Sequence record: NC_048182.1
Reading direction: 5' to 3' (one strand)
DNA: 64,000 nucleotides
The translations under genes were made by a program, and so were the position numbers. The notes beneath the pieces are model-generated. The model was not told where the DNA came from. It did not search any database and saw nothing but the letters and a program-made list of their open reading frames with translations. Shown here in pieces: positions 1 through 64,000 of the stretch. Position 1 is the first letter of the stretch. Each line of letters begins with the position of its first letter.

Positions 1-1
1 T

Positions 2-2812
2 AAAGCAGCACTAAAATCTCGTACTACTGAGTTGACCAAAGAGTATAACGCCAAACTCTTAGAGCGTAACGTTATTGAGATGATTCTCTATGGCGCTCAG
101 AACGGTAAAACCGCTTTGACTGATATTGAGATGGAACGTACCATTACTGCTGACTCAAAGTACAACGTACTGACGATGCAGTTCCAACCTCTTAAAGGTA
201 GCCGTTCCACTCGTCGTATGCGTATGCCAATCGTTGAAGAAGATGGTTCCTTTACCATCAACGGTGTTAAGTCCTATGCGCAGTTAATGCGTATGGAATT
301 ACCAATTCGTAAAATATCTCCAACTAAGGTTGCGTTGACTTCTTATTACGATAAGAAGATCATGGTCGAGCGTTCCATTAAACGCGCTGATGATTACCGT
401 AACTGGCTGAAGACATCTATCATAGCTCGTTCTTATGCTGACAAATCTATTAAGGTAAGTCTGGGTGGATTCAAACCACCTAAAGACAAAGTGTGCTATT
501 ACTATAGTGTTCTCGCCTCTCGTTTCAAATCCATCTCTACACCAGACTTCCATTTTGACTTTGACACTGCAGCATTAGTGACAACAAAAGAAGAAGCTAA
601 ACTGTGTAATGAGAACCAGTGGATTATTGGTCGTAAAGGGGATCATCCTATCTTTATCGACTCTACCGGCTTGGTTACCATTAATGGACAAGACGAAGGG
701 TACATTGAAGAACTGCTTGGTCTGAACGTTGCTAAAGCACCTTTACCTACCGCAACAGTAAATATCAACGGTTATCACTTCCCAGCGGTTGTTGTGTTAT
801 CTTACTGGATTGGGTTCACTAACCTGTTGAAAATGCTGAAGGTCGAATACCGCACAGTAGAACCAGATCAACGCGCTCAGTTAGGTGCTGATGAATATAT
901 GGTTGTCTTTGCTGACGAGCGCATGATTCTTAACCGTCGTGATGAACTGTCTACATTAATCATGACTGGGTTGCGTAAACTCGATAACCTTCAGAACTTC
1001 TCCCGTTCGCATTTAGATGATCCTAACATCTGGTTCGGTCTCATTGGTGACCCTCGCGTTAAACCGAGTCACTTCAAAGAGATGACGATGCTGTACGACA
1101 TGTTCATTGATCCAATTACTAAACGTCAGTTGGAACAGATGAAGTATCCGTACGTCCTGGATAAGCTGATCATTGAAGCTGTTAAACTCATGCTGAGCAA
1201 TGAGTCCAAACACGAGATCGAAATTACCGAGCAACGTTTCGTCGGTTACGAACGTTTTGCTGGTCACGTTTATCGTGAGCTTGTTAAAGCAACTCGTCAA
1301 TACCGTAACAAACCAAACAACGGTAAGAAAACCTTCGACCTTAACCCTGAAGCTGTAATGATGGCTATCGTAAGTGACTCTTCTGCTCAGGCAACTGAGG
1401 AAGTTAACCCGATTCACCAAATCAAGCAACAGGAAGAAGTTACCTTTGGTGGGACCTTGGGTCGTAGTGACCGTGCGATGGTTCGTCGTACTCGTGGACA
1501 GTTACCAAACTACGCAGGGATTATCTCTGAAGCTGGTAAGGACTCCGGTAAAGTAGGGTTCATCAGTTATCTGACTTCTGACGCTAAGATTGCTGACCTT
1601 TACGGTAACGTTGATGCGAACATGAAAGGCACGACTGTGGGTCGTGGTTCTGTTGTTATGAACACACTCTACGGCACAACCAAGGACGATACCAAACGTA
1701 CACTGTTCTCCGGCGTACAGCAAAGCCAGGTTATGGCTGCGGATAACTATGTCGTTAACCCACTACGTACTTCTTACGACTCTATCATTGCTTATCGTAC
1801 TTCTGAGTTGTACTCGTCTATCTCTAAGAAAGATGGGAAAGTAACTGAGGTAAGTGAGTATGGTATTACCGTAGAGTATGATGATGGGACAACGGATAAG
1901 TTCCCGCTGGGGTATGAGATTGGTAAAGGTGCGGGTGAATATCACAAACACCTGAAGATCACAGACCGCGATGTAGGATATGCGTTCAAGAAAGGTGAAA
2001 TCCTGGCTTGGGACTCAATGTTCTTTGACCGTGATATGATCGACCCAACTCGCGTTGTTTGGAAGTCTGGTGGTTTAGCACGTATTGCCTTTGGTGAAGA
2101 CCAGTTTACCTTTGAAGACTCCATCGGTATTGTTAAAGCGTTCTCTGATGCTTCGACAACTCCGTTCGTTAAACCTAACGATTTTAAAGTGGAAGCTCTC
2201 CAGGAAATCAAACTTCACGTTAAAGTGGGCGACGTGGTTGAATACGACCAGATCCTATGCGACATCCAGAACCCTGAGTCTGCTGCTTTCGAGGTAGATG
2301 ATTCTGGTATGTTTGATGGGTTGGACCGTTTAGGTATCAAGCAGATTAAAGCGAAGCAGTCAGGCAAGATCTCCAAAATCGAAGTTGTCTATAATGGCGA
2401 TATCGAAGACTGGAGTGATTCACTGAAAGCTTTCATTAAGAAGCAAGACGGTGTTCGAGCTAAATCAGCTAACTATAAGAAACTCACTGCGAAGACCGGT
2501 GACGTTGGTGGTAACACCTCCGTTGGTAAGAGCAAGGTTTACCCTGGCACTGCGGTTGTGTACATCTATATCGAGAACACAATCAAAACCACCACTGCGG
2601 ATAAATTCGTAGTAGGTAACCAGATGAAGGGTACAGTTGGTTTCATTTATGAACACCAGATCTATACCGTGGACGGTCGTCCTGTTGACATTACGTTCTC
2701 GCTTAAGTCACTGTTGAACCGAATGGTTCTGAGCTTACGCGATAAGGCAGTCGCTAACGAAGTCAACAACGTTTACACTCAGCGCATGATCGCTAAATAC
2801 GGGAAATACTAA
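2..2812 (+). CDS. Virion RNA polymerase beta-like subunit (phiKZ gp178 / SPN3US gp241 type), 5'-truncated by the window edge
   Basis: The frame is open from base 2. It has degenerate RpoB motifs (GKDSGKVG ~ TPEGPNIG; DKFVVGNQMKG ~ GDK..GRHGNKG; DGRPVDITFS...LNRM) and ends before the clamp region, as split jumbo-phage beta subunits do. Confidence 0.9.
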   Translation, partial: KAALKSRTTELTKEYNAKLLERNVIEMILYGAQNGKTALTDIEMERTITADSKYNVLTMQFQPLKGSRSTRRMRMPIVEEDGSFTINGVKSYAQLMRMELPIRKISPTKVALTSYYDKKIMVERSIKRADDYRNWLKTSIIARSYADKSIKVSLGGFKPPKDKVCYYYSVLASRFKSISTPDFHFDFDTAALVTTKEEAKLCNENQWIIGRKGDHPIFIDSTGLVTINGQDEGYIEELLGLNVAKAPLPTATVNINGYHFPAVVVLSYWIGFTNLLKMLKVEYRTVEPDQRAQLGADEYMVVFADERMILNRRDELSTLIMTGLRKLDNLQNFSRSHLDDPNIWFGLIGDPRVKPSHFKEMTMLYDMFIDPITKRQLEQMKYPYVLDKLIIEAVKLMLSNESKHEIEITEQRFVGYERFAGHVYRELVKATRQYRNKPNNGKKTFDLNPEAVMMAIVSDSSAQATEEVNPIHQIKQQEEVTFGGTLGRSDRAMVRRTRGQLPNYAGIISEAGKDSGKVGFISYLTSDAKIADLYGNVDANMKGTTVGRGSVVMNTLYGTTKDDTKRTLFSGVQQSQVMAADNYVVNPLRTSYDSIIAYRTSELYSSISKKDGKVTEVSEYGITVEYDDGTTDKFPLGYEIGKGAGEYHKHLKITDRDVGYAFKKGEILAWDSMFFDRDMIDPTRVVWKSGGLARIAFGEDQFTFEDSIGIVKAFSDASTTPFVKPNDFKVEALQEIKLHVKVGDVVEYDQILCDIQNPESAAFEVDDSGMFDGLDRLGIKQIKAKQSGKISKIEVVYNGDIEDWSDSLKAFIKKQDGVRAKSANYKKLTAKTGDVGGNTSVGKSKVYPGTAVVYIYIENTIKTTTADKFVVGNQMKGTVGFIYEHQIYTVDGRPVDITFSLKSLLNRMVLSLRDKAVANEVNNVYTQRMIAKYGKY

Positions 2813-3681
2813 TGTCAAACTCCAACACTGATGTATTCGCCATTAAGACGATGCAATCACTGTTGCGAGAAGTTAATCTCTATCGAGGCCGCATTGACGG
2901 CCTCTTTGGAGATGGCTGTCGCAATAGCGTTATCGCAATGCTGAAAAAGATCGATCCAGCATTTAATAAACAACTACCGGTTAACAGTTATGATGCAGCT
3001 TCTGTCTTCACCTTTATTCAGACTGGTCTGGCTGCTCTTGGTCTTTATACCCGTCGGATTGATGGTATTTGGGGCGATGGTACTTTTGGGGCTTTTAGCC
3101 AGTTGGTGGAAAACTATCGAGTATCCACCGGTAATCCACGATTCGGATTTGCGTGGTCTGGACATCCGGCAGTACCGAAAGAAGGTGTAGAGAAATATCT
3201 CACCTGGATGCGTAAATGGGGTAAACCTGATGAACACGTATCTTATATCTTGAGCTGCAATGCTCTGGAAACTGGCCGGACATTTGATCCAGCTATTCGC
3301 AATAAACTAAGTGGTGCAGTTGGCTTGATTCAGTTTATGCCTAAAGGGTCTGCTTTAGACCTGGGCACAACTGCTGACGCACTGGCTAAGATGAGTTTTG
3401 TTGAACAGCAGGATTATGTCTTCAAATACTTTGAAAAGTACGGCTACATCAAGAAGTGTCAGAGGCTGGAAGATTATTACCTTTCTATCTTCATGCCAGT
3501 AATGGTAGGTCGTGATCCAAATGAAGTTATTGGGCGTGCAGGTACTAAACTGTATGATCAAAACAAAGGCTTCGATGCGGACAAGAAAGGGTATTACACC
3601 GTCGGTGATATCGGCGCTGCAATTAACCAGTTCTACTGGGATGGGCTTGATCCGAAGAATCGTGTCATCATTACTCCATAA
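2812..3681 (+). CDS. Modular endolysin: two peptidoglycan-binding repeats plus a lysozyme-like/transglycosylase domain
   Basis: Repeats LYRGRIDGLFGDG and LYTRRIDGIWGDG, then ETGRTFDPAIRN..SGAVGLIQFMP (catalytic Glu plus GLIQ motif). Confidence 0.85.
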   Translation: MSNSNTDVFAIKTMQSLLREVNLYRGRIDGLFGDGCRNSVIAMLKKIDPAFNKQLPVNSYDAASVFTFIQTGLAALGLYTRRIDGIWGDGTFGAFSQLVENYRVSTGNPRFGFAWSGHPAVPKEGVEKYLTWMRKWGKPDEHVSYILSCNALETGRTFDPAIRNKLSGAVGLIQFMPKGSALDLGTTADALAKMSFVEQQDYVFKYFEKYGYIKKCQRLEDYYLSIFMPVMVGRDPNEVIGRAGTKLYDQNKGFDADKKGYYTVGDIGAAINQFYWDGLDPKNRVIITP

Positions 3682-3690
3682 GGAATCGTT

Positions 3691-3855
3691 ATGTCTGCTG
3701 TAGACAACATTGTCACAGTTAGCAACTTGTTTGAAGTTGTTGCTGCTGTACAAGAAAAAGTTGGTTATGAGTTTCAAGCTCCGCTCGACGAAGCAACTCA
3801 AAACGAAGTAACCTCCCGTGCAATCAAAGCAATCGTCCTGGGAGATGAAGAATGA
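3691..3855 (+). CDS. 54-aa hypothetical protein (below the ORF-track cutoff)
   Basis: AGGA RBS; MSAVDNIVTVSNLFEVVAAVQEKVGYEFQAPLDEATQNEVTSRAIKAIVLGDEE; the stop overlaps the next start (ATGA). Confidence 0.75.
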   Translation: MSAVDNIVTVSNLFEVVAAVQEKVGYEFQAPLDEATQNEVTSRAIKAIVLGDEE

Positions 3856-5354
3856 TTAAGCAAACTACGGTACTGATGGCGACACCAATCGCTGCGGTAG
3901 CTACTGCCAAAGGCATGGATCTTCATGAACGTGTTGGCGATATCATTAAAGGTCTGAACGAAACCACAGCTGCGGCTGCGGCATATACCGAAGATAATAT
4001 CGCGGTCGCACTTCCTGCCTTTACTTCAACCAGTCCTGATCATACTGAAGCGCTGGATGCTACTTCAGATATTATCGCTGCGCGTATTCGTGCCGGGCTG
4101 GAAACGATCTCTAAGCGCGTTAAACCGGTACTGAAAGCTGTTGAGCAGGAAATCTCCAACCTGCTGGATGCGAACAATGTGGTCGATACCATCTTTGGTG
4201 CTTGTCGCGTTGAAGCGGTTAACATCGAACCTGCATTCCTGAAGTCTCCATTCTTCCCTAAAGCTGTTCCACCAACCTTTGCTGATATCGGTACAGTTAA
4301 AACATCTGACCTGATCAAAGGCGCTTACCCGCAGATGTCTGGTGAAGACCTGGTTGAGCTGATTGCGGTTAACGTTCCAGAACTCACAACCTTCTTCAGT
4401 AACCCTACTGAAGTGAAACGTGTTTATGATTCCCTGTTTGTAGAGAAGTATTACTACGACCTGGTTTCAGCTGGAGCTATCAACAATGGCGTTATTAACG
4501 TCAATGCTGGTGACAACTTCCGCTTTAGCAATTTCCGCCCAATGGTTATCGCATCTCTGATGCTGAATCGCCTGGTGGCAATGGAAGATCCTCTCGATGG
4601 TGTTACCGGTGTTTCACTGGACGACTATCGCGCTAGCCTGGCTGTCACCCGTGACCTGCTTTCTACTTTGCTGTATAACTTTGGTCAGATCTGGGAAACA
4701 CGTGCTGCTGCAGGTGTTGTAATTCTTGACGAAGGCGTACAGCTCGGTAAGATGCTGGGTAACGCACAGCTGCTGGAAGGTACTCTGGTAGTTGGTTACA
4801 ACCGTGCTGTGCTGGACATGTTTGCCGATGCTGAATCGCTTTCTCTGTCTGAGTTTGCTATCGGTTATGTTTACGCTAAGCTGCGCGGTTACCGTCCTAA
4901 GGACATCATCACCGACCGTGATGCTATCTGCGATGCGTTCCGTGAATACTGCGGTGATGTTAAAGCAGGGTTGATCACTTCTAAAGCAACAGTTGCTGCT
5001 AGCGCATATTCTCGCGTTGTTGAATCTCTTTATACCAAAGATGAATTCAAAGAAGCGATTGATGCGATGAATGATGATATCATTCCATCTCAGCGGCTGG
5101 CGATGCGTGTTGCTAAGCATATCGACATCGGTATGTTCTTCCAGAACACTGCTCTGGTGGATTCCATCGTTAAGGGTGAAAACTCTCTGATGAATACCCC
5201 ACTGGCTGCGGTAATGGCAGGTGCTTTTGACAGCCCAATCGCTGAAGAGATTCTGCGAATCAACGCGCAGAACAAACCTGGCTCCCTGGAACAGCAGCGT
5301 AAGGCGCTTTCTCGTGCAATCATCACTGTCATTCTGAAACGTCTGATTAAGTAA
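3852..5354 (+). CDS. Probable virion head protein (SPN3US gp243-like by synteny)
   Basis: 500 aa with strong codon bias, lying between vRNAP beta and the protease. Confidence 0.5.
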   Translation: MIKQTTVLMATPIAAVATAKGMDLHERVGDIIKGLNETTAAAAAYTEDNIAVALPAFTSTSPDHTEALDATSDIIAARIRAGLETISKRVKPVLKAVEQEISNLLDANNVVDTIFGACRVEAVNIEPAFLKSPFFPKAVPPTFADIGTVKTSDLIKGAYPQMSGEDLVELIAVNVPELTTFFSNPTEVKRVYDSLFVEKYYYDLVSAGAINNGVINVNAGDNFRFSNFRPMVIASLMLNRLVAMEDPLDGVTGVSLDDYRASLAVTRDLLSTLLYNFGQIWETRAAAGVVILDEGVQLGKMLGNAQLLEGTLVVGYNRAVLDMFADAESLSLSEFAIGYVYAKLRGYRPKDIITDRDAICDAFREYCGDVKAGLITSKATVAASAYSRVVESLYTKDEFKEAIDAMNDDIIPSQRLAMRVAKHIDIGMFFQNTALVDSIVKGENSLMNTPLAAVMAGAFDSPIAEEILRINAQNKPGSLEQQRKALSRAIITVILKRLIK

Positions 5355-6091
5355 TGGATGTAGAGAAGTTAAAACATGATATAGGGCTGGTTGGTACAGC
5401 CCTTAAACTCATGCCGGATAAAAGTGTCGTTGCTCTTAAGAAACTGACTGTTTGTTTCCCAAAGCGTTTCGAACAAAGTAACTTAGCTGAGATTGCTGAC
5501 ACTGTACACACCGTGCTTATGTGCGGTGTGGTTGTTGGTGACAGTTATGGTTTCCTTGGTGGACTCACTAAGGTAACAATGAAACCTGGGGATATTTACG
5601 AAGAGACGATCGGTAATGATCGTTACTATATGCTTGACTTCGAACCTGGTGATGTAGTGATCGAATCGTTGACTGTTCCTATGGACAGTAACATCGGTTA
5701 TTACTATTACTTAGAGTTCACCAAGTATGCTCGTATTCCTTGGTATCTCGACGAAGAGAAATTACTCAGCGTATATGACGAAGCTAAGTTCTATACCGGT
5801 AAATCCATGGGTACCTCTAACCACGCTATTCGAGTTCTATATTCGCTGGTATTACGCGATCCAAAGAACCTTGATGTACCGTTCCGTTATAGTTCGGAAC
5901 TTGCTGACCCTAAAGTCAAACCTCGTATCATCGGTATTAACAACCCTGGCCAGTTACTTAACTCTACCTTCAGCCGTTTGGCTTCTGGTTACATGAGTGA
6001 TAACATCGTCTCCGGTATTCTTAATCCTGATACCAAAGTCACCACTATGGAAGAAGTCTTCCGTGGCTTACCTTCTCAAGGAGACAACTAA
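5354..6091 (+). CDS. Conserved virion protein, candidate vRNAP-associated subunit (SPN3US gp244 / phiKZ gp176 position)
   Basis: 245 aa directly upstream of the prohead protease; assignment by synteny only. Confidence 0.5.
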   Translation: MDVEKLKHDIGLVGTALKLMPDKSVVALKKLTVCFPKRFEQSNLAEIADTVHTVLMCGVVVGDSYGFLGGLTKVTMKPGDIYEETIGNDRYYMLDFEPGDVVIESLTVPMDSNIGYYYYLEFTKYARIPWYLDEEKLLSVYDEAKFYTGKSMGTSNHAIRVLYSLVLRDPKNLDVPFRYSSELADPKVKPRIIGINNPGQLLNSTFSRLASGYMSDNIVSGILNPDTKVTTMEEVFRGLPSQGDN

Positions 6092-6942
6092 TGTCAGAAA
6101 TTAGTTTGGGGAACATCGTTCTTGCTCACAGTGGTAAGAAAGGTATTCTGAAACCTAATGAACAAGGACTATATCTGCTTAATGCAGGTGGGTTCAACAT
6201 TCCTAACCATGCTGGTATTACTTATCCAGCCAACGATTACATTGTCGCTCAGATTGAAGAAAACTCTGATTTGCAACGCCGCGCTAAGATGGGCTATTGC
6301 AAAATGGAAGTTGAACATCCAGAACCTTTCTTTTATGTAATCGAAAATGGTGTTAAATATCGTCAACCTATGACTGACGTTCTTCAGTGGATTAACCGTC
6401 TGCGTTCTTATGACCCGGATAATATCTGTGGTCTGATTAGCAAGGTTATTTTCCGTCTGGAAAACCCGAACGATCTGTCAGCACCTATCTGGAACGAAAT
6501 CCTCTGCAAGCCATTTGGTCCTAAGGGTGATCAGTTCCGTGAATCTCTGGATACCCCAGAGCACAACACTGCTGTCAGTATCCGCACTCAGATCTCTCCA
6601 TTCCGTCCTGGCGAAACACGTAAAAACGTTGAATACTGGACTGGTTATGACTGGGTTGCTGAACCTGGTATGATTCATGCTAACAAGCACATGTCTGCCG
6701 GTTGCGAATCCTTCATGTCAGAAATGAACATGAGTTCCAACGTTCAGAAGTTTGCTGTTGCTAAAGTCATTGCCCGTATGGAAGAAGCTATGGCGCAGGC
6801 TGCTACTAACACCGAAGCTCTTGAACACGTTGGTGGTATGGAAGCACTGAATCATTTCTCTACCATGCTGAATATGATGAAATCTAAGTATCGCACTGGT
6901 GATACTGTTCAGGTTGGTCATAGCTTTACTGATATCTTTTAA
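6091..6942 (+). CDS. Prohead maturation protease (phiKZ gp175 / T4 gp21-like serine protease)
   Basis: Catalytic-type motifs MEVEHP (His), AVSIRT (Ser) and YDWVAEPG (Asp) in the expected order; synteny agrees. Confidence 0.85.
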   Translation: MSEISLGNIVLAHSGKKGILKPNEQGLYLLNAGGFNIPNHAGITYPANDYIVAQIEENSDLQRRAKMGYCKMEVEHPEPFFYVIENGVKYRQPMTDVLQWINRLRSYDPDNICGLISKVIFRLENPNDLSAPIWNEILCKPFGPKGDQFRESLDTPEHNTAVSIRTQISPFRPGETRKNVEYWTGYDWVAEPGMIHANKHMSAGCESFMSEMNMSSNVQKFAVAKVIARMEEAMAQAATNTEALEHVGGMEALNHFSTMLNMMKSKYRTGDTVQVGHSFTDIF

Positions 6943-6948
6943 TCATCT

Positions 6949-6977
6949 CCCTTACCCTTCCGAAAGGAGGGTAAGGG
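6949..6977 (+). terminator. Intrinsic terminator
   Basis: CCCTTACCCT..CCGAAAGG..AGGGTAAGGG hairpin followed by a T-rich tract. Confidence 0.8.
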
Positions 6978-7053
6978 TTATGTTTTATTTTCTCAGATTA
7001 GTTTCCATTATACGTTAACTAATACAAATCTTTTATTTGAAAAGGAAAGAACA

Positions 7054-7824
7054 ATGTCTCAAGAATCCGCTCTGTCTCCAGCAGTAACTGCAATGCACGT
7101 CGCTCAGGTTGAGAAAGCTATGGATGAGCCAAACTCCATGCACGCAGTTGTTGAAGGCCGTATGAAAGAAACCAGTGATGAACTGGGCTCTATCGGACAA
7201 CCTTTCCACAGAACTATGCCTGACCATGTTGCTATTGAGCAAGGTGCCGGTGAAGGCAAGCAGACATGGGTTAAGTACGGACCTAACCTGAACACTCTGC
7301 GTATTGCAACCCAGGTTCGTGAGCTGGCGCTCCAAGGTGTTACTCTGAAGAACACCTTTAAAGAAATGCAGCACGTTTGGGAAAGTCTGATGACTGAAGA
7401 CAAACGTTGCCTGATTGTAGAACAGGAAGCCACCAAAGTAAAATACCAACTGGTTAACCTGTATGCGGTCAAACTGATCAGATATCTGCGTTCCATTGTT
7501 GGTCTTGACCTGGTCCCTCTGGCTCAGCAAGACCCAGAAACCCGCACCTGGAAACTGGATGCGATTATCCTGAACGTTGCTTCCAACAAAGTAAAAGATC
7601 ACGACCATCTGTTCCGTATGTTCCTGGTAAACTTGTTTGGGATGTCTGAACAACTGGTTGATTTGTCTCTGGAACCAACCTGGGCTAAATACCGTGAATA
7701 CATTCGTACGGTATATGATTTCGATCTGGGCGATACCGAAGAAGTGACTGAAACACCTGACCTAGAACTGATTGATGGAGCAATCTACAATCTGCTGTCC
7801 GGTAAAGCTCTGGCGTTCTTCTAA
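7054..7824 (+). CDS. Hypothetical protein, possibly virion-associated
   Basis: 256 aa with an RBS and high-expression codon bias. Confidence 0.75.
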   Translation: MSQESALSPAVTAMHVAQVEKAMDEPNSMHAVVEGRMKETSDELGSIGQPFHRTMPDHVAIEQGAGEGKQTWVKYGPNLNTLRIATQVRELALQGVTLKNTFKEMQHVWESLMTEDKRCLIVEQEATKVKYQLVNLYAVKLIRYLRSIVGLDLVPLAQQDPETRTWKLDAIILNVASNKVKDHDHLFRMFLVNLFGMSEQLVDLSLEPTWAKYREYIRTVYDFDLGDTEEVTETPDLELIDGAIYNLLSGKALAFF

Positions 7825-7832
7825 TACATATG

Positions 7833-7850
7833 AGGGAACTTCGGTTCCCT
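7833..7850 (+). terminator. Hairpin with UUCG loop
   Basis: AGGGAAC-TTCG-GTTCCCT just after the stop codon. Confidence 0.6.
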
Positions 7851-7874
7851 TCCCTATAGTTGTCTGGAGAGTTT

Positions 7875-8447
7875 ATGGAACATCAAGTTATAGATTTACG
7901 CAATAACCCTCCTAACCAAATGACGGCCATGGAGCGTGCTGCAGTTGGTTCTGGTTACATGAACATTCGTAAGCAATTCGAACAGATTGAGAACAGTCTG
8001 TACGAAGTCACACTGACCGTTGTTAACCGTCCTTGTGAGAATGGCAAGATCTACGAGATTACTCGTGATGAACTTGACAAGAAGTTACAGGCGATGGTTA
8101 ACAAGCACATCGGTGAAATCGACCACAATGCTGTTAAACGTGCTATGAGTAATCATGATACCTATTCCATGGCTCGATTACGTTTGGCGACAGTTGTTGT
8201 GGAAGACTCTGTTGGGACTCTGAAGTCTTACTCAATTGACGGCATTCGTGATGGTAGTGGGTCTTTGGTTGTGCGTGGTCGCGTTTGGTTATCTCCTCGG
8301 GCTGAAGAAATGATCAAGTCAGGTAACTATATATTCGCAATGCGTTCATCCATTGTGAAGTGGAAACATAACGAGCCAGCTACAAGGCTTGATATGATTC
8401 ATGGATTCGACCTGTTGCTGGAAGCTGAGTTTGACAAAGCCATCTGA
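7875..8447 (+). CDS. Hypothetical protein
   Basis: GGAG RBS before the ATG at 7875. Confidence 0.7.
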   Translation: MEHQVIDLRNNPPNQMTAMERAAVGSGYMNIRKQFEQIENSLYEVTLTVVNRPCENGKIYEITRDELDKKLQAMVNKHIGEIDHNAVKRAMSNHDTYSMARLRLATVVVEDSVGTLKSYSIDGIRDGSGSLVVRGRVWLSPRAEEMIKSGNYIFAMRSSIVKWKHNEPATRLDMIHGFDLLLEAEFDKAI

Positions 8448-8457
8448 TTTGAAATAG

Positions 8458-8471
8458 ATATTATTAGAGTG
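8458..8471 (+). promoter_or_regulatory. Putative early (vRNAP) promoter ATATTAT-N5-TG
   Basis: ATATTAT-TAGAG-TG; one of six exact copies upstream of plus-strand operons. Confidence 0.65.
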
Positions 8472-8577
8472 TATCTCATAAAGGTATTTATAAGTAGTCG
8501 ATCTTGGTCGGCTATTTGTAATAAGACGGGCTAATCGCCCAAAGCCAATAAACGTTCAAATATAAAGGAACGACATC

Positions 8578-9558
8578 ATGTTAAAAGATAAATCTTGCTA
8601 CGCCACTGAAACTGCTTATGCTCGTGCTTACTTCCTCCATAAATCCAAAGTTCAGGATTACCTGATGGATCCGGTATATGGTTCTCATATCCGTGTCATC
8701 ACACCGACAGAAGACCAGCCAACACCTGTCGAAGGTAAGGGATATTATACTCGTCCACAGTTCTGTTTGATTAGTAGTGTGGGTGCATCTCGTTTATATG
8801 AGATGGATGAAATCCCTAAACTGCTGGATGGTGTTAGACTTGTTATTAAGAGTCTGGATGTGAGAGGTAAAACCGACATTCACTTTGGTGGTAGTAATTC
8901 AAAATACCCTGCGTTGTTTACCAGCGATTGGGGTGCTCTCAGATTCACTACCATGCAAGGTAGTAGTGAAATGTTTGTCACTGGCGTTCTTCCATCAAAA
9001 AGCGAACGTTTCACAGCAGAACGTCATAAAACCATTCTAACTAACTTGCATGATTCATTGCAGTTGATCATTGACGGTAAAGGTCCTAAAGAAAAGATTC
9101 TGAAACTGGACAATGAAATTTTCACCGTACTACCTCGTAAAGATCAGGGTATTCGTATTCCTGTCCGCATTAGTGCGCTCAGAGGAACAGCTCCAGGCAT
9201 TACCACCATCCGTATTGGATCTCATGGGCAGTTGATCTGCTTGCCAATTAATGAAGCTGCAGATGTCTTTAACCGTTACATGGAAAATGCGGTTGACATT
9301 AGTGAACGTCTTCTCGCCGCTGGTTCTCCTGCTGGTTATGGGGAAGTTAAGTTTAACGGCAATGGTCCTGACATTAATATGGAATATGTGAATGCTCGCA
9401 TCATTCCTCTTAAAACAGGTGACAGCGCATTTGTCATTTTAAATTCTGACCGCTATCCTGGTAATACCAAACTTGGGTTCCACTATGACCCAGAGTTCTG
9501 TAAAGAACTTAATGAGGCCTTCCAGGAAGTCGTCAAACAAATGAAAGGCATGCTTTAA
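8578..9558 (+). CDS. Hypothetical protein
   Basis: 326 aa with an AAGGA RBS. Confidence 0.75.
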   Translation: MLKDKSCYATETAYARAYFLHKSKVQDYLMDPVYGSHIRVITPTEDQPTPVEGKGYYTRPQFCLISSVGASRLYEMDEIPKLLDGVRLVIKSLDVRGKTDIHFGGSNSKYPALFTSDWGALRFTTMQGSSEMFVTGVLPSKSERFTAERHKTILTNLHDSLQLIIDGKGPKEKILKLDNEIFTVLPRKDQGIRIPVRISALRGTAPGITTIRIGSHGQLICLPINEAADVFNRYMENAVDISERLLAAGSPAGYGEVKFNGNGPDINMEYVNARIIPLKTGDSAFVILNSDRYPGNTKLGFHYDPEFCKELNEAFQEVVKQMKGML

Positions 9559-9815
9559 TGAAAAAGGTCTTGTTGATTCTGTTAGGGATTTGTAGTTTTT
9601 CTGCTCTAGCGACCAAGTACGATGATACCGTCGAACCTAAGATGCCAAGCGATTATGTAACTCAAGATCGCTTCGTGTCTACTGCCATGCGTGGTACTAT
9701 GGATTTGATCATCACCGATACCAAAACGGGCTGCCAGTACTTCGTAGTGGACGCCGGTGGGTATTCAAAACCAGCAACATCACTTGGGTGCTTTGAAGAG
9801 TACAAAAAGAAATAA
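9558..9815 (+). CDS. Small exported protein (DUF6440-like motif)
   Basis: Sec signal MKKVLLILLGICSFSALA; IITDTKTGCQYF..GG motif. Confidence 0.55.
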   Translation: MKKVLLILLGICSFSALATKYDDTVEPKMPSDYVTQDRFVSTAMRGTMDLIITDTKTGCQYFVVDAGGYSKPATSLGCFEEYKKK

Positions 9816-9867
9816 CCCGTAAATGAGGGAACTACGGGAAATCCCGTAGTTCCCCATAGGAGTATTT

Positions 9868-10284
9868 ATGTCTGAAGAAAAAGAGTTTAAAACGCTAGAA
9901 GAAGTTTTAGCGGTTGTGGAACCAAAGAACGTGTTTGTCATTATTGAGATCTCTCAGGACGATGTGAAAGTAGAGAACGATAACTTGTTCTTTAAGCCTG
10001 TAGACCTACTCGATCACGCTACTCGTTGCATGGAAATCACAGAGCGTATTAAAGCAGCTGTCGATAAGGTAACTGTTCGTAATGCTTCAGCGTATCTTCA
10101 GCCGACTCCTGAAGGTCACGCTAAATTGATGAATCGTTACATCTTCATTAGTGAAGGCGCATTGCACGATATCAAGCTGTCTGATCTTACTCTGGTCTAT
10201 CGCTTAGATGGTCGTTGTGAAATTACCCACTTCCCTTCTAGCGAGAAAGCTGAAGCTCTCTTACCTCACCACGTGGTGGACTAA
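9868..10284 (+). CDS. Hypothetical protein
   Basis: 138 aa with a GGAG RBS. Confidence 0.75.
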   Translation: MSEEKEFKTLEEVLAVVEPKNVFVIIEISQDDVKVENDNLFFKPVDLLDHATRCMEITERIKAAVDKVTVRNASAYLQPTPEGHAKLMNRYIFISEGALHDIKLSDLTLVYRLDGRCEITHFPSSEKAEALLPHHVVD

Positions 10285-10444
10285 ATGCAAACTAACTTTA
10301 GTACAGGATACCAACCTACTGGGACCTCTAAGGAAGACCTTTTTTTTTACTTCTGATTTAACTTTAGTGGTTAATGAAAATGGGAAGATCATCCCTATTC
10401 GTTTAACCGTCCGTTCTGAAACTATTCGGGAGTTTAGTTTATAA
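10285..10444 (+). pseudogene. Small gene frameshifted at a T9 homopolymer (52 aa if the run were T8)
   Basis: The ATG abuts the upstream stop. T9 at 10340-10348 causes an early TGA. Removing one T gives an ORF whose TAA overlaps the next ATG at 10444. Confidence 0.6.
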
Positions 10445-10779
10445 TGAAAGAACAAACTTTGGTAGAATATCTGAAACAACACAAGTTCGAATCTGTCTTT
10501 GTTGTATCAACCCCTGAGCATGATTCTAAACGCGCTCGAGTCATCGATCTCATTCAAGATACCTTGGGTGTGAAAGCGGTTCCTGGGATCATGGAATTTG
10601 ACGCGGCGCGTTCATCTATCGGTAGACCAAATTACAAGGTCACGGATATTAACGGGAAGGCTGACAGGAAGTTACTATTTACTTCCAACCTGACCCTTTC
10701 TATCACTGACGGGTATCCTCAGGTCATCCGTGTTGATTTAAAATACGGCGATTCAGTTGGCAAGAGATTTACGGAGTAA
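10444..10779 (+). CDS. Hypothetical protein
   Basis: 111 aa in a translationally coupled operon. Confidence 0.7.
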   Translation: MKEQTLVEYLKQHKFESVFVVSTPEHDSKRARVIDLIQDTLGVKAVPGIMEFDAARSSIGRPNYKVTDINGKADRKLLFTSNLTLSITDGYPQVIRVDLKYGDSVGKRFTE

Positions 10780-10781
10780 TA

Positions 10782-11183
10782 ATGGCTAAGCAACTTGAAA
10801 ATTTACCTGATGAGATTGAAACACTTGAGCAGTTCCTTGAGTGGATCAATCCTAAATCCATCTTCTTCGGGTATGAAGGGTTCGGCAAAGATGAAATGCC
10901 CGACGATGATAACCCGAGCATGAAGGAAGAGTTTGCTACACTTTGTGCACGTATTCAGAAAGCTTGCCCTAAAGCTCTGTTTACAGCTGAACCTTTGTAT
11001 ATGAAGATTGTCCAAAGTGACTTCTTCTGTACCAAGATGAAGTATATCTTCACCAACCCTAAAGCTAAGTGGCAGGAATGCATCAAAGCGGACCTTGCAT
11101 TTGTTTATGGGTGTGAAGGTGAATGGCACCTGGCACGAGCTGGAGATATGAAGCCTTACACAACTGTTGATTTAGTTTTGTAA
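10782..11183 (+). CDS. Hypothetical protein
   Basis: 133 aa with a GGAG RBS. Confidence 0.75.
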   Translation: MAKQLENLPDEIETLEQFLEWINPKSIFFGYEGFGKDEMPDDDNPSMKEEFATLCARIQKACPKALFTAEPLYMKIVQSDFFCTKMKYIFTNPKAKWQECIKADLAFVYGCEGEWHLARAGDMKPYTTVDLVL

Positions 11184-11204
11184 TGGCCAAATAGCTTCAA
11201 ACAT

Positions 11205-11218
11205 ATATTATCGAATTG
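11205..11218 (+). promoter_or_regulatory. Putative early promoter
   Basis: ATATTAT-CGAAT-TG. Confidence 0.6.
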
Positions 11219-11280
11219 AGCAGAAATGCTGGGAAGACAAACATGTACTTCCTGTTCTTCATTAATAGAGAGAAAACATA

Positions 11281-12546
11281 ATGCAACCTTCAGGCTATAT
11301 GTATTTATTGAATCCAGAAAACGGCAACTTAGTTAATGCTAAAACTGGTAAAGATGTTGAAATCATTAACTGGGAAGATCTGGTTAAAGATGTTAAAACT
11401 ATCGTCATCGGTATTGATGGTCGTTTGGTATATTCACCAGGCATTGAAAATGCGATCATTCCTTTCCAGGAATGGTTGGGTAAAAACCATCCCGATGTTG
11501 AGCTATCTTTACATTCAGGTCCAATGGATTTCGAACGTCACCTCAGTAAAGATGTGATCCTGGAAGCATGCGCTTATGGACTCCATGTATCCATGACCGG
11601 ACCGAATTCTGGCAAGGTGGGTAAAATGGCTAAGTTCATTCAACTGGACGATCCTGAATTTACCCGCGAACTCCATCTGGAAGTTACTAAGGATGACCAG
11701 GGAAATGTGAAGTCTATTGTGGAAGTTGATAAACTTCGCGAGGGTAAAAACATGAATGACGAACTGTTGAAGTCCGACCACCCTCTGATCAACCAGCACT
11801 TCACAGCTGGGATCTCTCCAGGTCGTTTTTACATGATGGGGTCGCATACTGGCGCAGCTAAATCTAAGCTGACAAAGGCTAGCGAGGTACTGGAACATTT
11901 AACCACATGTATCGAACTCAATGGTCGTGCATTACAAGTGTTCATTGGTTTCACCGATCCACTTGCTTCGAAAGCTAACGCAAACGCTAGTAAAGCGTTA
12001 GCGCAGGCAATGCCGGAAATAGTGGGTTCGGAATGGGTCGGTGTTGCAAAAGAACAAGATGCAGATCTTGGGCTGGTGTTTGATGGCAAATGGTGGATCA
12101 TTACTAAGTGCCGTGGTTCGATGAATGGTATTGTGGGTAACCGTTTGGTAACTCAGGCGTTGCTGGATGAAGCATGTCGTAACGTCAACATCAAAGACGC
12201 TTATCCTAAAACCCCAGCTCCGGTTAAGCCAGAACAAATCAATGCATATGACGTTGATTGGTCTGAAGCAACCAGCGGTGTGTTAATCATCGTTGATTAT
12301 CAAACACACATGGGTGAGGGTGAAAGCACTCTGAATACCGATCTGCTTGGACGCATTACTGATGCGATCTTCAGTAAGAACCTGGACCAGTATATCATGG
12401 TTAAAGGTGATACTGATGGCGATTACGAAACACGACTGGAGCATGCCATTGCTAATGTCAGTTGCGTGGTACGTATTTATGATGGTGAGGCGGTGTTCAT
12501 CAAGTTTAGTGGGATGCCTCAACTGAAAGACACCATTATTCACTAA
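11281..12546 (+). CDS. Mosaic hypothetical protein with a degenerate SF4-helicase-like segment
   Basis: GISPGRFYMMGSHTGAAKS (Walker-A-like), followed about 90 aa later by ADLGL...ITKCRG. Confidence 0.6.
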   Translation: MQPSGYMYLLNPENGNLVNAKTGKDVEIINWEDLVKDVKTIVIGIDGRLVYSPGIENAIIPFQEWLGKNHPDVELSLHSGPMDFERHLSKDVILEACAYGLHVSMTGPNSGKVGKMAKFIQLDDPEFTRELHLEVTKDDQGNVKSIVEVDKLREGKNMNDELLKSDHPLINQHFTAGISPGRFYMMGSHTGAAKSKLTKASEVLEHLTTCIELNGRALQVFIGFTDPLASKANANASKALAQAMPEIVGSEWVGVAKEQDADLGLVFDGKWWIITKCRGSMNGIVGNRLVTQALLDEACRNVNIKDAYPKTPAPVKPEQINAYDVDWSEATSGVLIIVDYQTHMGEGESTLNTDLLGRITDAIFSKNLDQYIMVKGDTDGDYETRLEHAIANVSCVVRIYDGEAVFIKFSGMPQLKDTIIH

Positions 12547-12608
12547 TAACTCCAGCTTCAATTATAAGTTAACCCTGTAAATTAATTTCAATTAGAGAGA
12601 TATAGACA

Positions 12609-13067
12609 ATGTCTAAAGTAAACAAAGCGTTCGGCAAACTGATGGATTCCCGTGTAGATGCTCTGGTGAAAGGTGCAACAGTTCATAAAGAAACTCACCA
12701 CATCAGCTTCGGTATTCCAGAAGAGCTGACTGAAAAGAAAGACTTCGCGTTTAAGAACAATCTCGAGGTTGTTCAACATGCGGTCGATCTGGTTAATGGC
12801 TATGGCCTGGCGGTTGAAGCGGCGACTACTCAAATCGCTCAAGATCAATTCCCAGAAACCAAGATTGAACGTTGGGACGGTAATCTGAAAGCATTTGACG
12901 GCCTGACCTTCAACTCTGATGTTCGCCTGCGTGAAGTGGTTGGTGAAGATACCATTTATGGTGTTACTGAAACTTTCATTGACCACCCACACTCAGTTGA
13001 CATGGTCACCTGGTATTCTGACTTCGCTGCCGTGAATGAAGAACGCGCTAAGAAACTGTTCGACTAA
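12609..13067 (+). CDS. Hypothetical protein
   Basis: 152 aa with strong codon bias, followed by a hairpin at about 13075-13102. Confidence 0.8.
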   Translation: MSKVNKAFGKLMDSRVDALVKGATVHKETHHISFGIPEELTEKKDFAFKNNLEVVQHAVDLVNGYGLAVEAATTQIAQDQFPETKIERWDGNLKAFDGLTFNSDVRLREVVGEDTIYGVTETFIDHPHSVDMVTWYSDFAAVNEERAKKLFD

Positions 13068-13132
13068 TCGACCAGCCCTCTCCTGGTTCTGCCAGGAGAG
13101 GTTCTTAGATCTTCTTTATTTTTGGCAGAAGC

Positions 13133-13675
13133 ATGGAACATAAAACAATAAATCGGGTACTCATTGGTGATGACCTATCTCCAGATATGATTATTACTAA
13201 TAACACAGTTATCAACGATGCTGTTGATGATAAGCCCATATGGAAGGGTGATTGTGAGATTAGATTCTATCTTGGTGGTCGTCCTGTCATTTTACATAAT
13301 GATACAAGCAGTGACGATAACAAGGGATCGCTAAAAGAGTACAGGAGAAAGCTAGAGCTTATTAGGGACATGACCGCTGAAGTATTAGCATGGAGTAAAG
13401 AAAAGCCGTCAGAGGGCTTCCTATTGCGTGAATTCTTGAATCCTCTTGATACTGCTCAGCAAAGGTTGTTTGGTGGAACCTTAATGATTCACTATAGCCC
13501 TTACTTTAAAATGGTTACGTTCGATATAGCTGATTGCAGTAATAAGCTTCGTCGTAGTTATAACGATAAGAACTTTCCACAGTTTGCTAATCATGTCATT
13601 AATATTATTAATGAGTCGTTAGCTGACATGACTATATTAGAAGGTAAGTTAAATGGCATTACATCTAACACCTGA
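13133..13675 (+). CDS. Hypothetical protein, paralog family A
   Basis: Shares the (R/K)EFLN...F.I..C..K.R motif with 14003 and 15779. Confidence 0.75.
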   Translation: MEHKTINRVLIGDDLSPDMIITNNTVINDAVDDKPIWKGDCEIRFYLGGRPVILHNDTSSDDNKGSLKEYRRKLELIRDMTAEVLAWSKEKPSEGFLLREFLNPLDTAQQRLFGGTLMIHYSPYFKMVTFDIADCSNKLRRSYNDKNFPQFANHVINIINESLADMTILEGKLNGITSNT

Positions 13676-14006
13676 AGCTTTTAATAAAGCCTGTTCCTTG
13701 ATGATGATCAAAGCGGTAGAACATCGACACTCAACTGTTAAAGCAAATATTGCTAAGAAAGCTGCCTATAAAGAGTTGAAACATTTCTTCTCTCTGGACG
13801 GTAATCTGTTAAAGATCGTTAAGCATGAAAGTAAATATTTCTTTATCGAAAGAGAGGTAGGGGGTGTATCAATCATTCCTAAACCTGGCGGGACTGGTAT
13901 TTACGTTACCGCTGAGAATCTTCACCTGTTAGGTGGGTTCCTTAAACATTCTCCTAAGCCAACCACTATGGCTCAATGGCGTCAAACATTTTTGGGGTTG
14001 TTATGA
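13653..14006 (+). CDS. Hypothetical protein, probable paralog family B
   Basis: 117 aa; C-terminal I.V..EN..L motif. Confidence 0.65.
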   Translation: MALHLTPEAFNKACSLMMIKAVEHRHSTVKANIAKKAAYKELKHFFSLDGNLLKIVKHESKYFFIEREVGGVSIIPKPGGTGIYVTAENLHLLGGFLKHSPKPTTMAQWRQTFLGLL

Positions 14007-14572
14007 ATCTGTCTAAAGTAAAACGCCTGCATCGTAAAGCTCGTCGTACTATGTACGCTCAAGCTCCTGATATGCGTGGTGCGACTTCTTTGGTTCATGT
14101 GACTAAGAACACGGTGAACCATAAACCAATCCGATCCATTACTCATGAGCTGTATGGTCAGGTAACTTTCCATTTAGGAGCGGGCCATCCAATTACGATT
14201 CATGCTGAACCTGCGAGCATGGGTCATTTTGGTGCAGCTACCGACTATCTGGATAAGCTCCATGATCTTATTCATTTCATGAGTAGCGCATTTCACCACC
14301 TTCATACTAAGAACGAAGATCTATTCGTTTGTCAGAAATTTCTAAACAATGGGGTTAACAATGAATATGGCTCCACGCTTTTTATTCGCATCCCTAAGAA
14401 ATACGATCAACTTCCTTTCTGTGTCTTTGAGATTTCCTCTTGTCACTTTAAGGTCCGTTTAACCCCAGAGCGTGCAGAGTTGAAGAAGTTATTGAAGTTC
14501 TTCATCAAAGTCCTTGATCAGCACAACCTGGATTATGGTAACGCCATTGAAGTATTAAGGAGTGTCCGGTGA
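14003..14572 (+). CDS. Hypothetical protein, paralog family A
   Basis: QKFLNNG...FEISSCHFKVR. Confidence 0.75.
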   Translation: MNLSKVKRLHRKARRTMYAQAPDMRGATSLVHVTKNTVNHKPIRSITHELYGQVTFHLGAGHPITIHAEPASMGHFGAATDYLDKLHDLIHFMSSAFHHLHTKNEDLFVCQKFLNNGVNNEYGSTLFIRIPKKYDQLPFCVFEISSCHFKVRLTPERAELKKLLKFFIKVLDQHNLDYGNAIEVLRSVR

Positions 14573-14973
14573 GTTTAAACATTTATGGTGAATTAGCAAA
14601 GTTCCGTGTTAATACTTTCTTTACGATGACTACTGCGCGAAAACGTGAATTGGTCTATCGAGATATAGACAAGGTTCTGTTGCGCATTTGTAACAGTATC
14701 CGCAAGGGATACGCTTTGAAAGACCGTGCAAGGGCTGGGCAGGAGATCCTGCGGCGTTATCCTTACTTTGAGGTAACAGTGGCTGACATCTACTCTCAGC
14801 GCGAGCTAGAGGTGGTTATTACTCGCAGGCACAAAGATGTTATTTCATCTATCACTATTAATGAAGATAACATCGGTCAGTTTGAAGCTTGGTGTAAAGA
14901 GTGGCGTACTGAGCTTAAACCAACTGACTTTAGCGCGCTTGCGCAATTCAACCCTAACCAGAGATATTGGTAA
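14569..14973 (+). CDS. Hypothetical protein, paralog family B
   Basis: GTG start overlapping the previous stop; ITINEDNIGQFEAW. Confidence 0.7.
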   Translation: MSLNIYGELAKFRVNTFFTMTTARKRELVYRDIDKVLLRICNSIRKGYALKDRARAGQEILRRYPYFEVTVADIYSQRELEVVITRRHKDVISSITINEDNIGQFEAWCKEWRTELKPTDFSALAQFNPNQRYW

Positions 14974-15410
14974 TGGCAAGAACTCATTCTGAAATTCAGA
15001 TAGAGAACTGGAACAATCTTCGAGTTCGTATTCTTGACGCCCATCCCCGTCGTCGTTCTAAAGCTGATGTGCTTGTCTCTCTCGATAAAGAGTTCCAGCA
15101 ATTAGCCAGCAGGCTACTAAAACTTCAAGTAAGTTCTGGTAGTTACAAAATCCTCGGGGTTGATCACAGTTCATTAACTCGTGGTCATATCGCAATTAAA
15201 TCTCGTGATGGATTTACGGTAAACATCTATGAGAAGGATTACGAGTTATTCCAGAGATGGTCCGATATGTCAGATGAGGATAAACTCATATCCAAACCTA
15301 AGAACTTATATGGGTATCGTCTCAGTACCACTCAGCCTGACGTTAAGAAACCCAGGACCACCAATCCTGACAAAGAACGTCTGAATATAAGGCATGGTGA
15401 AAATGACTAA
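14973..15410 (+). CDS. Hypothetical protein, paralog family B
   Basis: TAATG coupling; VNIYEKDYELFQRW. Confidence 0.7.
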   Translation: MARTHSEIQIENWNNLRVRILDAHPRRRSKADVLVSLDKEFQQLASRLLKLQVSSGSYKILGVDHSSLTRGHIAIKSRDGFTVNIYEKDYELFQRWSDMSDEDKLISKPKNLYGYRLSTTQPDVKKPRTTNPDKERLNIRHGEND

Positions 15411-15798
15411 ATGGCCAACAATCAGTAAACAGCTGGAAGAACAGCTCGACTTGGTGCGGTATCTCGGAAGAGATGAGAAACACCGCAGTGTTTGGGAACA
15501 CAAACCTTTCATTGATGTTAACAAAGACTTCTGTCGTATTGTTAAGATGAAACGGTTAGGTCGAGAACTTAAACCCAGCAGTTACAAAAGGCTGAAACTT
15601 AATCATCTCAACCACGGAACTGATGCTTGGGAAATTCGTTTATATACCAATCACAGTTACGTTTCCATTAACAAAGATAACTGGGGTGGGTTCGATTATT
15701 ATGTCCGTTCACTTATCCATTATGCCCCCACTTCGGCGGCGTCCATGATGGCTAAGTATCCGCATGTGAGGTTAGGAAGTGGCATGGATAAAGCGTAG
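15394..15798 (+). CDS. Hypothetical protein, paralog family B
   Basis: VSINKDNWGGFDYY. Confidence 0.7.
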   Translation: MVKMTKWPTISKQLEEQLDLVRYLGRDEKHRSVWEHKPFIDVNKDFCRIVKMKRLGRELKPSSYKRLKLNHLNHGTDAWEIRLYTNHSYVSINKDNWGGFDYYVRSLIHYAPTSAASMMAKYPHVRLGSGMDKA

Positions 15799-16381
15799 TT
15801 ATAAAAGGGATTGGTTGCAAAGAGCACCGTCCCTTAATACGGTTGCTTATAAACATGAAATGAGTAACGTGACTTCTTGGGATCTTAAACCGGAAGCTAT
15901 GGATAAACCTGATAATAAAAGGAAATGGCCTGAAGACTATTTCCCTTATGAAGAAGTCCAAGTTAAGTTTGAGACTATCTTCTCCATTGGGTCTAATATC
16001 ATCATTCTTCATGCTAATGACTTTATTGATCCGTTTGAAGCATTAAAAGACTATCACAGAAAGATTGAATTAATCCGTGAGGTCACACAACGCTTTATAC
16101 GCGACTATAAGCGCTTCTATGAGAAAGACGCACCGTTTATCATCAAGGAGTTCTTAAACGGCTCTGAGGGTCCCTCAGCCATCTATACGAGCACTGTGGC
16201 CATCTCTTGTTCAACAACCCATGATTTCTTTTTCGAAATAGCATCTTGCGATGTTAAAGCACGGATGTACATGACCAAAGAAAAAGACTTCCTGGAAATG
16301 CTTCACAAGTTACAGCGCTTTATATTAACGGCAGCCACTGATGCAAAGTCTACCCTTGACACTTATAAGGGCAAGTATTGA
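15779..16381 (+). CDS. Hypothetical protein, paralog family A
   Basis: IKEFLNG...FEIASCDVKAR. Confidence 0.75.
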   Translation: MAWIKRSYKRDWLQRAPSLNTVAYKHEMSNVTSWDLKPEAMDKPDNKRKWPEDYFPYEEVQVKFETIFSIGSNIIILHANDFIDPFEALKDYHRKIELIREVTQRFIRDYKRFYEKDAPFIIKEFLNGSEGPSAIYTSTVAISCSTTHDFFFEIASCDVKARMYMTKEKDFLEMLHKLQRFILTAATDAKSTLDTYKGKY

Positions 16382-16406
16382 TTTAGTTGGATAAGTAATC
16401 AGGTAT

Positions 16407-16426
16407 ATATTATCTACATGTTAAAC
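16407..16426 (+). promoter_or_regulatory. Putative early promoter
   Basis: ATATTATCTACATGTTAAAC, an identical 20-mer to 38005-38024. Confidence 0.7.
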
Positions 16427-16455
16427 TTAACATAATCTAAATAGAGGGTATTATC

Positions 16456-17040
16456 GTGGTTAAGACTTTTCTGAAAAACATTGGTGTCGTTGTAGCGCAA
16501 TGGGCCATTGTAACTGTGGTGGTTATCTTTGCGGTCACTTTGTACAACAAAGCAAATGCTGCTGATAAAGCTGTTGGTTGGGTTGGGATTAGTAAAGATG
16601 CCGATACTGAAGAAGTCATTGGCATCACTGCAACGGGTGATCGTGGTGGGGTGATTACTCTGATGTGCCAACCCGATAAAACCATTAAGGCGACTTATAA
16701 ATCTCCTGAAGGTAAAAACTATGACATGTGGACCATGCGTAATTACGGGCATGATTTCACAAGTAAGAAAGACTATCTGTTAGCTGGTTCGGGAGCGCAT
16801 ACTACTCTTGACGTATACACGTTCTTATTAAGGGCTGAATATGCGTTCGAGGTTAATACGTTCGCTATCGGTAGTAAAGCCAAATTTGACAAAGCTGTGC
16901 TGAATGCCAAAGAAGCACCTAAGTTGAAAGATGGTGATGAAGCTCCTGAAACATTTGTGACCACAGAAATCATTTCTGGTTATGTCCAGCAAATGGCTAA
17001 AGCCTGCCCAGCTCAAGGTACAGAGATGGGTAGTCTGTGA
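16456..17040 (+). CDS. Exported/periplasmic protein
   Basis: Hydrophobic N-terminus with an ANA-A signal peptidase site; two Cys. Confidence 0.7.
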   Translation: MVKTFLKNIGVVVAQWAIVTVVVIFAVTLYNKANAADKAVGWVGISKDADTEEVIGITATGDRGGVITLMCQPDKTIKATYKSPEGKNYDMWTMRNYGHDFTSKKDYLLAGSGAHTTLDVYTFLLRAEYAFEVNTFAIGSKAKFDKAVLNAKEAPKLKDGDEAPETFVTTEIISGYVQQMAKACPAQGTEMGSL

Positions 17041-17140
17041 TTTCAGTTGAAAACTGAAATAAAAATATATAATCAAATTGAATTTAAACCTTGCGGTCCT
17101 AGTGACTGCGAGGTTTAGTAAACCACATATAGAGGACATT

Positions 17141-17779
17141 ATGAAAAAGTTTTTGAAATGGGTTGGTATCGTATTCCTGGTTCTTATTGGCATGGCAATC
17201 GTCTACGGTGATAATGCGCCAGCTACTGAGAAATCAAAACCGCAAACTAAAACCGAAGTTACTCAATCTGACCGTGACGCTTTCTTTGCAGCTAAGCAAG
17301 GAATTCTGGACGATCTGAAAGAGCGTGTTAAACTTCGTGATCAAGCATTCCCACCAATTCAAATCTTTGGTGGAACATATCAAGGTCCTTCATCAGCAAC
17401 ATTGGGATGTCGTAATCCTAATAAACCGCTGGGAACTGAATTCGTGATGCAAGGTCCTGGTAAGGTATGGTACGCATTCGGTATTGGGGGTGATCCTTAC
17501 CGTTGGATTGAAATGCCTACAAGCGCAGGCGGTAATGGACCATCACAGGTTGAACAGATTGTTAGCAATATCGCTCGAAAAAATGATCCTCGAATGGTAG
17601 TGGCGTTTATTGTTTCTGATAGTCGTCCTGGTTCCAATGATGATGCGGTAGCGTTGTCATATGAAGAAATCGTACGACTGAACGATCAACTTCGTAACAG
17701 CGCTTGTTCTGGCTGGTACGCTCCTACTTGGGTGAACCACACTGCTGAAGAAGTTCACCATCTTAAATACGCACAGTAA
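17141..17779 (+). CDS. Membrane-anchored or exported protein
   Basis: AGAGGA RBS; MKKFLKWVGIVFLVLIGMAIVYG signal/anchor. Confidence 0.75.
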   Translation: MKKFLKWVGIVFLVLIGMAIVYGDNAPATEKSKPQTKTEVTQSDRDAFFAAKQGILDDLKERVKLRDQAFPPIQIFGGTYQGPSSATLGCRNPNKPLGTEFVMQGPGKVWYAFGIGGDPYRWIEMPTSAGGNGPSQVEQIVSNIARKNDPRMVVAFIVSDSRPGSNDDAVALSYEEIVRLNDQLRNSACSGWYAPTWVNHTAEEVHHLKYAQ

Positions 17780-17788
17780 GGTAAAGAC

Positions 17789-18493
17789 ATGAAAAAGTTT
17801 ATTAGCGTAATCCTGACAACATTGGCGTTTGTTGTTCTGGTTGGGTGTAATGACGGAGAAGTAGGAAGTGGTAAAAACCAACAACCTACTGAAAAGCAAC
17901 AAGCTGTTCTTCGTGATCCAGCTACGGCTGAACAGATCTACGGTACGGTGTTGCATGAAGGTGTGGTTGCACCTAGTCAGATTGTTATGGTGACAGGTCA
18001 GGATCTATCCAAAGATCTTACTCTGATCTCCATCCTGACTAAGGGTAATCATGCTAAACCAGGTACAGCATTCTTGTTGGCATGTGACCTTCGTGGCGGA
18101 ACCTGGTCGGCGGCTACTAACATCTATACACCTGACGGTAAACCTACTGATAAGGCGTTGGATATCTCTATCATGAACTTCCCTGCCGGATTAACTCAAA
18201 TCCGTGAAGTGGATGATTCTAAACGGGCGTACTTTGCAACTGCTGAAGGTGATTCAGATATCGTGGGTGCTTTGAAAGGATTGAGTAAACTAGATCCCGA
18301 ATCCACCATTGCCTTTGTAGCAGAAGAAACCAAAGATGACGGTTATCGTTATTCTGTTGGTTGGTCTCCAATGTTCAAAGTTAAAGATGTTGTTGCCGGT
18401 CTGAAGAAGATAGACTTGTCCTCCTGTGCTAAAACCACGATGGATAACGAGTACTATAACTTCGTTCCCAACGAAACCCTGATGGGTAAGTAA
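17789..18493 (+). CDS. Lipoprotein
   Basis: MKKFISVILTTLAFVVLVG-C lipobox. Confidence 0.75.
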   Translation: MKKFISVILTTLAFVVLVGCNDGEVGSGKNQQPTEKQQAVLRDPATAEQIYGTVLHEGVVAPSQIVMVTGQDLSKDLTLISILTKGNHAKPGTAFLLACDLRGGTWSAATNIYTPDGKPTDKALDISIMNFPAGLTQIREVDDSKRAYFATAEGDSDIVGALKGLSKLDPESTIAFVAEETKDDGYRYSVGWSPMFKVKDVVAGLKKIDLSSCAKTTMDNEYYNFVPNETLMGK

Positions 18494-18505
18494 CAATATT
18501 TTGCT

Positions 18506-18535
18506 AAGGCTAGAGGACTTCGGTTCTCTAGCCTA
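18506..18535 (+). terminator. Terminator hairpin with UUCG loop
   Basis: CTAAGGCTAGAGGAC-TTCG-GTTCTCTAGCCTAG. Confidence 0.7.
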
Positions 18536-18627
18536 GTGAGATAGCCATTTATTTTGTATTTAAAAACCCTCAGGCCGATATTATTGTATCGATACCAATA
18601 ACCATTATTCCTAGAAGGCAAACATAG

Positions 18628-19365
18628 ATGGAAAAGGAAAATATCACTGAATTCACCTTGGACCCAAAGCGTGTCCAGGAAGATAAAGATTGGGCCATGT
18701 TATTCGACTGGAAGATGCAGAAAGAGTTACTGCGTTATTGCGTGTACTCTATCTCTCTGAATGACCCGGCTCATAATCTCGGACATTGCTGGGATGTCTG
18801 TGCATTAGGCAAAAGGATTTGTGACGAGTTAGGCGTGGATGATCGCACTCGGATGCTTGTCTACCTGGGCACGTTGCTTCATGACATCGGATGTCGGTAT
18901 GAGCGGGATTATCATCATTTGATAGGATATGGACTCACCTATGAACTCATTAACCGTTACTGGCCAAACGAGTTTAGCGATGATGAATTATTAACTATCG
19001 CGACCGCAGTGCTTGAGCATCGCAGCTCGAATAAGAACAAGCCGACTAATTTCGTTAGCTCTATTGTAAGTGTGGCTGATTCTGGGGCGCCAGACTTTAA
19101 CAAGTATGTTAAACGAGCTATTCAGTTCCGACTGAAAATGAACTTAACGGACGATGTTCTTATTGAGGAAGTCTATAAACACCTGCTTGAAAAGTTTGGT
19201 GTGGAGGGCTACCACTGGAAAAGTTATCCTGACGTCGGTATGGAGCTTTTCAAAACGGAATGGGATATCTTCTCCAACTTGCTGTATGATGAACAATTCA
19301 CTATGGATTGTATCAAAACTACGTACGAGCAGTTAGGAGGAAAATGTGTGGGTAAATCCGGATAG
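18628..19365 (+). CDS. HD-domain metal-dependent phosphohydrolase
   Basis: H..HD..H..D arrangement: AHNLGH, LLHDIG, VLEHR, VADS. Confidence 0.85.
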   Translation: MEKENITEFTLDPKRVQEDKDWAMLFDWKMQKELLRYCVYSISLNDPAHNLGHCWDVCALGKRICDELGVDDRTRMLVYLGTLLHDIGCRYERDYHHLIGYGLTYELINRYWPNEFSDDELLTIATAVLEHRSSNKNKPTNFVSSIVSVADSGAPDFNKYVKRAIQFRLKMNLTDDVLIEEVYKHLLEKFGVEGYHWKSYPDVGMELFKTEWDIFSNLLYDEQFTMDCIKTTYEQLGGKCVGKSG

Positions 19366-19804
19366 TTTATTCCTGACGTCCATAATCATAGCTTTGATTC
19401 TCGTCGTCATTACCGGGTTTGTTTGGTTCTTTCTGAGAGACCATCCCGCCAGTGAGACGAGATTCAAGTGGACACAGTACAGCCGTGACTTTATTGCGGC
19501 TGAGTATGTTGATCGTTACAAAACCACCTGGACGTTCCATATACGTTATTGGTCTAAAGTTATATTACCGTCATGTAGACACGAAGGCAGTAATCGACTG
19601 GTCTTGAATATCCCTGATGGGTTGACTGTTGAGGAGTTTGAAGCATTCATTTCCAATTGCGGAAAAGTGGATAGCACTGGACACAAAGTTCTCTTCGGGT
19701 TAGTAAATCAAAAAGGATTAAACCGGTTACGTTTCGACGCTATCGACAATAAGGTCTTTAGCGACTTTAAGAAATTCATTTATGAAAAAGCTTTAACCCC
19801 TTAA
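19346..19804 (+). CDS. N-terminally membrane-anchored hypothetical protein
   Basis: TM helix LFLTSIIIALILVVITGFVWFFL. Confidence 0.7.
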   Translation: MWVNPDSLFLTSIIIALILVVITGFVWFFLRDHPASETRFKWTQYSRDFIAAEYVDRYKTTWTFHIRYWSKVILPSCRHEGSNRLVLNIPDGLTVEEFEAFISNCGKVDSTGHKVLFGLVNQKGLNRLRFDAIDNKVFSDFKKFIYEKALTP

Positions 19805-20205
19805 TGGATATATTACTCGGTCTGAGCCTATTTCTAGGTGCCACTTACTTGGGACATCTCATATACAATGATTCGAAGATATGCGTGAAATATCGCATAA
19901 CTGGAAACATCTTCGTTATTACATATGGGAAACGTGTTATCAATATTGAACTAAGAGAGGGGATAAGAATACCATCTTACTCTCGCAGTAAAGATGTTGA
20001 GTGTATCGTTGTTCCAAAGCGCACCGGTAATCTGACACAGATCGAGAACTTCATGACTCGATATAAAACCTCGATATTGGCTGAAGCCATGTTCAGGTTT
20101 AGTGAAAGTGCTCATGCGCTTCCGATACTTCGATATGATCCCATTCAAGCTAAAAAGCTTATTGACGTACAAATTAAGTTGAAGTGTTTCATAACCAACA
20201 TTTAA
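19804..20205 (+). CDS. N-terminally membrane-anchored hypothetical protein
   Basis: Hydrophobic N-terminus; coupled start. Confidence 0.65.
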   Translation: MDILLGLSLFLGATYLGHLIYNDSKICVKYRITGNIFVITYGKRVINIELREGIRIPSYSRSKDVECIVVPKRTGNLTQIENFMTRYKTSILAEAMFRFSESAHALPILRYDPIQAKKLIDVQIKLKCFITNI

Positions 20206-20215
20206 ACAAACAAAC

Positions 20216-20247
20216 CTCCTACTCACCCCGTTAAGGGTGAGTAGGAG
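20216..20247. terminator. Bidirectional terminator between convergent operons
   Basis: 13-bp perfect stem CTCCTACTCACCC/GGGTGAGTAGGAG. Confidence 0.8.
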
Positions 20248-20275
20248 TAATAACGTTTGTTATTTTTTTGCTTTA

Positions 20276-21181
20276 TCAGCCGCCCATGAAGTTCGGGTTC
20301 TGAATGGTACGAGCGTCTTTGTTCATGCTGTCCACAATACCGTTATCTTTGATAGCGGCCAGGTTAGCAGTAACAGTTTTGAAGCCACTCGGTGCAGCAC
20401 GACCACCTGGGTTGTACAGAGGCATACGCTTCATTACAGCGCGAGCAATCTCTTTAGCAGCCAGGGTATCGAATTCCATCAGACCAGTGAACTCAGTAGA
20501 GATTTCACGGACTTGACCGGAAGCCTGTTCAACGTTGAAGCTGAACTCGTAGTTCGGACCTTCTTTAGGCATCTGACCCAGAACGATTACCGCATGGCGG
20601 ACGTCCTGCCAGTTACGGGTAGGCTCGAAGTAAACGGAGCTCATAGAGATCTCGTCCAGCAGCAGCTCACCGGAGTAACCCAGGGTGATGATCTTCGGAT
20701 GACGAATGGTAGGATCGCTCAGCAGATAGCTGATCCAGGTATCGAACATCTTGGAGAAGGTTTCGCCTTCTGGATCCAGTGCCATGTGGCTGATGGAACC
20801 AAACTGACGAGTAGAACCTACAGGGAAGCTCAGGGTAGAACCACCTGCCCAGGTAATGTCGTGGTAATCAACGGACGTACGGACCGTCAGACCACTCCAT
20901 TCGCGAGAACGGGTTTCCATGTATGCACGGAGCAGACCATGGAGATCTTTACCGCCTGGCAGGTTGGAGAACGCTGCTGGGGTAGAGAGGTTCACACAGT
21001 ACGGACGCTGTGACACGTACGGCTGTTCCTGAACGTAACGGAAGTTGTTAGGTGCGAAACCATACTGACCGCCATTCGCTGCGTTGATGATTGGAGTGTT
21101 ACCAATATCAAATGCGCGTTTGAAGTCAGAGTTACCTGGCATTAATGTCAGGTTGTCGCGATGCGGAAAGTTACTAGCCAT
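20276..21181 (-). CDS. Tail tube protein (phiKZ gp30-like)
   Basis: 301 aa directly downstream of the sheath gene; beta-rich. Confidence 0.8.
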   Translation of the reverse strand: MASNFPHRDNLTLMPGNSDFKRAFDIGNTPIINAANGGQYGFAPNNFRYVQEQPYVSQRPYCVNLSTPAAFSNLPGGKDLHGLLRAYMETRSREWSGLTVRTSVDYHDITWAGGSTLSFPVGSTRQFGSISHMALDPEGETFSKMFDTWISYLLSDPTIRHPKIITLGYSGELLLDEISMSSVYFEPTRNWQDVRHAVIVLGQMPKEGPNYEFSFNVEQASGQVREISTEFTGLMEFDTLAAKEIARAVMKRMPLYNPGGRAAPSGFKTVTANLAAIKDNGIVDSMNKDARTIQNPNFMGG

Positions 21182-21194
21182 CTTTCATCATTCC

Positions 21195-23393
21195 TTATTG
21201 TTCGGTCAGGCTGTCTTCGTTGTAAGCTTCCAGAACAGAGTTCATCATGTAAACACCTTTACCGAACCACAGGCGGGTAACAGCATACATGACAGACTTA
21301 CTGGTCGGAGAATCTTCACGGAACGAAGTGACAACTTCCCAGTTAGAGATAACGGACCCGAACAGTTCACGGATACGAGCTTCGGCACCATCTTTAACGA
21401 ATGCCAGATAACCTTCACGGCCAATCTGAGTATCGCCAGAAACTTGGATCCACAGATCTTGCAGGATCTTCTCAACGCAGACACACTTCCACACGTTGGT
21501 CAGATCTTTCAGCACGCTGTTGATGTTGTCATAAACAGTAGGCAGTGCCGGACGGCAGAACTGAGTCGTCGTGATAGGAGTGACGGTGATGGAACCGTTG
21601 GTCAGGTTGTTAGCAGCCGGGTCATCAGCTTCGAACTCAACGAGTGGGTCGTGCATGATGCGCAGGATACGGTTGCCTTCATGATCAGGCATCAGAGATG
21701 CGTACATCTTACCGTCTTCACCACCACCTGCAACTGCGAAGGCATACATGGTATCCAGGTTCAGAGAGAACCGGTTCCAGGTCACTTCATCAATTACACG
21801 GGCGTTCCAAAGGTTGATGGATGCACGGCAAGCGTGAGACTTGTAAGTCTCAGATTCAGGAATCATGCTGATACGAGTATTCAGCATAGTTGCTGTAGAG
21901 TACAGCTCTTCCTGGGTTTTGGTACGCAGGTATTCAGTTGCGCACGGAACCACAATGATATCTTTACGCTTGTTCAGCATCTGAATCATTGCCAGTTTGA
22001 TCTGCTGGTTGAAGCCCAGGTCCCACATGAAGGAAGTACGGTTACGAATAACGTCTTTCACATCCAGGGAGTTCTGGTATTCCAGCAGCCACGCCAGGTA
22101 CATCATCTGGTTCATTTCCCAACACTGCTTGTGGGATACAATTGCATCCGGATCAGTAGTGTCTGCGATCCACTCACCATCGATAGCGTCTACCCAGGTG
22201 CTTGGTTTCTTAGGATATTTACCTTCGGCGTCAGCAAACGGGTTGATCCCGCCATTAGCCTGCTGATAGTGGTTCAGGCTGATACGAGAACCAGTCAGCT
22301 TGTTGGCCACAACCAGAGAACCACCGAACACGATGTTGTGATAAGGTTTACCGTAATGGTCAACCAGATCCAGCGGGTTCATGATGGCATGCTTAGGCAT
22401 TTTGTTTGACAGAATAGTTGGTGCAGTACCAGCCCCGTCAATATACTCTGCTTTATACAGTTCATTACAAACTGCGTTGATGTTGTTCTGATATACGATA
22501 GTCGCATTGAACGGAGCATCACGGTCAGTAGTAGGACGGTTTACATTCTTGCCAGTATAGGCATCGACTGCAGACTTCAAGCTGTAACGAACGTTCTGGT
22601 CAGAGACCATGTCGAACAGCGTAAAGGTGGTATCCGGGGAACCGTTAACGGTACTGAATGGAACACGCAGACCGTTATCCAGCAAAGTACCCATGTTCAG
22701 GATGAACGGATACGCGCCGTTGTTGATAACGAAACGAGCGATTTCATTCCAGTCGGTATTCATGGAATGACCCATAGCAGCATAGCTAGCATTATACGCG
22801 TCGCCAATACCTGCTTCCAGTTCGTAGAACGGATAGAACTTACCTTCCGTACCTTCTGGAACATCTGGGGTAGATGAATCAGCAGTCACAGGAACAATGA
22901 CAGCTTTACCTGCTTCCAGACCTTTAACAGACTGAGTGGCCGGGCAGATCCATTTACCGGTAACGGTCGGAGTGGTTTCATCAGCAACTGGGTTGCCTGC
23001 TTCATCCAGATCGTAGTCGCCGTTTGCATCACGCTTATAGTTAGGGATCTCACCTGAGAAGACAGCAACGCCGCCCAGAACACGTGCTTGCACGGTGTTG
23101 TTAACCAGACGTTTGAAACTGAAGCTTGCTTGGCCAGCTGCGCCCAATTTCATGATTGCTAGTGCAACCGGGTTGTAATACATTCCGAACGCATCAGTAG
23201 TGTCACCGAATTTCTCGGAGAACCCACCTACTGATACCGTCGCGCGACGAGTACCACCTTTCGGGGTGCACATCGCGAAGTCCGGAAAGTGAGCAGGGGA
23301 AGAGATAATAGGAGATGTGCTTGCGAATTGCTCGCGAGACACGATCCCCTCATTAACTACTCTCCCTGGAATCACTTTGCTAAAAGTTTCCAT
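21195..23393 (-). CDS. Contractile tail sheath protein (phiKZ gp29-like)
   Basis: About 732 aa from METFSKVIPG; C-terminal sheath-like FMWDLGF...RKD...LPTVYDN..SVL; position in the sheath-tube module. Confidence 0.85.
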   Translation of the reverse strand: METFSKVIPGRVVNEGIVSREQFASTSPIISSPAHFPDFAMCTPKGGTRRATVSVGGFSEKFGDTTDAFGMYYNPVALAIMKLGAAGQASFSFKRLVNNTVQARVLGGVAVFSGEIPNYKRDANGDYDLDEAGNPVADETTPTVTGKWICPATQSVKGLEAGKAVIVPVTADSSTPDVPEGTEGKFYPFYELEAGIGDAYNASYAAMGHSMNTDWNEIARFVINNGAYPFILNMGTLLDNGLRVPFSTVNGSPDTTFTLFDMVSDQNVRYSLKSAVDAYTGKNVNRPTTDRDAPFNATIVYQNNINAVCNELYKAEYIDGAGTAPTILSNKMPKHAIMNPLDLVDHYGKPYHNIVFGGSLVVANKLTGSRISLNHYQQANGGINPFADAEGKYPKKPSTWVDAIDGEWIADTTDPDAIVSHKQCWEMNQMMYLAWLLEYQNSLDVKDVIRNRTSFMWDLGFNQQIKLAMIQMLNKRKDIIVVPCATEYLRTKTQEELYSTATMLNTRISMIPESETYKSHACRASINLWNARVIDEVTWNRFSLNLDTMYAFAVAGGGEDGKMYASLMPDHEGNRILRIMHDPLVEFEADDPAANNLTNGSITVTPITTTQFCRPALPTVYDNINSVLKDLTNVWKCVCVEKILQDLWIQVSGDTQIGREGYLAFVKDGAEARIRELFGSVISNWEVVTSFREDSPTSKSVMYAVTRLWFGKGVYMMNSVLEAYNEDSLTEQ

Positions 23394-23499
23394 ATAAAAA
23401 ACCTCGTTAATTTTTTTGATCAAAAAAATCAATCGTATGACCCAAATTCGGGCAGATGGTTAACGTTAACACGCATAACATTAATTCAGGACTAGAGTT

Positions 23500-24375
23500 A
23501 TGATTCTAAATGGTTATGAGACTACAGTAGGTAGTCGCTTTAAGGTTAAAGATAAGGTAGAAGAAACTGTAAAGCTTCTTCAAAGCACCAATCGTCTTGA
23601 AATGATTGACAATCGTGGTGTCTATGCTGTCGATAAGAAAAACGATAACGGACTCCCTGCTTTTATCTTCCCTATCTCCACCCTTAACTACATGCGCGAA
23701 CCGGTAACGATTCTCGACCAACGTACCTACTTCAATGGTCAAGGTCGAAACATCAACGTGCCGGAATACAACGTCATGTTACTGGCTTCCATCCTTCAAC
23801 AAGATATGCAACGTAATAACTTGTCGTTGGTTAAGTCGGTTCGTCCTTACACTATCAAAGCGTTTGCTAACTCTGTTGGTAATGCTATTGGACGTACGGC
23901 AACACTGGACATTCTTCAGAAGATGACATTGCGCATCATTCTGGCTCACTATTTCGTGTGCTTGTCTGAAGATCCAAATGTGGATTACAAATTTGTTTCA
24001 GCAAATGCGGTATCTCGTTCCCTTCGTGTCCCTCAGACTCAGGTCTTAGAAATCATCGAAGAAATCGGATTTATCGCTAAGCTGGAAGATCTTCGTCAAG
24101 CCATTGTCAAACACCCAGTACTGTTCCCACTCACCCGTTTAGATTTGGGTGGTTTGGTCGCAGCAGGTTCTTCCGTGTTCTTTGCAACTTCCGGTTTCCG
24201 TCAACTGATGGGTGCTGCACTTGAGATGCCTACTTTATTTACGGCGATCTGCCACGGTGCTGCAACTCAGAAGATCTATCAGAATACTAAAGTGGGTGAA
24301 GAACTGAACGTGAAGGTTGACAAGTCTGTTGAAAACTTCATTCGTACAGTTGAGTATTACTTCAACTCTAAATAA
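23500..24375 (+). CDS. Virion structural protein (phiKZ gp28 position)
   Basis: Divergent from the sheath, as in the phiKZ gp25-gp30 block. Confidence 0.65.
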   Translation: MILNGYETTVGSRFKVKDKVEETVKLLQSTNRLEMIDNRGVYAVDKKNDNGLPAFIFPISTLNYMREPVTILDQRTYFNGQGRNINVPEYNVMLLASILQQDMQRNNLSLVKSVRPYTIKAFANSVGNAIGRTATLDILQKMTLRIILAHYFVCLSEDPNVDYKFVSANAVSRSLRVPQTQVLEIIEEIGFIAKLEDLRQAIVKHPVLFPLTRLDLGGLVAAGSSVFFATSGFRQLMGAALEMPTLFTAICHGAATQKIYQNTKVGEELNVKVDKSVENFIRTVEYYFNSK

Positions 24376-24398
24376 CGTTTCTTTTCTTGGGGTAATAA

Positions 24399-27200
24399 AT
24401 GACCGCATATTCGCTTGAATATACCCAAGACAGAAATCCAATGGTCGATTACGCCACGAAGAACATGTGGGGTAATCCTGAACTCGATTCCCAGTATCAG
24501 ATTAAACTGAGCAGGGTTTCGGGTAACCAGGGTTTCATTAACGATTTCCCTTTCTGGGGTAAGCGACACCTGTTGCCTACCAATTTAGAATTCTATCATG
24601 TATTCAGTTTAGCTGGTCTTGATATTGGGTTCTGGAATATGGGAAGTCGTGGAGAGAGCTGGTATCCACACAATCAGTGGATTAAGGCAAGTACCTTTGC
24701 TCGTAATCGTGGCATCAATATTGATGTCTACGCGGGTAGCGGTTCCATGTGGGTACGTGATGAAACGTACATCATGGATACGTTCCAAGGCGGTACATTA
24801 CTGTGCATCCCTAAGAACATTAACTTCCCTCTCCCTGTGGGTAAAGAACTATATGTACATTGTTACACTGTTGATATCAACACACGCAATGTAACTGATC
24901 TTGTTAAATACTCCGTAGGGTACGTTGGTGATGTTTATCAAAAACCTGAAGACTTTGATCGCGTTAAGCTTAACTATGATACATGGAAAGCTTACGGCAT
25001 GGGTCAAGTTCTATTCTGGCATAACGGTAAAACAAAAGACATCACTAAAGTATCTCCGGTTCCTGGTGACATGATTGAAGCAAGTTATGATCCCTCTATT
25101 GAAATCATTGCGAGCTACAAGTATTCTGAAATGCCTGATTACTATTCCGAACTGGATAGTAAAAGAAAGGTAATTCTATTCCCTGGGTTCCGAGACACCC
25201 CTCGTGTCTACCGTTACTATGATGACTGCATTTATTATGTCACCAACCGTCGTAACGGACAGATGTATTACTTTAACCGTAACTCTGTTGACGCTGTTCG
25301 TCAATTGACTCATCAAGATTACGGGATGTGTGCAAGCTATGTTGATTACTTGACCGATCGTCATATTAATGATGACAAGTCTGGGATGACAACTATTGCG
25401 GACATCGATATTACGGTTGCCTATCACAAAACACTATGGCAGGTTCCGGTTGGACCTACGTCAAGTCGCATTAACGATTTGTATTTGCTGGAAGACCCAG
25501 CAGACATTTTGAATGCACTAACAGGCATTCATTCCTCGATTCCAGAGTGGACAGCTAACAAGCTTGAAAACTCACCTACCAATTTGGTATTGAATCGTGA
25601 TGTTCGTTATTTGAAGACTAAGGCGATTCGCGAAGGTCTTGGGTATAACGGTTGTGCTGTAGCGATGAGTAATACTCCGCTCTATATGCCGTATGATCCC
25701 CCTGGTACACCTAACCACAAACCAATCTACACCACTCCTGACTATACCTCTGGTTTAGGATACCGTGTTCCACCTACTTATGTTGAGTACTCTACAGCGT
25801 ATGAGTATGGGGAGGATGGATTACTGTTACGTTTACGTCAGGTAATCAATCAAGAATGGTACACCCCAAGTGAAGATTGCTTCTATGTCGAATGGGCATT
25901 GGGTAAAGCAACTCAGAAAGTTGATTATGTCGTTTCTCAACAGGACGTCAAGATCAGACTGGGGTACGGGTTCCGAGTGTATAAGGCACCATACTCTCAA
26001 CCGCCTGAACCACCTGAAGGTGATGGTAAAGAGATTAAAGTAAGTACTGATGGGACTAACCCTTACGGTGAGAACGGTAAAGAGATCCGTGTTTGGGAAC
26101 TTGATCAAGCTGAAGGGGAAGATCCAGATATTCCTGATGGCGGTCAAATTACCGGACCTTGGGTTGATATCACTGGTGATGAAACACAGTACGAAATTAT
26201 TGATGGTTATATTGTGTTCCGCTTTGACACCATTAACTATATGGGTCTGGTGGTTACCGACTATAACCATATCTACAATAGTTTCAACTTGTCTCACATT
26301 GACAATTCCTTGTCCTTTGCAATTACTCGCTCTTGGACTATCGGGGATAAAATCCTTGAGATGGAACCAGGTCAAATTGATATTTGGATGAACCGTCATC
26401 CTCTTATTGAAAACGTTGACTACTATCTTGACTTCCCTAACGTCTACATCACTAACAAGATGTGGTTAGTAGAGGGTGCTCAATTCTTCCAGTATCGCGC
26501 TACCGGACTGTCTAAGAACGGGCTGGTTAATTCTAGCGAGCTGGGATTTGTAGCTGACAGTGTTATCGGTATGAACGGTCGTTATAACCTTCGTATCGAC
26601 AGACCGACTAAGACCATTATCGGTGGTCGCTTGTTCTTAACTCAGACGCTTGATTCTGGTGAAGACATTAACCATGGACGTAACGTAAAGGACTATAATG
26701 GTTGGCCTTACGAAGTGAAACACATTTACTGTGCTAATAAATACGTCGATTGGTATGACACTTACTGGGGTTATGATGAAGCCCGTGAACTCGATAAGAG
26801 AATCTCGGATTATCTGACTGAACATGTGAAGTACAAACCGAAGACCGCTACTGATACGGTATATATGGAAGATGATAAGTATCGTCTCTATTCTCCGTTC
26901 CTTAGTCTCATCGTCAATGAACTGGTATTAGGTTTCATGGATGCGCCTCCGGTGTCTGGTAAAGAAGTTCCTTACCCGGCCAGTGTGGTTGACAACTTGA
27001 CACGCGAACATCAGTGGTTGTTGAAATACGACCCAATCGTTAATGACATTGATCTCCGTTTCTTTACGGTTCAGCCGTATAACAACTTAGAGACCATTGA
27101 GGTGACAGCTGATCAGCTGACGTTCATTAAAACTGTTAACGATTTGTATCTTGGCGGTAAGGTCTTTATCGAGGGTTATTTTGAGGTGAAGAATGTTTGA
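24399..27200 (+). CDS. Large virion/baseplate protein (phiKZ gp27-like)
   Basis: 933 aa; begins DYATKNMWGNPELDSQY; synteny. Confidence 0.7.
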   Translation: MTAYSLEYTQDRNPMVDYATKNMWGNPELDSQYQIKLSRVSGNQGFINDFPFWGKRHLLPTNLEFYHVFSLAGLDIGFWNMGSRGESWYPHNQWIKASTFARNRGINIDVYAGSGSMWVRDETYIMDTFQGGTLLCIPKNINFPLPVGKELYVHCYTVDINTRNVTDLVKYSVGYVGDVYQKPEDFDRVKLNYDTWKAYGMGQVLFWHNGKTKDITKVSPVPGDMIEASYDPSIEIIASYKYSEMPDYYSELDSKRKVILFPGFRDTPRVYRYYDDCIYYVTNRRNGQMYYFNRNSVDAVRQLTHQDYGMCASYVDYLTDRHINDDKSGMTTIADIDITVAYHKTLWQVPVGPTSSRINDLYLLEDPADILNALTGIHSSIPEWTANKLENSPTNLVLNRDVRYLKTKAIREGLGYNGCAVAMSNTPLYMPYDPPGTPNHKPIYTTPDYTSGLGYRVPPTYVEYSTAYEYGEDGLLLRLRQVINQEWYTPSEDCFYVEWALGKATQKVDYVVSQQDVKIRLGYGFRVYKAPYSQPPEPPEGDGKEIKVSTDGTNPYGENGKEIRVWELDQAEGEDPDIPDGGQITGPWVDITGDETQYEIIDGYIVFRFDTINYMGLVVTDYNHIYNSFNLSHIDNSLSFAITRSWTIGDKILEMEPGQIDIWMNRHPLIENVDYYLDFPNVYITNKMWLVEGAQFFQYRATGLSKNGLVNSSELGFVADSVIGMNGRYNLRIDRPTKTIIGGRLFLTQTLDSGEDINHGRNVKDYNGWPYEVKHIYCANKYVDWYDTYWGYDEARELDKRISDYLTEHVKYKPKTATDTVYMEDDKYRLYSPFLSLIVNELVLGFMDAPPVSGKEVPYPASVVDNLTREHQWLLKYDPIVNDIDLRFFTVQPYNNLETIEVTADQLTFIKTVNDLYLGGKVFIEGYFEVKNV

Positions 27201-28929
27201 TAAAAATCCCAAAATCGTCTCGGACCCGGTAACTCCTGCAACGAGTACTAATGCGGAGAATAACGGTGACCGTAAGGTGGTTCGTTATTTGGATCAGATC
27301 TTTGATCCAGATATCCACCCCATCGAAGACCGAGCGAAGTACGTCGTCCCTTATGAAGGGGAAGTTGTACACGACACAGCCAACCACCGCATGCTCATCG
27401 TTAAACACGTTGACAAATATGCCACCTGGAAAACCACGTTTGAGAACTACTGGCTTCTGCCGGAAGAATCTAACGATGATTACGATCTGTTCCCTCAACA
27501 TGAGTACGGATTCCTTCAGGGCGAGTTAGCATTCATGATCGATTATTCAGAGCGTCCTCCGGTCGCTCGTGTCGACAGCAATGCTACTGGTAATGATGCT
27601 GCTTACGCTATCATTTATAAAGGCAGTCTAATCAATGAGTTAGGTCTGGTGGTATCGGCAACGTATGAAGGCCAGAATCTGGTCTCTAACAAAATTGCTG
27701 TTTCTCCGGTGATCTATGACAACATTGAGAACAGGACCGTGATGGGTTGTAATACTTTCAGTACTACCCAGAATGAAGCGGCCATGCCAAATGGGACTAA
27801 GTGTACTTTGGTTTATTACGATGCAGCCGGTCGTCCTATTCCACCTACCTATCCCCTGGTAGTGCAGCAGTGTGCTTACATGCGTGATCACCAGTTGAGT
27901 GTTCGCTATGTTAAGTCCATTGAGTTACTGGCCCCGTGGTTTACTAACAGCATGCGTCCTCGCACCATGTTTGTTCCGATCAACTTACCGTTAACGGCGA
28001 TTGAGTTCCGTGCTGTAGTTCACTTCAGCGATGGCTCAAAAGAAGAACATCCAGTTAACTCCATCTCTGGAGATTACGGGTTCACCATTCACGGTATTGA
28101 TCAGTATAAGCCAACGACACCGAATCAGGTATCCGATGCAATCGTTCTTACTTACGCTTTTAAAGAAAGCGAGCAAGCTCTTATTGTACAGCCTGGATCT
28201 CCTCGTCACATATCTGAAAGCTATGAGATTGTGGCGACTCCTGCTCAGGGTGCTTATAGTCCTCGCATCTATACCTATCCTTATTGGGATCCTACTGTTG
28301 GTTGGAGAAATAAACACTTCACTACAGATCTGGATCGTAAGTATTGCCGCGATGTTACAGACATCACAACTCTGAACGAATCTTCTCCTGTGTTTGAAGG
28401 TAAGAAGTATGGTGAAGAGCAACCGATGATCTTTAACCTGAACATGCGAGATGTTTCTGCGGTCTATGAGCCATGGGCATTTGTTCAGCACACTACGATC
28501 ACTCTGTATAACCCACCAAGCAATGTAGGTCGTAAATGGGATGTTCGTCATTCCTATTCTCGTCCTCCATTCTCTCCATTAACTGTTGAATACGTACCTC
28601 AGGTCAACTCAACGGTTCTGGCTAAGTTTGCTGGTTTGGCAGATGTAACGGCATTTGTTGCTGAAGGGTATCTGAAGTTCGAGCCAATGTTCGATCCTCG
28701 TACCGAGGTCAAAGCTCCAGATCCAACTCACTTTGATTTGGTTCGTGTGGATGGTACTGCTCGCACTGGTATTCCAATTGCAAGCTTCAACAATCTTCCT
28801 ATCTCTGACTTGACGTTAGCTGATGGTGAGACTCTGTATATCCGTTGGGTCCGTCGTGACTCTACTGGCGCAGAACTGCAACTGGGTGTATCCGCAGCAC
28901 TGACCAAGCAAGTAACTGCTTTTAGTTAA
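27193..28929 (+). CDS. Virion structural protein (phiKZ gp26-like)
   Basis: 578 aa, beta-rich, lying between the gp27-like gene and terminase. Confidence 0.7.
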   Translation: MFDKNPKIVSDPVTPATSTNAENNGDRKVVRYLDQIFDPDIHPIEDRAKYVVPYEGEVVHDTANHRMLIVKHVDKYATWKTTFENYWLLPEESNDDYDLFPQHEYGFLQGELAFMIDYSERPPVARVDSNATGNDAAYAIIYKGSLINELGLVVSATYEGQNLVSNKIAVSPVIYDNIENRTVMGCNTFSTTQNEAAMPNGTKCTLVYYDAAGRPIPPTYPLVVQQCAYMRDHQLSVRYVKSIELLAPWFTNSMRPRTMFVPINLPLTAIEFRAVVHFSDGSKEEHPVNSISGDYGFTIHGIDQYKPTTPNQVSDAIVLTYAFKESEQALIVQPGSPRHISESYEIVATPAQGAYSPRIYTYPYWDPTVGWRNKHFTTDLDRKYCRDVTDITTLNESSPVFEGKKYGEEQPMIFNLNMRDVSAVYEPWAFVQHTTITLYNPPSNVGRKWDVRHSYSRPPFSPLTVEYVPQVNSTVLAKFAGLADVTAFVAEGYLKFEPMFDPRTEVKAPDPTHFDLVRVDGTARTGIPIASFNNLPISDLTLADGETLYIRWVRRDSTGAELQLGVSAALTKQVTAFS

Positions 28930-28941
28930 TAAAGCATAACC

Positions 28942-28972
28942 CCCCTACCCCTCCTCACGGAGTGGGTAGGGG
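28942..28972. terminator. Bidirectional terminator
   Basis: CCCCTACCC..CTCC-TCAC-GGAG..GGGTAGGGG between convergent genes. Confidence 0.8.
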
Positions 28973-28982
28973 AATATGTTTG

Positions 28983-31313
28983 TTAGAAACGATTGAATCG
29001 ACCAAAGCGAGATTTCTTGGCTCTTGCATCAACAAGACGTTTTTGTCTTTCTTGTTTAGCGTTCTCAATAATTTCATCAATAGTAATTGTCTTACGCATT
29101 TCTTTAGGGATCAGCGTAGACAGTTTACGAACCTCTGCTTCAATACGATTAGCGATGGTTGCATTATCGGTATTGAGAAGTTCTTTGGTCAGACTGTTGA
29201 TGCGCTCTTTAATACGAATGAACATATCTAACTGGGCTTTGGTATACTGGGGTTCATCGCCATTGTCTTTCAGAGTTTTAACCTCTGTCATGGTAGCACC
29301 CTGTGGCACTCCATAATAAGACTTGTTATAACCAAGCTTAATAAACCAGTAAGTCAGTAACCAAGCAATGACCAAGTCATCGTGTCCTTTTGACGCGTGG
29401 TCAATACGTCCATCTTTATCAACTTCCAATCCGATCAGTTCATCGATAAGTAACGGATACCCAATCCCTGCACCAGTAAGGCTAACAGCTTCAAAGATAA
29501 AGCCATACATCTCACGACGAGTTTGTGGGGTGGTTGCAAATCCAAACTTACCTTTATATTTGAGGTAGAACTCTTTTGTTCTGTATTTGAAGTTAACTTC
29601 TTTTACATCACGGAGTTCTTTCTCATAACGAATTGGATATTGATAGATGTCATTGAACAGTCGTTTAAATGGATCAATACCATAAGCAGGCAGAGTAATA
29701 AGCAGTCGCTCAATCATCATTGCTGCACGGTTACGTTCAATAACGAGCATGGAGTTAGGGATGCGTATCAGGAGCTCTTTAACCACGTCTGTAACGTCAT
29801 CAAGGAATGCAAGAGGATAACGTCCTGTCCCAATTACCTCACCGCTCTTAAGACGTCTGAGGACCAATGTACAGGCATCTCGGTCGTTTGCATCTGAGGT
29901 ATCCATCCCCATCAGTATAAACTCATCTTCAGCGTTAATGTAGAAGTTAAGTTCTTCTTCTGAAATGAACCAGTCAACAAACAAGCCAGTATCAAGAATC
30001 TCTTCGTTTCTTAAGAAAGATTTCTTACTCCCTGCTAAAGACTCACGGGTGAAGTCGTCGAAGAGTTTGTTCATCCCTTCTTCGGTCCACATCATCAACA
30101 AGTCGATCTTAGCCTTAGACCAAGACAGACCCAGTTTATCCATGGTCTCTTTAACCCAGTTAGGACCAAAGCCTAATTGGAGGTGAGTAAACATCATACC
30201 AATGCGAGGAGAGGTAGTCTTAACTGGGGATGCTTTAATGCAACGCTGAACCAAATGAGACTCAGAGAAGCTATCGTAGAACGATTCACGCCACTCAGTA
30301 GAGTTCTTAAAGTCATCGTGCATGTAACGACCTTCCGCCTTCAGGATCGAGTTAGGCGTTGTCGCTTTGGCTGTAAAGTAAGGAATACCTTTTTCACGTG
30401 CTTCTTTCTGCGCCGTCAGTGTTGCTGGCGCTGCACCGTTTACGATGTTTTCAATGTACTTCGTCCAAGCAGGTTCGTCGTACAAGAGAACTTCAAAGGT
30501 AGAACCACGAGCCACGTTCTCTGCGCCGTCCTCACCACCAGACGGTACACGAACTTCAAAGGTGTTCTTTTTGTCAGCTCCGAATGCTTCATATGAAAGA
30601 ATATTACCAGCATCCTTATCCTTATATGTCATGTTACACATGTAATAAGGGAGTGCCGATCGTATCTTCTTAATTGCTTCCACGAACTGCATACGGTTAC
30701 TTGCGGCCAGGGTAATCAGACCAGTACGGAAACCACGACCTGTCAAATACTGCATAATAAATGTCAGTACCTGCATCCCTACTGTTTTACCTGACTGACG
30801 AGGCATCAAGATAGTAGTAGGGAGGTGGTTCAAGCAACACCAGATAAAACTGATTACAGCACGGTTAGCACGGAAGCGTGAGGAGCCGTTGACTTTCACT
30901 ACTTCACGAATTGCATACCAGATGTTCTCATTACACTCGTTGAGAATCATCATCTGTTGTTCATCCGTCAGATTAGGATCCCATGGGTCAAGATCTTTAA
31001 TCAACGGGTTGTTAATTTGTAAGAGGAAGTAATAGTTCTTGATCCCCATCTGTCTGAACAGTTCAGCAGTACGGAGGAACGACTTATTACTTGTCTCTAA
31101 ATGAACCCCCGCCCCATAACGGGAGAAGTCCTTTAAGAAGCGCACGGTCTTCAGAGTCCATAAGCTGTCTTCTTCATAGTGAGCCACGATTCGTTGATCG
31201 AGATCATCTAAAAGAGTTCGCTTATCCTTATCGTCCATAAGGTATTCTGGAAGAGCCGCCGCTTTACCTCCTAAATGCGTTAGGAGCTTCTTAGCGAGGC
31301 TTAACTTGTCCAT
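28983..31313 (-). CDS. terL: Terminase large subunit
   Basis: Walker A MPRQSGKT, Walker B VLLYDE, and nuclease motifs ILMGMDTS and GHDDLVIAW. Confidence 0.95.
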   Translation of the reverse strand: MDKLSLAKKLLTHLGGKAAALPEYLMDDKDKRTLLDDLDQRIVAHYEEDSLWTLKTVRFLKDFSRYGAGVHLETSNKSFLRTAELFRQMGIKNYYFLLQINNPLIKDLDPWDPNLTDEQQMMILNECNENIWYAIREVVKVNGSSRFRANRAVISFIWCCLNHLPTTILMPRQSGKTVGMQVLTFIMQYLTGRGFRTGLITLAASNRMQFVEAIKKIRSALPYYMCNMTYKDKDAGNILSYEAFGADKKNTFEVRVPSGGEDGAENVARGSTFEVLLYDEPAWTKYIENIVNGAAPATLTAQKEAREKGIPYFTAKATTPNSILKAEGRYMHDDFKNSTEWRESFYDSFSESHLVQRCIKASPVKTTSPRIGMMFTHLQLGFGPNWVKETMDKLGLSWSKAKIDLLMMWTEEGMNKLFDDFTRESLAGSKKSFLRNEEILDTGLFVDWFISEEELNFYINAEDEFILMGMDTSDANDRDACTLVLRRLKSGEVIGTGRYPLAFLDDVTDVVKELLIRIPNSMLVIERNRAAMMIERLLITLPAYGIDPFKRLFNDIYQYPIRYEKELRDVKEVNFKYRTKEFYLKYKGKFGFATTPQTRREMYGFIFEAVSLTGAGIGYPLLIDELIGLEVDKDGRIDHASKGHDDLVIAWLLTYWFIKLGYNKSYYGVPQGATMTEVKTLKDNGDEPQYTKAQLDMFIRIKERINSLTKELLNTDNATIANRIEAEVRKLSTLIPKEMRKTITIDEIIENAKQERQKRLVDARAKKSRFGRFNRF

Positions 31314-31419
31314 TCACACATTCACCTTGTCTGTAAATTGAGAAGCGCACAGAGCGCCGTAGGCACTATGCCTTATCAAAGTATAGTCAAACCATAATTC
31401 ATGGTAATCTAACAAAGAC

Positions 31420-31448
31420 CCCTACCCACTCCGAAAGGAGGGGTAGGG
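31420..31448 (-). terminator. Terminator hairpin
   Basis: CCCTACCC-A-CTCC-GAAA-GGAG-GGGTAGGG. Confidence 0.7.
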
Positions 31449-31464
31449 TTATCTTTAATTTATT

Positions 31465-32079
31465 TTACTCTGGATCTTTCTCACCAAGTAATACAAGGAT
31501 TTCATCGACTGTGGTGTGTTCATTGATGTAATGAACTTTGGTTTTACCATTCAGACCGATAATCTCCAGCGAGCGGATATACTTCTCACGAAGTTCATTC
31601 CAGTTAGCTTCTGTCTTGAGGAAGAGATCTTTTTCATCAACTGCACGGTTACAGTTGGCGAGACGCTCTAAGAAGGTAGCATGACTGATGTCAATGAAGA
31701 AGATGTGATCAGGATAGATATCGTGACCAGCAGTTCTCAACATCTCTTCGTTAGCACGCAACACAGCACTACATGGCATGGTTGGGGTTGATTGATAAAC
31801 CATTGAGGACACCACACAACGATCTGAAATCAGACCGCTATAACGGTGTTCTGCAACGACTTCATCAAAGCAGTCAATACGGCCAGCGATGATCATCATC
31901 ATCTCGTAGTGCTTAGGAAGGTAATTCGCATTGTTCATACGCTTTACTTCTGCTGCATGTTCATTACCAGTGTACGGTTCATTTACCGTGTGCCAGCCCA
32001 GAGCTGCGGCTAAACGTTTAGCCAGTTCTGATTTACCTGCAAAGTCAAGTCCTTCAAGGACGGCATACTTACCAAACAT
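31465..32079 (-). CDS. tmk: Thymidylate (dTMP) kinase
   Basis: VLEGLDFAGKS P-loop, EP motif and ISDR...SSMVYQ. Confidence 0.92.
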   Translation of the reverse strand: MFGKYAVLEGLDFAGKSELAKRLAAALGWHTVNEPYTGNEHAAEVKRMNNANYLPKHYEMMMIIAGRIDCFDEVVAEHRYSGLISDRCVVSSMVYQSTPTMPCSAVLRANEEMLRTAGHDIYPDHIFFIDISHATFLERLANCNRAVDEKDLFLKTEANWNELREKYIRSLEIIGLNGKTKVHYINEHTTVDEILVLLGEKDPE

Positions 32080-33551
32080 TAGACCATACTCTCCATTGTC
32101 AAAGTTCGAAGGACAATATAAAGCATCAACGAAGTACGCAAAGACGTGATCTTAATATCCGTCTTGATACCCGTCATTGCTTTAACAATCTCGTCCCCAT
32201 TATTTCGGAGCTTCAGCAATAGAGCGTTAGAGGATTTACTTGAAGTATACGCACCACGAATTTTAAAGAAGATCTCTTTAATGTTGTTGTGTCGAATACT
32301 GTTGCTGTTGAGGTACTCAAACAAATGAGCAATTACGTCATCAACAAACTCACGATACTTCTCACCTTTAGCGTGAGCATACTGGATTGGGAAATCCCGG
32401 AGTATCATTTCAAGCTTATCCGCATCGGTTCTTGGAATCGCTGCAGCTGCATAAGTTGCTAACTCCTGTTTGAAAAAACTATTCTTATCATTCAGGACGC
32501 CACTGATGTAGTTGCGATAACGCGTTTCCTTTTTCTGAACATCTTTGATATTCAATTCACCGTCAAGTACGGCCAGACCGGAATCAGTTTCCACCAGGTC
32601 AACGGAATCCTTAATCTCATAGAGAACTTTGGTGTAGTCGTTGATTACACCTTTGAGACGGGATTCCATATCGTTCACCATGTAAACGATCTTCTTATCG
32701 TTATCCATCTTAGCAATAGTATCAAAGTGAATACCAGTACGAGGATCGATAATGAACTCAGCACGAGCACGGAAGAGATCATTCCATGAACCATAGCGCT
32801 TGATATCAAACTTCAGAGAGAGCTTGTTATACGCCGTTACAGCCACACTGTGTTTGACCAGGTAACCGTAATAGTGGTTCATGATAGAAGTCATGATACG
32901 ATAGTGGAAAAGCATGATGAGGTTAATCATCGCATCTTCTTTAAGGTTACGAGGGAGATCAGACACCCATACCTTATGAAGAAGATAAACGCAAGACAAG
33001 TTAAAGACTTCAGATGAAACTTTAAAGTCTTTGTTGATCCATTTGGTTTTGATCAACTCATCACGAAGACGTACTTCATCAACATCGATAATGTCACGGA
33101 AGAAAGTAACACGGTCAGACGTTTTAAAGAGAACACGGTGAGTACCGAGATATGGAGATCCAAAGAACTCTGTGTGGTCATTGTCTTTAGTAGCAAATCC
33201 ATAAACGTAACGTTTGAGGGTTTTTACCCAACGTTCGTTAATAATGAGATCATCGACTAAACCGTCAAAGATATCTTTAACCGCATCGTCACGGTTATAG
33301 TTAAAGTTTGGTTGTAGTGCTTCCATCCCAGCAACAAACTCTGGGGTGAGCATGTGTTCCATACCACCGAACTGATTCAGGGGAGTATATGGACCAAACA
33401 TGGTTACGGGGCTAAGAGGGTTGGCGGATTCTATCCCTGCCAACATCTCTTGCAATTCTGGATCGGCCATTGAGCGTTCATACAACTCTTCCGGCGTCAA
33501 GTCCACATAACGGTATTTAATAATACCGCTATAAAGATCGCGTTTATCCAC
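32079..33551 (-). CDS. Conserved jumbo-phage hypothetical protein
   Basis: 490 aa coupled to both neighbours; helical; contains KFDIKRYGSW. Confidence 0.7.
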   Translation of the reverse strand: MDKRDLYSGIIKYRYVDLTPEELYERSMADPELQEMLAGIESANPLSPVTMFGPYTPLNQFGGMEHMLTPEFVAGMEALQPNFNYNRDDAVKDIFDGLVDDLIINERWVKTLKRYVYGFATKDNDHTEFFGSPYLGTHRVLFKTSDRVTFFRDIIDVDEVRLRDELIKTKWINKDFKVSSEVFNLSCVYLLHKVWVSDLPRNLKEDAMINLIMLFHYRIMTSIMNHYYGYLVKHSVAVTAYNKLSLKFDIKRYGSWNDLFRARAEFIIDPRTGIHFDTIAKMDNDKKIVYMVNDMESRLKGVINDYTKVLYEIKDSVDLVETDSGLAVLDGELNIKDVQKKETRYRNYISGVLNDKNSFFKQELATYAAAAIPRTDADKLEMILRDFPIQYAHAKGEKYREFVDDVIAHLFEYLNSNSIRHNNIKEIFFKIRGAYTSSKSSNALLLKLRNNGDEIVKAMTGIKTDIKITSLRTSLMLYIVLRTLTMESMV

Positions 33552-34396
33552 TACCGTTTCCTTGGAACCATCATTTTGAGAGAATCGGCTTTACCTTTCG
33601 GATCTGAATAAGCAAAGATCTTTTTCATCTCATTATAATACATATCTTTGAAAGACTGCCCTGCATCTGAGTAACCCTGTATTTCATCCTGGATGTCTTC
33701 AACAGTTACGCCAAAACGAGACACAGCTTCTTGCATCCCACGGCGACAGTGTTTGTAGATATACGCTTTGGTACCCCATTCCACCCACTCAGCAAACTTG
33801 TCATGAGATTTTGGATGAAGGGTAGTAAAGTGATCATCAAAAGCCAATACGACTTTAGCGATCATATTAAACAATGCAGAACCTGCATCGCGGATAATAA
33901 AGGAGTTATTACCCGTCATGGTAATGTTGGTAAAGGTACGCTGAACGTTACCATCATCAAGACCGTTGATCAGACGACTTAATGCGTTGTTCATTTGACC
34001 TGTACCGCAGGTAGCATAACCGGCAAAATTATTGCCGTTCATAATAGCCCGGTTGATATTTCCAGGATAGACTTCGATAACCTGCATGATACGACGACCA
34101 CCGGTTAAGAAGTCTGGTACGTTAACGGCAATTACACCGCCTGCAAGATTTTCAATTCGAGCATAACTCAAATCGACAACCTCGGTAGTACCGCCAGCGA
34201 CGTCCATTAAAGGCGCACACATCTTCATGATGACCTTTTCACGAATCCCCTGATCGATACTAAATTCAGTATTCACGGGTTGCCAAACTGATCCATAGCC
34301 GTTGTTGGGATTCTCAAAAGCGAGCTTCAACATGTACGGCGATATATCAGATGGACCATCCTGAATATAGTTGATGGCAAAATCTATAGCGCTCAT
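33551..34396 (-). CDS. Conserved jumbo-phage hypothetical protein (possibly virion)
   Basis: 281 aa in the same operon as tmk. Confidence 0.7.
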   Translation of the reverse strand: MSAIDFAINYIQDGPSDISPYMLKLAFENPNNGYGSVWQPVNTEFSIDQGIREKVIMKMCAPLMDVAGGTTEVVDLSYARIENLAGGVIAVNVPDFLTGGRRIMQVIEVYPGNINRAIMNGNNFAGYATCGTGQMNNALSRLINGLDDGNVQRTFTNITMTGNNSFIIRDAGSALFNMIAKVVLAFDDHFTTLHPKSHDKFAEWVEWGTKAYIYKHCRRGMQEAVSRFGVTVEDIQDEIQGYSDAGQSFKDMYYNEMKKIFAYSDPKGKADSLKMMVPRKR

Positions 34397-34439
34397 TTAT
34401 AATACCCTTGCAAGGAAGTTACAAAACATTCAGCATAAA

Positions 34440-34471
34440 CCCCCTACCCCGCCCGAAGGTGAGGTAGGGGG
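34440..34471 (-). terminator. Terminator-like hairpin just 3' of the hammerhead
   Basis: Minus strand CCCCTACCTC-ACC-TTCG-GGC-GGGGTAGGGG; the U tract is weak. Confidence 0.6.
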
Positions 34472-34480
34472 AGTACGATC

Positions 34481-34580
34481 TTGCATCCGACGGTTCCTAA
34501 AGGTCTGGAATCCTTTATATCTGGAACCCGTTTCGTCCACTTGTTTTACATCGCCGGACTCGTCAGGGTTTGCGATGCTA
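34481..34580 (-). ncRNA. Hammerhead ribozyme (type I topology)
   Basis: Minus strand: CUGACGA (34566-34560), stem II GUCC/GGAC, GAAA (34534-34531), stem III ACGG(G)UUCC/GGAACCGU and GUC (34491-34489). Stem I is CC/GG plus GCAU/AUGC around a bulge. Confidence 0.85.
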
Positions 34581-35160
34581 CTCCACATGTAGTAGGGTGA
34601 GCTACCCGATATCGTGCTGGTACCCTGGAAGGGACCTATTAGTCAAGATGAACGTCAAAGTTCAAGACTGTATCGCAACTGTCGTTCGGGTAACTCAAGA
34701 GGTGCAGTAAGGCGTAAAGTAATCCGACGTGACATGCCTGTCTCGGTTTCTCTAGCTTACTGCAGAATGGGTGCAACGTTCCCAACTCTGATAGATGTTT
34801 CTTTTTATAACCGCCCTGGAAGGTGTTCGGGTTCTACCTTCATAGATAAGACGAGCATCACCTCGCCATTGCATTCAGCTTATGCTACAGGACATTCTAT
34901 CAGCGCGTCGCTGCGTCGCCGAGGCTAACCAGGGCAACACCCACCAGAGGCTACTTACAGTAGCGGACTTATAAGCCGCCGTTCACCGTCTGGATTTTCC
35001 TGAGTAGTAGCGTACTCAGGTTTTGCCTTCTCCAGCACTCGGGGAGGTGAGACCCCAAACCAGAGAAGGTCTTACAACCAATCTCAGTCGACTGGCAGAC
35101 CCCTGTTATTAGCCCGCATGGCATATAACCCAGATCTACACTTCCCGACACATCGGTTGT
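34481..35160 (-). ncRNA. Large structured non-coding RNA (about 680 nt), family unknown
   Basis: No credible ORF. At least six nested 8-11 bp helices, whose non-Watson-Crick positions are mostly G-U on the minus strand. Confidence 0.75.
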
Positions 35161-35432
35161 TATGCTGTTGCCATTTCCGGAGCATTGTCCGGATTAGCCA
35201 GCGTTTTCACCAAACCTTCGTAACCGCCTTTAATAAAGACGTCATCAACGAAGATCTGAGGAACAGTACGAACCACTTCACCGCAGATCTCAGACAGCTT
35301 TTCGCCATTGATACCTGCTTCAACGATGTTGATGTACTCAATTTCCAGACCTTTTTCTTCGGCCAGGGCTTTAGCACGATCACACCATGGGCAATTTGGT
35401 TTGCCATAGATCTTAACAACTTTGGTTTCCAT
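35160..35432 (-). CDS. grx: Glutaredoxin
   Basis: CPWC active site, TVPQIF and GGYE motifs. Confidence 0.95.
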   Translation of the reverse strand: METKVVKIYGKPNCPWCDRAKALAEEKGLEIEYINIVEAGINGEKLSEICGEVVRTVPQIFVDDVFIKGGYEGLVKTLANPDNAPEMATA

Positions 35433-35440
35433 TATAGTTC

Positions 35441-35566
35441 CTAACCAATAGTAATGTGAATAAAACTGAACAGCCAGATCAGACCTTCAATGGTGGCCCA
35501 GCCAGCTATTGCGCAGATCAGACCGAAAATTACGATCATTCCTGTCCAGGATCCGGAGAACCACAT
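35441..35566 (-). CDS. 41-aa membrane peptide
   Basis: MWFSGSWTGMIVIFGLICAIAGWATIEGLIWLFSFIHITIG with an AAGGTG RBS. Confidence 0.6.
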   Translation of the reverse strand: MWFSGSWTGMIVIFGLICAIAGWATIEGLIWLFSFIHITIG

Positions 35567-35886
35567 AGGTCACCTTTTGAAGTTGTAGAGGATCTCGAGA
35601 GTTGAACTCAACTTATCATTCAGTACAGTTGAAGTAGAGTTGTCTATCTTCACCGCTAATGGGTTCACGACTAAGTCGCTAGAGCATAACTGAACTTGTG
35701 TCCCACGACACGACCCTCATTGATTAGGCTCGAGGTCAGGACTTTAACCTAACTACTGCGACGTCTTCAATGACATCCTCGAAGTTGGAATTACACACCG
35801 AGCAACCGATAGGTGGGAAGTGGATCCCAGGTATGCACTTTAGGCCCTGGCCTGTTGTACCCCGGTTGTACTCGATATGTAATATT

Positions 35887-35972
35887 TGGTGGTAGAGGAA
35901 GGATTTGAACCTACGAAGCCCGAAGGCAACAGATTTACAGTCTGCTCTCGTTGACCGCTTGAGTACTCTACC
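35887..35972 (-). tRNA. trnY: tRNA-Tyr (GUA)
   Basis: Acceptor stem GGTAGAG/CTCTACC plus A-CCA, anticodon loop CTGTAAA, long variable arm and GTTCAAATC T-loop. Confidence 0.97.
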
Positions 35973-36120
35973 TTAATACTTTACTTTCCCTTCAGTGCTT
36001 TCTCTAAAGGGCTTGAAACTTTCTTAGCGAACACATTGTTAGGTTGTTTCTTGTAAATCGCCTGGTTAACTAGAGTTTTAGTTAATTGGGGATTGAGATG
36101 AGGAAACCCACTTGGTGTTC

Positions 36121-36630
36121 TCATTTGGCAGGTCCGGTATGTTGATTACCAGTACCGCTGTGGATGTTCACATGAGGGGAATTAATCTTAAAGTTACCGC
36201 CTACCATATGAACCGTCCCGGCATTCACATCAACGGTAACATCTTTCTTACCATTGATTACTGAAACTGTTACACCAGTCTCGCTGATGATATACGCTTC
36301 CACATCAGAAGTAATATATTCAATGCGAGTCTCTGGATCATCGACGTAGCGTTTGTGAATTAACACAGCTACACAGTTATGCGGAAGATTCAAATCTCCG
36401 GCAAACTCGCCAATCTGTTTTGTTTCCGGACAGACTCGATACAGATCCCAGATATCCCATATATACTTAACTGATTCATGGCTTAATACTGGGAGAACCC
36501 CTTTACCGTTCAACCATTCTTCTCTGATTTTATTAACCGCATCAACGGTTTCATCTGCAGATAAGAAAGTAGCATTCAGATCTAAAGTCGACGGGATTTG
36601 ATTTGGGGTACGAATGGTTTTCAATAACAT
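36121..36630 (-). CDS. Hypothetical protein
   Basis: 169 aa with a GAG RBS. Confidence 0.65.
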   Translation of the reverse strand: MLLKTIRTPNQIPSTLDLNATFLSADETVDAVNKIREEWLNGKGVLPVLSHESVKYIWDIWDLYRVCPETKQIGEFAGDLNLPHNCVAVLIHKRYVDDPETRIEYITSDVEAYIISETGVTVSVINGKKDVTVDVNAGTVHMVGGNFKINSPHVNIHSGTGNQHTGPAK

Positions 36631-36659
36631 GCTTTATCTCACTTAGTTTTGTTAGTAGG

Positions 36660-37060
36660 AGGTTTAGCTGTTTGTGAATAACCCGCTTTTCATTTAAGGA
36701 AGCGCTGATCCCGAAGGAGGGCTGCGGGTTACTATTGTGAGCCGCTATTGCTAAGCTCAGTTCTATCACAGTCGTAACAGAACAAGGTGCCGAACTTAAT
36801 CGGTTGCTTTGCGACTATCTTCATCAATTTAACCTTAAGAGACACCGTGGTCAGTTTAAGGCAGAAGAGGGAGTCTATCCAAATTGTTAATGGCTTATAT
36901 TATCCATGATCGCCACTTCATGGAAAATCCCTTATATACCTAGGCAACCATTAGGTTGATTTGGATTCCAAGGGGAGGTACCTCGGGTAGCTCTGTAGTC
37001 GAGCAGTCGATCCATGGCAAAATTTACTTTGACTACAGAGCTTTGTTCTTAACAGAATAT
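36660..37060 (-). ncRNA. Candidate structured RNA or long leader
   Basis: 12-bp stem at 36989-37000/37031-37042, 8-bp stem at 36679-36731, a UCC-UUCG-GGA tetraloop on the minus strand and further hairpins. Confidence 0.45.
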
Positions 37061-37078
37061 AGTAATCAGCTTAAATTA

Positions 37079-37369
37079 TTAAGCTGGGATGTATTCCACC
37101 CAATCATGACCCATCTGATCGCTAACCGAAGGAACCCAGGTATTTACCGTACCGGTGACCGTGTTAACAATAACGAAGAAAGGTTCGATGTATGGCTGTA
37201 CGCCATTTGGGAGTTCTACATCAGTGGCACGGACAGAACCATGTAACTGGACATAAAGTCCTTTACCATTCCAACCAGTACGCTGGTATTTCTTATGAGC
37301 CGGTCCAACAATCGCTGGAAGAGCTGACGCCCAGGTTACTGGAGCTGGAGCTGCCGATTCTTGATTCAT
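37079..37369 (-). CDS. DUF2829 / Tad2-like anti-defence sponge protein
   Basis: KYQRTGWNGKGLYVQL ... TWVPSVSDQMGHDWV matches the R.GWNGKG / W.PS..D....DW family signature. GGGA RBS before the ATG at 37369. Confidence 0.8.
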   Translation of the reverse strand: MNQESAAPAPVTWASALPAIVGPAHKKYQRTGWNGKGLYVQLHGSVRATDVELPNGVQPYIEPFFVIVNTVTGTVNTWVPSVSDQMGHDWVEYIPA

Positions 37370-37549
37370 TTGGTATTCCCTGGTGAGCTTAAAAAGAACC
37401 CCCATAGCCTGCACGACCCATAGGGGTTAAAAGCGATACCAGCAAGGCATACGCTTTTTCTGCTTACTCAAATTACGAATAAACACAAAAAGAGTAGGGT
37501 GTTTGACACACCCTCGCTCTGAATACGGATATGAAGGAAGCTTAAAACC

Positions 37550-37872
37550 TTCTTAAAGGGAACTCATGATAAGACCCTTTAAGAAAGCGAGAGCACCGTG
37601 GGATTGACTCGGCACTCTCTACTTTAAGCATCGGAGGAGAATAATGGACGAAAGTACTGGCTTAGCGGAGCGGATTACTTTCTTAATAACAACTCATTCT
37701 CATTGAGTAACTATTAAGAAAGGGGATGTGGCAAGCATCCCGCTTTATTAACGAGGAGTATAGCAATGGCAATAGCACTACGAAGCAACCGGGCGAATCG
37801 GACACACTTCTGTAAGAGAACTCATTAAAGACGCTTAAAGAAGTGGAGATACTATTTTTACATAATATCTCC
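37550..37872. repeat. Three degenerate double-hairpin modules of about 129 bp sharing AACTCAT
   Basis: AACTCAT at 37561, 37691 and 37819, each inside a TTCT...AGAA stem and followed by a second purine-led hairpin. Confidence 0.6.
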
Positions 37873-38004
37873 TAACCCTGTAAAAATAAAATCATTCAAA
37901 GGGAATGATAGAAAGCAATGAGCAATGTGTAAACATGAAAGTCGTCGAGAGCAAGTTCGATTTATTTCACATAATATATAACAATTCCATTTTTATTTAA
38001 GTAG

Positions 38005-38024
38005 ATATTATCTACATGTTAAAC
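38005..38024 (+). promoter_or_regulatory. Putative early promoter starting the large accessory block
   Basis: ATATTATCTACATGTTAAAC. Confidence 0.7.
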
Positions 38025-38063
38025 AATTACAATATTTTAAGTATAACATAGAGGATTACGATT

Positions 38064-38678
38064 ATGAACGTAGAAACTATTCGCAAAAGTCTGTCTGCTC
38101 AGTTGCGCAACCATTTTCCAGTTGTTAATGAAGTTCGTGTAAGTGTAGTATCGCCATTGGATCTTACCGGTCCTCAATTAAAAAGCGAAATCATCTACGC
38201 TTTCGAATTCATTATCAATAACAGCGAACGGTATCACACCTTTGCTGTTGAACGTGATCACGATGTTTATTTCACCCGTCCTAAAGAAGGGATCCGTTCT
38301 GAACTGACCACAATGATCCGTACTCGCGACTTCCGTCTGTTACTGACCGAAGACATTCTCAATCACCAAGATGTGGTAGGGAAGTTCCTGGAAAACAAAC
38401 TGTGCCAGGGTGCTCGTGAAGATATCGAACGCATTGTGAAGGACATTACTCAGATTGGGGAAGATCTGGGTAAACCGAATGTTCATATTTGTCAAGGCTT
38501 TACTGTAAAACGTTTCCATAAAGTCACTATGGGTTATGACTCTGCCATTGAATTATTAGTAAGGCACAGCGATCAAACTGAATATGCACGCTATACCGGT
38601 AAAGTGGAGAGCGGGCGTTTAATGGCGTTAAAAGACTCAATGGGTAACAATGCATCTACCCACGCACTCTTCGATTAA
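38064..38678 (+). CDS. Hypothetical protein
   Basis: 204 aa with a GAGGA RBS. Confidence 0.8.
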   Translation: MNVETIRKSLSAQLRNHFPVVNEVRVSVVSPLDLTGPQLKSEIIYAFEFIINNSERYHTFAVERDHDVYFTRPKEGIRSELTTMIRTRDFRLLLTEDILNHQDVVGKFLENKLCQGAREDIERIVKDITQIGEDLGKPNVHICQGFTVKRFHKVTMGYDSAIELLVRHSDQTEYARYTGKVESGRLMALKDSMGNNASTHALFD

Positions 38679-38715
38679 TTTAAAAAACCCAATATCTTTA
38701 AAAAGGAACAGAATA

Positions 38716-39186
38716 ATGGCTAGCAAAAAACCCGCTAAACAAAAGAAAGTTAAAACTAACTTGAACAAACCAGCTCCACGCCCTGTGGTTCATCTGGACT
38801 ATCTGCGGGTATACCATGAAGTCTTGAAGCACGAAGAAGTGCTTGATTATGATCTGGATGTGATCTTTGATGCTACCATTAAAGTTCTCGAAGCAAATTT
38901 GGCTGATAAGAAACTCTCACAACAGCCGGATGGTTATGATGTAGAAGTTCTGGTAAGTCTGGTAATGGAAGAGCTGGTTGATAAAACCGTATCTTTGGAA
39001 GATGTTGCCATGGAGCTGGAACGGGAGCTTGGCTTACCAGGTACCGCTCAAGAAGCTTTGAAAGCAATCACAGGTGACTTTGATTCAGCTTTCCCTGGCA
39101 AAGGTAGCCTCACCGAGACATTGAAAAAATCTCGGAGTAATGTTCGTAACTTCCCTGAACATCAAGCGTTTAACCACGCCGTATAA
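38716..39186 (+). CDS. Hypothetical protein with a basic N-terminus
   Basis: AAGGA RBS before MASKKPAKQKK. Confidence 0.75.
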   Translation: MASKKPAKQKKVKTNLNKPAPRPVVHLDYLRVYHEVLKHEEVLDYDLDVIFDATIKVLEANLADKKLSQQPDGYDVEVLVSLVMEELVDKTVSLEDVAMELERELGLPGTAQEALKAITGDFDSAFPGKGSLTETLKKSRSNVRNFPEHQAFNHAV

Positions 39187-39253
39187 ACCCATCACCTCCA
39201 GCCCTCACGGGTTGGGGGTGTTTTAATAATACATTTAACTTAGAGAAAATAAA

Positions 39254-40048
39254 ATGATTACTTCTACTTCCATGACTGTATCGTTGTTAGCTGGACTGAT
39301 GAAATGGATCGCTACTGGTGAAGATGGCGGTGCTCGTTCTACATTGGGTGCTGAGCTGGAGTTCACTCATGTTACCAGTTACGAGATTGACGGCCAGCCT
39401 CGCAAGATCATTCTTGTATTTAAGCGCGGCGCGATGCTCGGTCGAGTTATTCCTGTTTACGAAGAAAATAGCGAAAAGCTTACCCGTTGGTTGATTCAAC
39501 GCGATACCCAGTTGGGTTTCTTCATGGACGAAACAAATGGTACTTACGAGTACATGGCTGACTATGCGGTTAACATGTTCTTGGTAGATCCAGATGTTCT
39601 GAAACGGGTATTTGAGGAACGTAATCAAAACCGTATCAACGGGCTGACTGTAACCAAGCCAAAAGAAAATACCCCATCTAAACACCTAATTTATGAAGTT
39701 GAAATGAAAGACTTCGATGAGGTTATGTGCGCGGACATGGGTAAAGATAAAGCTGAACTGGGTAAGGTTCTCGGAATTTACAAGGTGACAGACATCGAGT
39801 ACCTAAAGGACATTCACTTCGAATGTTTCGTCGCCGGTAATGAATACGAGAACTGGGTTCAGTGCATGGTTATGCAAAGCTCAGGTAAATTCCCTCGTAT
39901 CTACGGTAGCTTCCGTATGAACGACACCTATGCGGTTATTGAAAGTCGCTTCTTCAAAGGGGCGGTCGAAACTGTATTCGATTTTGGGCTGGCTGATGTT
40001 ATTAATCGTTTCATGGTAATCCCTCATGCAAATCACAGTGCAAAGTAA
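39254..40048 (+). CDS. Hypothetical protein
   Basis: 264 aa ORF. Confidence 0.75.
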   Translation: MITSTSMTVSLLAGLMKWIATGEDGGARSTLGAELEFTHVTSYEIDGQPRKIILVFKRGAMLGRVIPVYEENSEKLTRWLIQRDTQLGFFMDETNGTYEYMADYAVNMFLVDPDVLKRVFEERNQNRINGLTVTKPKENTPSKHLIYEVEMKDFDEVMCADMGKDKAELGKVLGIYKVTDIEYLKDIHFECFVAGNEYENWVQCMVMQSSGKFPRIYGSFRMNDTYAVIESRFFKGAVETVFDFGLADVINRFMVIPHANHSAK

Positions 40049-40463
40049 AGCGAAGCTAATCAAGCTTTGTGAAGATCTCCGCCGGATCAAAAAGAAAATT
40101 CCGATTGATCCAAGAAGAATGTCACCGACTCCAAAGCAGCTCAAACGAGCTATGGAAGACATTCGTGAAAAGCTAAGGGAATCTCAAGGCATTAAGTTTG
40201 ATCTTGATGACGGGGGTTCTAAGTTCTTTGATGTGGGGTATGTGGCGGGTGGTCGTGAACACCATGTCGTCCCCATCATGGAAATCTTTTCTGTTGAACC
40301 TACACGAGCTGATAGTCGTTTATTAATGACTGTTTGGTTTGATGTAGAATGTCATGCTCATGTCACTACGTTAGATGGACGATATAAGACAGTATTCCGT
40401 TACGCGACTCCTGAAGAGTTGTCTAATTGGATTGCTGAATATCTTGTTGAGTTTTATTCCTAG
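40026..40463 (+). CDS. Hypothetical protein
   Basis: 145 aa ORF. Confidence 0.7.
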   Translation: MQITVQSKAKLIKLCEDLRRIKKKIPIDPRRMSPTPKQLKRAMEDIREKLRESQGIKFDLDDGGSKFFDVGYVAGGREHHVVPIMEIFSVEPTRADSRLLMTVWFDVECHAHVTTLDGRYKTVFRYATPEELSNWIAEYLVEFYS

Positions 40464-40593
40464 TTATATTAATTTCTGACTCCTATTCTTATCTATTGTT
40501 TAGGGGTAGGGGTCTATCCGATTAGGATGAATTAATATAATTACTGAACGAAGTGAAGTATCCTTATTCCATCTGTTAATACCGAAGGTAAAC

Positions 40594-40968
40594 ATGAATC
40601 CTTACATAGCAAGTATTCCAATGATACTTCTTATTGTTTTAATCGTTTCCCATACTACTTGGAAAATGATTAAACGCAGAAGAGAAATTGATAAACTCTC
40701 TAAAGAAACCATTCAGGGTATTCGACTGAGTCTAGTAAGCTATCTCAATAAAGAATTTGCCAGCACAGGTGAAATCAATGAGGTAAAACTTTATACCAAA
40801 TGCAGAGATATTCAAGACATGTATACAGGGATTGTAATCACCACTCTGATGCCTAAAGAGTTTCTCACTATCGATATTGTATATGGCAAACACAAAAGCA
40901 CCATAACGTGTCACCGCAGAGTTCCCAAATGGCACAGGGAAAACAATACCAAATATGAGGTGGTCTAA
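40594..40968 (+). CDS. N-terminally membrane-anchored hypothetical protein
   Basis: TM segment IASIPMILLIVLIVS. Confidence 0.7.
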   Translation: MNPYIASIPMILLIVLIVSHTTWKMIKRRREIDKLSKETIQGIRLSLVSYLNKEFASTGEINEVKLYTKCRDIQDMYTGIVITTLMPKEFLTIDIVYGKHKSTITCHRRVPKWHRENNTKYEVV

Positions 40969-41318
40969 TGGACAACTATGTCGTGGTGTCTTTAGGTACA
41001 GTATGTCTTGTTCTACTGTGCATCGTTTCTTTCTTGTTGAAGAGAGAACACAAATCTTCGGAAGCAGTTAAGCGTGTAGTCAGCGATGTGAAATATAACC
41101 TAGATCGGGAAATGAAGAAATATCTTGACAATGGTGAAAAGATAACATCGCTGTATTTAATCAGCGCTGCTTTCAGTTGCTCTCGCCATCTTCCTTCATC
41201 AGTCCATATTGATTATGGTATCGATAACGATGAATGGTTCTTTGTTATCCTGCTGGGTAACGAATGTGAAATGGTCTCTGGCCCAATTATGATTGATAAG
41301 GCAAAAGAAAATGATTGA
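40968..41318 (+). CDS. N-terminally membrane-anchored hypothetical protein
   Basis: TM segment YVVVSLGTVCLVLLCIVSFLL. Confidence 0.7.
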   Translation: MDNYVVVSLGTVCLVLLCIVSFLLKREHKSSEAVKRVVSDVKYNLDREMKKYLDNGEKITSLYLISAAFSCSRHLPSSVHIDYGIDNDEWFFVILLGNECEMVSGPIMIDKAKEND

Positions 41319-41664
41319 TAACAACACGCTGTACGGGATTGTCGGAACTCTGCTGTTCACCAATTTCGTGATTCCATTCCTGAAGGCACTGTTTGGACCA
41401 TCTCCAGCTCCAAAGATCCAGCTGAGTAGTTTGACAACATTACCTCGAATGAATGCGGCAGATTTGGCTTATGTCATTGGTCAGATCATCCATGAAAATG
41501 ATGGTAAATATTGGCTGGTTGATTATTCGACCGATGAAGCCAATGTTGTTACTATTACTTTTGGATATAAACAACAGGGCGAGGACTATAAATTTGAAGT
41601 CATGTGTCGTATTGATAACACGATGGCTCCAAAGTACCCGCTCAACAAACGTCGTAAAAAGTAA
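41311..41664 (+). CDS. N-terminally membrane-anchored hypothetical protein
   Basis: TM segment LYGIVGTLLFTNFVIPFL. Confidence 0.7.
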   Translation: MIDNNTLYGIVGTLLFTNFVIPFLKALFGPSPAPKIQLSSLTTLPRMNAADLAYVIGQIIHENDGKYWLVDYSTDEANVVTITFGYKQQGEDYKFEVMCRIDNTMAPKYPLNKRRKK

Positions 41665-41741
41665 CAATACTCTGTTTAATTCAATAGTTCCGTAAGGGAC
41701 TATCTTAAACCACCATAAATCTATAATTGGGAAAAATGTAA

Positions 41742-42401
41742 ATGTTCACTGCTACTCACGCAACCGCTCTGGTAATCCGTTTAATCCTGACCTACATTGC
41801 CGCTAACGTTAAAATCGTTAACGAGCTGCTGTCGCAGGTTGAAGTTGGTCAAAGCCTGACTCTGTTCCAACGTGGTAAACTGATTATCACTATGAGCCGT
41901 GCCGGTGGGAAAGGAGTCCTTCAGTTTGAATTCGGGGATCGTGAGTTCCATGAGATCAAACTGAACTCGGCAAAAACGCCTATCAGTAAACGTGTTCTGA
42001 ATGATCTTGAAGTTTGGTATCATCGTGAATTCCGTCCTTTAGAAATTGAAGCGCGGGAATGTGCTGAAATTGCTTTGGGTCAGATTCATTTAGAACGTGA
42101 ACTGAGAAAGTTCACCTTTATGGATAAACTGCTGGGTCGTGGTCGTACCGTAGATCTGAATACCGGATTTGCTATGTTTGACAGATTGATCGAAAACAAA
42201 GCAACCATCCAGCCAAATCTGTTTGGTAAGACTAAAGTTCTGATCCAATCCGAAGTGAGCTTAGGCAATCATGCAGCACCTCTGCGCCGTATTCTTCCGG
42301 TACAGTTCGGTGCTAGTCAGGAGTTCACTGTTTCTAATGGTGATCCTGTTGATGCGTACGCTCGCAGTGTGATTAAGTCCGTTCTTGATTTGCTGAAATA
42401 A
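41742..42401 (+). CDS. Hypothetical protein
   Basis: 219 aa ORF. Confidence 0.75.
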   Translation: MFTATHATALVIRLILTYIAANVKIVNELLSQVEVGQSLTLFQRGKLIITMSRAGGKGVLQFEFGDREFHEIKLNSAKTPISKRVLNDLEVWYHREFRPLEIEARECAEIALGQIHLERELRKFTFMDKLLGRGRTVDLNTGFAMFDRLIENKATIQPNLFGKTKVLIQSEVSLGNHAAPLRRILPVQFGASQEFTVSNGDPVDAYARSVIKSVLDLLK

Positions 42402-42719
42402 AACTGAATGGGTGGCCTTAGGGTCATCCACTCTTTGTTTGTTTTATAATTTTAAGTTATTTTTAAGGTAGTTATTATTATATGCAGTTCTCTTAACTTT
42501 TATCTTTCTCTTACTTCCTTTTTATAGGGTAGTAAGGGGGGATAAAAGGGGGGATTGTCCTTTCCGGGCGGGAGGCCAATCCAGCTATATCTAATAGGGG
42601 TTTTGTTATATTAGATATAATAGAGTAAAGAACAAAGGTTACCTGGAAATTAAAAATTCCCAAAAATTCAATTAAACTCTGATTATCCTACGGGGTAATC
42701 GGGGGTAAAGGAGATATGT

Positions 42720-43271
42720 ATGAAACTTGAGTATTTCGGTATTACCACTAAAGAGAACACCACTTGCTATGATACCGTAGCAGCTCATATCGCTAAAACA
42801 TTTTATCACGTTAAGTTGAATGGAGACAAAGCTATTGCTAATGACTTCATTGCTGAGATGCGTGTACAATGGCATGCTGATGGTATTGAAGGTGACATTC
42901 GTGTAATGTCTCACGATGTTGCTTCACTGATGGAATGGTTGAAAGATAACCATCCAGAAGTTCATGTACTGGTTCCTCCATTCCGTATCGATGTATTCCA
43001 AGAACTGGCTAATCAGATGAAGTCTTCTTCTCATCTGACTTATCAAGCTGTAGCGCCGGATCAGGAAATGGAATATGAATTTGGCGTTGAGCCAGATACT
43101 GATGATTTTGTACCAGAGCGTGCATCGGTAGAAGAATCTCTGGAAGCTATTAAAGCCAATGGCTTCTATACTGGCTTGCAGTGCTATCCAAATACCCCGG
43201 TTGGATTCTGGTCCTTTTATGGATTAGATTTCGAATCTCTGTTTAACCAAATTCTTGAAGAGGAAGAGTAA
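42720..43271 (+). CDS. Acidic hypothetical protein
   Basis: AAGGAG RBS; 183 aa. Confidence 0.8.
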   Translation: MKLEYFGITTKENTTCYDTVAAHIAKTFYHVKLNGDKAIANDFIAEMRVQWHADGIEGDIRVMSHDVASLMEWLKDNHPEVHVLVPPFRIDVFQELANQMKSSSHLTYQAVAPDQEMEYEFGVEPDTDDFVPERASVEESLEAIKANGFYTGLQCYPNTPVGFWSFYGLDFESLFNQILEEEE

Positions 43272-43678
43272 TGGTATATCGCCGTTTGTTCTTGGTGTTC
43301 ATGGCGTTGTGTCTTTGGTATTCTGTTTATGCTTTAGTTAGTGTTAACAAGTACATGACTTCTGTGGACACACCTGTTGAAGTAAAACAGCTTTATTCCG
43401 GTACTAGTACAGGTAAGTACAGTAAAATGGAGTTCATTGCCATCTACCAGACCCGAGATGGAACTATCTTCGATCGCAGAATCTCAGCATCCACTTTCTA
43501 CCAGTTAAAACCTGGAGATAAGATCATGTTGAGTATCCGGCCATTTGACATACGACAAAATTGGGTTGACAATGCAATCTGGTTTTTTGGTGTTATTACT
43601 TATTCCGTAATTGCATCTGGGGTTGGTGGTATATTTGTGGTATTAGCATTCTGGCGTAGCAAGAGGAGGAAGAAATGA
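43271..43678 (+). CDS. Two-TM membrane protein with a small beta domain
   Basis: N- and C-terminal TM helices flanking ISASTFYQLKPGDKI. Confidence 0.75.
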   Translation: MVYRRLFLVFMALCLWYSVYALVSVNKYMTSVDTPVEVKQLYSGTSTGKYSKMEFIAIYQTRDGTIFDRRISASTFYQLKPGDKIMLSIRPFDIRQNWVDNAIWFFGVITYSVIASGVGGIFVVLAFWRSKRRKK

Positions 43679-43818
43679 AGAAACGCAAAGTAGTTTCCCC
43701 GAAAGAAAAGAAACGTCGGGAAGAACAGTCTCTTGGGAATAGTCCCCTTTACTTAGATGGTGAAGGTGGAACATTCCGTATGCACAAGAATTCCAAAAAC
43801 TCATATCGTATCTATTAA
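43675..43818 (+). CDS. 47-aa basic hypothetical protein
   Basis: GGAGG RBS and ATGA overlap with the previous stop. Confidence 0.6.
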   Translation: MKKRKVVSPKEKKRREEQSLGNSPLYLDGEGGTFRMHKNSKNSYRIY

Positions 43819-43827
43819 GGGTTAGCT

Positions 43828-44529
43828 ATGAAAATGGTTGAACTGTTAGTTGGGTACGACATGGAGAAACTTTATTCTGGAGAAGTTAGCCCAGTTAGTA
43901 CCGACATGATTACTGATATTCATATCAAAAGCGATGATGAATTAACACCCAGTGAACGTCGTCAATTTGAAACAGAGTTATCAGATCTGATTCATAAGCA
44001 TTTTGTTACAAACAAACGTCGCCTTGAACAGGAACTTTTGAAACGTCAGTATAATGTAAAAGAGCTGCGTATTTTCTACACTGATTACATGGAGTATCGC
44101 GAAGATGATTTTTATCATTGCCTTGCTCGCGGATCAGAAAACTTCCTTGCTAAACTGAAGAGTGGCGAAGTAGAAAAACTTTCTCGTAGTTTTATATTAG
44201 CCACCGGTATTTTATCAGAACACACATTGGATCAATTTGACCGTTTTGCAAAATCAGTCCAATCCAAAATTTCTGTTCAAGAAGAATCCGTTAGCACGGA
44301 AGCGATCAGAACGTGTCTGAACAATATGGTTGGATTGACCGAACCAGAATGTTTGGTTCTCTTTGGACGTTTTGGCACCATTGGAATGAGCGGGGCGTTT
44401 GTTCACCATTATAACAGACTTGTTCCATTAGCAGAAATTGAATATGCATTCAGGGATTTAAATTTCCCTCAGGATGTATTAATAGCTGCCATGATTAAAT
44501 ATACCAAAGATCATCCTATCAAGGAGTAA
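43828..44529 (+). CDS. Hypothetical protein
   Basis: 233 aa ORF. Confidence 0.75.
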   Translation: MKMVELLVGYDMEKLYSGEVSPVSTDMITDIHIKSDDELTPSERRQFETELSDLIHKHFVTNKRRLEQELLKRQYNVKELRIFYTDYMEYREDDFYHCLARGSENFLAKLKSGEVEKLSRSFILATGILSEHTLDQFDRFAKSVQSKISVQEESVSTEAIRTCLNNMVGLTEPECLVLFGRFGTIGMSGAFVHHYNRLVPLAEIEYAFRDLNFPQDVLIAAMIKYTKDHPIKE

Positions 44530-44531
44530 CA

Positions 44532-44699
44532 ATGAAAGTTGGTAAATATCTATTAGAGAAACATGGGTTTGATAAAGATAGCACTAAAGCCCGTTTTCTT
44601 GAAGACTTCGGTTACTCAGAGAAGATCCTTGAATCAATCCTGGATGACCGTTATCCGTGTGCAGAAGAAGCTTTCCAAATCCTGACCAAAAACAAATAA
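44532..44699 (+). CDS. 55-aa protein, possible HTH
   Basis: AAGGAG RBS; FGYSEKILESILDDRYP resembles Cro-type HTH spacing. Confidence 0.6.
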   Translation: MKVGKYLLEKHGFDKDSTKARFLEDFGYSEKILESILDDRYPCAEEAFQILTKNK

Positions 44700-44759
44700 C
44701 ATAAATCTACTCCGACTACCATAAGGTAGTTCGGAGTTCCATCTAGAGAGAGAATTAAA

Positions 44760-45377
44760 ATGAATAAACTTTTTGAAAAACAAATTGAAGATATTCGCAA
44801 AGGCGTTAAAAACGGGATTGAAAAAGGTTTGGATGTTGTATCTAACACTCCTTTAGGTCTTCGCGTTATTTATAGTGCAGACCACTTGAATGTCTATACC
44901 ACTATGTCGGAACTTCTCATCAAGTTTACCGCCAATGATTTTAAGTTCTGTTGTCGTATTCCGTTATGGGTCAACGGCCAATATGATCTAACCAGCGATG
45001 GTGATCTGTTAACATCATTCAACCACATTCGTTCAATCAAAATTGACGAATGGGTATTTGCAACCATAACCGATTGCATTGAATATCAACAATGGTTGGG
45101 ACCGCAACAAGCTTATGAACCCGTCGCCGAGAGTAAAGGCGAACCGGTTATTAAATTCGGCATTATAATCCATCATACTAAAAACCGATACACCCGTGTT
45201 TCCGGTGAAGAAGTTTGGAAGTATGTTGATATGCCAACACCTTCTACCATGAAGTTGGTAGATCCTGATTCTAATGAAGATATTCAAGGCGGTCGTCTTG
45301 AAGTTATTTGCGACGGTGAACTCGATCTGCCTGCCATCTGTGAAGCTTTCCGTCACCAATATCTGGAGAACAAGTAA
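44760..45377 (+). CDS. Hypothetical protein
   Basis: 205 aa ORF. Confidence 0.75.
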   Translation: MNKLFEKQIEDIRKGVKNGIEKGLDVVSNTPLGLRVIYSADHLNVYTTMSELLIKFTANDFKFCCRIPLWVNGQYDLTSDGDLLTSFNHIRSIKIDEWVFATITDCIEYQQWLGPQQAYEPVAESKGEPVIKFGIIIHHTKNRYTRVSGEEVWKYVDMPTPSTMKLVDPDSNEDIQGGRLEVICDGELDLPAICEAFRHQYLENK

Positions 45378-45718
45378 TGCGTACGCCAAAACAAATCCGT
45401 AAAGACTTGGCCAAAGTCCTGGTCCCAGTTTGTAACCATCTGAAGAAACACGGTACTGATAAGTACACTGACCAACTGGAATACGAAGTGGTTAGTAAGT
45501 ACGATAACAAGCGTACCACATACCGTGCTAAGTTCGAACCACATGGTGACAGGATGATTGAAGTAACTGTTGAGTTCTTCTTCTCTTTAACGCTGAAGTT
45601 CCTGGTTCCAATCGATCAAATCCAACACATGGTTGCTGAGTTACAAGCTCAACGTTTCGCAGAAGAAAACAACCACATCGTTGAAGGCGTCCACAAATTC
45701 CAAAAGGATATCCACTAA
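45377..45718 (+). CDS. Hypothetical protein
   Basis: TAATG coupling. Confidence 0.75.
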   Translation: MRTPKQIRKDLAKVLVPVCNHLKKHGTDKYTDQLEYEVVSKYDNKRTTYRAKFEPHGDRMIEVTVEFFFSLTLKFLVPIDQIQHMVAELQAQRFAEENNHIVEGVHKFQKDIH

Positions 45719-46047
45719 TGAGTAAGATTACTCCAACCGAGATTGCAGAAATTATTGCTAAAGCAACTCTGGAAGCTGTAACAAAATCCCGAGATGACAT
45801 ATTGGCCGGTAAGAAAACAACACTGTTTGCTACCGCTGAAATTGGTTACGGTATTCGTTATAATCTCCACAGCAACATAGTTAAAGGTACTGAGTACCTT
45901 ATCGCTAGTATCAGTCAAGATGGGAGTATTTTATTCAAAGTAGAATACAACACCAGATTTAGCACTCAAGCTAGTTCTTCTGTTGATGCGATGATCGATG
46001 TCATCTGTCATGTAATCGACCTGGAAGAAAGGAAAGTCTCACAATGA
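45718..46047 (+). CDS. Hypothetical protein
   Basis: TAATG coupling. Confidence 0.75.
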   Translation: MSKITPTEIAEIIAKATLEAVTKSRDDILAGKKTTLFATAEIGYGIRYNLHSNIVKGTEYLIASISQDGSILFKVEYNTRFSTQASSSVDAMIDVICHVIDLEERKVSQ

Positions 46048-46472
46048 CAACTCAAGCCCAGTACTATATCGATGCTCTGTTCTGTAAATGTATTCTCCAT
46101 CGACTGACTAGATCTAAAATCCCTTTCTCTCGTTTTTGTTTTCTGATCAATAAAGAAGTGGAAGAAGTTAATGCTGTATTCCAGGGTCGTGCACCTATTG
46201 GGTCTATTGTGACCTTTTATGAGTTGGATCGTATCTTTGGTACCACCGATGGTTATCATAAAGCGGTCTACGATAATTGCGCCGCGACCCTGATGTTAGA
46301 AACATCATGCTATCCTGAATCTGAAAAGGTCCCACCTGCTACAGTGACCATTACGGTCGATCTATTAAAACGTTTATCCAATGCTGCTTTGGATTACCAT
46401 TACCAGAACCCAGCCGGTAAAGAAGGTTGGAGTATTCTTACCGAGCTTGGTGTAAAAGAGGATGATGAATAA
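46044..46472 (+). CDS. Hypothetical protein
   Basis: ATGA coupling. Confidence 0.7.
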   Translation: MTTQAQYYIDALFCKCILHRLTRSKIPFSRFCFLINKEVEEVNAVFQGRAPIGSIVTFYELDRIFGTTDGYHKAVYDNCAATLMLETSCYPESEKVPPATVTITVDLLKRLSNAALDYHYQNPAGKEGWSILTELGVKEDDE

Positions 46473-46921
46473 TGCGCTTCTCTCAATTCATTTATGAAAA
46501 CGAAGATAGTGAACTACAATCAGTAGTTCACGACTGTTTCGTGGATTCCGGTTTAGAAGAACCTGGGATCATCGGTATCCTTTACCCTAAGTGGTTGGAT
46601 GCTGCTGAAGAGCAAGAGTTCTATGAATGGCTGATCAATGAGTTCTCTCCATCTGGACCTCATGCCATCATCGTTCCTGCTCCTGAAGTTGATTGGTTCA
46701 ACATGAACAATCCAAAGGACGTGGTATCCTTGGCTGGTCGTGTAGAGCGTGATCGTAATGACGGTGTTCGTTATAACCGTTTGTATATCGCGCTGTACCG
46801 CGCTGACAACACACCTCCTGAAGCTGTTCGTGTTCAACACGACTGGTTCTTCACTATCAGTGAGAATACCAACAACCATGGTCGCCGTGGTGCCGTCCAC
46901 CAAATGCTGGAGAAGAAATAA
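46472..46921 (+). CDS. Hypothetical protein
   Basis: TAATG coupling. Confidence 0.75.
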   Translation: MRFSQFIYENEDSELQSVVHDCFVDSGLEEPGIIGILYPKWLDAAEEQEFYEWLINEFSPSGPHAIIVPAPEVDWFNMNNPKDVVSLAGRVERDRNDGVRYNRLYIALYRADNTPPEAVRVQHDWFFTISENTNNHGRRGAVHQMLEKK

Positions 46922-47205
46922 TGAAATGGATTAGCTGGTACCAACCAACCGAAGATGTTCGTCCGCTTCAATACCCACCTACCGAAGGTATTTTAGCTTG
47001 GTGGGAAACAGGCACAAGCGACAAAGGAGCAGTCCTGACTGTTTTAGTCGATGCTGAAACAGAAGAGTCCGCAAAGGAACATGTTCAGCTCAATTGGCCA
47101 GAAGCTAATGAATGGCGTTTCTGTGATGATAAGGTCGATAAGACTTTCTCAAATCGATTCCCTGTTAGTGACTGGATGATCGAACGTGGTTGTTCAAATA
47201 CTTGA
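46921..47205 (+). CDS. Trp-rich hypothetical protein
   Basis: WISWYQP..D.RPL..PP...WWETG motif. Confidence 0.75.
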   Translation: MKWISWYQPTEDVRPLQYPPTEGILAWWETGTSDKGAVLTVLVDAETEESAKEHVQLNWPEANEWRFCDDKVDKTFSNRFPVSDWMIERGCSNT

Positions 47206-47214
47206 GAGGATAAA

Positions 47215-47577
47215 ATGACTTTCGTTGAACAGTATTCACTGGTAATGCGTCGGTTCTTTAAAGAGAATAAAGATAATGTGGAACGTCTCAAAGAGATGTT
47301 GTGTTATATCCGTCATCCGGATCCAAACTCTATACTAGGTGATATGGAAAGCGCAGCTATCAAAGTTGGCGATGCTACCTTCCGTGTTACCAAAATTCAG
47401 GGTGAGTGGTGTATTCAAATCAAAGATGCGTCGTATAAGAATATCGGGAGTCTGGAATACAAAGATGAGTTCCTGATTTACTGCGATGATATTTCCAAAC
47501 GCACGGTTGCAATTGAGGTTATCAATGAAACCGTTCAAGAACTCAACCTTTTCCAAATTTTATTGGACAACTACTAA
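47215..47577 (+). CDS. Hypothetical protein
   Basis: GAGGA RBS. Confidence 0.75.
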   Translation: MTFVEQYSLVMRRFFKENKDNVERLKEMLCYIRHPDPNSILGDMESAAIKVGDATFRVTKIQGEWCIQIKDASYKNIGSLEYKDEFLIYCDDISKRTVAIEVINETVQELNLFQILLDNY

Positions 47578-48272
47578 TGAATCGTGAATTACTGAAAAGC
47601 ACTGCCATGTTCGTTCTGGACCTGGCAATGGAGTTGGAATACCAACGCCGTCACCCCCGTGAAAAATGTATCGAATACGGCCCGCTTGATTTCACTTTCG
47701 ATGATGAAGGTGAATGTGTAGTCCGTCATCATGATGGTCGACTGGGTGAAATCTCTATTGATCCTGATGAAATCACCGTTAACGTTTCTTATCGTAATAA
47801 GGGCGTGACCATCCGTACCCAATCCGATAAACGTTTGGCACCCCGTGACATTATGGATATTGTCGGTGACTTTTTGGACTACGATCATCACGAAGATGAA
47901 CCTGTCACAGAAGTTAAATCCATCATTGCTCCGCGATCTTCATCGGACAATCCCCCGATTCTTAAATGGTTGCTGATTCCTTATATTGAATATTTGTACA
48001 AAACTCGTGATGAATCATTATCGGGATTAGATTACGAAATGTGGTATACCCAAGAACTTGGATTGGGTAAACAACTGTTCGATGCTATTCAATCCACCTC
48101 TCTCGAAGATATCTCAGAAATGACCTTTGTTAACACAATGGGGGAATTGGGATATCTACCACAAGAAAACTTTGACGATAACGTTCGCACATTGGTAAAA
48201 CTGTTAATTGAAACGGATACGTTTCCTCTCAACTTAACCCCACTTTGTATAAAGTGGATGCCAAAACAATAA
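47577..48272 (+). CDS. Hypothetical protein
   Basis: 231 aa, coupled start. Confidence 0.75.
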   Translation: MNRELLKSTAMFVLDLAMELEYQRRHPREKCIEYGPLDFTFDDEGECVVRHHDGRLGEISIDPDEITVNVSYRNKGVTIRTQSDKRLAPRDIMDIVGDFLDYDHHEDEPVTEVKSIIAPRSSSDNPPILKWLLIPYIEYLYKTRDESLSGLDYEMWYTQELGLGKQLFDAIQSTSLEDISEMTFVNTMGELGYLPQENFDDNVRTLVKLLIETDTFPLNLTPLCIKWMPKQ

Positions 48273-48296
48273 CCTTAATTTAATAAGAGTGATAAA

Positions 48297-48902
48297 ATGA
48301 CTGCATCCAAAATTATTGTAACCAACTCCCAACTTCGTGATATGGCTGAAAAGATTTCTGAGGTTGTTGCTCAAGAAGTAACAGGCATTGAACGCTCACT
48401 TCGGTTGATGGCTGTTCCATTCTGTCCAATCGTTACCTTTTACGAAAACCCTGTCGATGGTTCCACCCGTGCAGAAGTTTGGGTTAACAAGGTCAAGATT
48501 GCTGAGCAGGTTTATCATTCTCAATCTGCTGAAGCCTGGGACCTTTTGGATAAGCGATTGGAAAGTAACACCCACCGGGGATTGGTGAAGTATTTCTACA
48601 CCAAACTGCTGGACTGTGTGAATCTGAAGCTTACCATAACAGAACTCCTGAACAAAGGTAATGGTTCGGTCGTACTTCCAAACGGCCAAACCCTGACATC
48701 AGAAGTTCGTCACGGAGCTTATTCTCGATCTGTTGGACTACGTCAGAAGGATACTTATCCTATCTTCTCTATACAAGTTGACCAAACAGAACAAGATATT
48801 CAACATGTTTTAACCAACGTTTGTTACCAATGGACAGATCCAGGTATGTTGGCTCCAGGCGACCATTACATCGAAATTCCTTCGGAGGCTTTTGATGCGT
48901 AA
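48297..48902 (+). CDS. Hypothetical protein (probable paralog of 50887)
   Basis: IVT...LR..AE N-terminus; G.YS...GL..KD motif. Confidence 0.75.
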   Translation: MTASKIIVTNSQLRDMAEKISEVVAQEVTGIERSLRLMAVPFCPIVTFYENPVDGSTRAEVWVNKVKIAEQVYHSQSAEAWDLLDKRLESNTHRGLVKYFYTKLLDCVNLKLTITELLNKGNGSVVLPNGQTLTSEVRHGAYSRSVGLRQKDTYPIFSIQVDQTEQDIQHVLTNVCYQWTDPGMLAPGDHYIEIPSEAFDA

Positions 48903-49329
48903 GGAAGAGATAATCTGGGAAGACCTGGTTAACTCTGCTCCATCTAGTTGGTGGGGTACAATAATGAAATGGACTTTTGCTCTGTTGAAACTTCTCCACA
49001 TCCGAGTCTTTCAACTGGATGGGTCCAAACGTAAACGTCGATTCCTTCATTTAGATTTGTACCAATTACGTTATGTTTCCACATGGAAACGCGGCTGGGT
49101 AGATCTTCGCTACATGGATGAATCAGGTCGATTAATGGTGACCCGTTTTAAGGTTTCTGAGTGGTGGGGTAACATCTATCTTCAAGAAACATCTAAGCCG
49201 GTTAAACCAGCTAAATCAACCAAAGGTCCTGCTACTTTTAAAATAGCCGACCATGGCGGTTCCGTGTTATTTTGGTTAGGTACTGTTAGACGTAAAGTTT
49301 GGGCAGTGGGTTATAACCAGACCATGTAA
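48892..49329 (+). CDS. Basic Trp-rich hypothetical protein
   Basis: 145 aa ORF. Confidence 0.65.
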   Translation: MMRKEEIIWEDLVNSAPSSWWGTIMKWTFALLKLLHIRVFQLDGSKRKRRFLHLDLYQLRYVSTWKRGWVDLRYMDESGRLMVTRFKVSEWWGNIYLQETSKPVKPAKSTKGPATFKIADHGGSVLFWLGTVRRKVWAVGYNQTM

Positions 49330-49332
49330 TAC

Positions 49333-49364
49333 AACCTACCTACCCCGTGAGGAGTAGGTAGGTT
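49333..49364 (+). terminator. Intrinsic terminator
   Basis: AACCTACCTAC...GTAGGTAGGTT followed by T-rich sequence. Confidence 0.8.
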
Positions 49365-49392
49365 TATTTGATTCGTATTATTTTTGAAACAG

Positions 49393-49406
49393 ATATTATC
49401 GTGGTG
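49393..49406 (+). promoter_or_regulatory. Putative early promoter
   Basis: ATATTAT-CGTGG-TG. Confidence 0.65.
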
Positions 49407-49448
49407 TAGAAGATAAACTAATTTAATTCAACCGAAGAGAGAATCATT

Positions 49449-50258
49449 ATGAAAATCAAACTTGATCATTACATCGCTAAGATAATTGCAGAACAGGCGA
49501 AGAAAACAGTTTTGGAATGTATTGACAAAAACCTGATGTCAGCCGAGTTCGAAGTTAACGACATCAAAGGTACGGTGAATGTCGCTAAGATGGATCATCT
49601 ATCTCTAACCCCTGGCAGTAGCAATACATACCAATATTCCGTGCGGTTGTTCAACAACATCCAGTTGGTGACTGGCGCTCCTGTTGTTAAGCATACCGGT
49701 TGTGGGATAAATATTCAGCGTGCAGTTATGTCAGCTATTGGTGTACTGGTCATGCAAGAGACCAGTCCGGCAGTTGTATCGCAACGGTTGGCCGAAGTGA
49801 TTCGCCAAACCATAGCAACTCCTAATTTGGAGCATGAGTTTGTCTTGTTTGAAGAATTGAGAATCAAACTCCAATACCGTGAATGCGAAAATGAGTTCTC
49901 GTATTTCATTGATGTTGAAACGGATGAACGAACCATTGCCAAGTATTATAACTACGGTAAAACTCAGAACTCCGTTAACCCTTATTTTACAGGGGTTATG
50001 AATCCCCTGGTTAGTATCGCGTCTGGATTCCAACCTTCTAAGGAAAGAAAATTTTACATTACCGAATTCACTACTTTCCAAAATTTATCGATGTTGGGCG
50101 GTGGGTGCCCTACAGCTATGATTAACCCAGGCCAGCCTCTCCCTCATCAATATAACCCTAGTATATATGGTTACGCTGGGATTAATAACCCAATGACGCC
50201 TAACAATTTTGATCTTTTTAACAATCGTAATGGCAACGATCCATTCTCTCATTTTTAA
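49449..50258 (+). CDS. Hypothetical protein with an N/P/G-rich tail
   Basis: 269 aa ORF. Confidence 0.75.
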   Translation: MKIKLDHYIAKIIAEQAKKTVLECIDKNLMSAEFEVNDIKGTVNVAKMDHLSLTPGSSNTYQYSVRLFNNIQLVTGAPVVKHTGCGINIQRAVMSAIGVLVMQETSPAVVSQRLAEVIRQTIATPNLEHEFVLFEELRIKLQYRECENEFSYFIDVETDERTIAKYYNYGKTQNSVNPYFTGVMNPLVSIASGFQPSKERKFYITEFTTFQNLSMLGGGCPTAMINPGQPLPHQYNPSIYGYAGINNPMTPNNFDLFNNRNGNDPFSHF

Positions 50259-50269
50259 GGAAAGTAACA

Positions 50270-50887
50270 GTGTTAATTAATAACGAAACGGTATCTGTTC
50301 TGTCTGACACTCTGAAAGAACGTCTTAAAGAGATGTTAGAAAAAGAAGAGATGCAAGTGTATCATGCTACTACCAAACATGATATCCCATTCCGCATCAC
50401 AATCCATTCCAACCCTGCTGCCAAGATCAATAAGGTTGAAGTGGATATTTGCGCTCAAACCAGACTGACTGGAAATATCCCGTTTAATAGCTCTAAGGCT
50501 AAGACAACGCGTTCTATCCAGCTGGCCTTACTGTTCAGTCAAATTCCAAAAGTGGCAGAAAACCTTGTGTTTGATATTGTCGCTCAATCTATCCGTGAAG
50601 GCGATGTCTTGGCCGATGTATTAAACGGTTTGACTAATGAAGTTAAAGTGGTCACTCCGCTGGGTATCGATGTCTATTGTCATACTGACACTGATCATCG
50701 GGTATTTCAAATCACCAAAGCAGGTAAGCAGGTTTATGCGTTTGAAGAAGCGCTTAACCTGGTAGATGGTGGGGACATTGAAATGATGCGCCCTACCAAA
50801 GACCTGATTGAAATGACTTCAACTATCCTCCGTAAGGCTTTTACGGAAGGTGACTTTACTCCATTTGAAACTGAGGTACTGCTGTAA
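50270..50887 (+). CDS. Hypothetical protein
   Basis: GTG start with an AAGGA RBS. Confidence 0.75.
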   Translation: MLINNETVSVLSDTLKERLKEMLEKEEMQVYHATTKHDIPFRITIHSNPAAKINKVEVDICAQTRLTGNIPFNSSKAKTTRSIQLALLFSQIPKVAENLVFDIVAQSIREGDVLADVLNGLTNEVKVVTPLGIDVYCHTDTDHRVFQITKAGKQVYAFEEALNLVDGGDIEMMRPTKDLIEMTSTILRKAFTEGDFTPFETEVLL

Positions 50888-51504
50888 TGATCGTGACTAA
50901 AGAGAGCTTAAGAACTATCGCTGAGTTAGCCACGCAACATATCGCTGATAATGCAATTGTCACCGGTAAGTTTGTCGAAGATCTAAATGGTGACATTGTA
51001 CTGACCTTTGACAATAAGGTCGACATTCCTCGAGATTTTGCTTCTTGTAAGATCACCCATCATGGATTGGATTTAGGGACTATTCAAATCCCTGATTTAA
51101 ATCTCTTCTATAAACAAGCCAATGGTGGTATTGCTCCTCAGCTTTGGCAGAACAAAACTGCGTCCTATATTTATCGTCAATTGTTGAAATACCTGGTCAA
51201 GTTGTTCATGCACAACGACCCGGCTATGATTGATGTTAAAACCCGTATTGAACAAAGCGACGATGTTGTTCAATGGTCCGTTTCCAATCTCCAGTTCTTT
51301 GGCCATTATTCCAAACAAGGCGCTGGATTGAAAGTGAAAGACGGCCAGACCATCCTGTATGAAAACATCAAATCTAACAAGATTGGTGTTACCACAGAAC
51401 TGGGTTACCAAGCGTTAAACATTAACAACGTTATTGGTGATGCTTCCCGCGTGTTGATGACTGCCGTTGGTCTTGGTATGACTCAGTTCCCAGTAGAGGT
51501 CTAA
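50887..51504 (+). CDS. Hypothetical protein (probable paralog of 48297)
   Basis: MIVTKESLRTIAE; GHYSKQGAGLKVKD. Confidence 0.75.
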   Translation: MIVTKESLRTIAELATQHIADNAIVTGKFVEDLNGDIVLTFDNKVDIPRDFASCKITHHGLDLGTIQIPDLNLFYKQANGGIAPQLWQNKTASYIYRQLLKYLVKLFMHNDPAMIDVKTRIEQSDDVVQWSVSNLQFFGHYSKQGAGLKVKDGQTILYENIKSNKIGVTTELGYQALNINNVIGDASRVLMTAVGLGMTQFPVEV

Positions 51505-51505
51505 T

Positions 51506-51826
51506 ATGGCCGTCCCTAAGAAGCATGCTCCACGAGTTGCAAAGTTTGTGGAGATTGTGATAGGGATGGTTGTTGAAGAGAAGCTGTCAAGAGCATTCCA
51601 TAGAGCGGGTGATCTTGATGGCAACTACCGACTTTCCCTATTTAGTACTGGACTTCTACCTTGGTACAATGATGACCGAATAGAATTTCAGGCAGCAGTG
51701 AATGATAAGAAGACTGAGTGCTTCTTTATATCTGGAAAGGATCTTGCCGATAAAAAGGTTGATCCTGCTTTAGTAAAAACCGTCGCAGATGCGATAATGA
51801 AACTCCGCATAAAGGAAATAAAATGA
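51506..51826 (+). CDS. Hypothetical protein
   Basis: GAGG RBS. Confidence 0.7.
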   Translation: MAVPKKHAPRVAKFVEIVIGMVVEEKLSRAFHRAGDLDGNYRLSLFSTGLLPWYNDDRIEFQAAVNDKKTECFFISGKDLADKKVDPALVKTVADAIMKLRIKEIK

Positions 51827-52530
51827 AACAGATCGCTGTTAGTGAAATCAAAGATCTTCGTCCCGTCATCCGTGGGTTGGTTTCTGCAACCCTGAATGAT
51901 ATCACCTCTCAGGCTGATTATAAGTCGATCACCCCGTTCAAACAGACCCTGTCTATTGAAGGTCACTTGGTAACGGCATCCTATACACCAATCTTCTCTG
52001 GTGATCTGGATGGTGATGTTCCTGAACATACCTGCGGTCGCTCTAAGCGTGTCGGGCTGCTGGATCTGAGCTGTGCTACTGAGGTCCCTTACCAGATCAA
52101 TTTCCAGGAAGATGATTTTGGTAAGCCAGTACCTGAAGAGATCATCGACTCTCTCACTGATGGATACATCAATTACCTGACTCTCGCAGCATGCGATAGC
52201 TATCTGATTAGTTCAGGTATTTCTCAGGACATTAACGACGCGGTCTCTAACGGCGACTTCGGTGTGCTGGAAGCGCAAGCAGGTGGATTGATCGAAGTGA
52301 GCTATAGCGAAAACTCGCATCACATCGAATACAAATCACCAACTGGTGAAATGCGTTTCAAAATGGAATATGACGACGGTGTCATGTTACATAACCTGGA
52401 TCCACAATTCCATGTTCAAGCGGTTGCTGGTAATTATGCCCGCTGCTTGCTGGATGCAATGGCCAATGGTTTCATCATGGCAGACCTGACAGTCAACCTG
52501 GGCGATAAAAGCCTGTTCCAGCCAAAATAA
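51823..52530 (+). CDS. Hypothetical protein
   Basis: 235 aa with an AAGGA RBS. Confidence 0.75.
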   Translation: MKQIAVSEIKDLRPVIRGLVSATLNDITSQADYKSITPFKQTLSIEGHLVTASYTPIFSGDLDGDVPEHTCGRSKRVGLLDLSCATEVPYQINFQEDDFGKPVPEEIIDSLTDGYINYLTLAACDSYLISSGISQDINDAVSNGDFGVLEAQAGGLIEVSYSENSHHIEYKSPTGEMRFKMEYDDGVMLHNLDPQFHVQAVAGNYARCLLDAMANGFIMADLTVNLGDKSLFQPK

Positions 52531-52571
52531 GTAAAACACTTTAACTTTAACTTTTATATAGAGATTGGACG

Positions 52572-52853
52572 ATGATTAATAACGATACAGTAATGAAATG
52601 TGTTAATGATGCAGCAGCAGTATTTCACAAGCGTCAGGCTGGGTTAAGTGCTGTTGAGAAGCAGTATGCCGACAACGGTACTTTAGTGACCTGTACTCTT
52701 ACAGGCTACCATTCTTCTCGTAAGAATCAGGTCATTGAAGTTAAACTCAATGACGCCGTTATTGACCGTGTGATCATCGCCAATCTCCGTATGAAGCACA
52801 AGTGTAACTTCCGTCACATCTATGATGTCCGTACTCGTACTTCAGGGATGTAA
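52572..52853 (+). CDS. Hypothetical protein
   Basis: 93 aa ORF. Confidence 0.7.
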   Translation: MINNDTVMKCVNDAAAVFHKRQAGLSAVEKQYADNGTLVTCTLTGYHSSRKNQVIEVKLNDAVIDRVIIANLRMKHKCNFRHIYDVRTRTSGM

Positions 52854-52952
52854 TATGTCTAACTCGCCTAACAGAGCTCGTGCTCACCGTCACTCCGAAA
52901 AACTATTAAAGGGGTAGCAATTCTGTTACCCCCATATCTTCGGAGAATCCTT

Positions 52953-53198
52953 ATGAACCGTACTCGTGCATATCGTCGTCATAAACTGCAAGTGAAGAAA
53001 GCAAAAGTATCTCGCTATTGGAATGCCAATACGTGGGAATATGGCGGGTACCAAAGGCAGCACGATAAGGCGATTATTGGCCGTGTGGCGAATACTCCAA
53101 AAGCCTGTGCATGCTGGATGTGCGCTAATGCCCGCCAAGTTTTCGGTGTACCATTTGCAGATGTAAGACGTAAGCAACTTTACGCTGACCAGGAGTAG
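52953..53198 (+). CDS. Small basic Zn-finger-like protein (CxCxxC)
   Basis: TPKACACWMCANAR; GGAG RBS. Confidence 0.75.
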   Translation: MNRTRAYRRHKLQVKKAKVSRYWNANTWEYGGYQRQHDKAIIGRVANTPKACACWMCANARQVFGVPFADVRRKQLYADQE

Positions 53199-53202
53199 TA
53201 AA

Positions 53203-53664
53203 ATGCAGCGATTCGAATTTGAAGTCATTGGGTCTGTACTAACTGTGTTCGATCTGACTAATAACGGATCGCTGCGCATTCATTGCAAGCCATTGAAGAA
53301 ACCCGAGATCTCTCCGGTCTTCGCCTTGTGGAATGATTTAGAAGTTGATTTAAACAACAACGATCTTTATCTGTCACTTCACGGAATAAATACCGTTGTT
53401 CATTCTAAGCAGTTCAATCTCAAGGGAGAAGTAGAGCTTCGCTCCTCTCACCTTGTGGATCCTATTATCTTTAATAGTAGTGTCAACATGTCCTCGATAA
53501 GAGCGCGCACTACTATCATGAACTCGAAGCTCAAACATTTAGGTATTACCCACTTCGGTAACGTTACCTTTAATGAATGCGACTTTGGACATATCCGCAC
53601 GGGTATCCCTAAGAACCAACGTGCTAACCTTGTATACTTCCAAAATAGATTAGTGGGGAATTAA
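53203..53664 (+). CDS. Hypothetical protein with a beta-helix-like C-terminus
   Basis: Similar to the 53666 ORF. Confidence 0.7.
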   Translation: MQRFEFEVIGSVLTVFDLTNNGSLRIHCKPLKKPEISPVFALWNDLEVDLNNNDLYLSLHGINTVVHSKQFNLKGEVELRSSHLVDPIIFNSSVNMSSIRARTTIMNSKLKHLGITHFGNVTFNECDFGHIRTGIPKNQRANLVYFQNRLVGN

Positions 53665-53665
53665 C

Positions 53666-54181
53666 ATGTCACGTTTCAAGACCCAGTTAGATACAGTTTT
53701 GCGTAACCTTATCGTAATCGATACAGAAACCGAAAACAAACTCATCATTACTCAGAAACAATCAACCTCCCATTGGGGTTCGTTGGAACTGCTTGATGAA
53801 GAAGACCGCCTGGTTACTTTTGCTAACGATATTCAGAATGACCTGGATACTGGCGTACTGGCATTAGAACTGTTCGGTGATTCTACTATCACCTTCGATG
53901 ACAATAACTACCCTAACCTGTCCGGCGGGGTTTATCTGCGTAATTGTCATCTACACAACCCAGGTCTGACTAACGTCCGTTTACAAGATGTGATTGTCAC
54001 TAATACAATCAGCCTGACCCTTAGCTACTCAACCATCGATGAATTCAAATGGGAACATACGGAGAAACTCCATATCTCCCACTGCTTCATTAATGACAAG
54101 TATCGCGATATCAAAGATCGTGCTTCTAAAACCGCTAACGAGTGGTTCATGAATAATCGTGTTGATGGGGAAATGTGGTAA
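53666..54181 (+). CDS. Hypothetical protein with a beta-helix-like C-terminus
   Basis: VYLRNCHLHN..LTNVRLQDV..ISHCFIND periodicity. Confidence 0.7.
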   Translation: MSRFKTQLDTVLRNLIVIDTETENKLIITQKQSTSHWGSLELLDEEDRLVTFANDIQNDLDTGVLALELFGDSTITFDDNNYPNLSGGVYLRNCHLHNPGLTNVRLQDVIVTNTISLTLSYSTIDEFKWEHTEKLHISHCFINDKYRDIKDRASKTANEWFMNNRVDGEMW

Positions 54182-54510
54182 TGTCAAAAGGCTGGTCCGA
54201 TGGTGAGTGGACGTACATACCGGTTACTTTCACTCGTCCCATTATTGATACCGGTAAGACAGAACCACTTTGTTATATTTTAGAAAAGCTACCCAATCAT
54301 AGGGTAGCTAACCCAAACACATTACGAATGCATTTCCTTAACTGGATCGCTAACAACAATTTACAAGTTGGATTCGGTTACGAGTTTCTTCCTGATTTCC
54401 CGCGCTTATGTTTACCAATGGTAACTTATTTGCATAGCTTAAATTTAATTGCCGGATTCGATATTAACGATTACGGCTTTGTTACTTACGATAAGGATCT
54501 GTTAGAATGA
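54175..54510 (+). CDS. Hypothetical protein
   Basis: 111 aa, coupled to its neighbours. Confidence 0.7.
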   Translation: MVMSKGWSDGEWTYIPVTFTRPIIDTGKTEPLCYILEKLPNHRVANPNTLRMHFLNWIANNNLQVGFGYEFLPDFPRLCLPMVTYLHSLNLIAGFDINDYGFVTYDKDLLE

Positions 54511-56297
54511 AAGTTACTCTTTTGCTTGAGACTATTATCACTTCTGGTTTGTCCATGATTGCCCAACATCATGGTGGGACTATCGATACTCAAGCCAAAT
54601 TGCGCAATATCCTGACCAATGCAGCGATGACAGAAACCGGCCATATTCAAGGGCGTACTCATGAAGAAATCCAAGATCTGATTGCTCATGCTGTCGAATC
54701 GCGTGACCTGTCTTTGCTGATTGATATCACTAAAGAAATCGGAGTACATCGCCCTGGTGATTTACTGGGTTATTCTCGCGATGTTAAACGAATCCTTGAA
54801 GAGAGTGGATATACCACAGAACCTCTGTACTTGGCTCGCGATAATGAAATGATCAACCCAGGTCATGTTTCACAACACCTGGCAACAGGTCAAGTTCTTT
54901 ATCGTCTCCGTCAGGTTTATGTTTCTATCTCAAATACCGCCCTTTGTGCAGAGGACCGTTTAAAGGCAGTTAACATCTTTATTTCAATGTTAATTTGTAA
55001 TCCGCATTTACAACGCCGCGTAATTGACATGTGTTTAACCCCTGCGGTTATGGCAAATCACTTTGATCCATTGATGCCAGAAGCACGATTGGTTCGTTTG
55101 AAACACGTGCTGACTCAAATGGCGTCTGACACCATGTATAACCTGGAGCAAGAAGATAAGCCTCCGGTAGTCCCTCCTCTGAATCTGGTAGATGATGAGC
55201 CAGAAGAAAACTATGTCCCTAAACCAGTTCCTTGGTTACACTTCAGCGGTACTGATCACTTGGTAGCAATGAAACAAGAACATGGATCTCTGCAAGAGCA
55301 ACTGTCAGTATTCCATGGTTTACTTACTACCAAGGAAGGTACCCCAGAAGCACGTTTCCGTAATGCGGTCGCTTACGTCCATCGTTCTGAGTATCAACCT
55401 GCTTTATGTAAACTGTTGTTTGATAAAAACGGCATAGACTATCTGGAAACACTACACGATAATCGTTACCGCGCAGAGTTGGTTGGCGATGCTATTCGTA
55501 AAGAAGTTTCCAAGAAGCCAGAGACCAAATCTATCTACTCTCACCCTGGTCGTGCCAAGGCTGTTCAGATTGATCCAGGTACTGGTAAAACTAAGTCACC
55601 AATGGCTCAGGCTTTAGCTATAGCCGAAGAACAACAACGGTCGGTAGTTAAAAATGACATAGGGTCGCAGCTTAATGAGTTAATCCGGATCTTTGGTCCT
55701 CAAGCCCGCATCATTCCTTTTGGTGGTGCTAATCTACCTAAAGACCCATTGGCTGCAGTTAAAGCGATTATGGCTCAGTTGGATTTCGGTAACACTAGCG
55801 ATACTGTTCATACTTCTGAAACAACTGAACGCATTAAAACAGCCCTACCAGGACTGTTCAATGAAGACGGAACTCTGAACATGGTGGCTATTTGTACTCG
55901 TGCCAAAGATGAACCAAAAGCTCCTGAACCTAAGCCTATTGAAATCTCTGGTGGCGATCAGCAACTGCGTGATGATATCATTGCGATGTTCCAGGCACGT
56001 GGTGTCAAATACAAAGTTGTTGACGATGTTCCAAATATCGGGATCCACGAAGTTCATACTTACCAGATCCAGGTTGGTGGTGCAATCGTAGCTTTACAGC
56101 ACACTCCGTTTGATAAGAGCTGTAAATTGACCGCTCATCCTGTTGAAGGTAAAGCTTCGATGAAACCTTTAAACTGGCAAGCGCCAACGGAACATGTCCC
56201 AGAAATTTGGGATGAAATCCGTAATGCGTTAAACTACCAGGATGCTTATTGGCGTATTAACCATTTCTTGGATGAAGCTGGTTACGATACTTACTAA
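54507..56297 (+). CDS. Large multidomain hypothetical protein
   Basis: 596 aa with Pro-rich linkers; no recognised motif. Confidence 0.8.
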   Translation: MKVTLLLETIITSGLSMIAQHHGGTIDTQAKLRNILTNAAMTETGHIQGRTHEEIQDLIAHAVESRDLSLLIDITKEIGVHRPGDLLGYSRDVKRILEESGYTTEPLYLARDNEMINPGHVSQHLATGQVLYRLRQVYVSISNTALCAEDRLKAVNIFISMLICNPHLQRRVIDMCLTPAVMANHFDPLMPEARLVRLKHVLTQMASDTMYNLEQEDKPPVVPPLNLVDDEPEENYVPKPVPWLHFSGTDHLVAMKQEHGSLQEQLSVFHGLLTTKEGTPEARFRNAVAYVHRSEYQPALCKLLFDKNGIDYLETLHDNRYRAELVGDAIRKEVSKKPETKSIYSHPGRAKAVQIDPGTGKTKSPMAQALAIAEEQQRSVVKNDIGSQLNELIRIFGPQARIIPFGGANLPKDPLAAVKAIMAQLDFGNTSDTVHTSETTERIKTALPGLFNEDGTLNMVAICTRAKDEPKAPEPKPIEISGGDQQLRDDIIAMFQARGVKYKVVDDVPNIGIHEVHTYQIQVGGAIVALQHTPFDKSCKLTAHPVEGKASMKPLNWQAPTEHVPEIWDEIRNALNYQDAYWRINHFLDEAGYDTY

Positions 56298-56304
56298 CTA
56301 GTAC

Positions 56305-56332
56305 CCTACCTACTCCTTGCGGGGTAGGTAGG
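56305..56332 (+). terminator. Intrinsic terminator
   Basis: CCTACCTACTCC-TTGC-GGGGTAGGTAGG. Confidence 0.8.
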
Positions 56333-56379
56333 TTCTATTATTAATTTTATTTTTAGTTGGGGTATATATTTTTAGACAA

Positions 56380-56393
56380 ATATTATCTAGATG
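56380..56393 (+). promoter_or_regulatory. Putative early promoter
   Basis: ATATTAT-CTAGA-TG. Confidence 0.65.
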
Positions 56394-56415
56394 TATAACG
56401 TAGAGGAATTCATCA

Positions 56416-56874
56416 ATGAACGATAAACCTAGAGATATTGCTAAGTCTCTATTATTCAACGCACTCAGTGATGTGCTAAAAGACATCCATTACCATGGGG
56501 ATGATTTAACAATGCCCCAGGATAAAAGTTATGAACACTATCGTGACATGGGGTTCCTTGTAAAGAAAGCAGATAAGGATGGAGAAGATCAGTCAGATTA
56601 CGATCTTTACTTTATTGGGTTAAGAGTTGGAAAACCTCAATCCATGCCCTACGATGCTTTTGAACTTGTACGTCGCGGGGGTGAACTCCATATGCGAGCC
56701 AATGGTAAAATTGGACATCTCATTACCTTTACAGGAAAAGGTGCGGAGATGGTAACTAACGACTTCTTAATGAATATCATTGAACGTTCAATGATTGAAA
56801 ACACTGAGATGCTCGCTGCCATCGACTCGCTAGATAAGGGGAAGAAAAGTGAGATTAGAAAAACTAGTAAGTGA
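56416..56874 (+). CDS. Hypothetical protein
   Basis: GAGGA RBS. Confidence 0.75.
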   Translation: MNDKPRDIAKSLLFNALSDVLKDIHYHGDDLTMPQDKSYEHYRDMGFLVKKADKDGEDQSDYDLYFIGLRVGKPQSMPYDAFELVRRGGELHMRANGKIGHLITFTGKGAEMVTNDFLMNIIERSMIENTEMLAAIDSLDKGKKSEIRKTSK

Positions 56875-57226
56875 TATCCTTAATGATGCTGCTTATTTAA
56901 AAGAACAAAAACCTTATAAGAATGTTTACTTCATTAAGGTTTTGAATCCAGGCGATAAAACCAACCTATTTGTTAGCTTCCGTTGGAAGTCATCAGGTGG
57001 TGAAGTCTTTATTTGCCGTATGGATATAAACTTAGAAAAGACAGAGCGAAACGTTAAACTTGGTGTGCATCATTTAAAACCATACCAAAGGGAATCTTTC
57101 ACTATCTTTTCTAAATCGTTAACCATTGGGCACCGTTCCATCGTTGATATCATCAATGGAACCGTGATTCCTACTTTCGTAGAAAAACTTAATAAATTAG
57201 AGGTAATGTTACATGGCAGCAACTAG
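56849..57226 (+). CDS. Hypothetical protein
   Basis: GTG start with a GGGG RBS. Confidence 0.65.
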   Translation: MRLEKLVSDILNDAAYLKEQKPYKNVYFIKVLNPGDKTNLFVSFRWKSSGGEVFICRMDINLEKTERNVKLGVHHLKPYQRESFTIFSKSLTIGHRSIVDIINGTVIPTFVEKLNKLEVMLHGSN

Positions 57227-57608
57227 CGCAGTGATCACATACGCAACAATGAAACTGGTTCAGATTATGAACGAGCGTAAAGGTAAACCAATCCCTAACT
57301 GGTGGAAGATTGAAGACGTTCAGGGTTTCGGTCTGCGGGTTACTGAGGGCGAACTGAATTTCATGATTACGGCTCAGGCATTCCCAGTAGAAGAACAGGG
57401 CCCAGGTAATTTCTTGGTTCGTCTGGTCTCTACCTTTATGTCTGCTCCTGTTGGTAGCGATGGTTTTGAATTCATGTCCATGCCGGTCGGTCAGTTACTG
57501 CAGCAAGATTTCCCCGTTTATGCCACTGGTGAACAAGAACTCCAGGATGGCATCATGCAACTCATTTCTGACGAAGCAGAGAACATCCTGTGTCAGATAC
57601 TCCAATAA
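57213..57608 (+). CDS. Hypothetical protein
   Basis: GAGG RBS. Confidence 0.75.
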   Translation: MAATSAVITYATMKLVQIMNERKGKPIPNWWKIEDVQGFGLRVTEGELNFMITAQAFPVEEQGPGNFLVRLVSTFMSAPVGSDGFEFMSMPVGQLLQQDFPVYATGEQELQDGIMQLISDEAENILCQILQ

Positions 57609-57746
57609 GCTCCTAGAAACGATTCTGGGGCGTTAAATTAAGTAATACTGAGGTCTGTATCATTTAGACAGACAAAAGGTCATAAGGCGATTCTGGAGCT
57701 TATGACTTCTGACATTCAACTTTTAATCCAAAAGGAAATAGAGTAA

Positions 57747-58694
57747 ATGAAAGATTTTAACATTTATGCTTTCGGTGGTACTGGTACCAACATCCTGAAC
57801 AAATACCTGGCTGAAGGTAAAGGCCGTAAGTTCATTGATCAGGTTATCGGTGTGGATACCTCTGAAGCCAACCCGGTAGAAGAAGGTCTGTTCCCGGTTG
57901 TGCGTCTGGAAGGTGCCGAAGGTTCTGGCGGTAACCGTAAAGCTCACCAGCCGAAGTTTGATGACTTCGCAAAACAGATCTTTGCTAAACATCCAGCCAA
58001 TAAACTGAACATCCTGGTTTACTCCCTGGCAGGCGGTACCGGTTCTTCTATTGGACCGTATGCGTTACGTCAGCTACTCCAGAAAAAGATCCCTACCCTG
58101 GTAATCTGTGTCGGTGACATTTCTACTCTTAACGAGCAGAACAACACCGTTGATACCCTGGGTTCCATGTACAACCAGACCAAACTGGGCGTGCCGGTAA
58201 TCTTCTCTTACCTGGAAAACGGTGACGAAGTCAGCCAGGGTGAAATCAACCGTCGCGCTTGTTCTATTATTGACAATGCGATCATGATGTTCAACCTGAA
58301 AAACGAACGCGTTGATTATGCCGACGTGAAGAACTTCTTCTTCTTTACTGACATCGTTAAAGCCGATCCAATCATGTCTCAGCTGACGTTCCTGGGTGAT
58401 GCAGATTGCCCTAACTACAAACGTAAGCCAGTGGCTGCTATCAGTCTGTACAACGATATCGATGATATTCGCGTGCCGTTTGAAAACATGCTGTACCGTA
58501 AATCTGGTATCTACGGTGAAGAATACCTGGGCGGTTCTGATACCGTTCACGCCGTTCTTGACCATGGTTCCACACTGCAAAGCTTGAAAGAGTTTATTGC
58601 AGAACGTGATTCCAAAACCAACGAGCTGTCCGGTCAGTTTAAGAACACCGAAGCTAGCTTGTTTGCTGGCGGTGACGACGACGGCATGATGTAA
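57747..58694 (+). CDS. phuZ: PhuZ phage tubulin (FtsZ/TubZ family)
   Basis: FGGTGTNI N-terminal loop, tubulin signature SLAGGTGSSIG, VDYADVKN T7-like loop and an acidic C-tail DDDGMM. Confidence 0.93.
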   Translation: MKDFNIYAFGGTGTNILNKYLAEGKGRKFIDQVIGVDTSEANPVEEGLFPVVRLEGAEGSGGNRKAHQPKFDDFAKQIFAKHPANKLNILVYSLAGGTGSSIGPYALRQLLQKKIPTLVICVGDISTLNEQNNTVDTLGSMYNQTKLGVPVIFSYLENGDEVSQGEINRRACSIIDNAIMMFNLKNERVDYADVKNFFFFTDIVKADPIMSQLTFLGDADCPNYKRKPVAAISLYNDIDDIRVPFENMLYRKSGIYGEEYLGGSDTVHAVLDHGSTLQSLKEFIAERDSKTNELSGQFKNTEASLFAGGDDDGMM

Positions 58695-58729
58695 GTGTAA
58701 CGAGGAGCTGCGGGAATTCCCGCAGCTTT

Positions 58730-59026
58730 ATGGCGGCTATGAAGATTTTATTTAACCTGGCAGGATATCGTGGTCAATTAGCTGAACTGAATAAGAATGA
58801 CGTCGGGGCAGCAAATGACATTATACATCGAGTGTGCTCTGATATTGGATTCCCCGTCCAAAACAAGACATTCGATCCTAACCAATCTCTTGTGCATGGC
58901 ATGGTGTTTGAAAACATCAGAGACTATGTAGAAGAAAAGCTTTTCTGTGTACCAACCACAGATGTAGCACATCTTGCAGATTTGGGCAATCTTCAATTTC
59001 AACTAACTTTACACAATCGGAAATAG
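58730..59026 (+). CDS. Hypothetical protein
   Basis: 98 aa downstream of phuZ. Confidence 0.6.
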   Translation: MAAMKILFNLAGYRGQLAELNKNDVGAANDIIHRVCSDIGFPVQNKTFDPNQSLVHGMVFENIRDYVEEKLFCVPTTDVAHLADLGNLQFQLTLHNRK

Positions 59027-59028
59027 CA

Positions 59029-59502
59029 ATGTACAACATTGATAGACGTGGACTAGAGTCAGCCATTACTATCGGTCTAATTCCCTCATTTAAGAAGGAA
59101 GATGATTCAGGCGATCAAGTAACCTATTATTTCAATCTGTGTTTAGATATGATCATAGGAGCTTTGAATAGTACAACCCGTAATTTGGATGATGCTATCG
59201 AAGAACAACTTGACCGTTTCCCGGAAGATATCAAACTCCCGTTCTTGACAGAAATTATCTACAATGAGCTGGTCGATATCAAACGTCAATTTATTTCAGC
59301 CGGTTTCGATAACCGATTGAAGTATAAACTCGTTTCCCGTGAAGTGGGTCGTTATAAGTTCTACGGTATTGCAATGGACTTGGATGAAACATTCCTAACC
59401 ATGTGTGCCAATGAACTTGAAAATCCGGTAGAAGACAGCGGGGCTAACATTGTGGCAGCGGAGCCGACAATTGAACAACTTAACGAAATCCTCAACTGGT
59501 AG
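59029..59502 (+). CDS. Hypothetical protein
   Basis: 157 aa ORF. Confidence 0.7.
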   Translation: MYNIDRRGLESAITIGLIPSFKKEDDSGDQVTYYFNLCLDMIIGALNSTTRNLDDAIEEQLDRFPEDIKLPFLTEIIYNELVDIKRQFISAGFDNRLKYKLVSREVGRYKFYGIAMDLDETFLTMCANELENPVEDSGANIVAAEPTIEQLNEILNW

Positions 59503-60049
59503 TTTTGTTTCTTTCAGAGGGTTCGACAGCGAAATCGAGAAATACCTCGAAGGCAAAATCGCGTTATCCCATAAGTTGATTAATCAGCCTGATATTCCGT
59601 TGATTGTGGATTCACTGAGAGAATACCTGATTCGTAATGCTGGTTGTTTCAGTATCTCAGGTTTCTATCGACCGAATGATTTAACCATCTGGTATGACCG
59701 TCAGGCCATTCTGGAAGAGTTTGATGACTTGCTGTTATTATTCAAGGATTGGATTGAAACTCTCGGTGTTGATCGTACCCAACAGTACACGCTAATTCGA
59801 TATCGTGACAACTTGAACTTCATCATGGTTGATGTAGTAGTTGAACACGAACCTGGTTTAGTTAGTGTTTTGGATGATGACCATCCTGTTATCAAGCACG
59901 CAATGGAAGAAGCGGAACATTTCGTCTATGAATTTATTAGCCGACTTGAAGACCGTTTTGATGCGATTGATGACGCAGAAGCATTTGTTAAAGACTTGAT
60001 AGGCGACCGGTTGAAAGAAACCGTAAAACGTCATATCAAAATAGACTAA
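59450..60049 (+). CDS. Acidic hypothetical protein (start uncertain)
   Basis: The ORF-track start is a GTG overlapping the previous gene by 53 nt; there is no ATG near the 5' end. Confidence 0.6.
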   Translation: MWQRSRQLNNLTKSSTGSFVSFRGFDSEIEKYLEGKIALSHKLINQPDIPLIVDSLREYLIRNAGCFSISGFYRPNDLTIWYDRQAILEEFDDLLLLFKDWIETLGVDRTQQYTLIRYRDNLNFIMVDVVVEHEPGLVSVLDDDHPVIKHAMEEAEHFVYEFISRLEDRFDAIDDAEAFVKDLIGDRLKETVKRHIKID

Positions 60050-60057
60050 GGTATCCC

Positions 60058-60465
60058 ATGGCGAAGATGTATTCGGTGAATGTCTTCCCATTATCCAAAA
60101 TCATTAAGCGTTACAGTTTAGATCAAGATACCTTCTTCGACATCATCTTTGACTTCCTCTCGCACCAGCGGGAGGAGGTCTTGAACCTTCGCTTGTTTCA
60201 GCGTTATGGTTTTGCCGGTGAAAGTATAAAAGAGGAGATAAGACCTATCTTATACACTTTACTTGATGAACTAAAACGATCGGATAATGTGGAAGGGTAT
60301 TTTATTACTAAAAACCAGTTTTATGTGAAAGACGGAGATTCTTATTATGACCACCACACCGACGACAGGCGATCAACCGAAACAAGTTTACGCACATACT
60401 TTCATGTATCCAGGCGTCCCACTGACATCATTAATGAGTACGGTTGGGATGTTACTGAGTGCTAA
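60058..60465 (+). CDS. Hypothetical protein
   Basis: 135 aa ORF. Confidence 0.65.
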   Translation: MAKMYSVNVFPLSKIIKRYSLDQDTFFDIIFDFLSHQREEVLNLRLFQRYGFAGESIKEEIRPILYTLLDELKRSDNVEGYFITKNQFYVKDGDSYYDHHTDDRRSTETSLRTYFHVSRRPTDIINEYGWDVTEC

Positions 60466-60670
60466 CTATGTGGAACACTCTATCCCTATCGATCCAAACT
60501 TTGATCCACAGTCCCTTACCTCTGGTAACGTTCAAGCAGATCAAAGATTCATGCACGAGTACATGGCATTTCACCAAACCCTTGGTACATTATCTCGTGA
60601 ATACAAGCGGGTAACGTGTCAGTGTCAATCTAATGGCACAGCACTTTATCTTCATCTATACTGCTATTAG
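60434..60670 (+). CDS. Hypothetical protein
   Basis: 78 aa from MSTVGMLL. Confidence 0.55.
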   Translation: MSTVGMLLSANYVEHSIPIDPNFDPQSLTSGNVQADQRFMHEYMAFHQTLGTLSREYKRVTCQCQSNGTALYLHLYCY

Positions 60671-60678
60671 GTACACAA

Positions 60679-61383
60679 ATGAGAATCCAAACCAAAGAGC
60701 TTGGTGAATTACCAGATACAACAGTATACGTGCATGTTAACACTTTCGATTATCCGAAACTGATTGCACGTATCATCAAACACGCTGACCTGCATGATAC
60801 AGAAGTATCCTCTACAGTCATCACCAGAATCTTCAAAGATCTGGAACGTGTCTATAACCATAACAAACGTGATGAGTTAAGTGCCGAAGAAATCAAGGTC
60901 GCCGAAACTTTCATGAAAGAATTCGCTGGCCTGCGTTTTGCCGACTATGAAGACGAAGGAGCTTCTGAATTCTATACAGCATTAAGCGAAGCGATTGATT
61001 GGTCTCTTCAGAACTTCCAGGAATTTCTCACTGGTGAGATTCCTGAAGACGATGTGTCTGAAACCACTTTAGCGTTTTATCATGCTCTTTTGGAATTGAT
61101 GGATATCGAATCCTTCAATAACAGTGGTGAGGATGACGAAGCTGCTGTGGAAGCCGCCATGATGACAATGGAACGTCTTCAAGAAATCCTGGATGATTAT
61201 AAGAGTGGTGAGTTTGATGAAGTTCAACTGGCTATTCTGTCTGAGATGGAGAAGCTGCTGGCTGACCATGAAATCATTACTGGGATCATGGTTGAGGATA
61301 AACCAGGGAAAACCGTTAAGTACGGGGATTCTTTGGTGACATTCCCAATCATCTATATCAAGGCAACCGGCTATGGACATTAG
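60679..61383 (+). CDS. Acidic hypothetical protein
   Basis: 234 aa, rich in E/D. Confidence 0.75.
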   Translation: MRIQTKELGELPDTTVYVHVNTFDYPKLIARIIKHADLHDTEVSSTVITRIFKDLERVYNHNKRDELSAEEIKVAETFMKEFAGLRFADYEDEGASEFYTALSEAIDWSLQNFQEFLTGEIPEDDVSETTLAFYHALLELMDIESFNNSGEDDEAAVEAAMMTMERLQEILDDYKSGEFDEVQLAILSEMEKLLADHEIITGIMVEDKPGKTVKYGDSLVTFPIIYIKATGYGH

Positions 61384-61792
61384 TTTAATCAAAAACGGTG
61401 ATATCGTTAACTTCGATATGATCCGTTCTGGCATCTTCGGTGATCAATATAAAGCGGCAATTGTTTCAGCAGTTTGTGATTACAATACCGCTCGCATTGT
61501 TGATCCCGATATCAATGCCAAGCATTCCAACTTCTATCCTTTCTTTAAGGATAAAGTGGATAACGTAGATAACCCAGCTATCTACAAGTACATGATTCTC
61601 CAACTGGATAAGACAGTATCCAAGTTGGTGGTAATCGGATTCCCTTGGATTAACCAAGACAGTCTGAAAACCATTGAAACTCGTTACGCCACTGTCATCA
61701 TCCAAAACTTCCAAGAATATCATCGTGCTCCATTGATAGACTTCCTGGAAAACCTTGGAACCACTTATCAGTACACTGTAAGCGACGAGTAA
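61373..61792 (+). CDS. Conserved protein upstream of DNA polymerase
   Basis: 139 aa in the usual position before the polymerase subunit in phiKZ-like phages (synteny only). Confidence 0.7.
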   Translation: MDISLIKNGDIVNFDMIRSGIFGDQYKAAIVSAVCDYNTARIVDPDINAKHSNFYPFFKDKVDNVDNPAIYKYMILQLDKTVSKLVVIGFPWINQDSLKTIETRYATVIIQNFQEYHRAPLIDFLENLGTTYQYTVSDE

Positions 61793-61804
61793 AATAATTA
61801 ACTG

Positions 61805-61838
61805 ATTACTGAATCTACCATAAGGTAGGTTCGGTAAT
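61805..61838 (+). terminator. Intrinsic terminator
   Basis: ATTACTGAATCTACC-ATAA-GGTAGGTTCGGTAAT followed by T-rich sequence. Confidence 0.75.
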
Positions 61839-61886
61839 CTTTTTACTGCAAATTTATTTTTTTTTTATTCCGGTGAGGGAATTGAA

Positions 61887-63965
61887 ATGTCAGGAGTAGG
61901 TCCATTTCTCTCAGAGAACTATGAGAGCGATCGCAACTTAATAAAGTTAGCCATTGAGCAACACTCTATGGTGATTGGTCGTACTAACGGGTTAAATGAA
62001 GATGAGGTTAAGAGCAACCTCCTCGAATACTTTAAAGATCATCGCGAGCAATATAAATCTCGCCGTGCAAAGGTAATTGTAAAGAACAAGGTAGAAGACC
62101 GTGAGGTTAAGATCCTCCCACTATCTGCAGTCTTCAAACATGTTCAACAACAGAATTATCATTTCTCTCCGTCCATGGTTGCTTATAAGAACTCAGACGA
62201 AGAAGAATGCATTAACTCAATCGGTACTCGCCTGTTCATCGATAACCGTTCCTACTATAAAGGACTGATGCAGAAAGCGCGTGATGTTGGCGACAACGAG
62301 AACCGTGATAAGTATAAAGAAATTCAGAACGCCTTTAAGATCTTTAACAACGCCCAATCCGGCGCAATGTCATCTGAAGGTACTCCAATCAACAACAAGA
62401 CTGGTCATACATCACTGACTTCTACTTGTCGTTGTCTGACTTCTACAGCAAACCTGATAAACGAACAGTTCATCGCGGGGAATAGGTTCTATAATACCCC
62501 GGAGAACACGTTGCAAGCCATTGTGGCAAGACTTAAGGTAACGGACTATAAATCCCTTGAGAACGTAATGGAGAAGTACCAGCTTCATTACGCGACTGTT
62601 GATGACCTAATGGAACGTGTTGAGTATTGCTCAAAACGCTATTGGGAATCAGCCAGACACATGGGAATCATCCGTAAGTTCCTGGAAGGTCTGTCAGCCC
62701 TTGAACGTTCTGCTGTTTTGTACAACCTGGACTTGGTATCCCTTTATCAGCATAACACCAAGTTTATTAATCAGTTCTTTGATGAATGGATTCACATCCC
62801 TGAGCCAGAAGAAGGTAAAGAAGCAGAAGACTATTTAAAACCGGATAACGGTGATAAATATGTACTATGTGTTTCTAAACTTCCTCGTAAGCCAGCACAA
62901 GTTGTTATCAATGCGCTAAACACTCATCACGATTATGTTGAGAAGAAATACACCGACTTTATGCGTGAGTTCTTCCATTCAACTATTCCGCCATCAGGGT
63001 TGTTTGATGTAACCTCTGCGGTTCGTGACTGTGTACTGACTTCCGATACTGACTCCTCAATCTACACCGTGGATGAAATGATCGAAGCATACACCCATGA
63101 CCGTGACAAAGGTATCCGTCTTAATGGTGTTCTGACTTACTTCATTCGCATGATCTCTGTTGACCAACACCAGCAGTTGTCAGCTAACCTTAACGTAACG
63201 AAGAAAAACCTTCGTATGTTGGGTATGAAGAACGAATACTATTTCGGTGCTTATGTTACCACCCTGATGTCTAAACACTATTATGCGAGTCAGCAAATGG
63301 TTGAAGGTGTTATGAACGTTGAACCTGAAATGGAAATCAAAGGGGTTCACTTGAAGTCGTCTAAGATTGCATCTAACATTAAAGACTTCGCTCAAAAGTT
63401 AATGGTAGATACACTTAACGCAATTGAACACAAAAAGAAACTCAATGCAGCGGAGACTCTGAAAGAGATTGGTGATCTGGAACGCACTATCGTTGACGAT
63501 ATACATTCAGGTGACTGGAAGTGGTTATCTCGACAGGGTGTTAAGGGCGCGTCGTCTTACAGCAAACCAATGGCTTCTGTGTACTTCTATCATGAACTGT
63601 GGGAACAAGTGTTCTCCGAGAAATATGGTCCTGCTCCAGAACTTCCTTATGTTGGTATCAAAATGTCCGTAGACCTTGGCAGCAAGACAAAGGTTAAAGA
63701 CTTTATTGAGAAACTGGAAGATAAAGGCCTGGCAGCCCGTTTTGAGAAATTCATGGAAGTAAATGGCCGTAGTGATTTAGGTAACCTAGTTATCCCTATG
63801 GAACGTCTCCAATATCTGGCTGACATTCCAGCCGAAGTGAAACAGGCTATCGATTATCGCACAATCATTAAACAGAACCTGAAGTGTGTTTATGAAGTAC
63901 TGAACTCAACCGGTTTGTACTTTATGAATGACAGTATTACACGTCTGGTATCTGACGAACATTAA
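61887..63965 (+). CDS. Split family-B DNA polymerase, polymerase-domain subunit (phiKZ gp50-like)
   Basis: Motif B variant QNAFKIFNNAQSG, motif C VLTSDTDS, K.YY and KG motifs; no exonuclease domain. Confidence 0.9.
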   Translation: MSGVGPFLSENYESDRNLIKLAIEQHSMVIGRTNGLNEDEVKSNLLEYFKDHREQYKSRRAKVIVKNKVEDREVKILPLSAVFKHVQQQNYHFSPSMVAYKNSDEEECINSIGTRLFIDNRSYYKGLMQKARDVGDNENRDKYKEIQNAFKIFNNAQSGAMSSEGTPINNKTGHTSLTSTCRCLTSTANLINEQFIAGNRFYNTPENTLQAIVARLKVTDYKSLENVMEKYQLHYATVDDLMERVEYCSKRYWESARHMGIIRKFLEGLSALERSAVLYNLDLVSLYQHNTKFINQFFDEWIHIPEPEEGKEAEDYLKPDNGDKYVLCVSKLPRKPAQVVINALNTHHDYVEKKYTDFMREFFHSTIPPSGLFDVTSAVRDCVLTSDTDSSIYTVDEMIEAYTHDRDKGIRLNGVLTYFIRMISVDQHQQLSANLNVTKKNLRMLGMKNEYYFGAYVTTLMSKHYYASQQMVEGVMNVEPEMEIKGVHLKSSKIASNIKDFAQKLMVDTLNAIEHKKKLNAAETLKEIGDLERTIVDDIHSGDWKWLSRQGVKGASSYSKPMASVYFYHELWEQVFSEKYGPAPELPYVGIKMSVDLGSKTKVKDFIEKLEDKGLAARFEKFMEVNGRSDLGNLVIPMERLQYLADIPAEVKQAIDYRTIIKQNLKCVYEVLNSTGLYFMNDSITRLVSDEH

Positions 63966-64000
63966 TCAATCATATGTAAACATATCACGGGTTCTAGAGG

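Follow-up and report, generated by a model that had tools for sequence, protein, structure and literature searches.

A pseudoknotted hammerhead motif forms the 3' module of a large structured non-coding RNA in Edwardsiella phage pEt-SU and related jumbo phages

The stretch of DNA analysed (64,000 nt of record NC_048182.1, hereafter the window) is part of the genome of Edwardsiella phage pEt-SU (276,734 bp, genus Petsuvirus) and is 100% identical to MK689364. The hammerhead locus lies in a 763-nt unannotated gap with a glutaredoxin gene on one side and a gene coding for a DUF7484 protein on the other, and both flanking genes are complete. Beyond the DUF7484 gene, in the downstream direction, follow a second ORF, tmk and the terminase. 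An RNA read from the minus strand of the gap is in line with both the glutaredoxin gene, which is syntenic in all relatives, and the tRNA-Tyr gene, at whose position the relatives carry two to four tRNAs. The features of the locus are collected in Table 1.

Table 1. Coordinates of the features identified at the hammerhead locus of phage pEt-SU (positions are those of the window).
Feature	Coordinates	Strand	Remarks
tRNA-Tyr	35887..35972	minus	Upstream of the glutaredoxin gene, co-oriented
Glutaredoxin gene	35160..35432	minus	Directly upstream of RNA-A, co-oriented; Pfam PF00462, 2.5e-14
RNA-A, conserved structured non-coding RNA	34596..35159	minus	nhmmer and covariation; starts at the glutaredoxin stop codon
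Hairpin CUACU-ACAUGUGG-AGUAG	34578..34595	minus	Directly 5' of the pseudoknot strand
Complete hammerhead module, from the pseudoknot strand to the stem I 3' strand	34483..34580	minus	Read directly
Pseudoknot 5' strand CAUCGC	34572..34577	minus	Pairs with loop II GCGAUG, 34554-34549
Stem I 5' strand AACC	34567..34570	minus	C-G, C-G, A.A and A-U with 34488-34485
Catalytic core strand CUGACGA (C3-U4-G5-A6-N7-G8-A9)	34560..34566	minus	Invariant in 13/13 except N7
Stem II, GUCC 34559-34556 / GGAC 34538-34535, with G10.1-C11.1	34535..34559	minus	
Core G12-A13-A14 (GAA)	34532..34534	minus	Invariant in 13/13
Stem III, ACGG(G)UUCC...GGAACCGU, bulged G 34527	34490..34531	minus	
Predicted scissile bond	C17 (34489) / G1.1 (34488)	minus	Hammerhead numbering; GUC invariant in 13/13
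Stem I 3' strand GGAU	34485..34488	minus	Family covariation
Terminator hairpin 34471-34440 (UUCG-type loop) and UUUAUG	34434..34471	minus	dG -29.8 kcal/mol, z = -3.4
DUF7484 'virion structural protein' gene	33551-34396	minus	Downstream border of the 763-nt gap

Reading of the minus strand revealed an intact hammerhead motif, with every element at the position given to it in the initial annotation. Its topology is that of a type I hammerhead, in which stem I is open and stems II and III are closed. The 17-nt loop of stem II is made up of the 3' strand of the pseudoknot and an A-rich tail. Stem III consists of ACGG/CCGU, which includes the A15.1-U16.1 pair, followed by UUCC/GGAA and a distal helix, UAAAGG/CCUUUA, that is closed by the apical loop AUUCCAGA. 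A single nucleotide, the invariant A at 34571, separates the pseudoknot strand from stem I. The stem of the hairpin immediately 5' of the pseudoknot strand covaries in the relatives (CUCUC/GAGAG, CCCU/AGGG, CCCC/GGGG and CUUCC/GGAAG) and its loop is usually UGGUG. This hairpin competes with an 'extended stem I' (GGAGUA/UACUCC etc.) that appears in the minimum free energy fold of pEt-SU; the extended stem was rejected since the relatives keep a local hairpin built from the same 5' bases.

A descriptor that required the core, the G10.1-C11.1 pair, a stem II of at least 4 bp, GAAA, a stem III of at least 4 bp, UH and a stem I of at least 2 bp matched the 64-kb window only once, at this motif, and none of 300 dinucleotide-preserving shuffles. 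A simpler pattern restricted to the core is expected 0.07 times per window and was present in 7 of 100 shuffles. A search of the Rfam hammerhead models had been proposed as a check: at the gathering threshold none of the six models matched the motif in the window, and in a permissive search the best was Hammerhead_1 (RF00163), at 13.9 bits against a gathering threshold of 34 (E = 3.7), in an alignment where stem III was truncated and no stem I was found. The low score is due to the long insertion in stem III together with the short, unclosed stem I; it is a limit of the models, and no catalytic feature is missing. A covariance model built from our alignment of the family (model R1, alignment A4) scored the window copy at 88.8 bits (E ~ 1e-22) as the sole match in the window. 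The same model yielded one match per phage locus, at 77-97 bits, compared with 25-32 bits for unrelated hammerheads. According to a crude additive estimate that credits the pseudoknot, the hammerhead fold lies between -2.1 and +5.1 kcal/mol from the nested optimum in all members, and pEt-SU, at +2.9 kcal/mol, is no outlier.

Relatives of the motif were collected by BLAST and pattern scans, which gave 13 distinct sequences from phages of 250-285 kb and from uncultured contigs. The cultured relatives with the hammerhead are Pantoea phage Survivor, Serratia phages Sureiya and Yubaba, Klebsiella phage N1M2, Kosakonia phage Kc263, Shewanella phage SXP01, Pseudomonas phage OBP and Erwinia phage AH04, and the uncultured members are four IMG/VR jumbo contigs and one metagenome contig. 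The gene neighbourhood is the same in all 13 distinct sequences. Alignment of the homologs revealed that the core varies only at N7, which is C, U or A, and that H17 is C. An eroded core in close relatives would have spoken against the initial annotation; the catalytic nucleotides were found intact in 13 of 13. The G10.1-C11.1 pair, said there to be kept, is G-C in every homolog, and the invariant GUC, read with the hammerhead numbering, leads to the same predicted cleavage position between 34489 and 34488. Such constancy of the catalytic nucleotides, with N7 alone free to vary, is what one would expect if the motif cuts and does not simply fold.

Analysis of alignment A4 with an explicit structure showed that 92.3% of the cells are paired, compared with 81.6% in shuffles, of which none of 500 reached the observed value. 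Double-sided changes numbered 26 against 6.7 expected, and slid registers were at most 63% paired. The pairing of loop II with the 5' flank, interpreted in the initial annotation as a tertiary contact, was upheld: 97.4% of its cells are paired over the 13 sequences, four of its six positions covary and one position occurs with four pair types. In a permutation test in which 64 of 66 cells were paired, the observed pairing was reached by none of 5000 partner permutations and by no slid register. RNAalifold, which cannot draw pseudoknots, picked this helix over stem II unprompted. The pseudoknot is the best-supported of all the hammerhead helices.

Stem I covaries at all four positions (CC/GG, CACC/GGUG, CUAU/AUAG, ACAU/AUGU and CAG/CUG). 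It had been named as the weak point of the motif, and this is real in pEt-SU, where only two contiguous base pairs adjoin the core and the stem is the weakest in the family. The family as a whole is nevertheless built with a stem I of only 3-4 bp, which one A links to the pseudoknot strand, and the concern over its length is answered by the pseudoknot, which compensates for it. In stem II one of four positions covaries and three are invariant: GUCC/GGAC becomes GUCU/AGAC, the 10.4-11.4 pair changing from C-G to U-A in four sequences, and in three relatives a C.A or C.U mismatch leaves a stem of only 3 bp. The four proximal base pairs of stem III are invariant, the distal helix forms in each sequence and the apical loop YUCCAR is kept in 12 of 13 sequences. 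This loop and the UGGUG loop of the adjacent hairpin were considered as partners and the idea was dropped, as member L135 has a GAAA tetraloop in that hairpin and yet keeps the stem III loop.

In pEt-SU the hammerhead is the last ~100 nt, the 3' module, of an RNA of ~680 nt. Searches with nhmmer detected the ~600 nt upstream of the hammerhead, designated RNA-A, in all 14 family loci with E values from 1e-91 to 1e-148. RNA-A and the ribozyme motif co-occur in 14 of 14 loci, and the position of the hammerhead relative to RNA-A is fixed in all of them. In Sureiya, Yubaba and N1M2 a tRNA-Met adjoins the start of RNA-A, which begins 2-3 nt after it. The fold of RNA-A comprises 65 pairs in 12 helices supported by covariation, four of which are long-range. 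Its cells are 87.6% paired, compared with 75.0% in shuffles (0/500 reach the observed value) and at most 47% in slid registers, and 39 pairs show double-sided changes against 22.7 expected (0/500). Since G.U pairs are frequent, RNA-A can be assigned to the same strand as the hammerhead. The initial annotation had the upstream RNA receive the new end; this RNA does lie 5' of the predicted cut, but it is a structured non-coding RNA of ~600 nt and not the tail of an mRNA.

The possibility that RNA-A is an unannotated protein gene was rejected on the basis of periodicity, indels and stop codons. Its substitutions lack codon periodicity (p = 0.26-0.91, compared with 1e-17 to 1e-35 for the flanking ORFs), 9-12 indels break the frame in any pair of sequences compared, and there are 4-14 stops in every frame. 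No Rfam family was found for RNA-A when the pEt-SU gap and the 1.1-kb Sureiya unit were searched at E <= 10 and three loci at E <= 1. The GOLLD and ROOL covariance models were without a match to the pEt-SU gap and the Sureiya unit at E <= 10, and these identities were discarded. A group I or group II intron and RNase P RNA were likewise set aside, there being no Rfam match and the flanking genes being complete, as was tmRNA, for which ARAGORN found no candidate and Rfam gave no match. BLAST detected no similarity of RNA-A to the RNA genes of E. coli. Two resemblances spotted by eye, AAGUCCGC and GAUAGAAUG, proved to be merely parts of local hairpins. No description of RNA-A was found in the searchable literature, and the family appears to be undescribed.

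Downstream of the predicted cleavage site the family divides. In 10 of the 13 distinct members the site is directly followed by a conserved domain of ~280 nt, RNA-B, which ends in a terminator and carries the conserved blocks GCCYUAACYGUGAG, CAAACGGUCCGC, GAAGUUGUUGACAUCAA and GUAGACAGCC. Phages pEt-SU, Survivor and SXP01 are without RNA-B, and in these the terminator hairpin lies 17 nt past the cut; the hammerhead is intact in all three, and between pEt-SU and Survivor it still covaries. In the DUF7484 tree the absence of RNA-B needs two changes, but the AU test does not reject one loss (p = 0.069). A search for conserved pairing between RNA-A and RNA-B returned only weak, wobble-rich candidates, at about the chance level for ~340,000 windows.

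The GC-rich hairpin at 34471-34440 agrees with the terminator that had been placed about 20 nt beyond the cleavage site, and it makes up most of the ~55-nt predicted 3' cleavage product of pEt-SU. A consensus terminator scan of the window missed it. Its motif, CCCUAC...GUAGGGG, recurs at 31419-31448 and 28942-28972, where 0.03 occurrences are expected by chance; these sites are the ends of transcription units, one after tmk and the other between two convergent genes. The recurrence at unit ends indicates that the hairpin is the standard terminator of the phage and that ORF281-ORF490-tmk is a separate transcription unit. A terminator hairpin is kept downstream of the RNA in all relatives.

The distribution of the unit was determined in wider searches. 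Using the downstream gene as an anchor (~40% protein identity), 24 loci of EL-like jumbo phages were identified, and neither the hammerhead nor RNA-A was found within 3.5 kb in any of them. In 185,579 bacterial and archaeal genomes, scanning turned up one unrelated compact hammerhead and no copy of the family. Scans of bacterial genomes and metagenomes yielded unrelated compact hammerheads, together with one new member, L135, and a duplicate, L136. A loose pattern based on the upstream block gave more than 100 loci in IMG/VR, all of which were recognised by nhmmer as chance matches. The hammerhead/RNA-A unit is confined to the OBP/pEt-SU/N1M2/AH04 clade of jumbo phages of 250-285 kb.

The initial annotation had also called the phage nucleus-forming. 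Comparison with phiKZ gp54 brought up no chimallin homolog in the window, and Edwardsiella was absent among the 102 matches of a tblastn search with phiKZ gp54 at E <= 1e-5, chimallins being 22-25% identical between genera. An ORF of 596 aa (54507-56297) was considered as a chimallin and rejected, as it resembled neither phiKZ gp54 nor any PDB chain. The window encodes a beta subunit of a phiKZ-type multisubunit RNA polymerase, and the relative OBP figures among the phages listed as encoding chimallin (PMC10299810).

Experiments have shown for each of the three types of hammerhead that pseudoknots can replace the loop-loop contacts (Perreault et al. 2011, PMC3088659); there, shortening, mutation or disruption of the pseudoknot lowered the rate 20- to >100-fold and pseudoknot-stabilised hammerheads with very short stems were active. 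The pEt-SU motif shares with this group (PMC3088659; Rfam clan CL00010) an identical core, the three-way junction and the G10.1-C11.1 pair. As in those hammerheads (PMC3088659), a 6-bp pseudoknot between the loop of stem II and the side of stem I takes the place of the loop-loop contacts and offsets short helices, and the setting is intergenic in a phage. It differs from them in that stem I of the pEt-SU family has 3-4 bp and is never closed, the pseudoknot is made with the 5' flank at a distance of 1-2 nt from stem I, a two-part extension of ~34 nt with the conserved YUCCAR loop is present in stem III, and the ribozyme is built into a ~600-nt structured RNA as its 3' domain and is no free-standing motif. 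As far as can be judged from sequence, every sequence and structural feature of the hammerhead class is present, with a shortfall in the Rfam score only, and the motif would be a member of the pseudoknot-stabilised hammerheads with a variant architecture.

In prophages several hammerheads may bracket protein genes (Perreault et al. 2011, PMC3088659). Those arrangements and the present one both amount to RNA-processing sites in phage transcripts, but here each genome has a single copy, whose position within a non-coding RNA is fixed. Contig L005 has a multi-hammerhead arrangement flanking genes. The HDV-like 'theta' ribozymes are attached to phage tRNAs and define their ends. They resemble the pEt-SU hammerhead as small self-cleaving ribozymes that set an end in a phage stable-RNA transcript, and differ from it in ribozyme class and in the RNA concerned, which here would be a large RNA other than a tRNA.

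To our knowledge a self-cleaving ribozyme has been reported in neither GOLLD nor ROOL. These phage RNAs are 'often near tRNA islands', a Met-tRNA directly precedes one GOLLD, and both were recently shown to form RNA-only nanocages (bioRxiv 10.1101/2024.12.08.627333; PMC5737381). RNA-A is like them in being an ornate RNA of several hundred nucleotides, with many covarying helices and pseudoknots, encoded by a phage beside tRNA genes and with no evident protein partner; in Sureiya and N1M2 it lies just downstream of tRNA-Met, as that GOLLD does. Unlike GOLLD and ROOL, it falls outside the Rfam models and is confined to a single clade of jumbo phages (250-285 kb).

Taken as a whole, these data make it likely that the motif is an active type I hammerhead which forms the 3'-terminal domain of a non-coding RNA of ~680 nt and cuts it in 3'-end maturation, where 'maturation' names a step and implies no purpose. 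We infer from the sequence the following course. In the nascent RNA, loop II would form the 6-bp pseudoknot with the six nucleotides just 5' of stem I, and this would keep stems I and II side by side. The core would be complete once the 4-nt 3' strand of stem I had emerged, and the cut would then fall after C17 (34489). By established hammerhead chemistry the large RNA would then end in a 2',3'-cyclic phosphate that the folded ribozyme buries, and the downstream piece would be freed with a 5'-OH. The cut would be effectively irreversible, because a stem I of 3-4 bp lets the downstream piece dissociate. In most relatives the freed piece would be the ~280-nt RNA-B with the terminator, so that the cut would also separate two RNA domains. 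In pEt-SU, which has lost RNA-B, it would be the ~55-nt terminator hairpin alone. That the hammerhead remains intact and covarying in the phages without RNA-B suggests that what counts is to give the upstream RNA a defined end. Points against this reading are the sub-threshold scores of all six Rfam hammerhead models, the weak stem I of pEt-SU and the 3-bp stem II of three relatives. In pEt-SU, moreover, the cut would remove only the terminator hairpin, and the benefit of this is not obvious.

Several other readings were weighed. That the motif matches the hammerhead consensus by chance has a negligible probability: the core pattern alone does occur in some shuffles, but the full descriptor occurred in none, and 13 distinct sequences, from phages that infect seven bacterial genera, keep the element and show covariation. 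It is also very improbable that the fold serves only as a structural module of the large RNA, with cleavage absent or negligible in vivo. The sub-threshold Rfam score and the short stems I and II could be read in this way; against it, the invariant nucleotides are the catalytic ones, namely C17 and the unpaired G5, A6, G8, A9, G12, A13 and A14, the catalytically neutral N7 is the one that varies, and the architecture is the same as that of pseudoknotted hammerheads of proven activity (PMC3088659).

Two further readings place the function downstream of the cut. The ribozyme might process read-through transcripts and so provide the ORF281-ORF490-tmk mRNA with a 5'-OH end, as the initial annotation had suggested. 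Phage genes with upstream hammerheads are known (PMC3088659), and in pEt-SU the hammerhead is co-oriented with the first ORF and 92 nt upstream of it. This role is disfavoured and we regard it as improbable, since a strong hairpin that recurs at unit ends stands between hammerhead and ORF in every relative, the distance between the two ranges from 92 to 890 nt, and the EL-like phages have the same gene pair and no ribozyme within the interval searched; in L004, L007 and L010 an ORF on the opposite strand even lies between them. Alternatively, the main role may be to separate RNA-A from RNA-B, the pEt-SU hammerhead being a leftover that still cleaves and no longer matters. The presence of RNA-B right after the cut in most distinct members favours this explanation, as does the weakness of stem I in pEt-SU. 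It is unlikely, though less so than mRNA processing: the core is fully intact in all three phages without RNA-B, and the compensatory changes between pEt-SU and Survivor, in stem I and in the pseudoknot (C-G vs U-A), point to continued selection after the loss. With two loss events on the DUF7484 tree the hammerhead would moreover have been retained twice, a count to be read with the AU value given above for one loss.

Going beyond 3'-end maturation, we hold it plausible, if slightly doubtful, that the unit is a self-processed RNA machine acting in infection, either architectural, like GOLLD and ROOL, or catalytic, that its cyclic-phosphate end is functional and that it represents a new class of large ornate RNA. 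The unit measures ~680 nt in pEt-SU and, where RNA-B is included, as in most relatives, ~1 kb.

Phage genomes have been known to carry hammerheads since 2011, and the role of most of them is a long-standing question. The hammerhead described here would have a readable job, as it stands at a fixed position at the end of a large structured RNA and would free this RNA from what follows, and the role of a phage hammerhead thereby becomes directly testable in culturable systems, for instance OBP on Pseudomonas fluorescens. True members that combine a long stem III with a short stem I escape the curated hammerhead models. Of greater note is the large structured RNA to which the ribozyme belongs. The analysis brings to light a family of structured RNAs of ~0.7-1 kb that is found in neither Rfam 15 nor the searchable literature and shares with GOLLD and ROOL a genomic niche beside phage tRNA genes.

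Analysis of the minus-strand sequence upstream of the predicted hammerhead ribozyme of phage pEt-SU revealed a conserved, non-coding and highly structured RNA of about 600 nt, in which 12 helices covary, four of them long-range, and whose 3' end is the hammerhead itself. Coordinates of this RNA and of all other features are given in the table.

In Serratia phage Sureiya, Klebsiella phage N1M2 and Yubaba the large RNA starts 2-3 nt after the end of a tRNA-Met gene, so that tRNA 3' processing could define its 5' end. This arrangement resembles the large phage RNA family GOLLD, one member of which has been reported 3' of a Met-tRNA (bioRxiv 10.1101/2024.12.08.627333; PMC5737381). In pEt-SU a sigma-70-like promoter match (TTCACA-18-TATAAT, 11/12) directly 5' of the glutaredoxin gene could be the start of the transcript bearing the large RNA, the count of such sites in the region being not above chance. 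Two genes annotated as 'hypothetical protein', one overlapping tRNA-Met and the large RNA in N1M2 and the other overlapping the hammerhead in Kosakonia phage Kc263, are probably mis-annotations because the region has a non-coding signature.

Features of the window and of other loci
Feature	Sequence	Position	Strand
Large RNA	window	34596-35159	minus
Sigma-70-like promoter match	window	35431-35460	minus
UGGUG helix strand	window	34942-34946
Hairpin loop with UGGUG	window	34583-34590
Stem III apical loop	window	34504-34511
Probable terminator hairpins	window	28942-28972, 31419-31448, 34441-34470
596-aa ORF	window	54507-56297	plus
tRNA-Met	L003 (Sureiya)	2311-2387
tRNA-Met	L011 (N1M2)	2253-2328
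tRNA-Met	L014 (Yubaba)	2256-2332
N1M2_252	L011	2308-2820	opposite
QYN80068.1	L012 (Kc263)	3008-3199
Downstream domain	L003	3078-3400
L10 leader match	L003	3213-3373
Hammerhead-like matches	L005	8868-8947, 11172-11242, 11453-11536, 12123-12207

In Sureiya the stretch from the predicted cleavage site to the terminator holds a second conserved RNA domain, of about 280 nt. This domain was also found in L004, L006, L007, L009, L010, L011, L012, L135 and L139, while it is missing from pEt-SU, Survivor and SXP01. Its conserved blocks are GCCYUAACYGUGAG, CAAACGGUCCGC, GAAGUUGUUGACAUCAA and GUAGACAGCC, and in its first hairpin the stem covaries and the 13-nt loop is conserved. The Sureiya domain gave a weak match to the Rfam ribosomal protein L10 leader (26.3 bits, GA 44, E 0.057) that includes an ACCGUAGACAG block; this is probably spurious because the terminator supplies most of the score.

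Three transcription units in the window end in a GC-rich hairpin, CCCUAC...GUAGGGG followed by UUUAUG (0.03 recurrences expected by chance), with further matches of about 90% identity elsewhere in OBP and N1M2. This hairpin, not picked up by a consensus terminator scan, is probably the standard terminator of the clade.

The stem III apical loop of the hammerhead, YUCCAR, is kept in 12 of the 13 sequences and no partner for it was identified. The motif UGGUG appears twice: the hairpin on the 5' side of the pseudoknot has it in its loop, and in the large RNA it makes up an invariant strand of one of the long-range helices.

Separately, an unrelated GC-rich IMG/VR contig of 17.5 kb (L005) carries up to four hammerhead-like matches within 3.3 kb, the multi-ribozyme layout described for prophages (Perreault et al. 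2011, PMC3088659). The 596-aa ORF of the window showed no PHROG family, PDB relative or phiKZ chimallin similarity.

The large RNA of pEt-SU corresponds to no Rfam family and may be a large phage RNA of a new class.

Follow-up and report, generated by a model that had tools for sequence, protein, structure and literature searches.

The 64-kb window analysed here, that is, the whole stretch of DNA under study, covers bases 212735-276734, the right end of the 276,734-bp linear genome of Edwardsiella phage pEt-SU (NC_048182 / MK689364). On its minus strand, at 37079-37369, lies a Tad2-like coding sequence of 96 codons plus stop (P0001; gp283), documented by its translation, by Pfam, by GenBank and by dN/dS analysis. 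These coordinates coincide with the GenBank CDS HOV39_gp283, for which the deposited product is 'DUF2829 domain containing protein'. Both motifs quoted in the original prediction for this DNA are present in the translated frame, at residues 30-42 (RTGWNGKGLYVQL) and 78-90 (WVPSVSDQMGHDW), and residues 11-22 read VTWASALPAIVG. The Tad2/DUF2829 identification offered there is correct, yet it already stands in the public annotation and in the name of the Pfam family. The G+C content of gp283 (48% versus 43% for the genome) is unremarkable. As judged from the alignment, the right start codon is the ATG at 37369, because the alternative, a longer GTG-started frame reaching to 37414, crosses a conserved hairpin with its 15 extra codons and, in Pantoea phage Survivor, is not in phase with the ATG of Tad2; the longer frame was therefore rejected as the gene.

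Orthologues of this Tad2 gene are found in Pantoea phage Survivor, Erwinia phage AH04, Kosakonia phage Kc263, Klebsiella phage N1M2 and four uncultured jumbo-phage contigs, and more distant matches to gp283 occur in Pseudomonas phage OBP, Shewanella phage SXP01 and Serratia phages. The gene order was constant at all nine loci inspected: a gene of about 205 codons on the opposite strand, 600-800 gene-free nucleotides, Tad2, an orphan gene, one or more tRNA genes, a glutaredoxin gene and a gene for a virion protein (DUF7484). The Tad2 frame is intact in each of the nine phages. For gp283, dN/dS was 0.12 relative to the orthologue with 78% identity and ranged over 0.12-0.41 for the eight orthologues; across all Tad2 pairs it reached 0.42, values to be read with saturated synonymous sites (dS 1.3 to over 3). 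On these comparisons, the gene is maintained under purifying selection and vertically inherited in the lineage, with no recent pick-up. In Klebsiella phage N1M2, the orthologue at the same locus is N1M2_258 (L015:1929-2168; 79 aa), which is annotated as 'methionine--tRNA ligase', an annotation that looks wrong.

Ten genes around Tad2, namely gp284 at 36121-36630 on the minus strand and gp282-gp274 at 38064-43271 on the plus strand, matched neither Pfam nor PHROG; together they make up an orphan-gene block that is kept in related phages. An 'anti-defence island' around Tad2 was considered and is unsupported, as none of these ten neighbours gave such a match. A search of the pEt-SU genome for a NAPRTase, an NAD-salvage counter-defence, also found none. 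Downstream, about 450 gene-free nucleotides separate the Tad2 stop from gp284 (36631-37078, minus strand), and no minus-strand terminator was found there.

The leader upstream of gp283

Between the divergent gp282 and Tad2 lies a gene-free leader of 694 nt (37370-38063, minus strand) that is conserved and rich in hairpins. Its nucleotide identity to four relatives is 78-88%, while their Tad2 proteins are only 58-78% identical to gp283, and it is far better conserved than are synonymous positions in the genes on either side, those of Tad2 being saturated. Folding of the leader alignment predicted 168 pairs, and compensatory changes occurred at 18 of these. An Rfam scan of 33000-39000 returned a tRNA-Tyr only, leaving the leader without a match, and a hammerhead stayed below the gathering score. 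Near-identical copies of pEt-SU DNA from 36000-39000 were observed in silage, insect and sediment metagenomes. None of the runs containing this DNA is registered as RNA, and four runs labelled RNA-Seq that were compared with it are probably DNA. Two libraries labelled as metagenomic RNA-Seq had identical pieces only at the non-coding stretches 37670-37962 and 36633-36884 and none on Tad2, which is too little to claim expression.

A G+C-rich hairpin followed by a U run, resembling a terminator, occupies 37391-37428 (minus strand) and ends about 20 nt before the start codon; compensatory pairs fall within it in the alignment fold. Such a hairpin with a U run stands 15-45 nt before the Tad2 start in all nine phages folded, even where the sequence is unrelated (equivalents in L005, L006, L007, L008, L009, L010, L011 and L015). 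A Shine-Dalgarno-like AGGGA follows at 37377-37381 (minus strand), 7 nt before the ATG, and the orthologues carry similar purine-rich boxes before their Tad2 starts. At the far end of the leader, conservation marks an AT-rich, promoter-like box, TATATTATGTGAAATAA, at 37962-37978 (minus strand). It is largely kept in eight phages, with invariant columns scattered through their alignment, and the five closest relatives differ from it by one or two substitutions at most. The box resembles the TATATTAy boxes upstream of the gene for chimallin, the shell protein of the phage nucleus, and of other genes.

Boxes reading TATATTA(C/T) and then AGTGTA... were seen at genome positions 1286, 72829, 173384, 176166 and 180175 and at window position 37978, and one TATATTA(C/T) copy, among repeats, lies directly upstream of the chimallin gene. 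This repeated box is a candidate phage promoter motif. A sigma-70 promoter scan gave nothing above the shuffled expectation, and its model suits a phage that encodes its own polymerases poorly in any case.

The presence of a pre-start hairpin in nine of nine phages suggests either control by read-through or a separate upstream RNA. The likeliest arrangement, in our view, is that a structured leader or separate RNA ends at the terminator and that Tad2 is translated from read-through transcripts; several 5' UTRs of phiKZ are arranged in the same way (PMC10914365). Compared with Tad2 itself, this leader, which is conserved, structured and closed by a terminator-like hairpin ahead of the start codon, is the more unusual feature of the locus.

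Family membership, fold and ligand pocket

Membership of the Tad2/DUF2829 family, as originally predicted, is borne out by profile HMM, by fold and by the residues of the ligand pocket. In the Pfam search that had been proposed as a check, gp283 scored 53 bits against PF11195 'Tad2-like' (E 5.2e-14; profile positions 12-72 of 73), for which the curated gathering cut-off is 25 bits, and it was the sole PF11195 match in the pEt-SU genome. All matches of gp283 among PDB sequences were Tad2 proteins: by phmmer, the E-values were 3e-8 for ModTad2, 4e-6 for SPO1 Tad2 and 3e-4 for SptTad2, and the match of HgmTad2/AcrIIA7 to this single sequence was weak (0.0025-0.015). An alignment of 14 homologues (A1) served as input for a profile, for the AlphaFold2 model and for the calls of invariance. 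This profile gave E-values of 6e-17 for ModTad2, 1e-13 for SPO1 Tad2, 2e-13 for SptTad2 and 7e-11 for HgmTad2/AcrIIA7, the clade profile scoring 64.7 bits with ModTad2 (MoTad2) versus 53.8 bits with SPO1 Tad2. An NCBIfam scan of gp283 returned no match.

The AlphaFold2 model of gp283 (pLDDT 88.7) contains helices at residues 13-21 and 82-86 and strands at 28-30, 38-43, 64-69, 74-77 and 90-92. The elements follow the Tad2 order of an N-terminal helix, an antiparallel beta sheet and a short C-terminal helix before the last strand. When the model was compared with the PDB by Foldseek, all 23 matches at E<=1e-3 were Tad2 chains (TM about 0.6-0.8), and the next match had an E-value of 0.3. Sequence and predicted structure alike show that gp283 truly belongs to the Tad2 family; the match did not arise by chance.

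The Tad2 pocket is built from the loop beta1-beta2, strand beta4 with the flanking loops beta3-beta4 and beta4-alpha3, and helix alpha3 (10.1101/2023.05.01.538930; 10.1101/2023.11.15.567273). In SPO1 Tad2, W25, N26, W73 and D79 of both protomers hold 1''-3' gcADPR, T78, I63 and T65 contact the adenine, and waters are bound on D67, H71 and S76 (10.1101/2023.05.01.538930). In HgmTad2, the gcADPR pocket comprises W21, N22, G23, W87, L88, S90, T92 and D93, and binding is lost in the W21A/N22A and S90A/T92A/D93A mutants (10.1101/2023.11.15.567273). HMMER aligns SPO1 W25, N26, W73, D79 and T78 with W33, N34, W78, D84 and S83 of gp283, and SPO1 I63, T65, S76, D67 and H71 with V68, T70, S81, T72 and N76. 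Across these ten ligand and water positions, gp283 is identical at six, conservatively substituted at two and changed at two, both water-coordinating (T72 for D67 and N76 for H71). HgmTad2 W21, N22, G23, W87, S90, T92 and D93 correspondingly align with W33, N34, G35, W78, S81, S83 and D84, and V79 of gp283 also falls at a pocket position in the alignment with solved Tad2 proteins. The mutant sites that abolish gcADPR binding in HgmTad2 are thus W33/N34 and S81/S83/D84 of gp283, and ModTad2, too, has Ser in place of Thr at the position of S83.

On the DNA, the first half of the pocket is encoded by the R30-T-G-W33-N34 codons of the loop beta1-beta2 at 37268-37282 (minus strand), identified by alignment to SPO1 W25/N26 and HgmTad2 W21/N22/G23; in solved Tad2 structures, the Trp and Asn of this loop stack on the signal and hold the phosphates of ADP-ribose. 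The second half, running from beta4 into alpha3, is encoded by the W78-V-P-S81-V-S83-D84 codons at 37118-37138 (minus strand), aligned to SPO1 W73/S76/T78/D79 and HgmTad2 W87/S90/T92/D93. All 14 homologues share R30, G32, W33, G35-G37, W78-S81 and D84. With only two water ligands changed and these residues invariant, the working part of Tad2, as established for its solved members, is by this alignment intact in gp283. Separately, the orthologues in Kc263 (L009), L010 and L011 read GWAGKG instead of GWNGKG, and the Asn by which solved Tad2 structures bind the diphosphate is gone; in these three, binding may be changed or weakened.

By analogy with the solved proteins and from its conserved pocket residues, we consider it probable, at about 0.7, that gp283 is a cytoplasmic tetrameric sponge for a TIR-made ADP-ribose signal of Thoeris. 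As in solved Tad2 structures, four copies of gp283 would form two dimers that interlock along helix alpha1, and two pockets would form between protomers of different dimers. In each, W33/N34 of the loop beta1-beta2 and W78/S81/S83/D84 from beta4 to alpha3 would enclose the TIR-made signal, which would be kept from the Thoeris effector so that abortion of the infected cell would be averted. Its place of action would be the cytoplasm, the compartment in which the signal is produced and the phage nucleus would offer no protection. Candidate signals are 3'cADPR (type I), His-ADPR (type II) and N7-cADPR (type IV), or several of them. Transcription would start from a promoter at the far end of the 694-nt leader and read through the terminator-like hairpin before the ribosome-binding site. 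Counted against this reading, on the sequence, are P18 and the longer linker in the tetramer-locking alpha1, QMGH in alpha3, and T72 and N76.

Choice of ligand and alternative readings

The original prediction described the N-terminal helix as divergent, and this stands in the alignment of 14 homologues. The helix alpha1 codons for residues 13-21 (WASALPAIV) lie at 37307-37333 (minus strand) and belong to an AlphaFold2 helix with a block pLDDT of 96. The pEt-SU N-terminus reads WASALPAIVGPAHKK where relatives and solved proteins read F/Y..(A/V)L..LK.GKK; helix alpha1 contains a proline (P18), and its link to strand beta1 is longer by two residues. The divergent helix is a derived state confined to pEt-SU and its closest relatives (P0002-P0004), a sub-clade that consists of pEt-SU, a metagenomic twin (95% identical) and two further relatives. 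The canonical helix is kept in the more distant orthologues of Kosakonia phage Kc263 and Klebsiella phage N1M2, and that of Erwinia phage AH04 is different and longer. In pEt-SU, the helix preserves its hydrophobic register, with W13, A16, L17 and I20 in place of F, A, L and L.

The further step of that prediction, from a divergent helix to a different ligand specificity, is unsupported, because alpha1 makes the tetramer and the pocket is built from other elements: in solved Tad2 proteins, alpha1 interlocks two dimers into the tetramer and is absent from the listed pocket elements (10.1101/2023.05.01.538930; 10.1101/2023.11.15.567273). If specificity does differ, T72, N76 and helix alpha3, which borders the pocket and reads QMGH versus the family consensus LLAE, would be more relevant than alpha1, and we assign a low probability to an altered specificity arising for such other reasons. 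A bolder idea, unlikely in our estimation, is that the sub-clade remodelled two tetramer surfaces together (the proline and longer linker of alpha1 and the QMGH of alpha3) and kept H43/N76 at the mouth of a second pocket, which could point to an altered oligomer or to an altered or additional ligand, such as an undescribed Enterobacterales TIR signal, and that, separately, the leader hairpin could gate the sponge by read-through.

Membership of the family does not fix the ligand, because its members differ in function. Among them are inhibitors of CBASS, Pycsar and Thoeris I, II and IV; ModTad2 binds His-ADPR (type II Thoeris) and, at a second site, cUMP, Tad2_71 blocks Thoeris types I, II and IV, and HgmTad2 and SptTad2 additionally bind cyclic dinucleotides. 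Type I Thoeris was blocked by four of five tested Tad2 homologues, the fifth blocking type II, and 65 of 84 tested sponge homologues were active. Conservation of the motifs cannot pick the ligand either, since WNG and W.PS.[ST]D are common to all Tad2 proteins.

SPO1 Tad2 (gp34.65; PDB 8SME/8SMF/8SMG, 8WJE), a type I Thoeris sponge for 1''-3' gcADPR, shares with gp283 the Pfam family, the fold (Foldseek E 1e-5, TM 0.65-0.75), a similar size (89 versus 96 aa in gp283), a short beta2-beta5 insert (24 versus about 20 aa) and the pocket residues W, N, W, S, T/S and D, but the identity is just 24-26%. Unlike SPO1 Tad2, gp283 has a proline in alpha1 with a linker two residues longer, a disordered N-terminal extension of 10 residues, no predicted helix alpha2 in the insert, T72 and N76 for D67 and H71, and QMGH versus VLAE in alpha3. 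The best-scoring solved relative is ModTad2/MoTad2 from a Myroides odoratus prophage (PDB 8V3E, 9EIB), which acts as a sponge of both the type II Thoeris signal His-ADPR and the Pycsar signal cUMP; it leads SPO1 Tad2 by a small margin (phmmer 3e-8; 64.7 bits; 27-30% identity), and its WNGKG and W.PSVSD motifs are letter-identical to those of gp283. The better score amounts to a weak lean towards the ModTad2-like clade of type II Thoeris, to which TmoTad2 and CcaTad2 are also counted. HgmTad2 (AcrIIA7) and SptTad2 (PDB 8KBI-8KBM, 8WJC, 8WJD) are two-pocket sponges for gcADPR and cyclic dinucleotides, which have the core fold and the gcADPR pocket residues in common with gp283; their insertion domain of 35-41 aa forms the cyclic-dinucleotide pocket, whereas gp283 has about half of it.

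This length bears on the hint in the original prediction at CBASS cyclic dinucleotides. The subtype that binds them comprises HgmTad2, SptTad2 and SaTad2. Such binding requires an insert of 35-41 aa between beta2 and beta5, the insert being 41 residues in HgmTad2 and 24 in SPO1 Tad2 (10.1101/2023.11.15.567273). In the AlphaFold2 model of gp283, it is about 20 aa, between the strands at 38-43 and 64-69, and in the N1M2 orthologue it is cut to about seven residues. The hint at CBASS signals is thus not upheld, and binding of cyclic dinucleotides in the manner of HgmTad2 is unlikely for gp283 because the modelled insert is short. HgmTad2 R31 and N85 contact the guanine of c-di-GMP (10.1101/2023.11.15.567273). 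They align with H43 and N76 of gp283, while HgmTad2 S47 and F70 fall in the missing part of the insert; by their position, H43 and N76 keep a small door open for a second site.

A sponge whose main ligand is not a Thoeris signal would exploit such a site: cUMP or cCMP (Pycsar, as in MoTad2), a cyclic dinucleotide (CBASS, as in HgmTad2) or an undescribed signal would be bound in a second, intra-dimer pocket. The breadth of Tad2 inhibition, which spans CBASS, Pycsar and three Thoeris types, agrees with this possibility, as do MoTad2, the closest solved relative by score, whose insert measures only some 24 aa and whose cUMP site lies at the interface within the dimer, and the invariant or nearly invariant state of H43 and N76 in the clade. 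However, the insert is about 20 aa versus 35-41 aa in the cyclic-dinucleotide binders, HgmTad2 S47 and F70 have no counterpart in gp283, and N76 is also the counterpart of SPO1 H71, which coordinates water in the gcADPR pocket. Full retention of the canonical ADP-ribose pocket would be difficult to account for if nothing were bound there, and we regard a main non-Thoeris ligand as quite improbable.

Less probable again is a DUF2829 protein with a role outside defence, for example, in nucleotide or metabolite binding tied to an operon rich in RNA (structured RNAs, tRNA, glutaredoxin). In the nine phages, the gene is always flanked by non-coding regions that are structured and conserved and by tRNA genes, its neighbouring proteins are all orphans, and PHROG profiles (172-262 positions) show DUF2829 also as the C-terminal part of longer phage proteins; but all DUF2829 proteins of demonstrated activity are immune-signal sponges, and the invariant residues are exactly those that hold the ADP-ribose signal.

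Two last readings carry hardly any weight. An AcrIIA7-type anti-CRISPR function could be read from AcrIIA7 being a DUF2829 protein and from the matches to it (E 0.0025-0.015 in the PDB search and 7e-11 to 3e-10 with the profile, at positions 8-40 only), yet these are limited to the shared N-terminal third, Cas9 inhibition by HgmTad2 or its homologues was not reproducible for Li et al., and the nucleus would already shield the phage from DNA-targeting CRISPR. A decaying or non-functional remnant, to which the unusual N-terminus and helix alpha3 and the Ala at the phosphate-binding Asn in some orthologues (GWAGKG in Kc263, L010 and L011) might point, is contradicted by frames intact in nine of nine phages, by dN/dS of 0.12-0.41 with saturated synonymous sites, by invariant pocket motifs and by a confidently predicted fold.

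Thoeris signals and the predicted phage nucleus

The preferred reading, a sponge for the Thoeris signal, gains its context from the rest of the genome. At genome positions 1374-3284, pEt-SU encodes a protein of 636 aa for which phrog_4795 'nuclear shell protein' was matched with an E-value of 2.5e-126. The identity of this chimallin came from the PHROG profile: a direct search of pEt-SU with phiKZ chimallin gave no match, nor did a phmmer search of the PDB with the candidate open reading frame. The gene stands directly upstream of a homologue of phiKZ gp55, an RNA polymerase subunit, and pEt-SU encodes homologues of the phiKZ RNA polymerase subunits gp55, gp71/73 and gp74, plus gp70. With chimallin and phiKZ-type split RNA polymerases both encoded, the phage fits the Chimalliviridae. 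Because chimallin is encoded, pEt-SU should build a phage nucleus, and the logic of the original prediction, by which a sponge would fill a gap left by the nucleus, applies here.

That nucleus-forming phages need protection from signalling defences has already been argued for phiKZ Tad1 (PMC13282480), and the same point has been made for chimallin phages in general (PMC12625630). The logic is the same for phiKZ Tad1 and gp283, a chimallivirus facing signalling defences that the nucleus cannot block (PMC13282480); unlike gp283, however, phiKZ Tad1 belongs to an unrelated protein family, forms a hexamer and is reportedly injected with the virion, and nothing suggests virion injection for gp283. 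In the literature, we found no paper testing a Tad2 from a nucleus-forming phage and none linking Edwardsiella and Thoeris.

Nucleus-forming jumbo phages are candidates for phage therapy, since their shell blocks DNA-targeting defences, yet abortive-infection signalling reaches them. According to a 2026 review (PMC13282480), phiKZ Tad1 is the sole anti-defence protein so far described for jumbo phages. At least nine jumbo phages (enterobacterial, Pseudomonas-type and uncultured) carry Tad2, and, if the reading of gp283 is true, Tad2 at a fixed locus would be a second, independent sponge family in jumbo phages. If, in addition, the leader hairpin gates the sponge by read-through, an RNA operon would here contain an anti-defence gene subject to regulation. 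With 96 residues encoded by a single gene, gp283 is a simple test object: if it binds no Thoeris signal, the invariant pocket would demand another ligand, and if it binds one, this would predict which host defences limit these phages.
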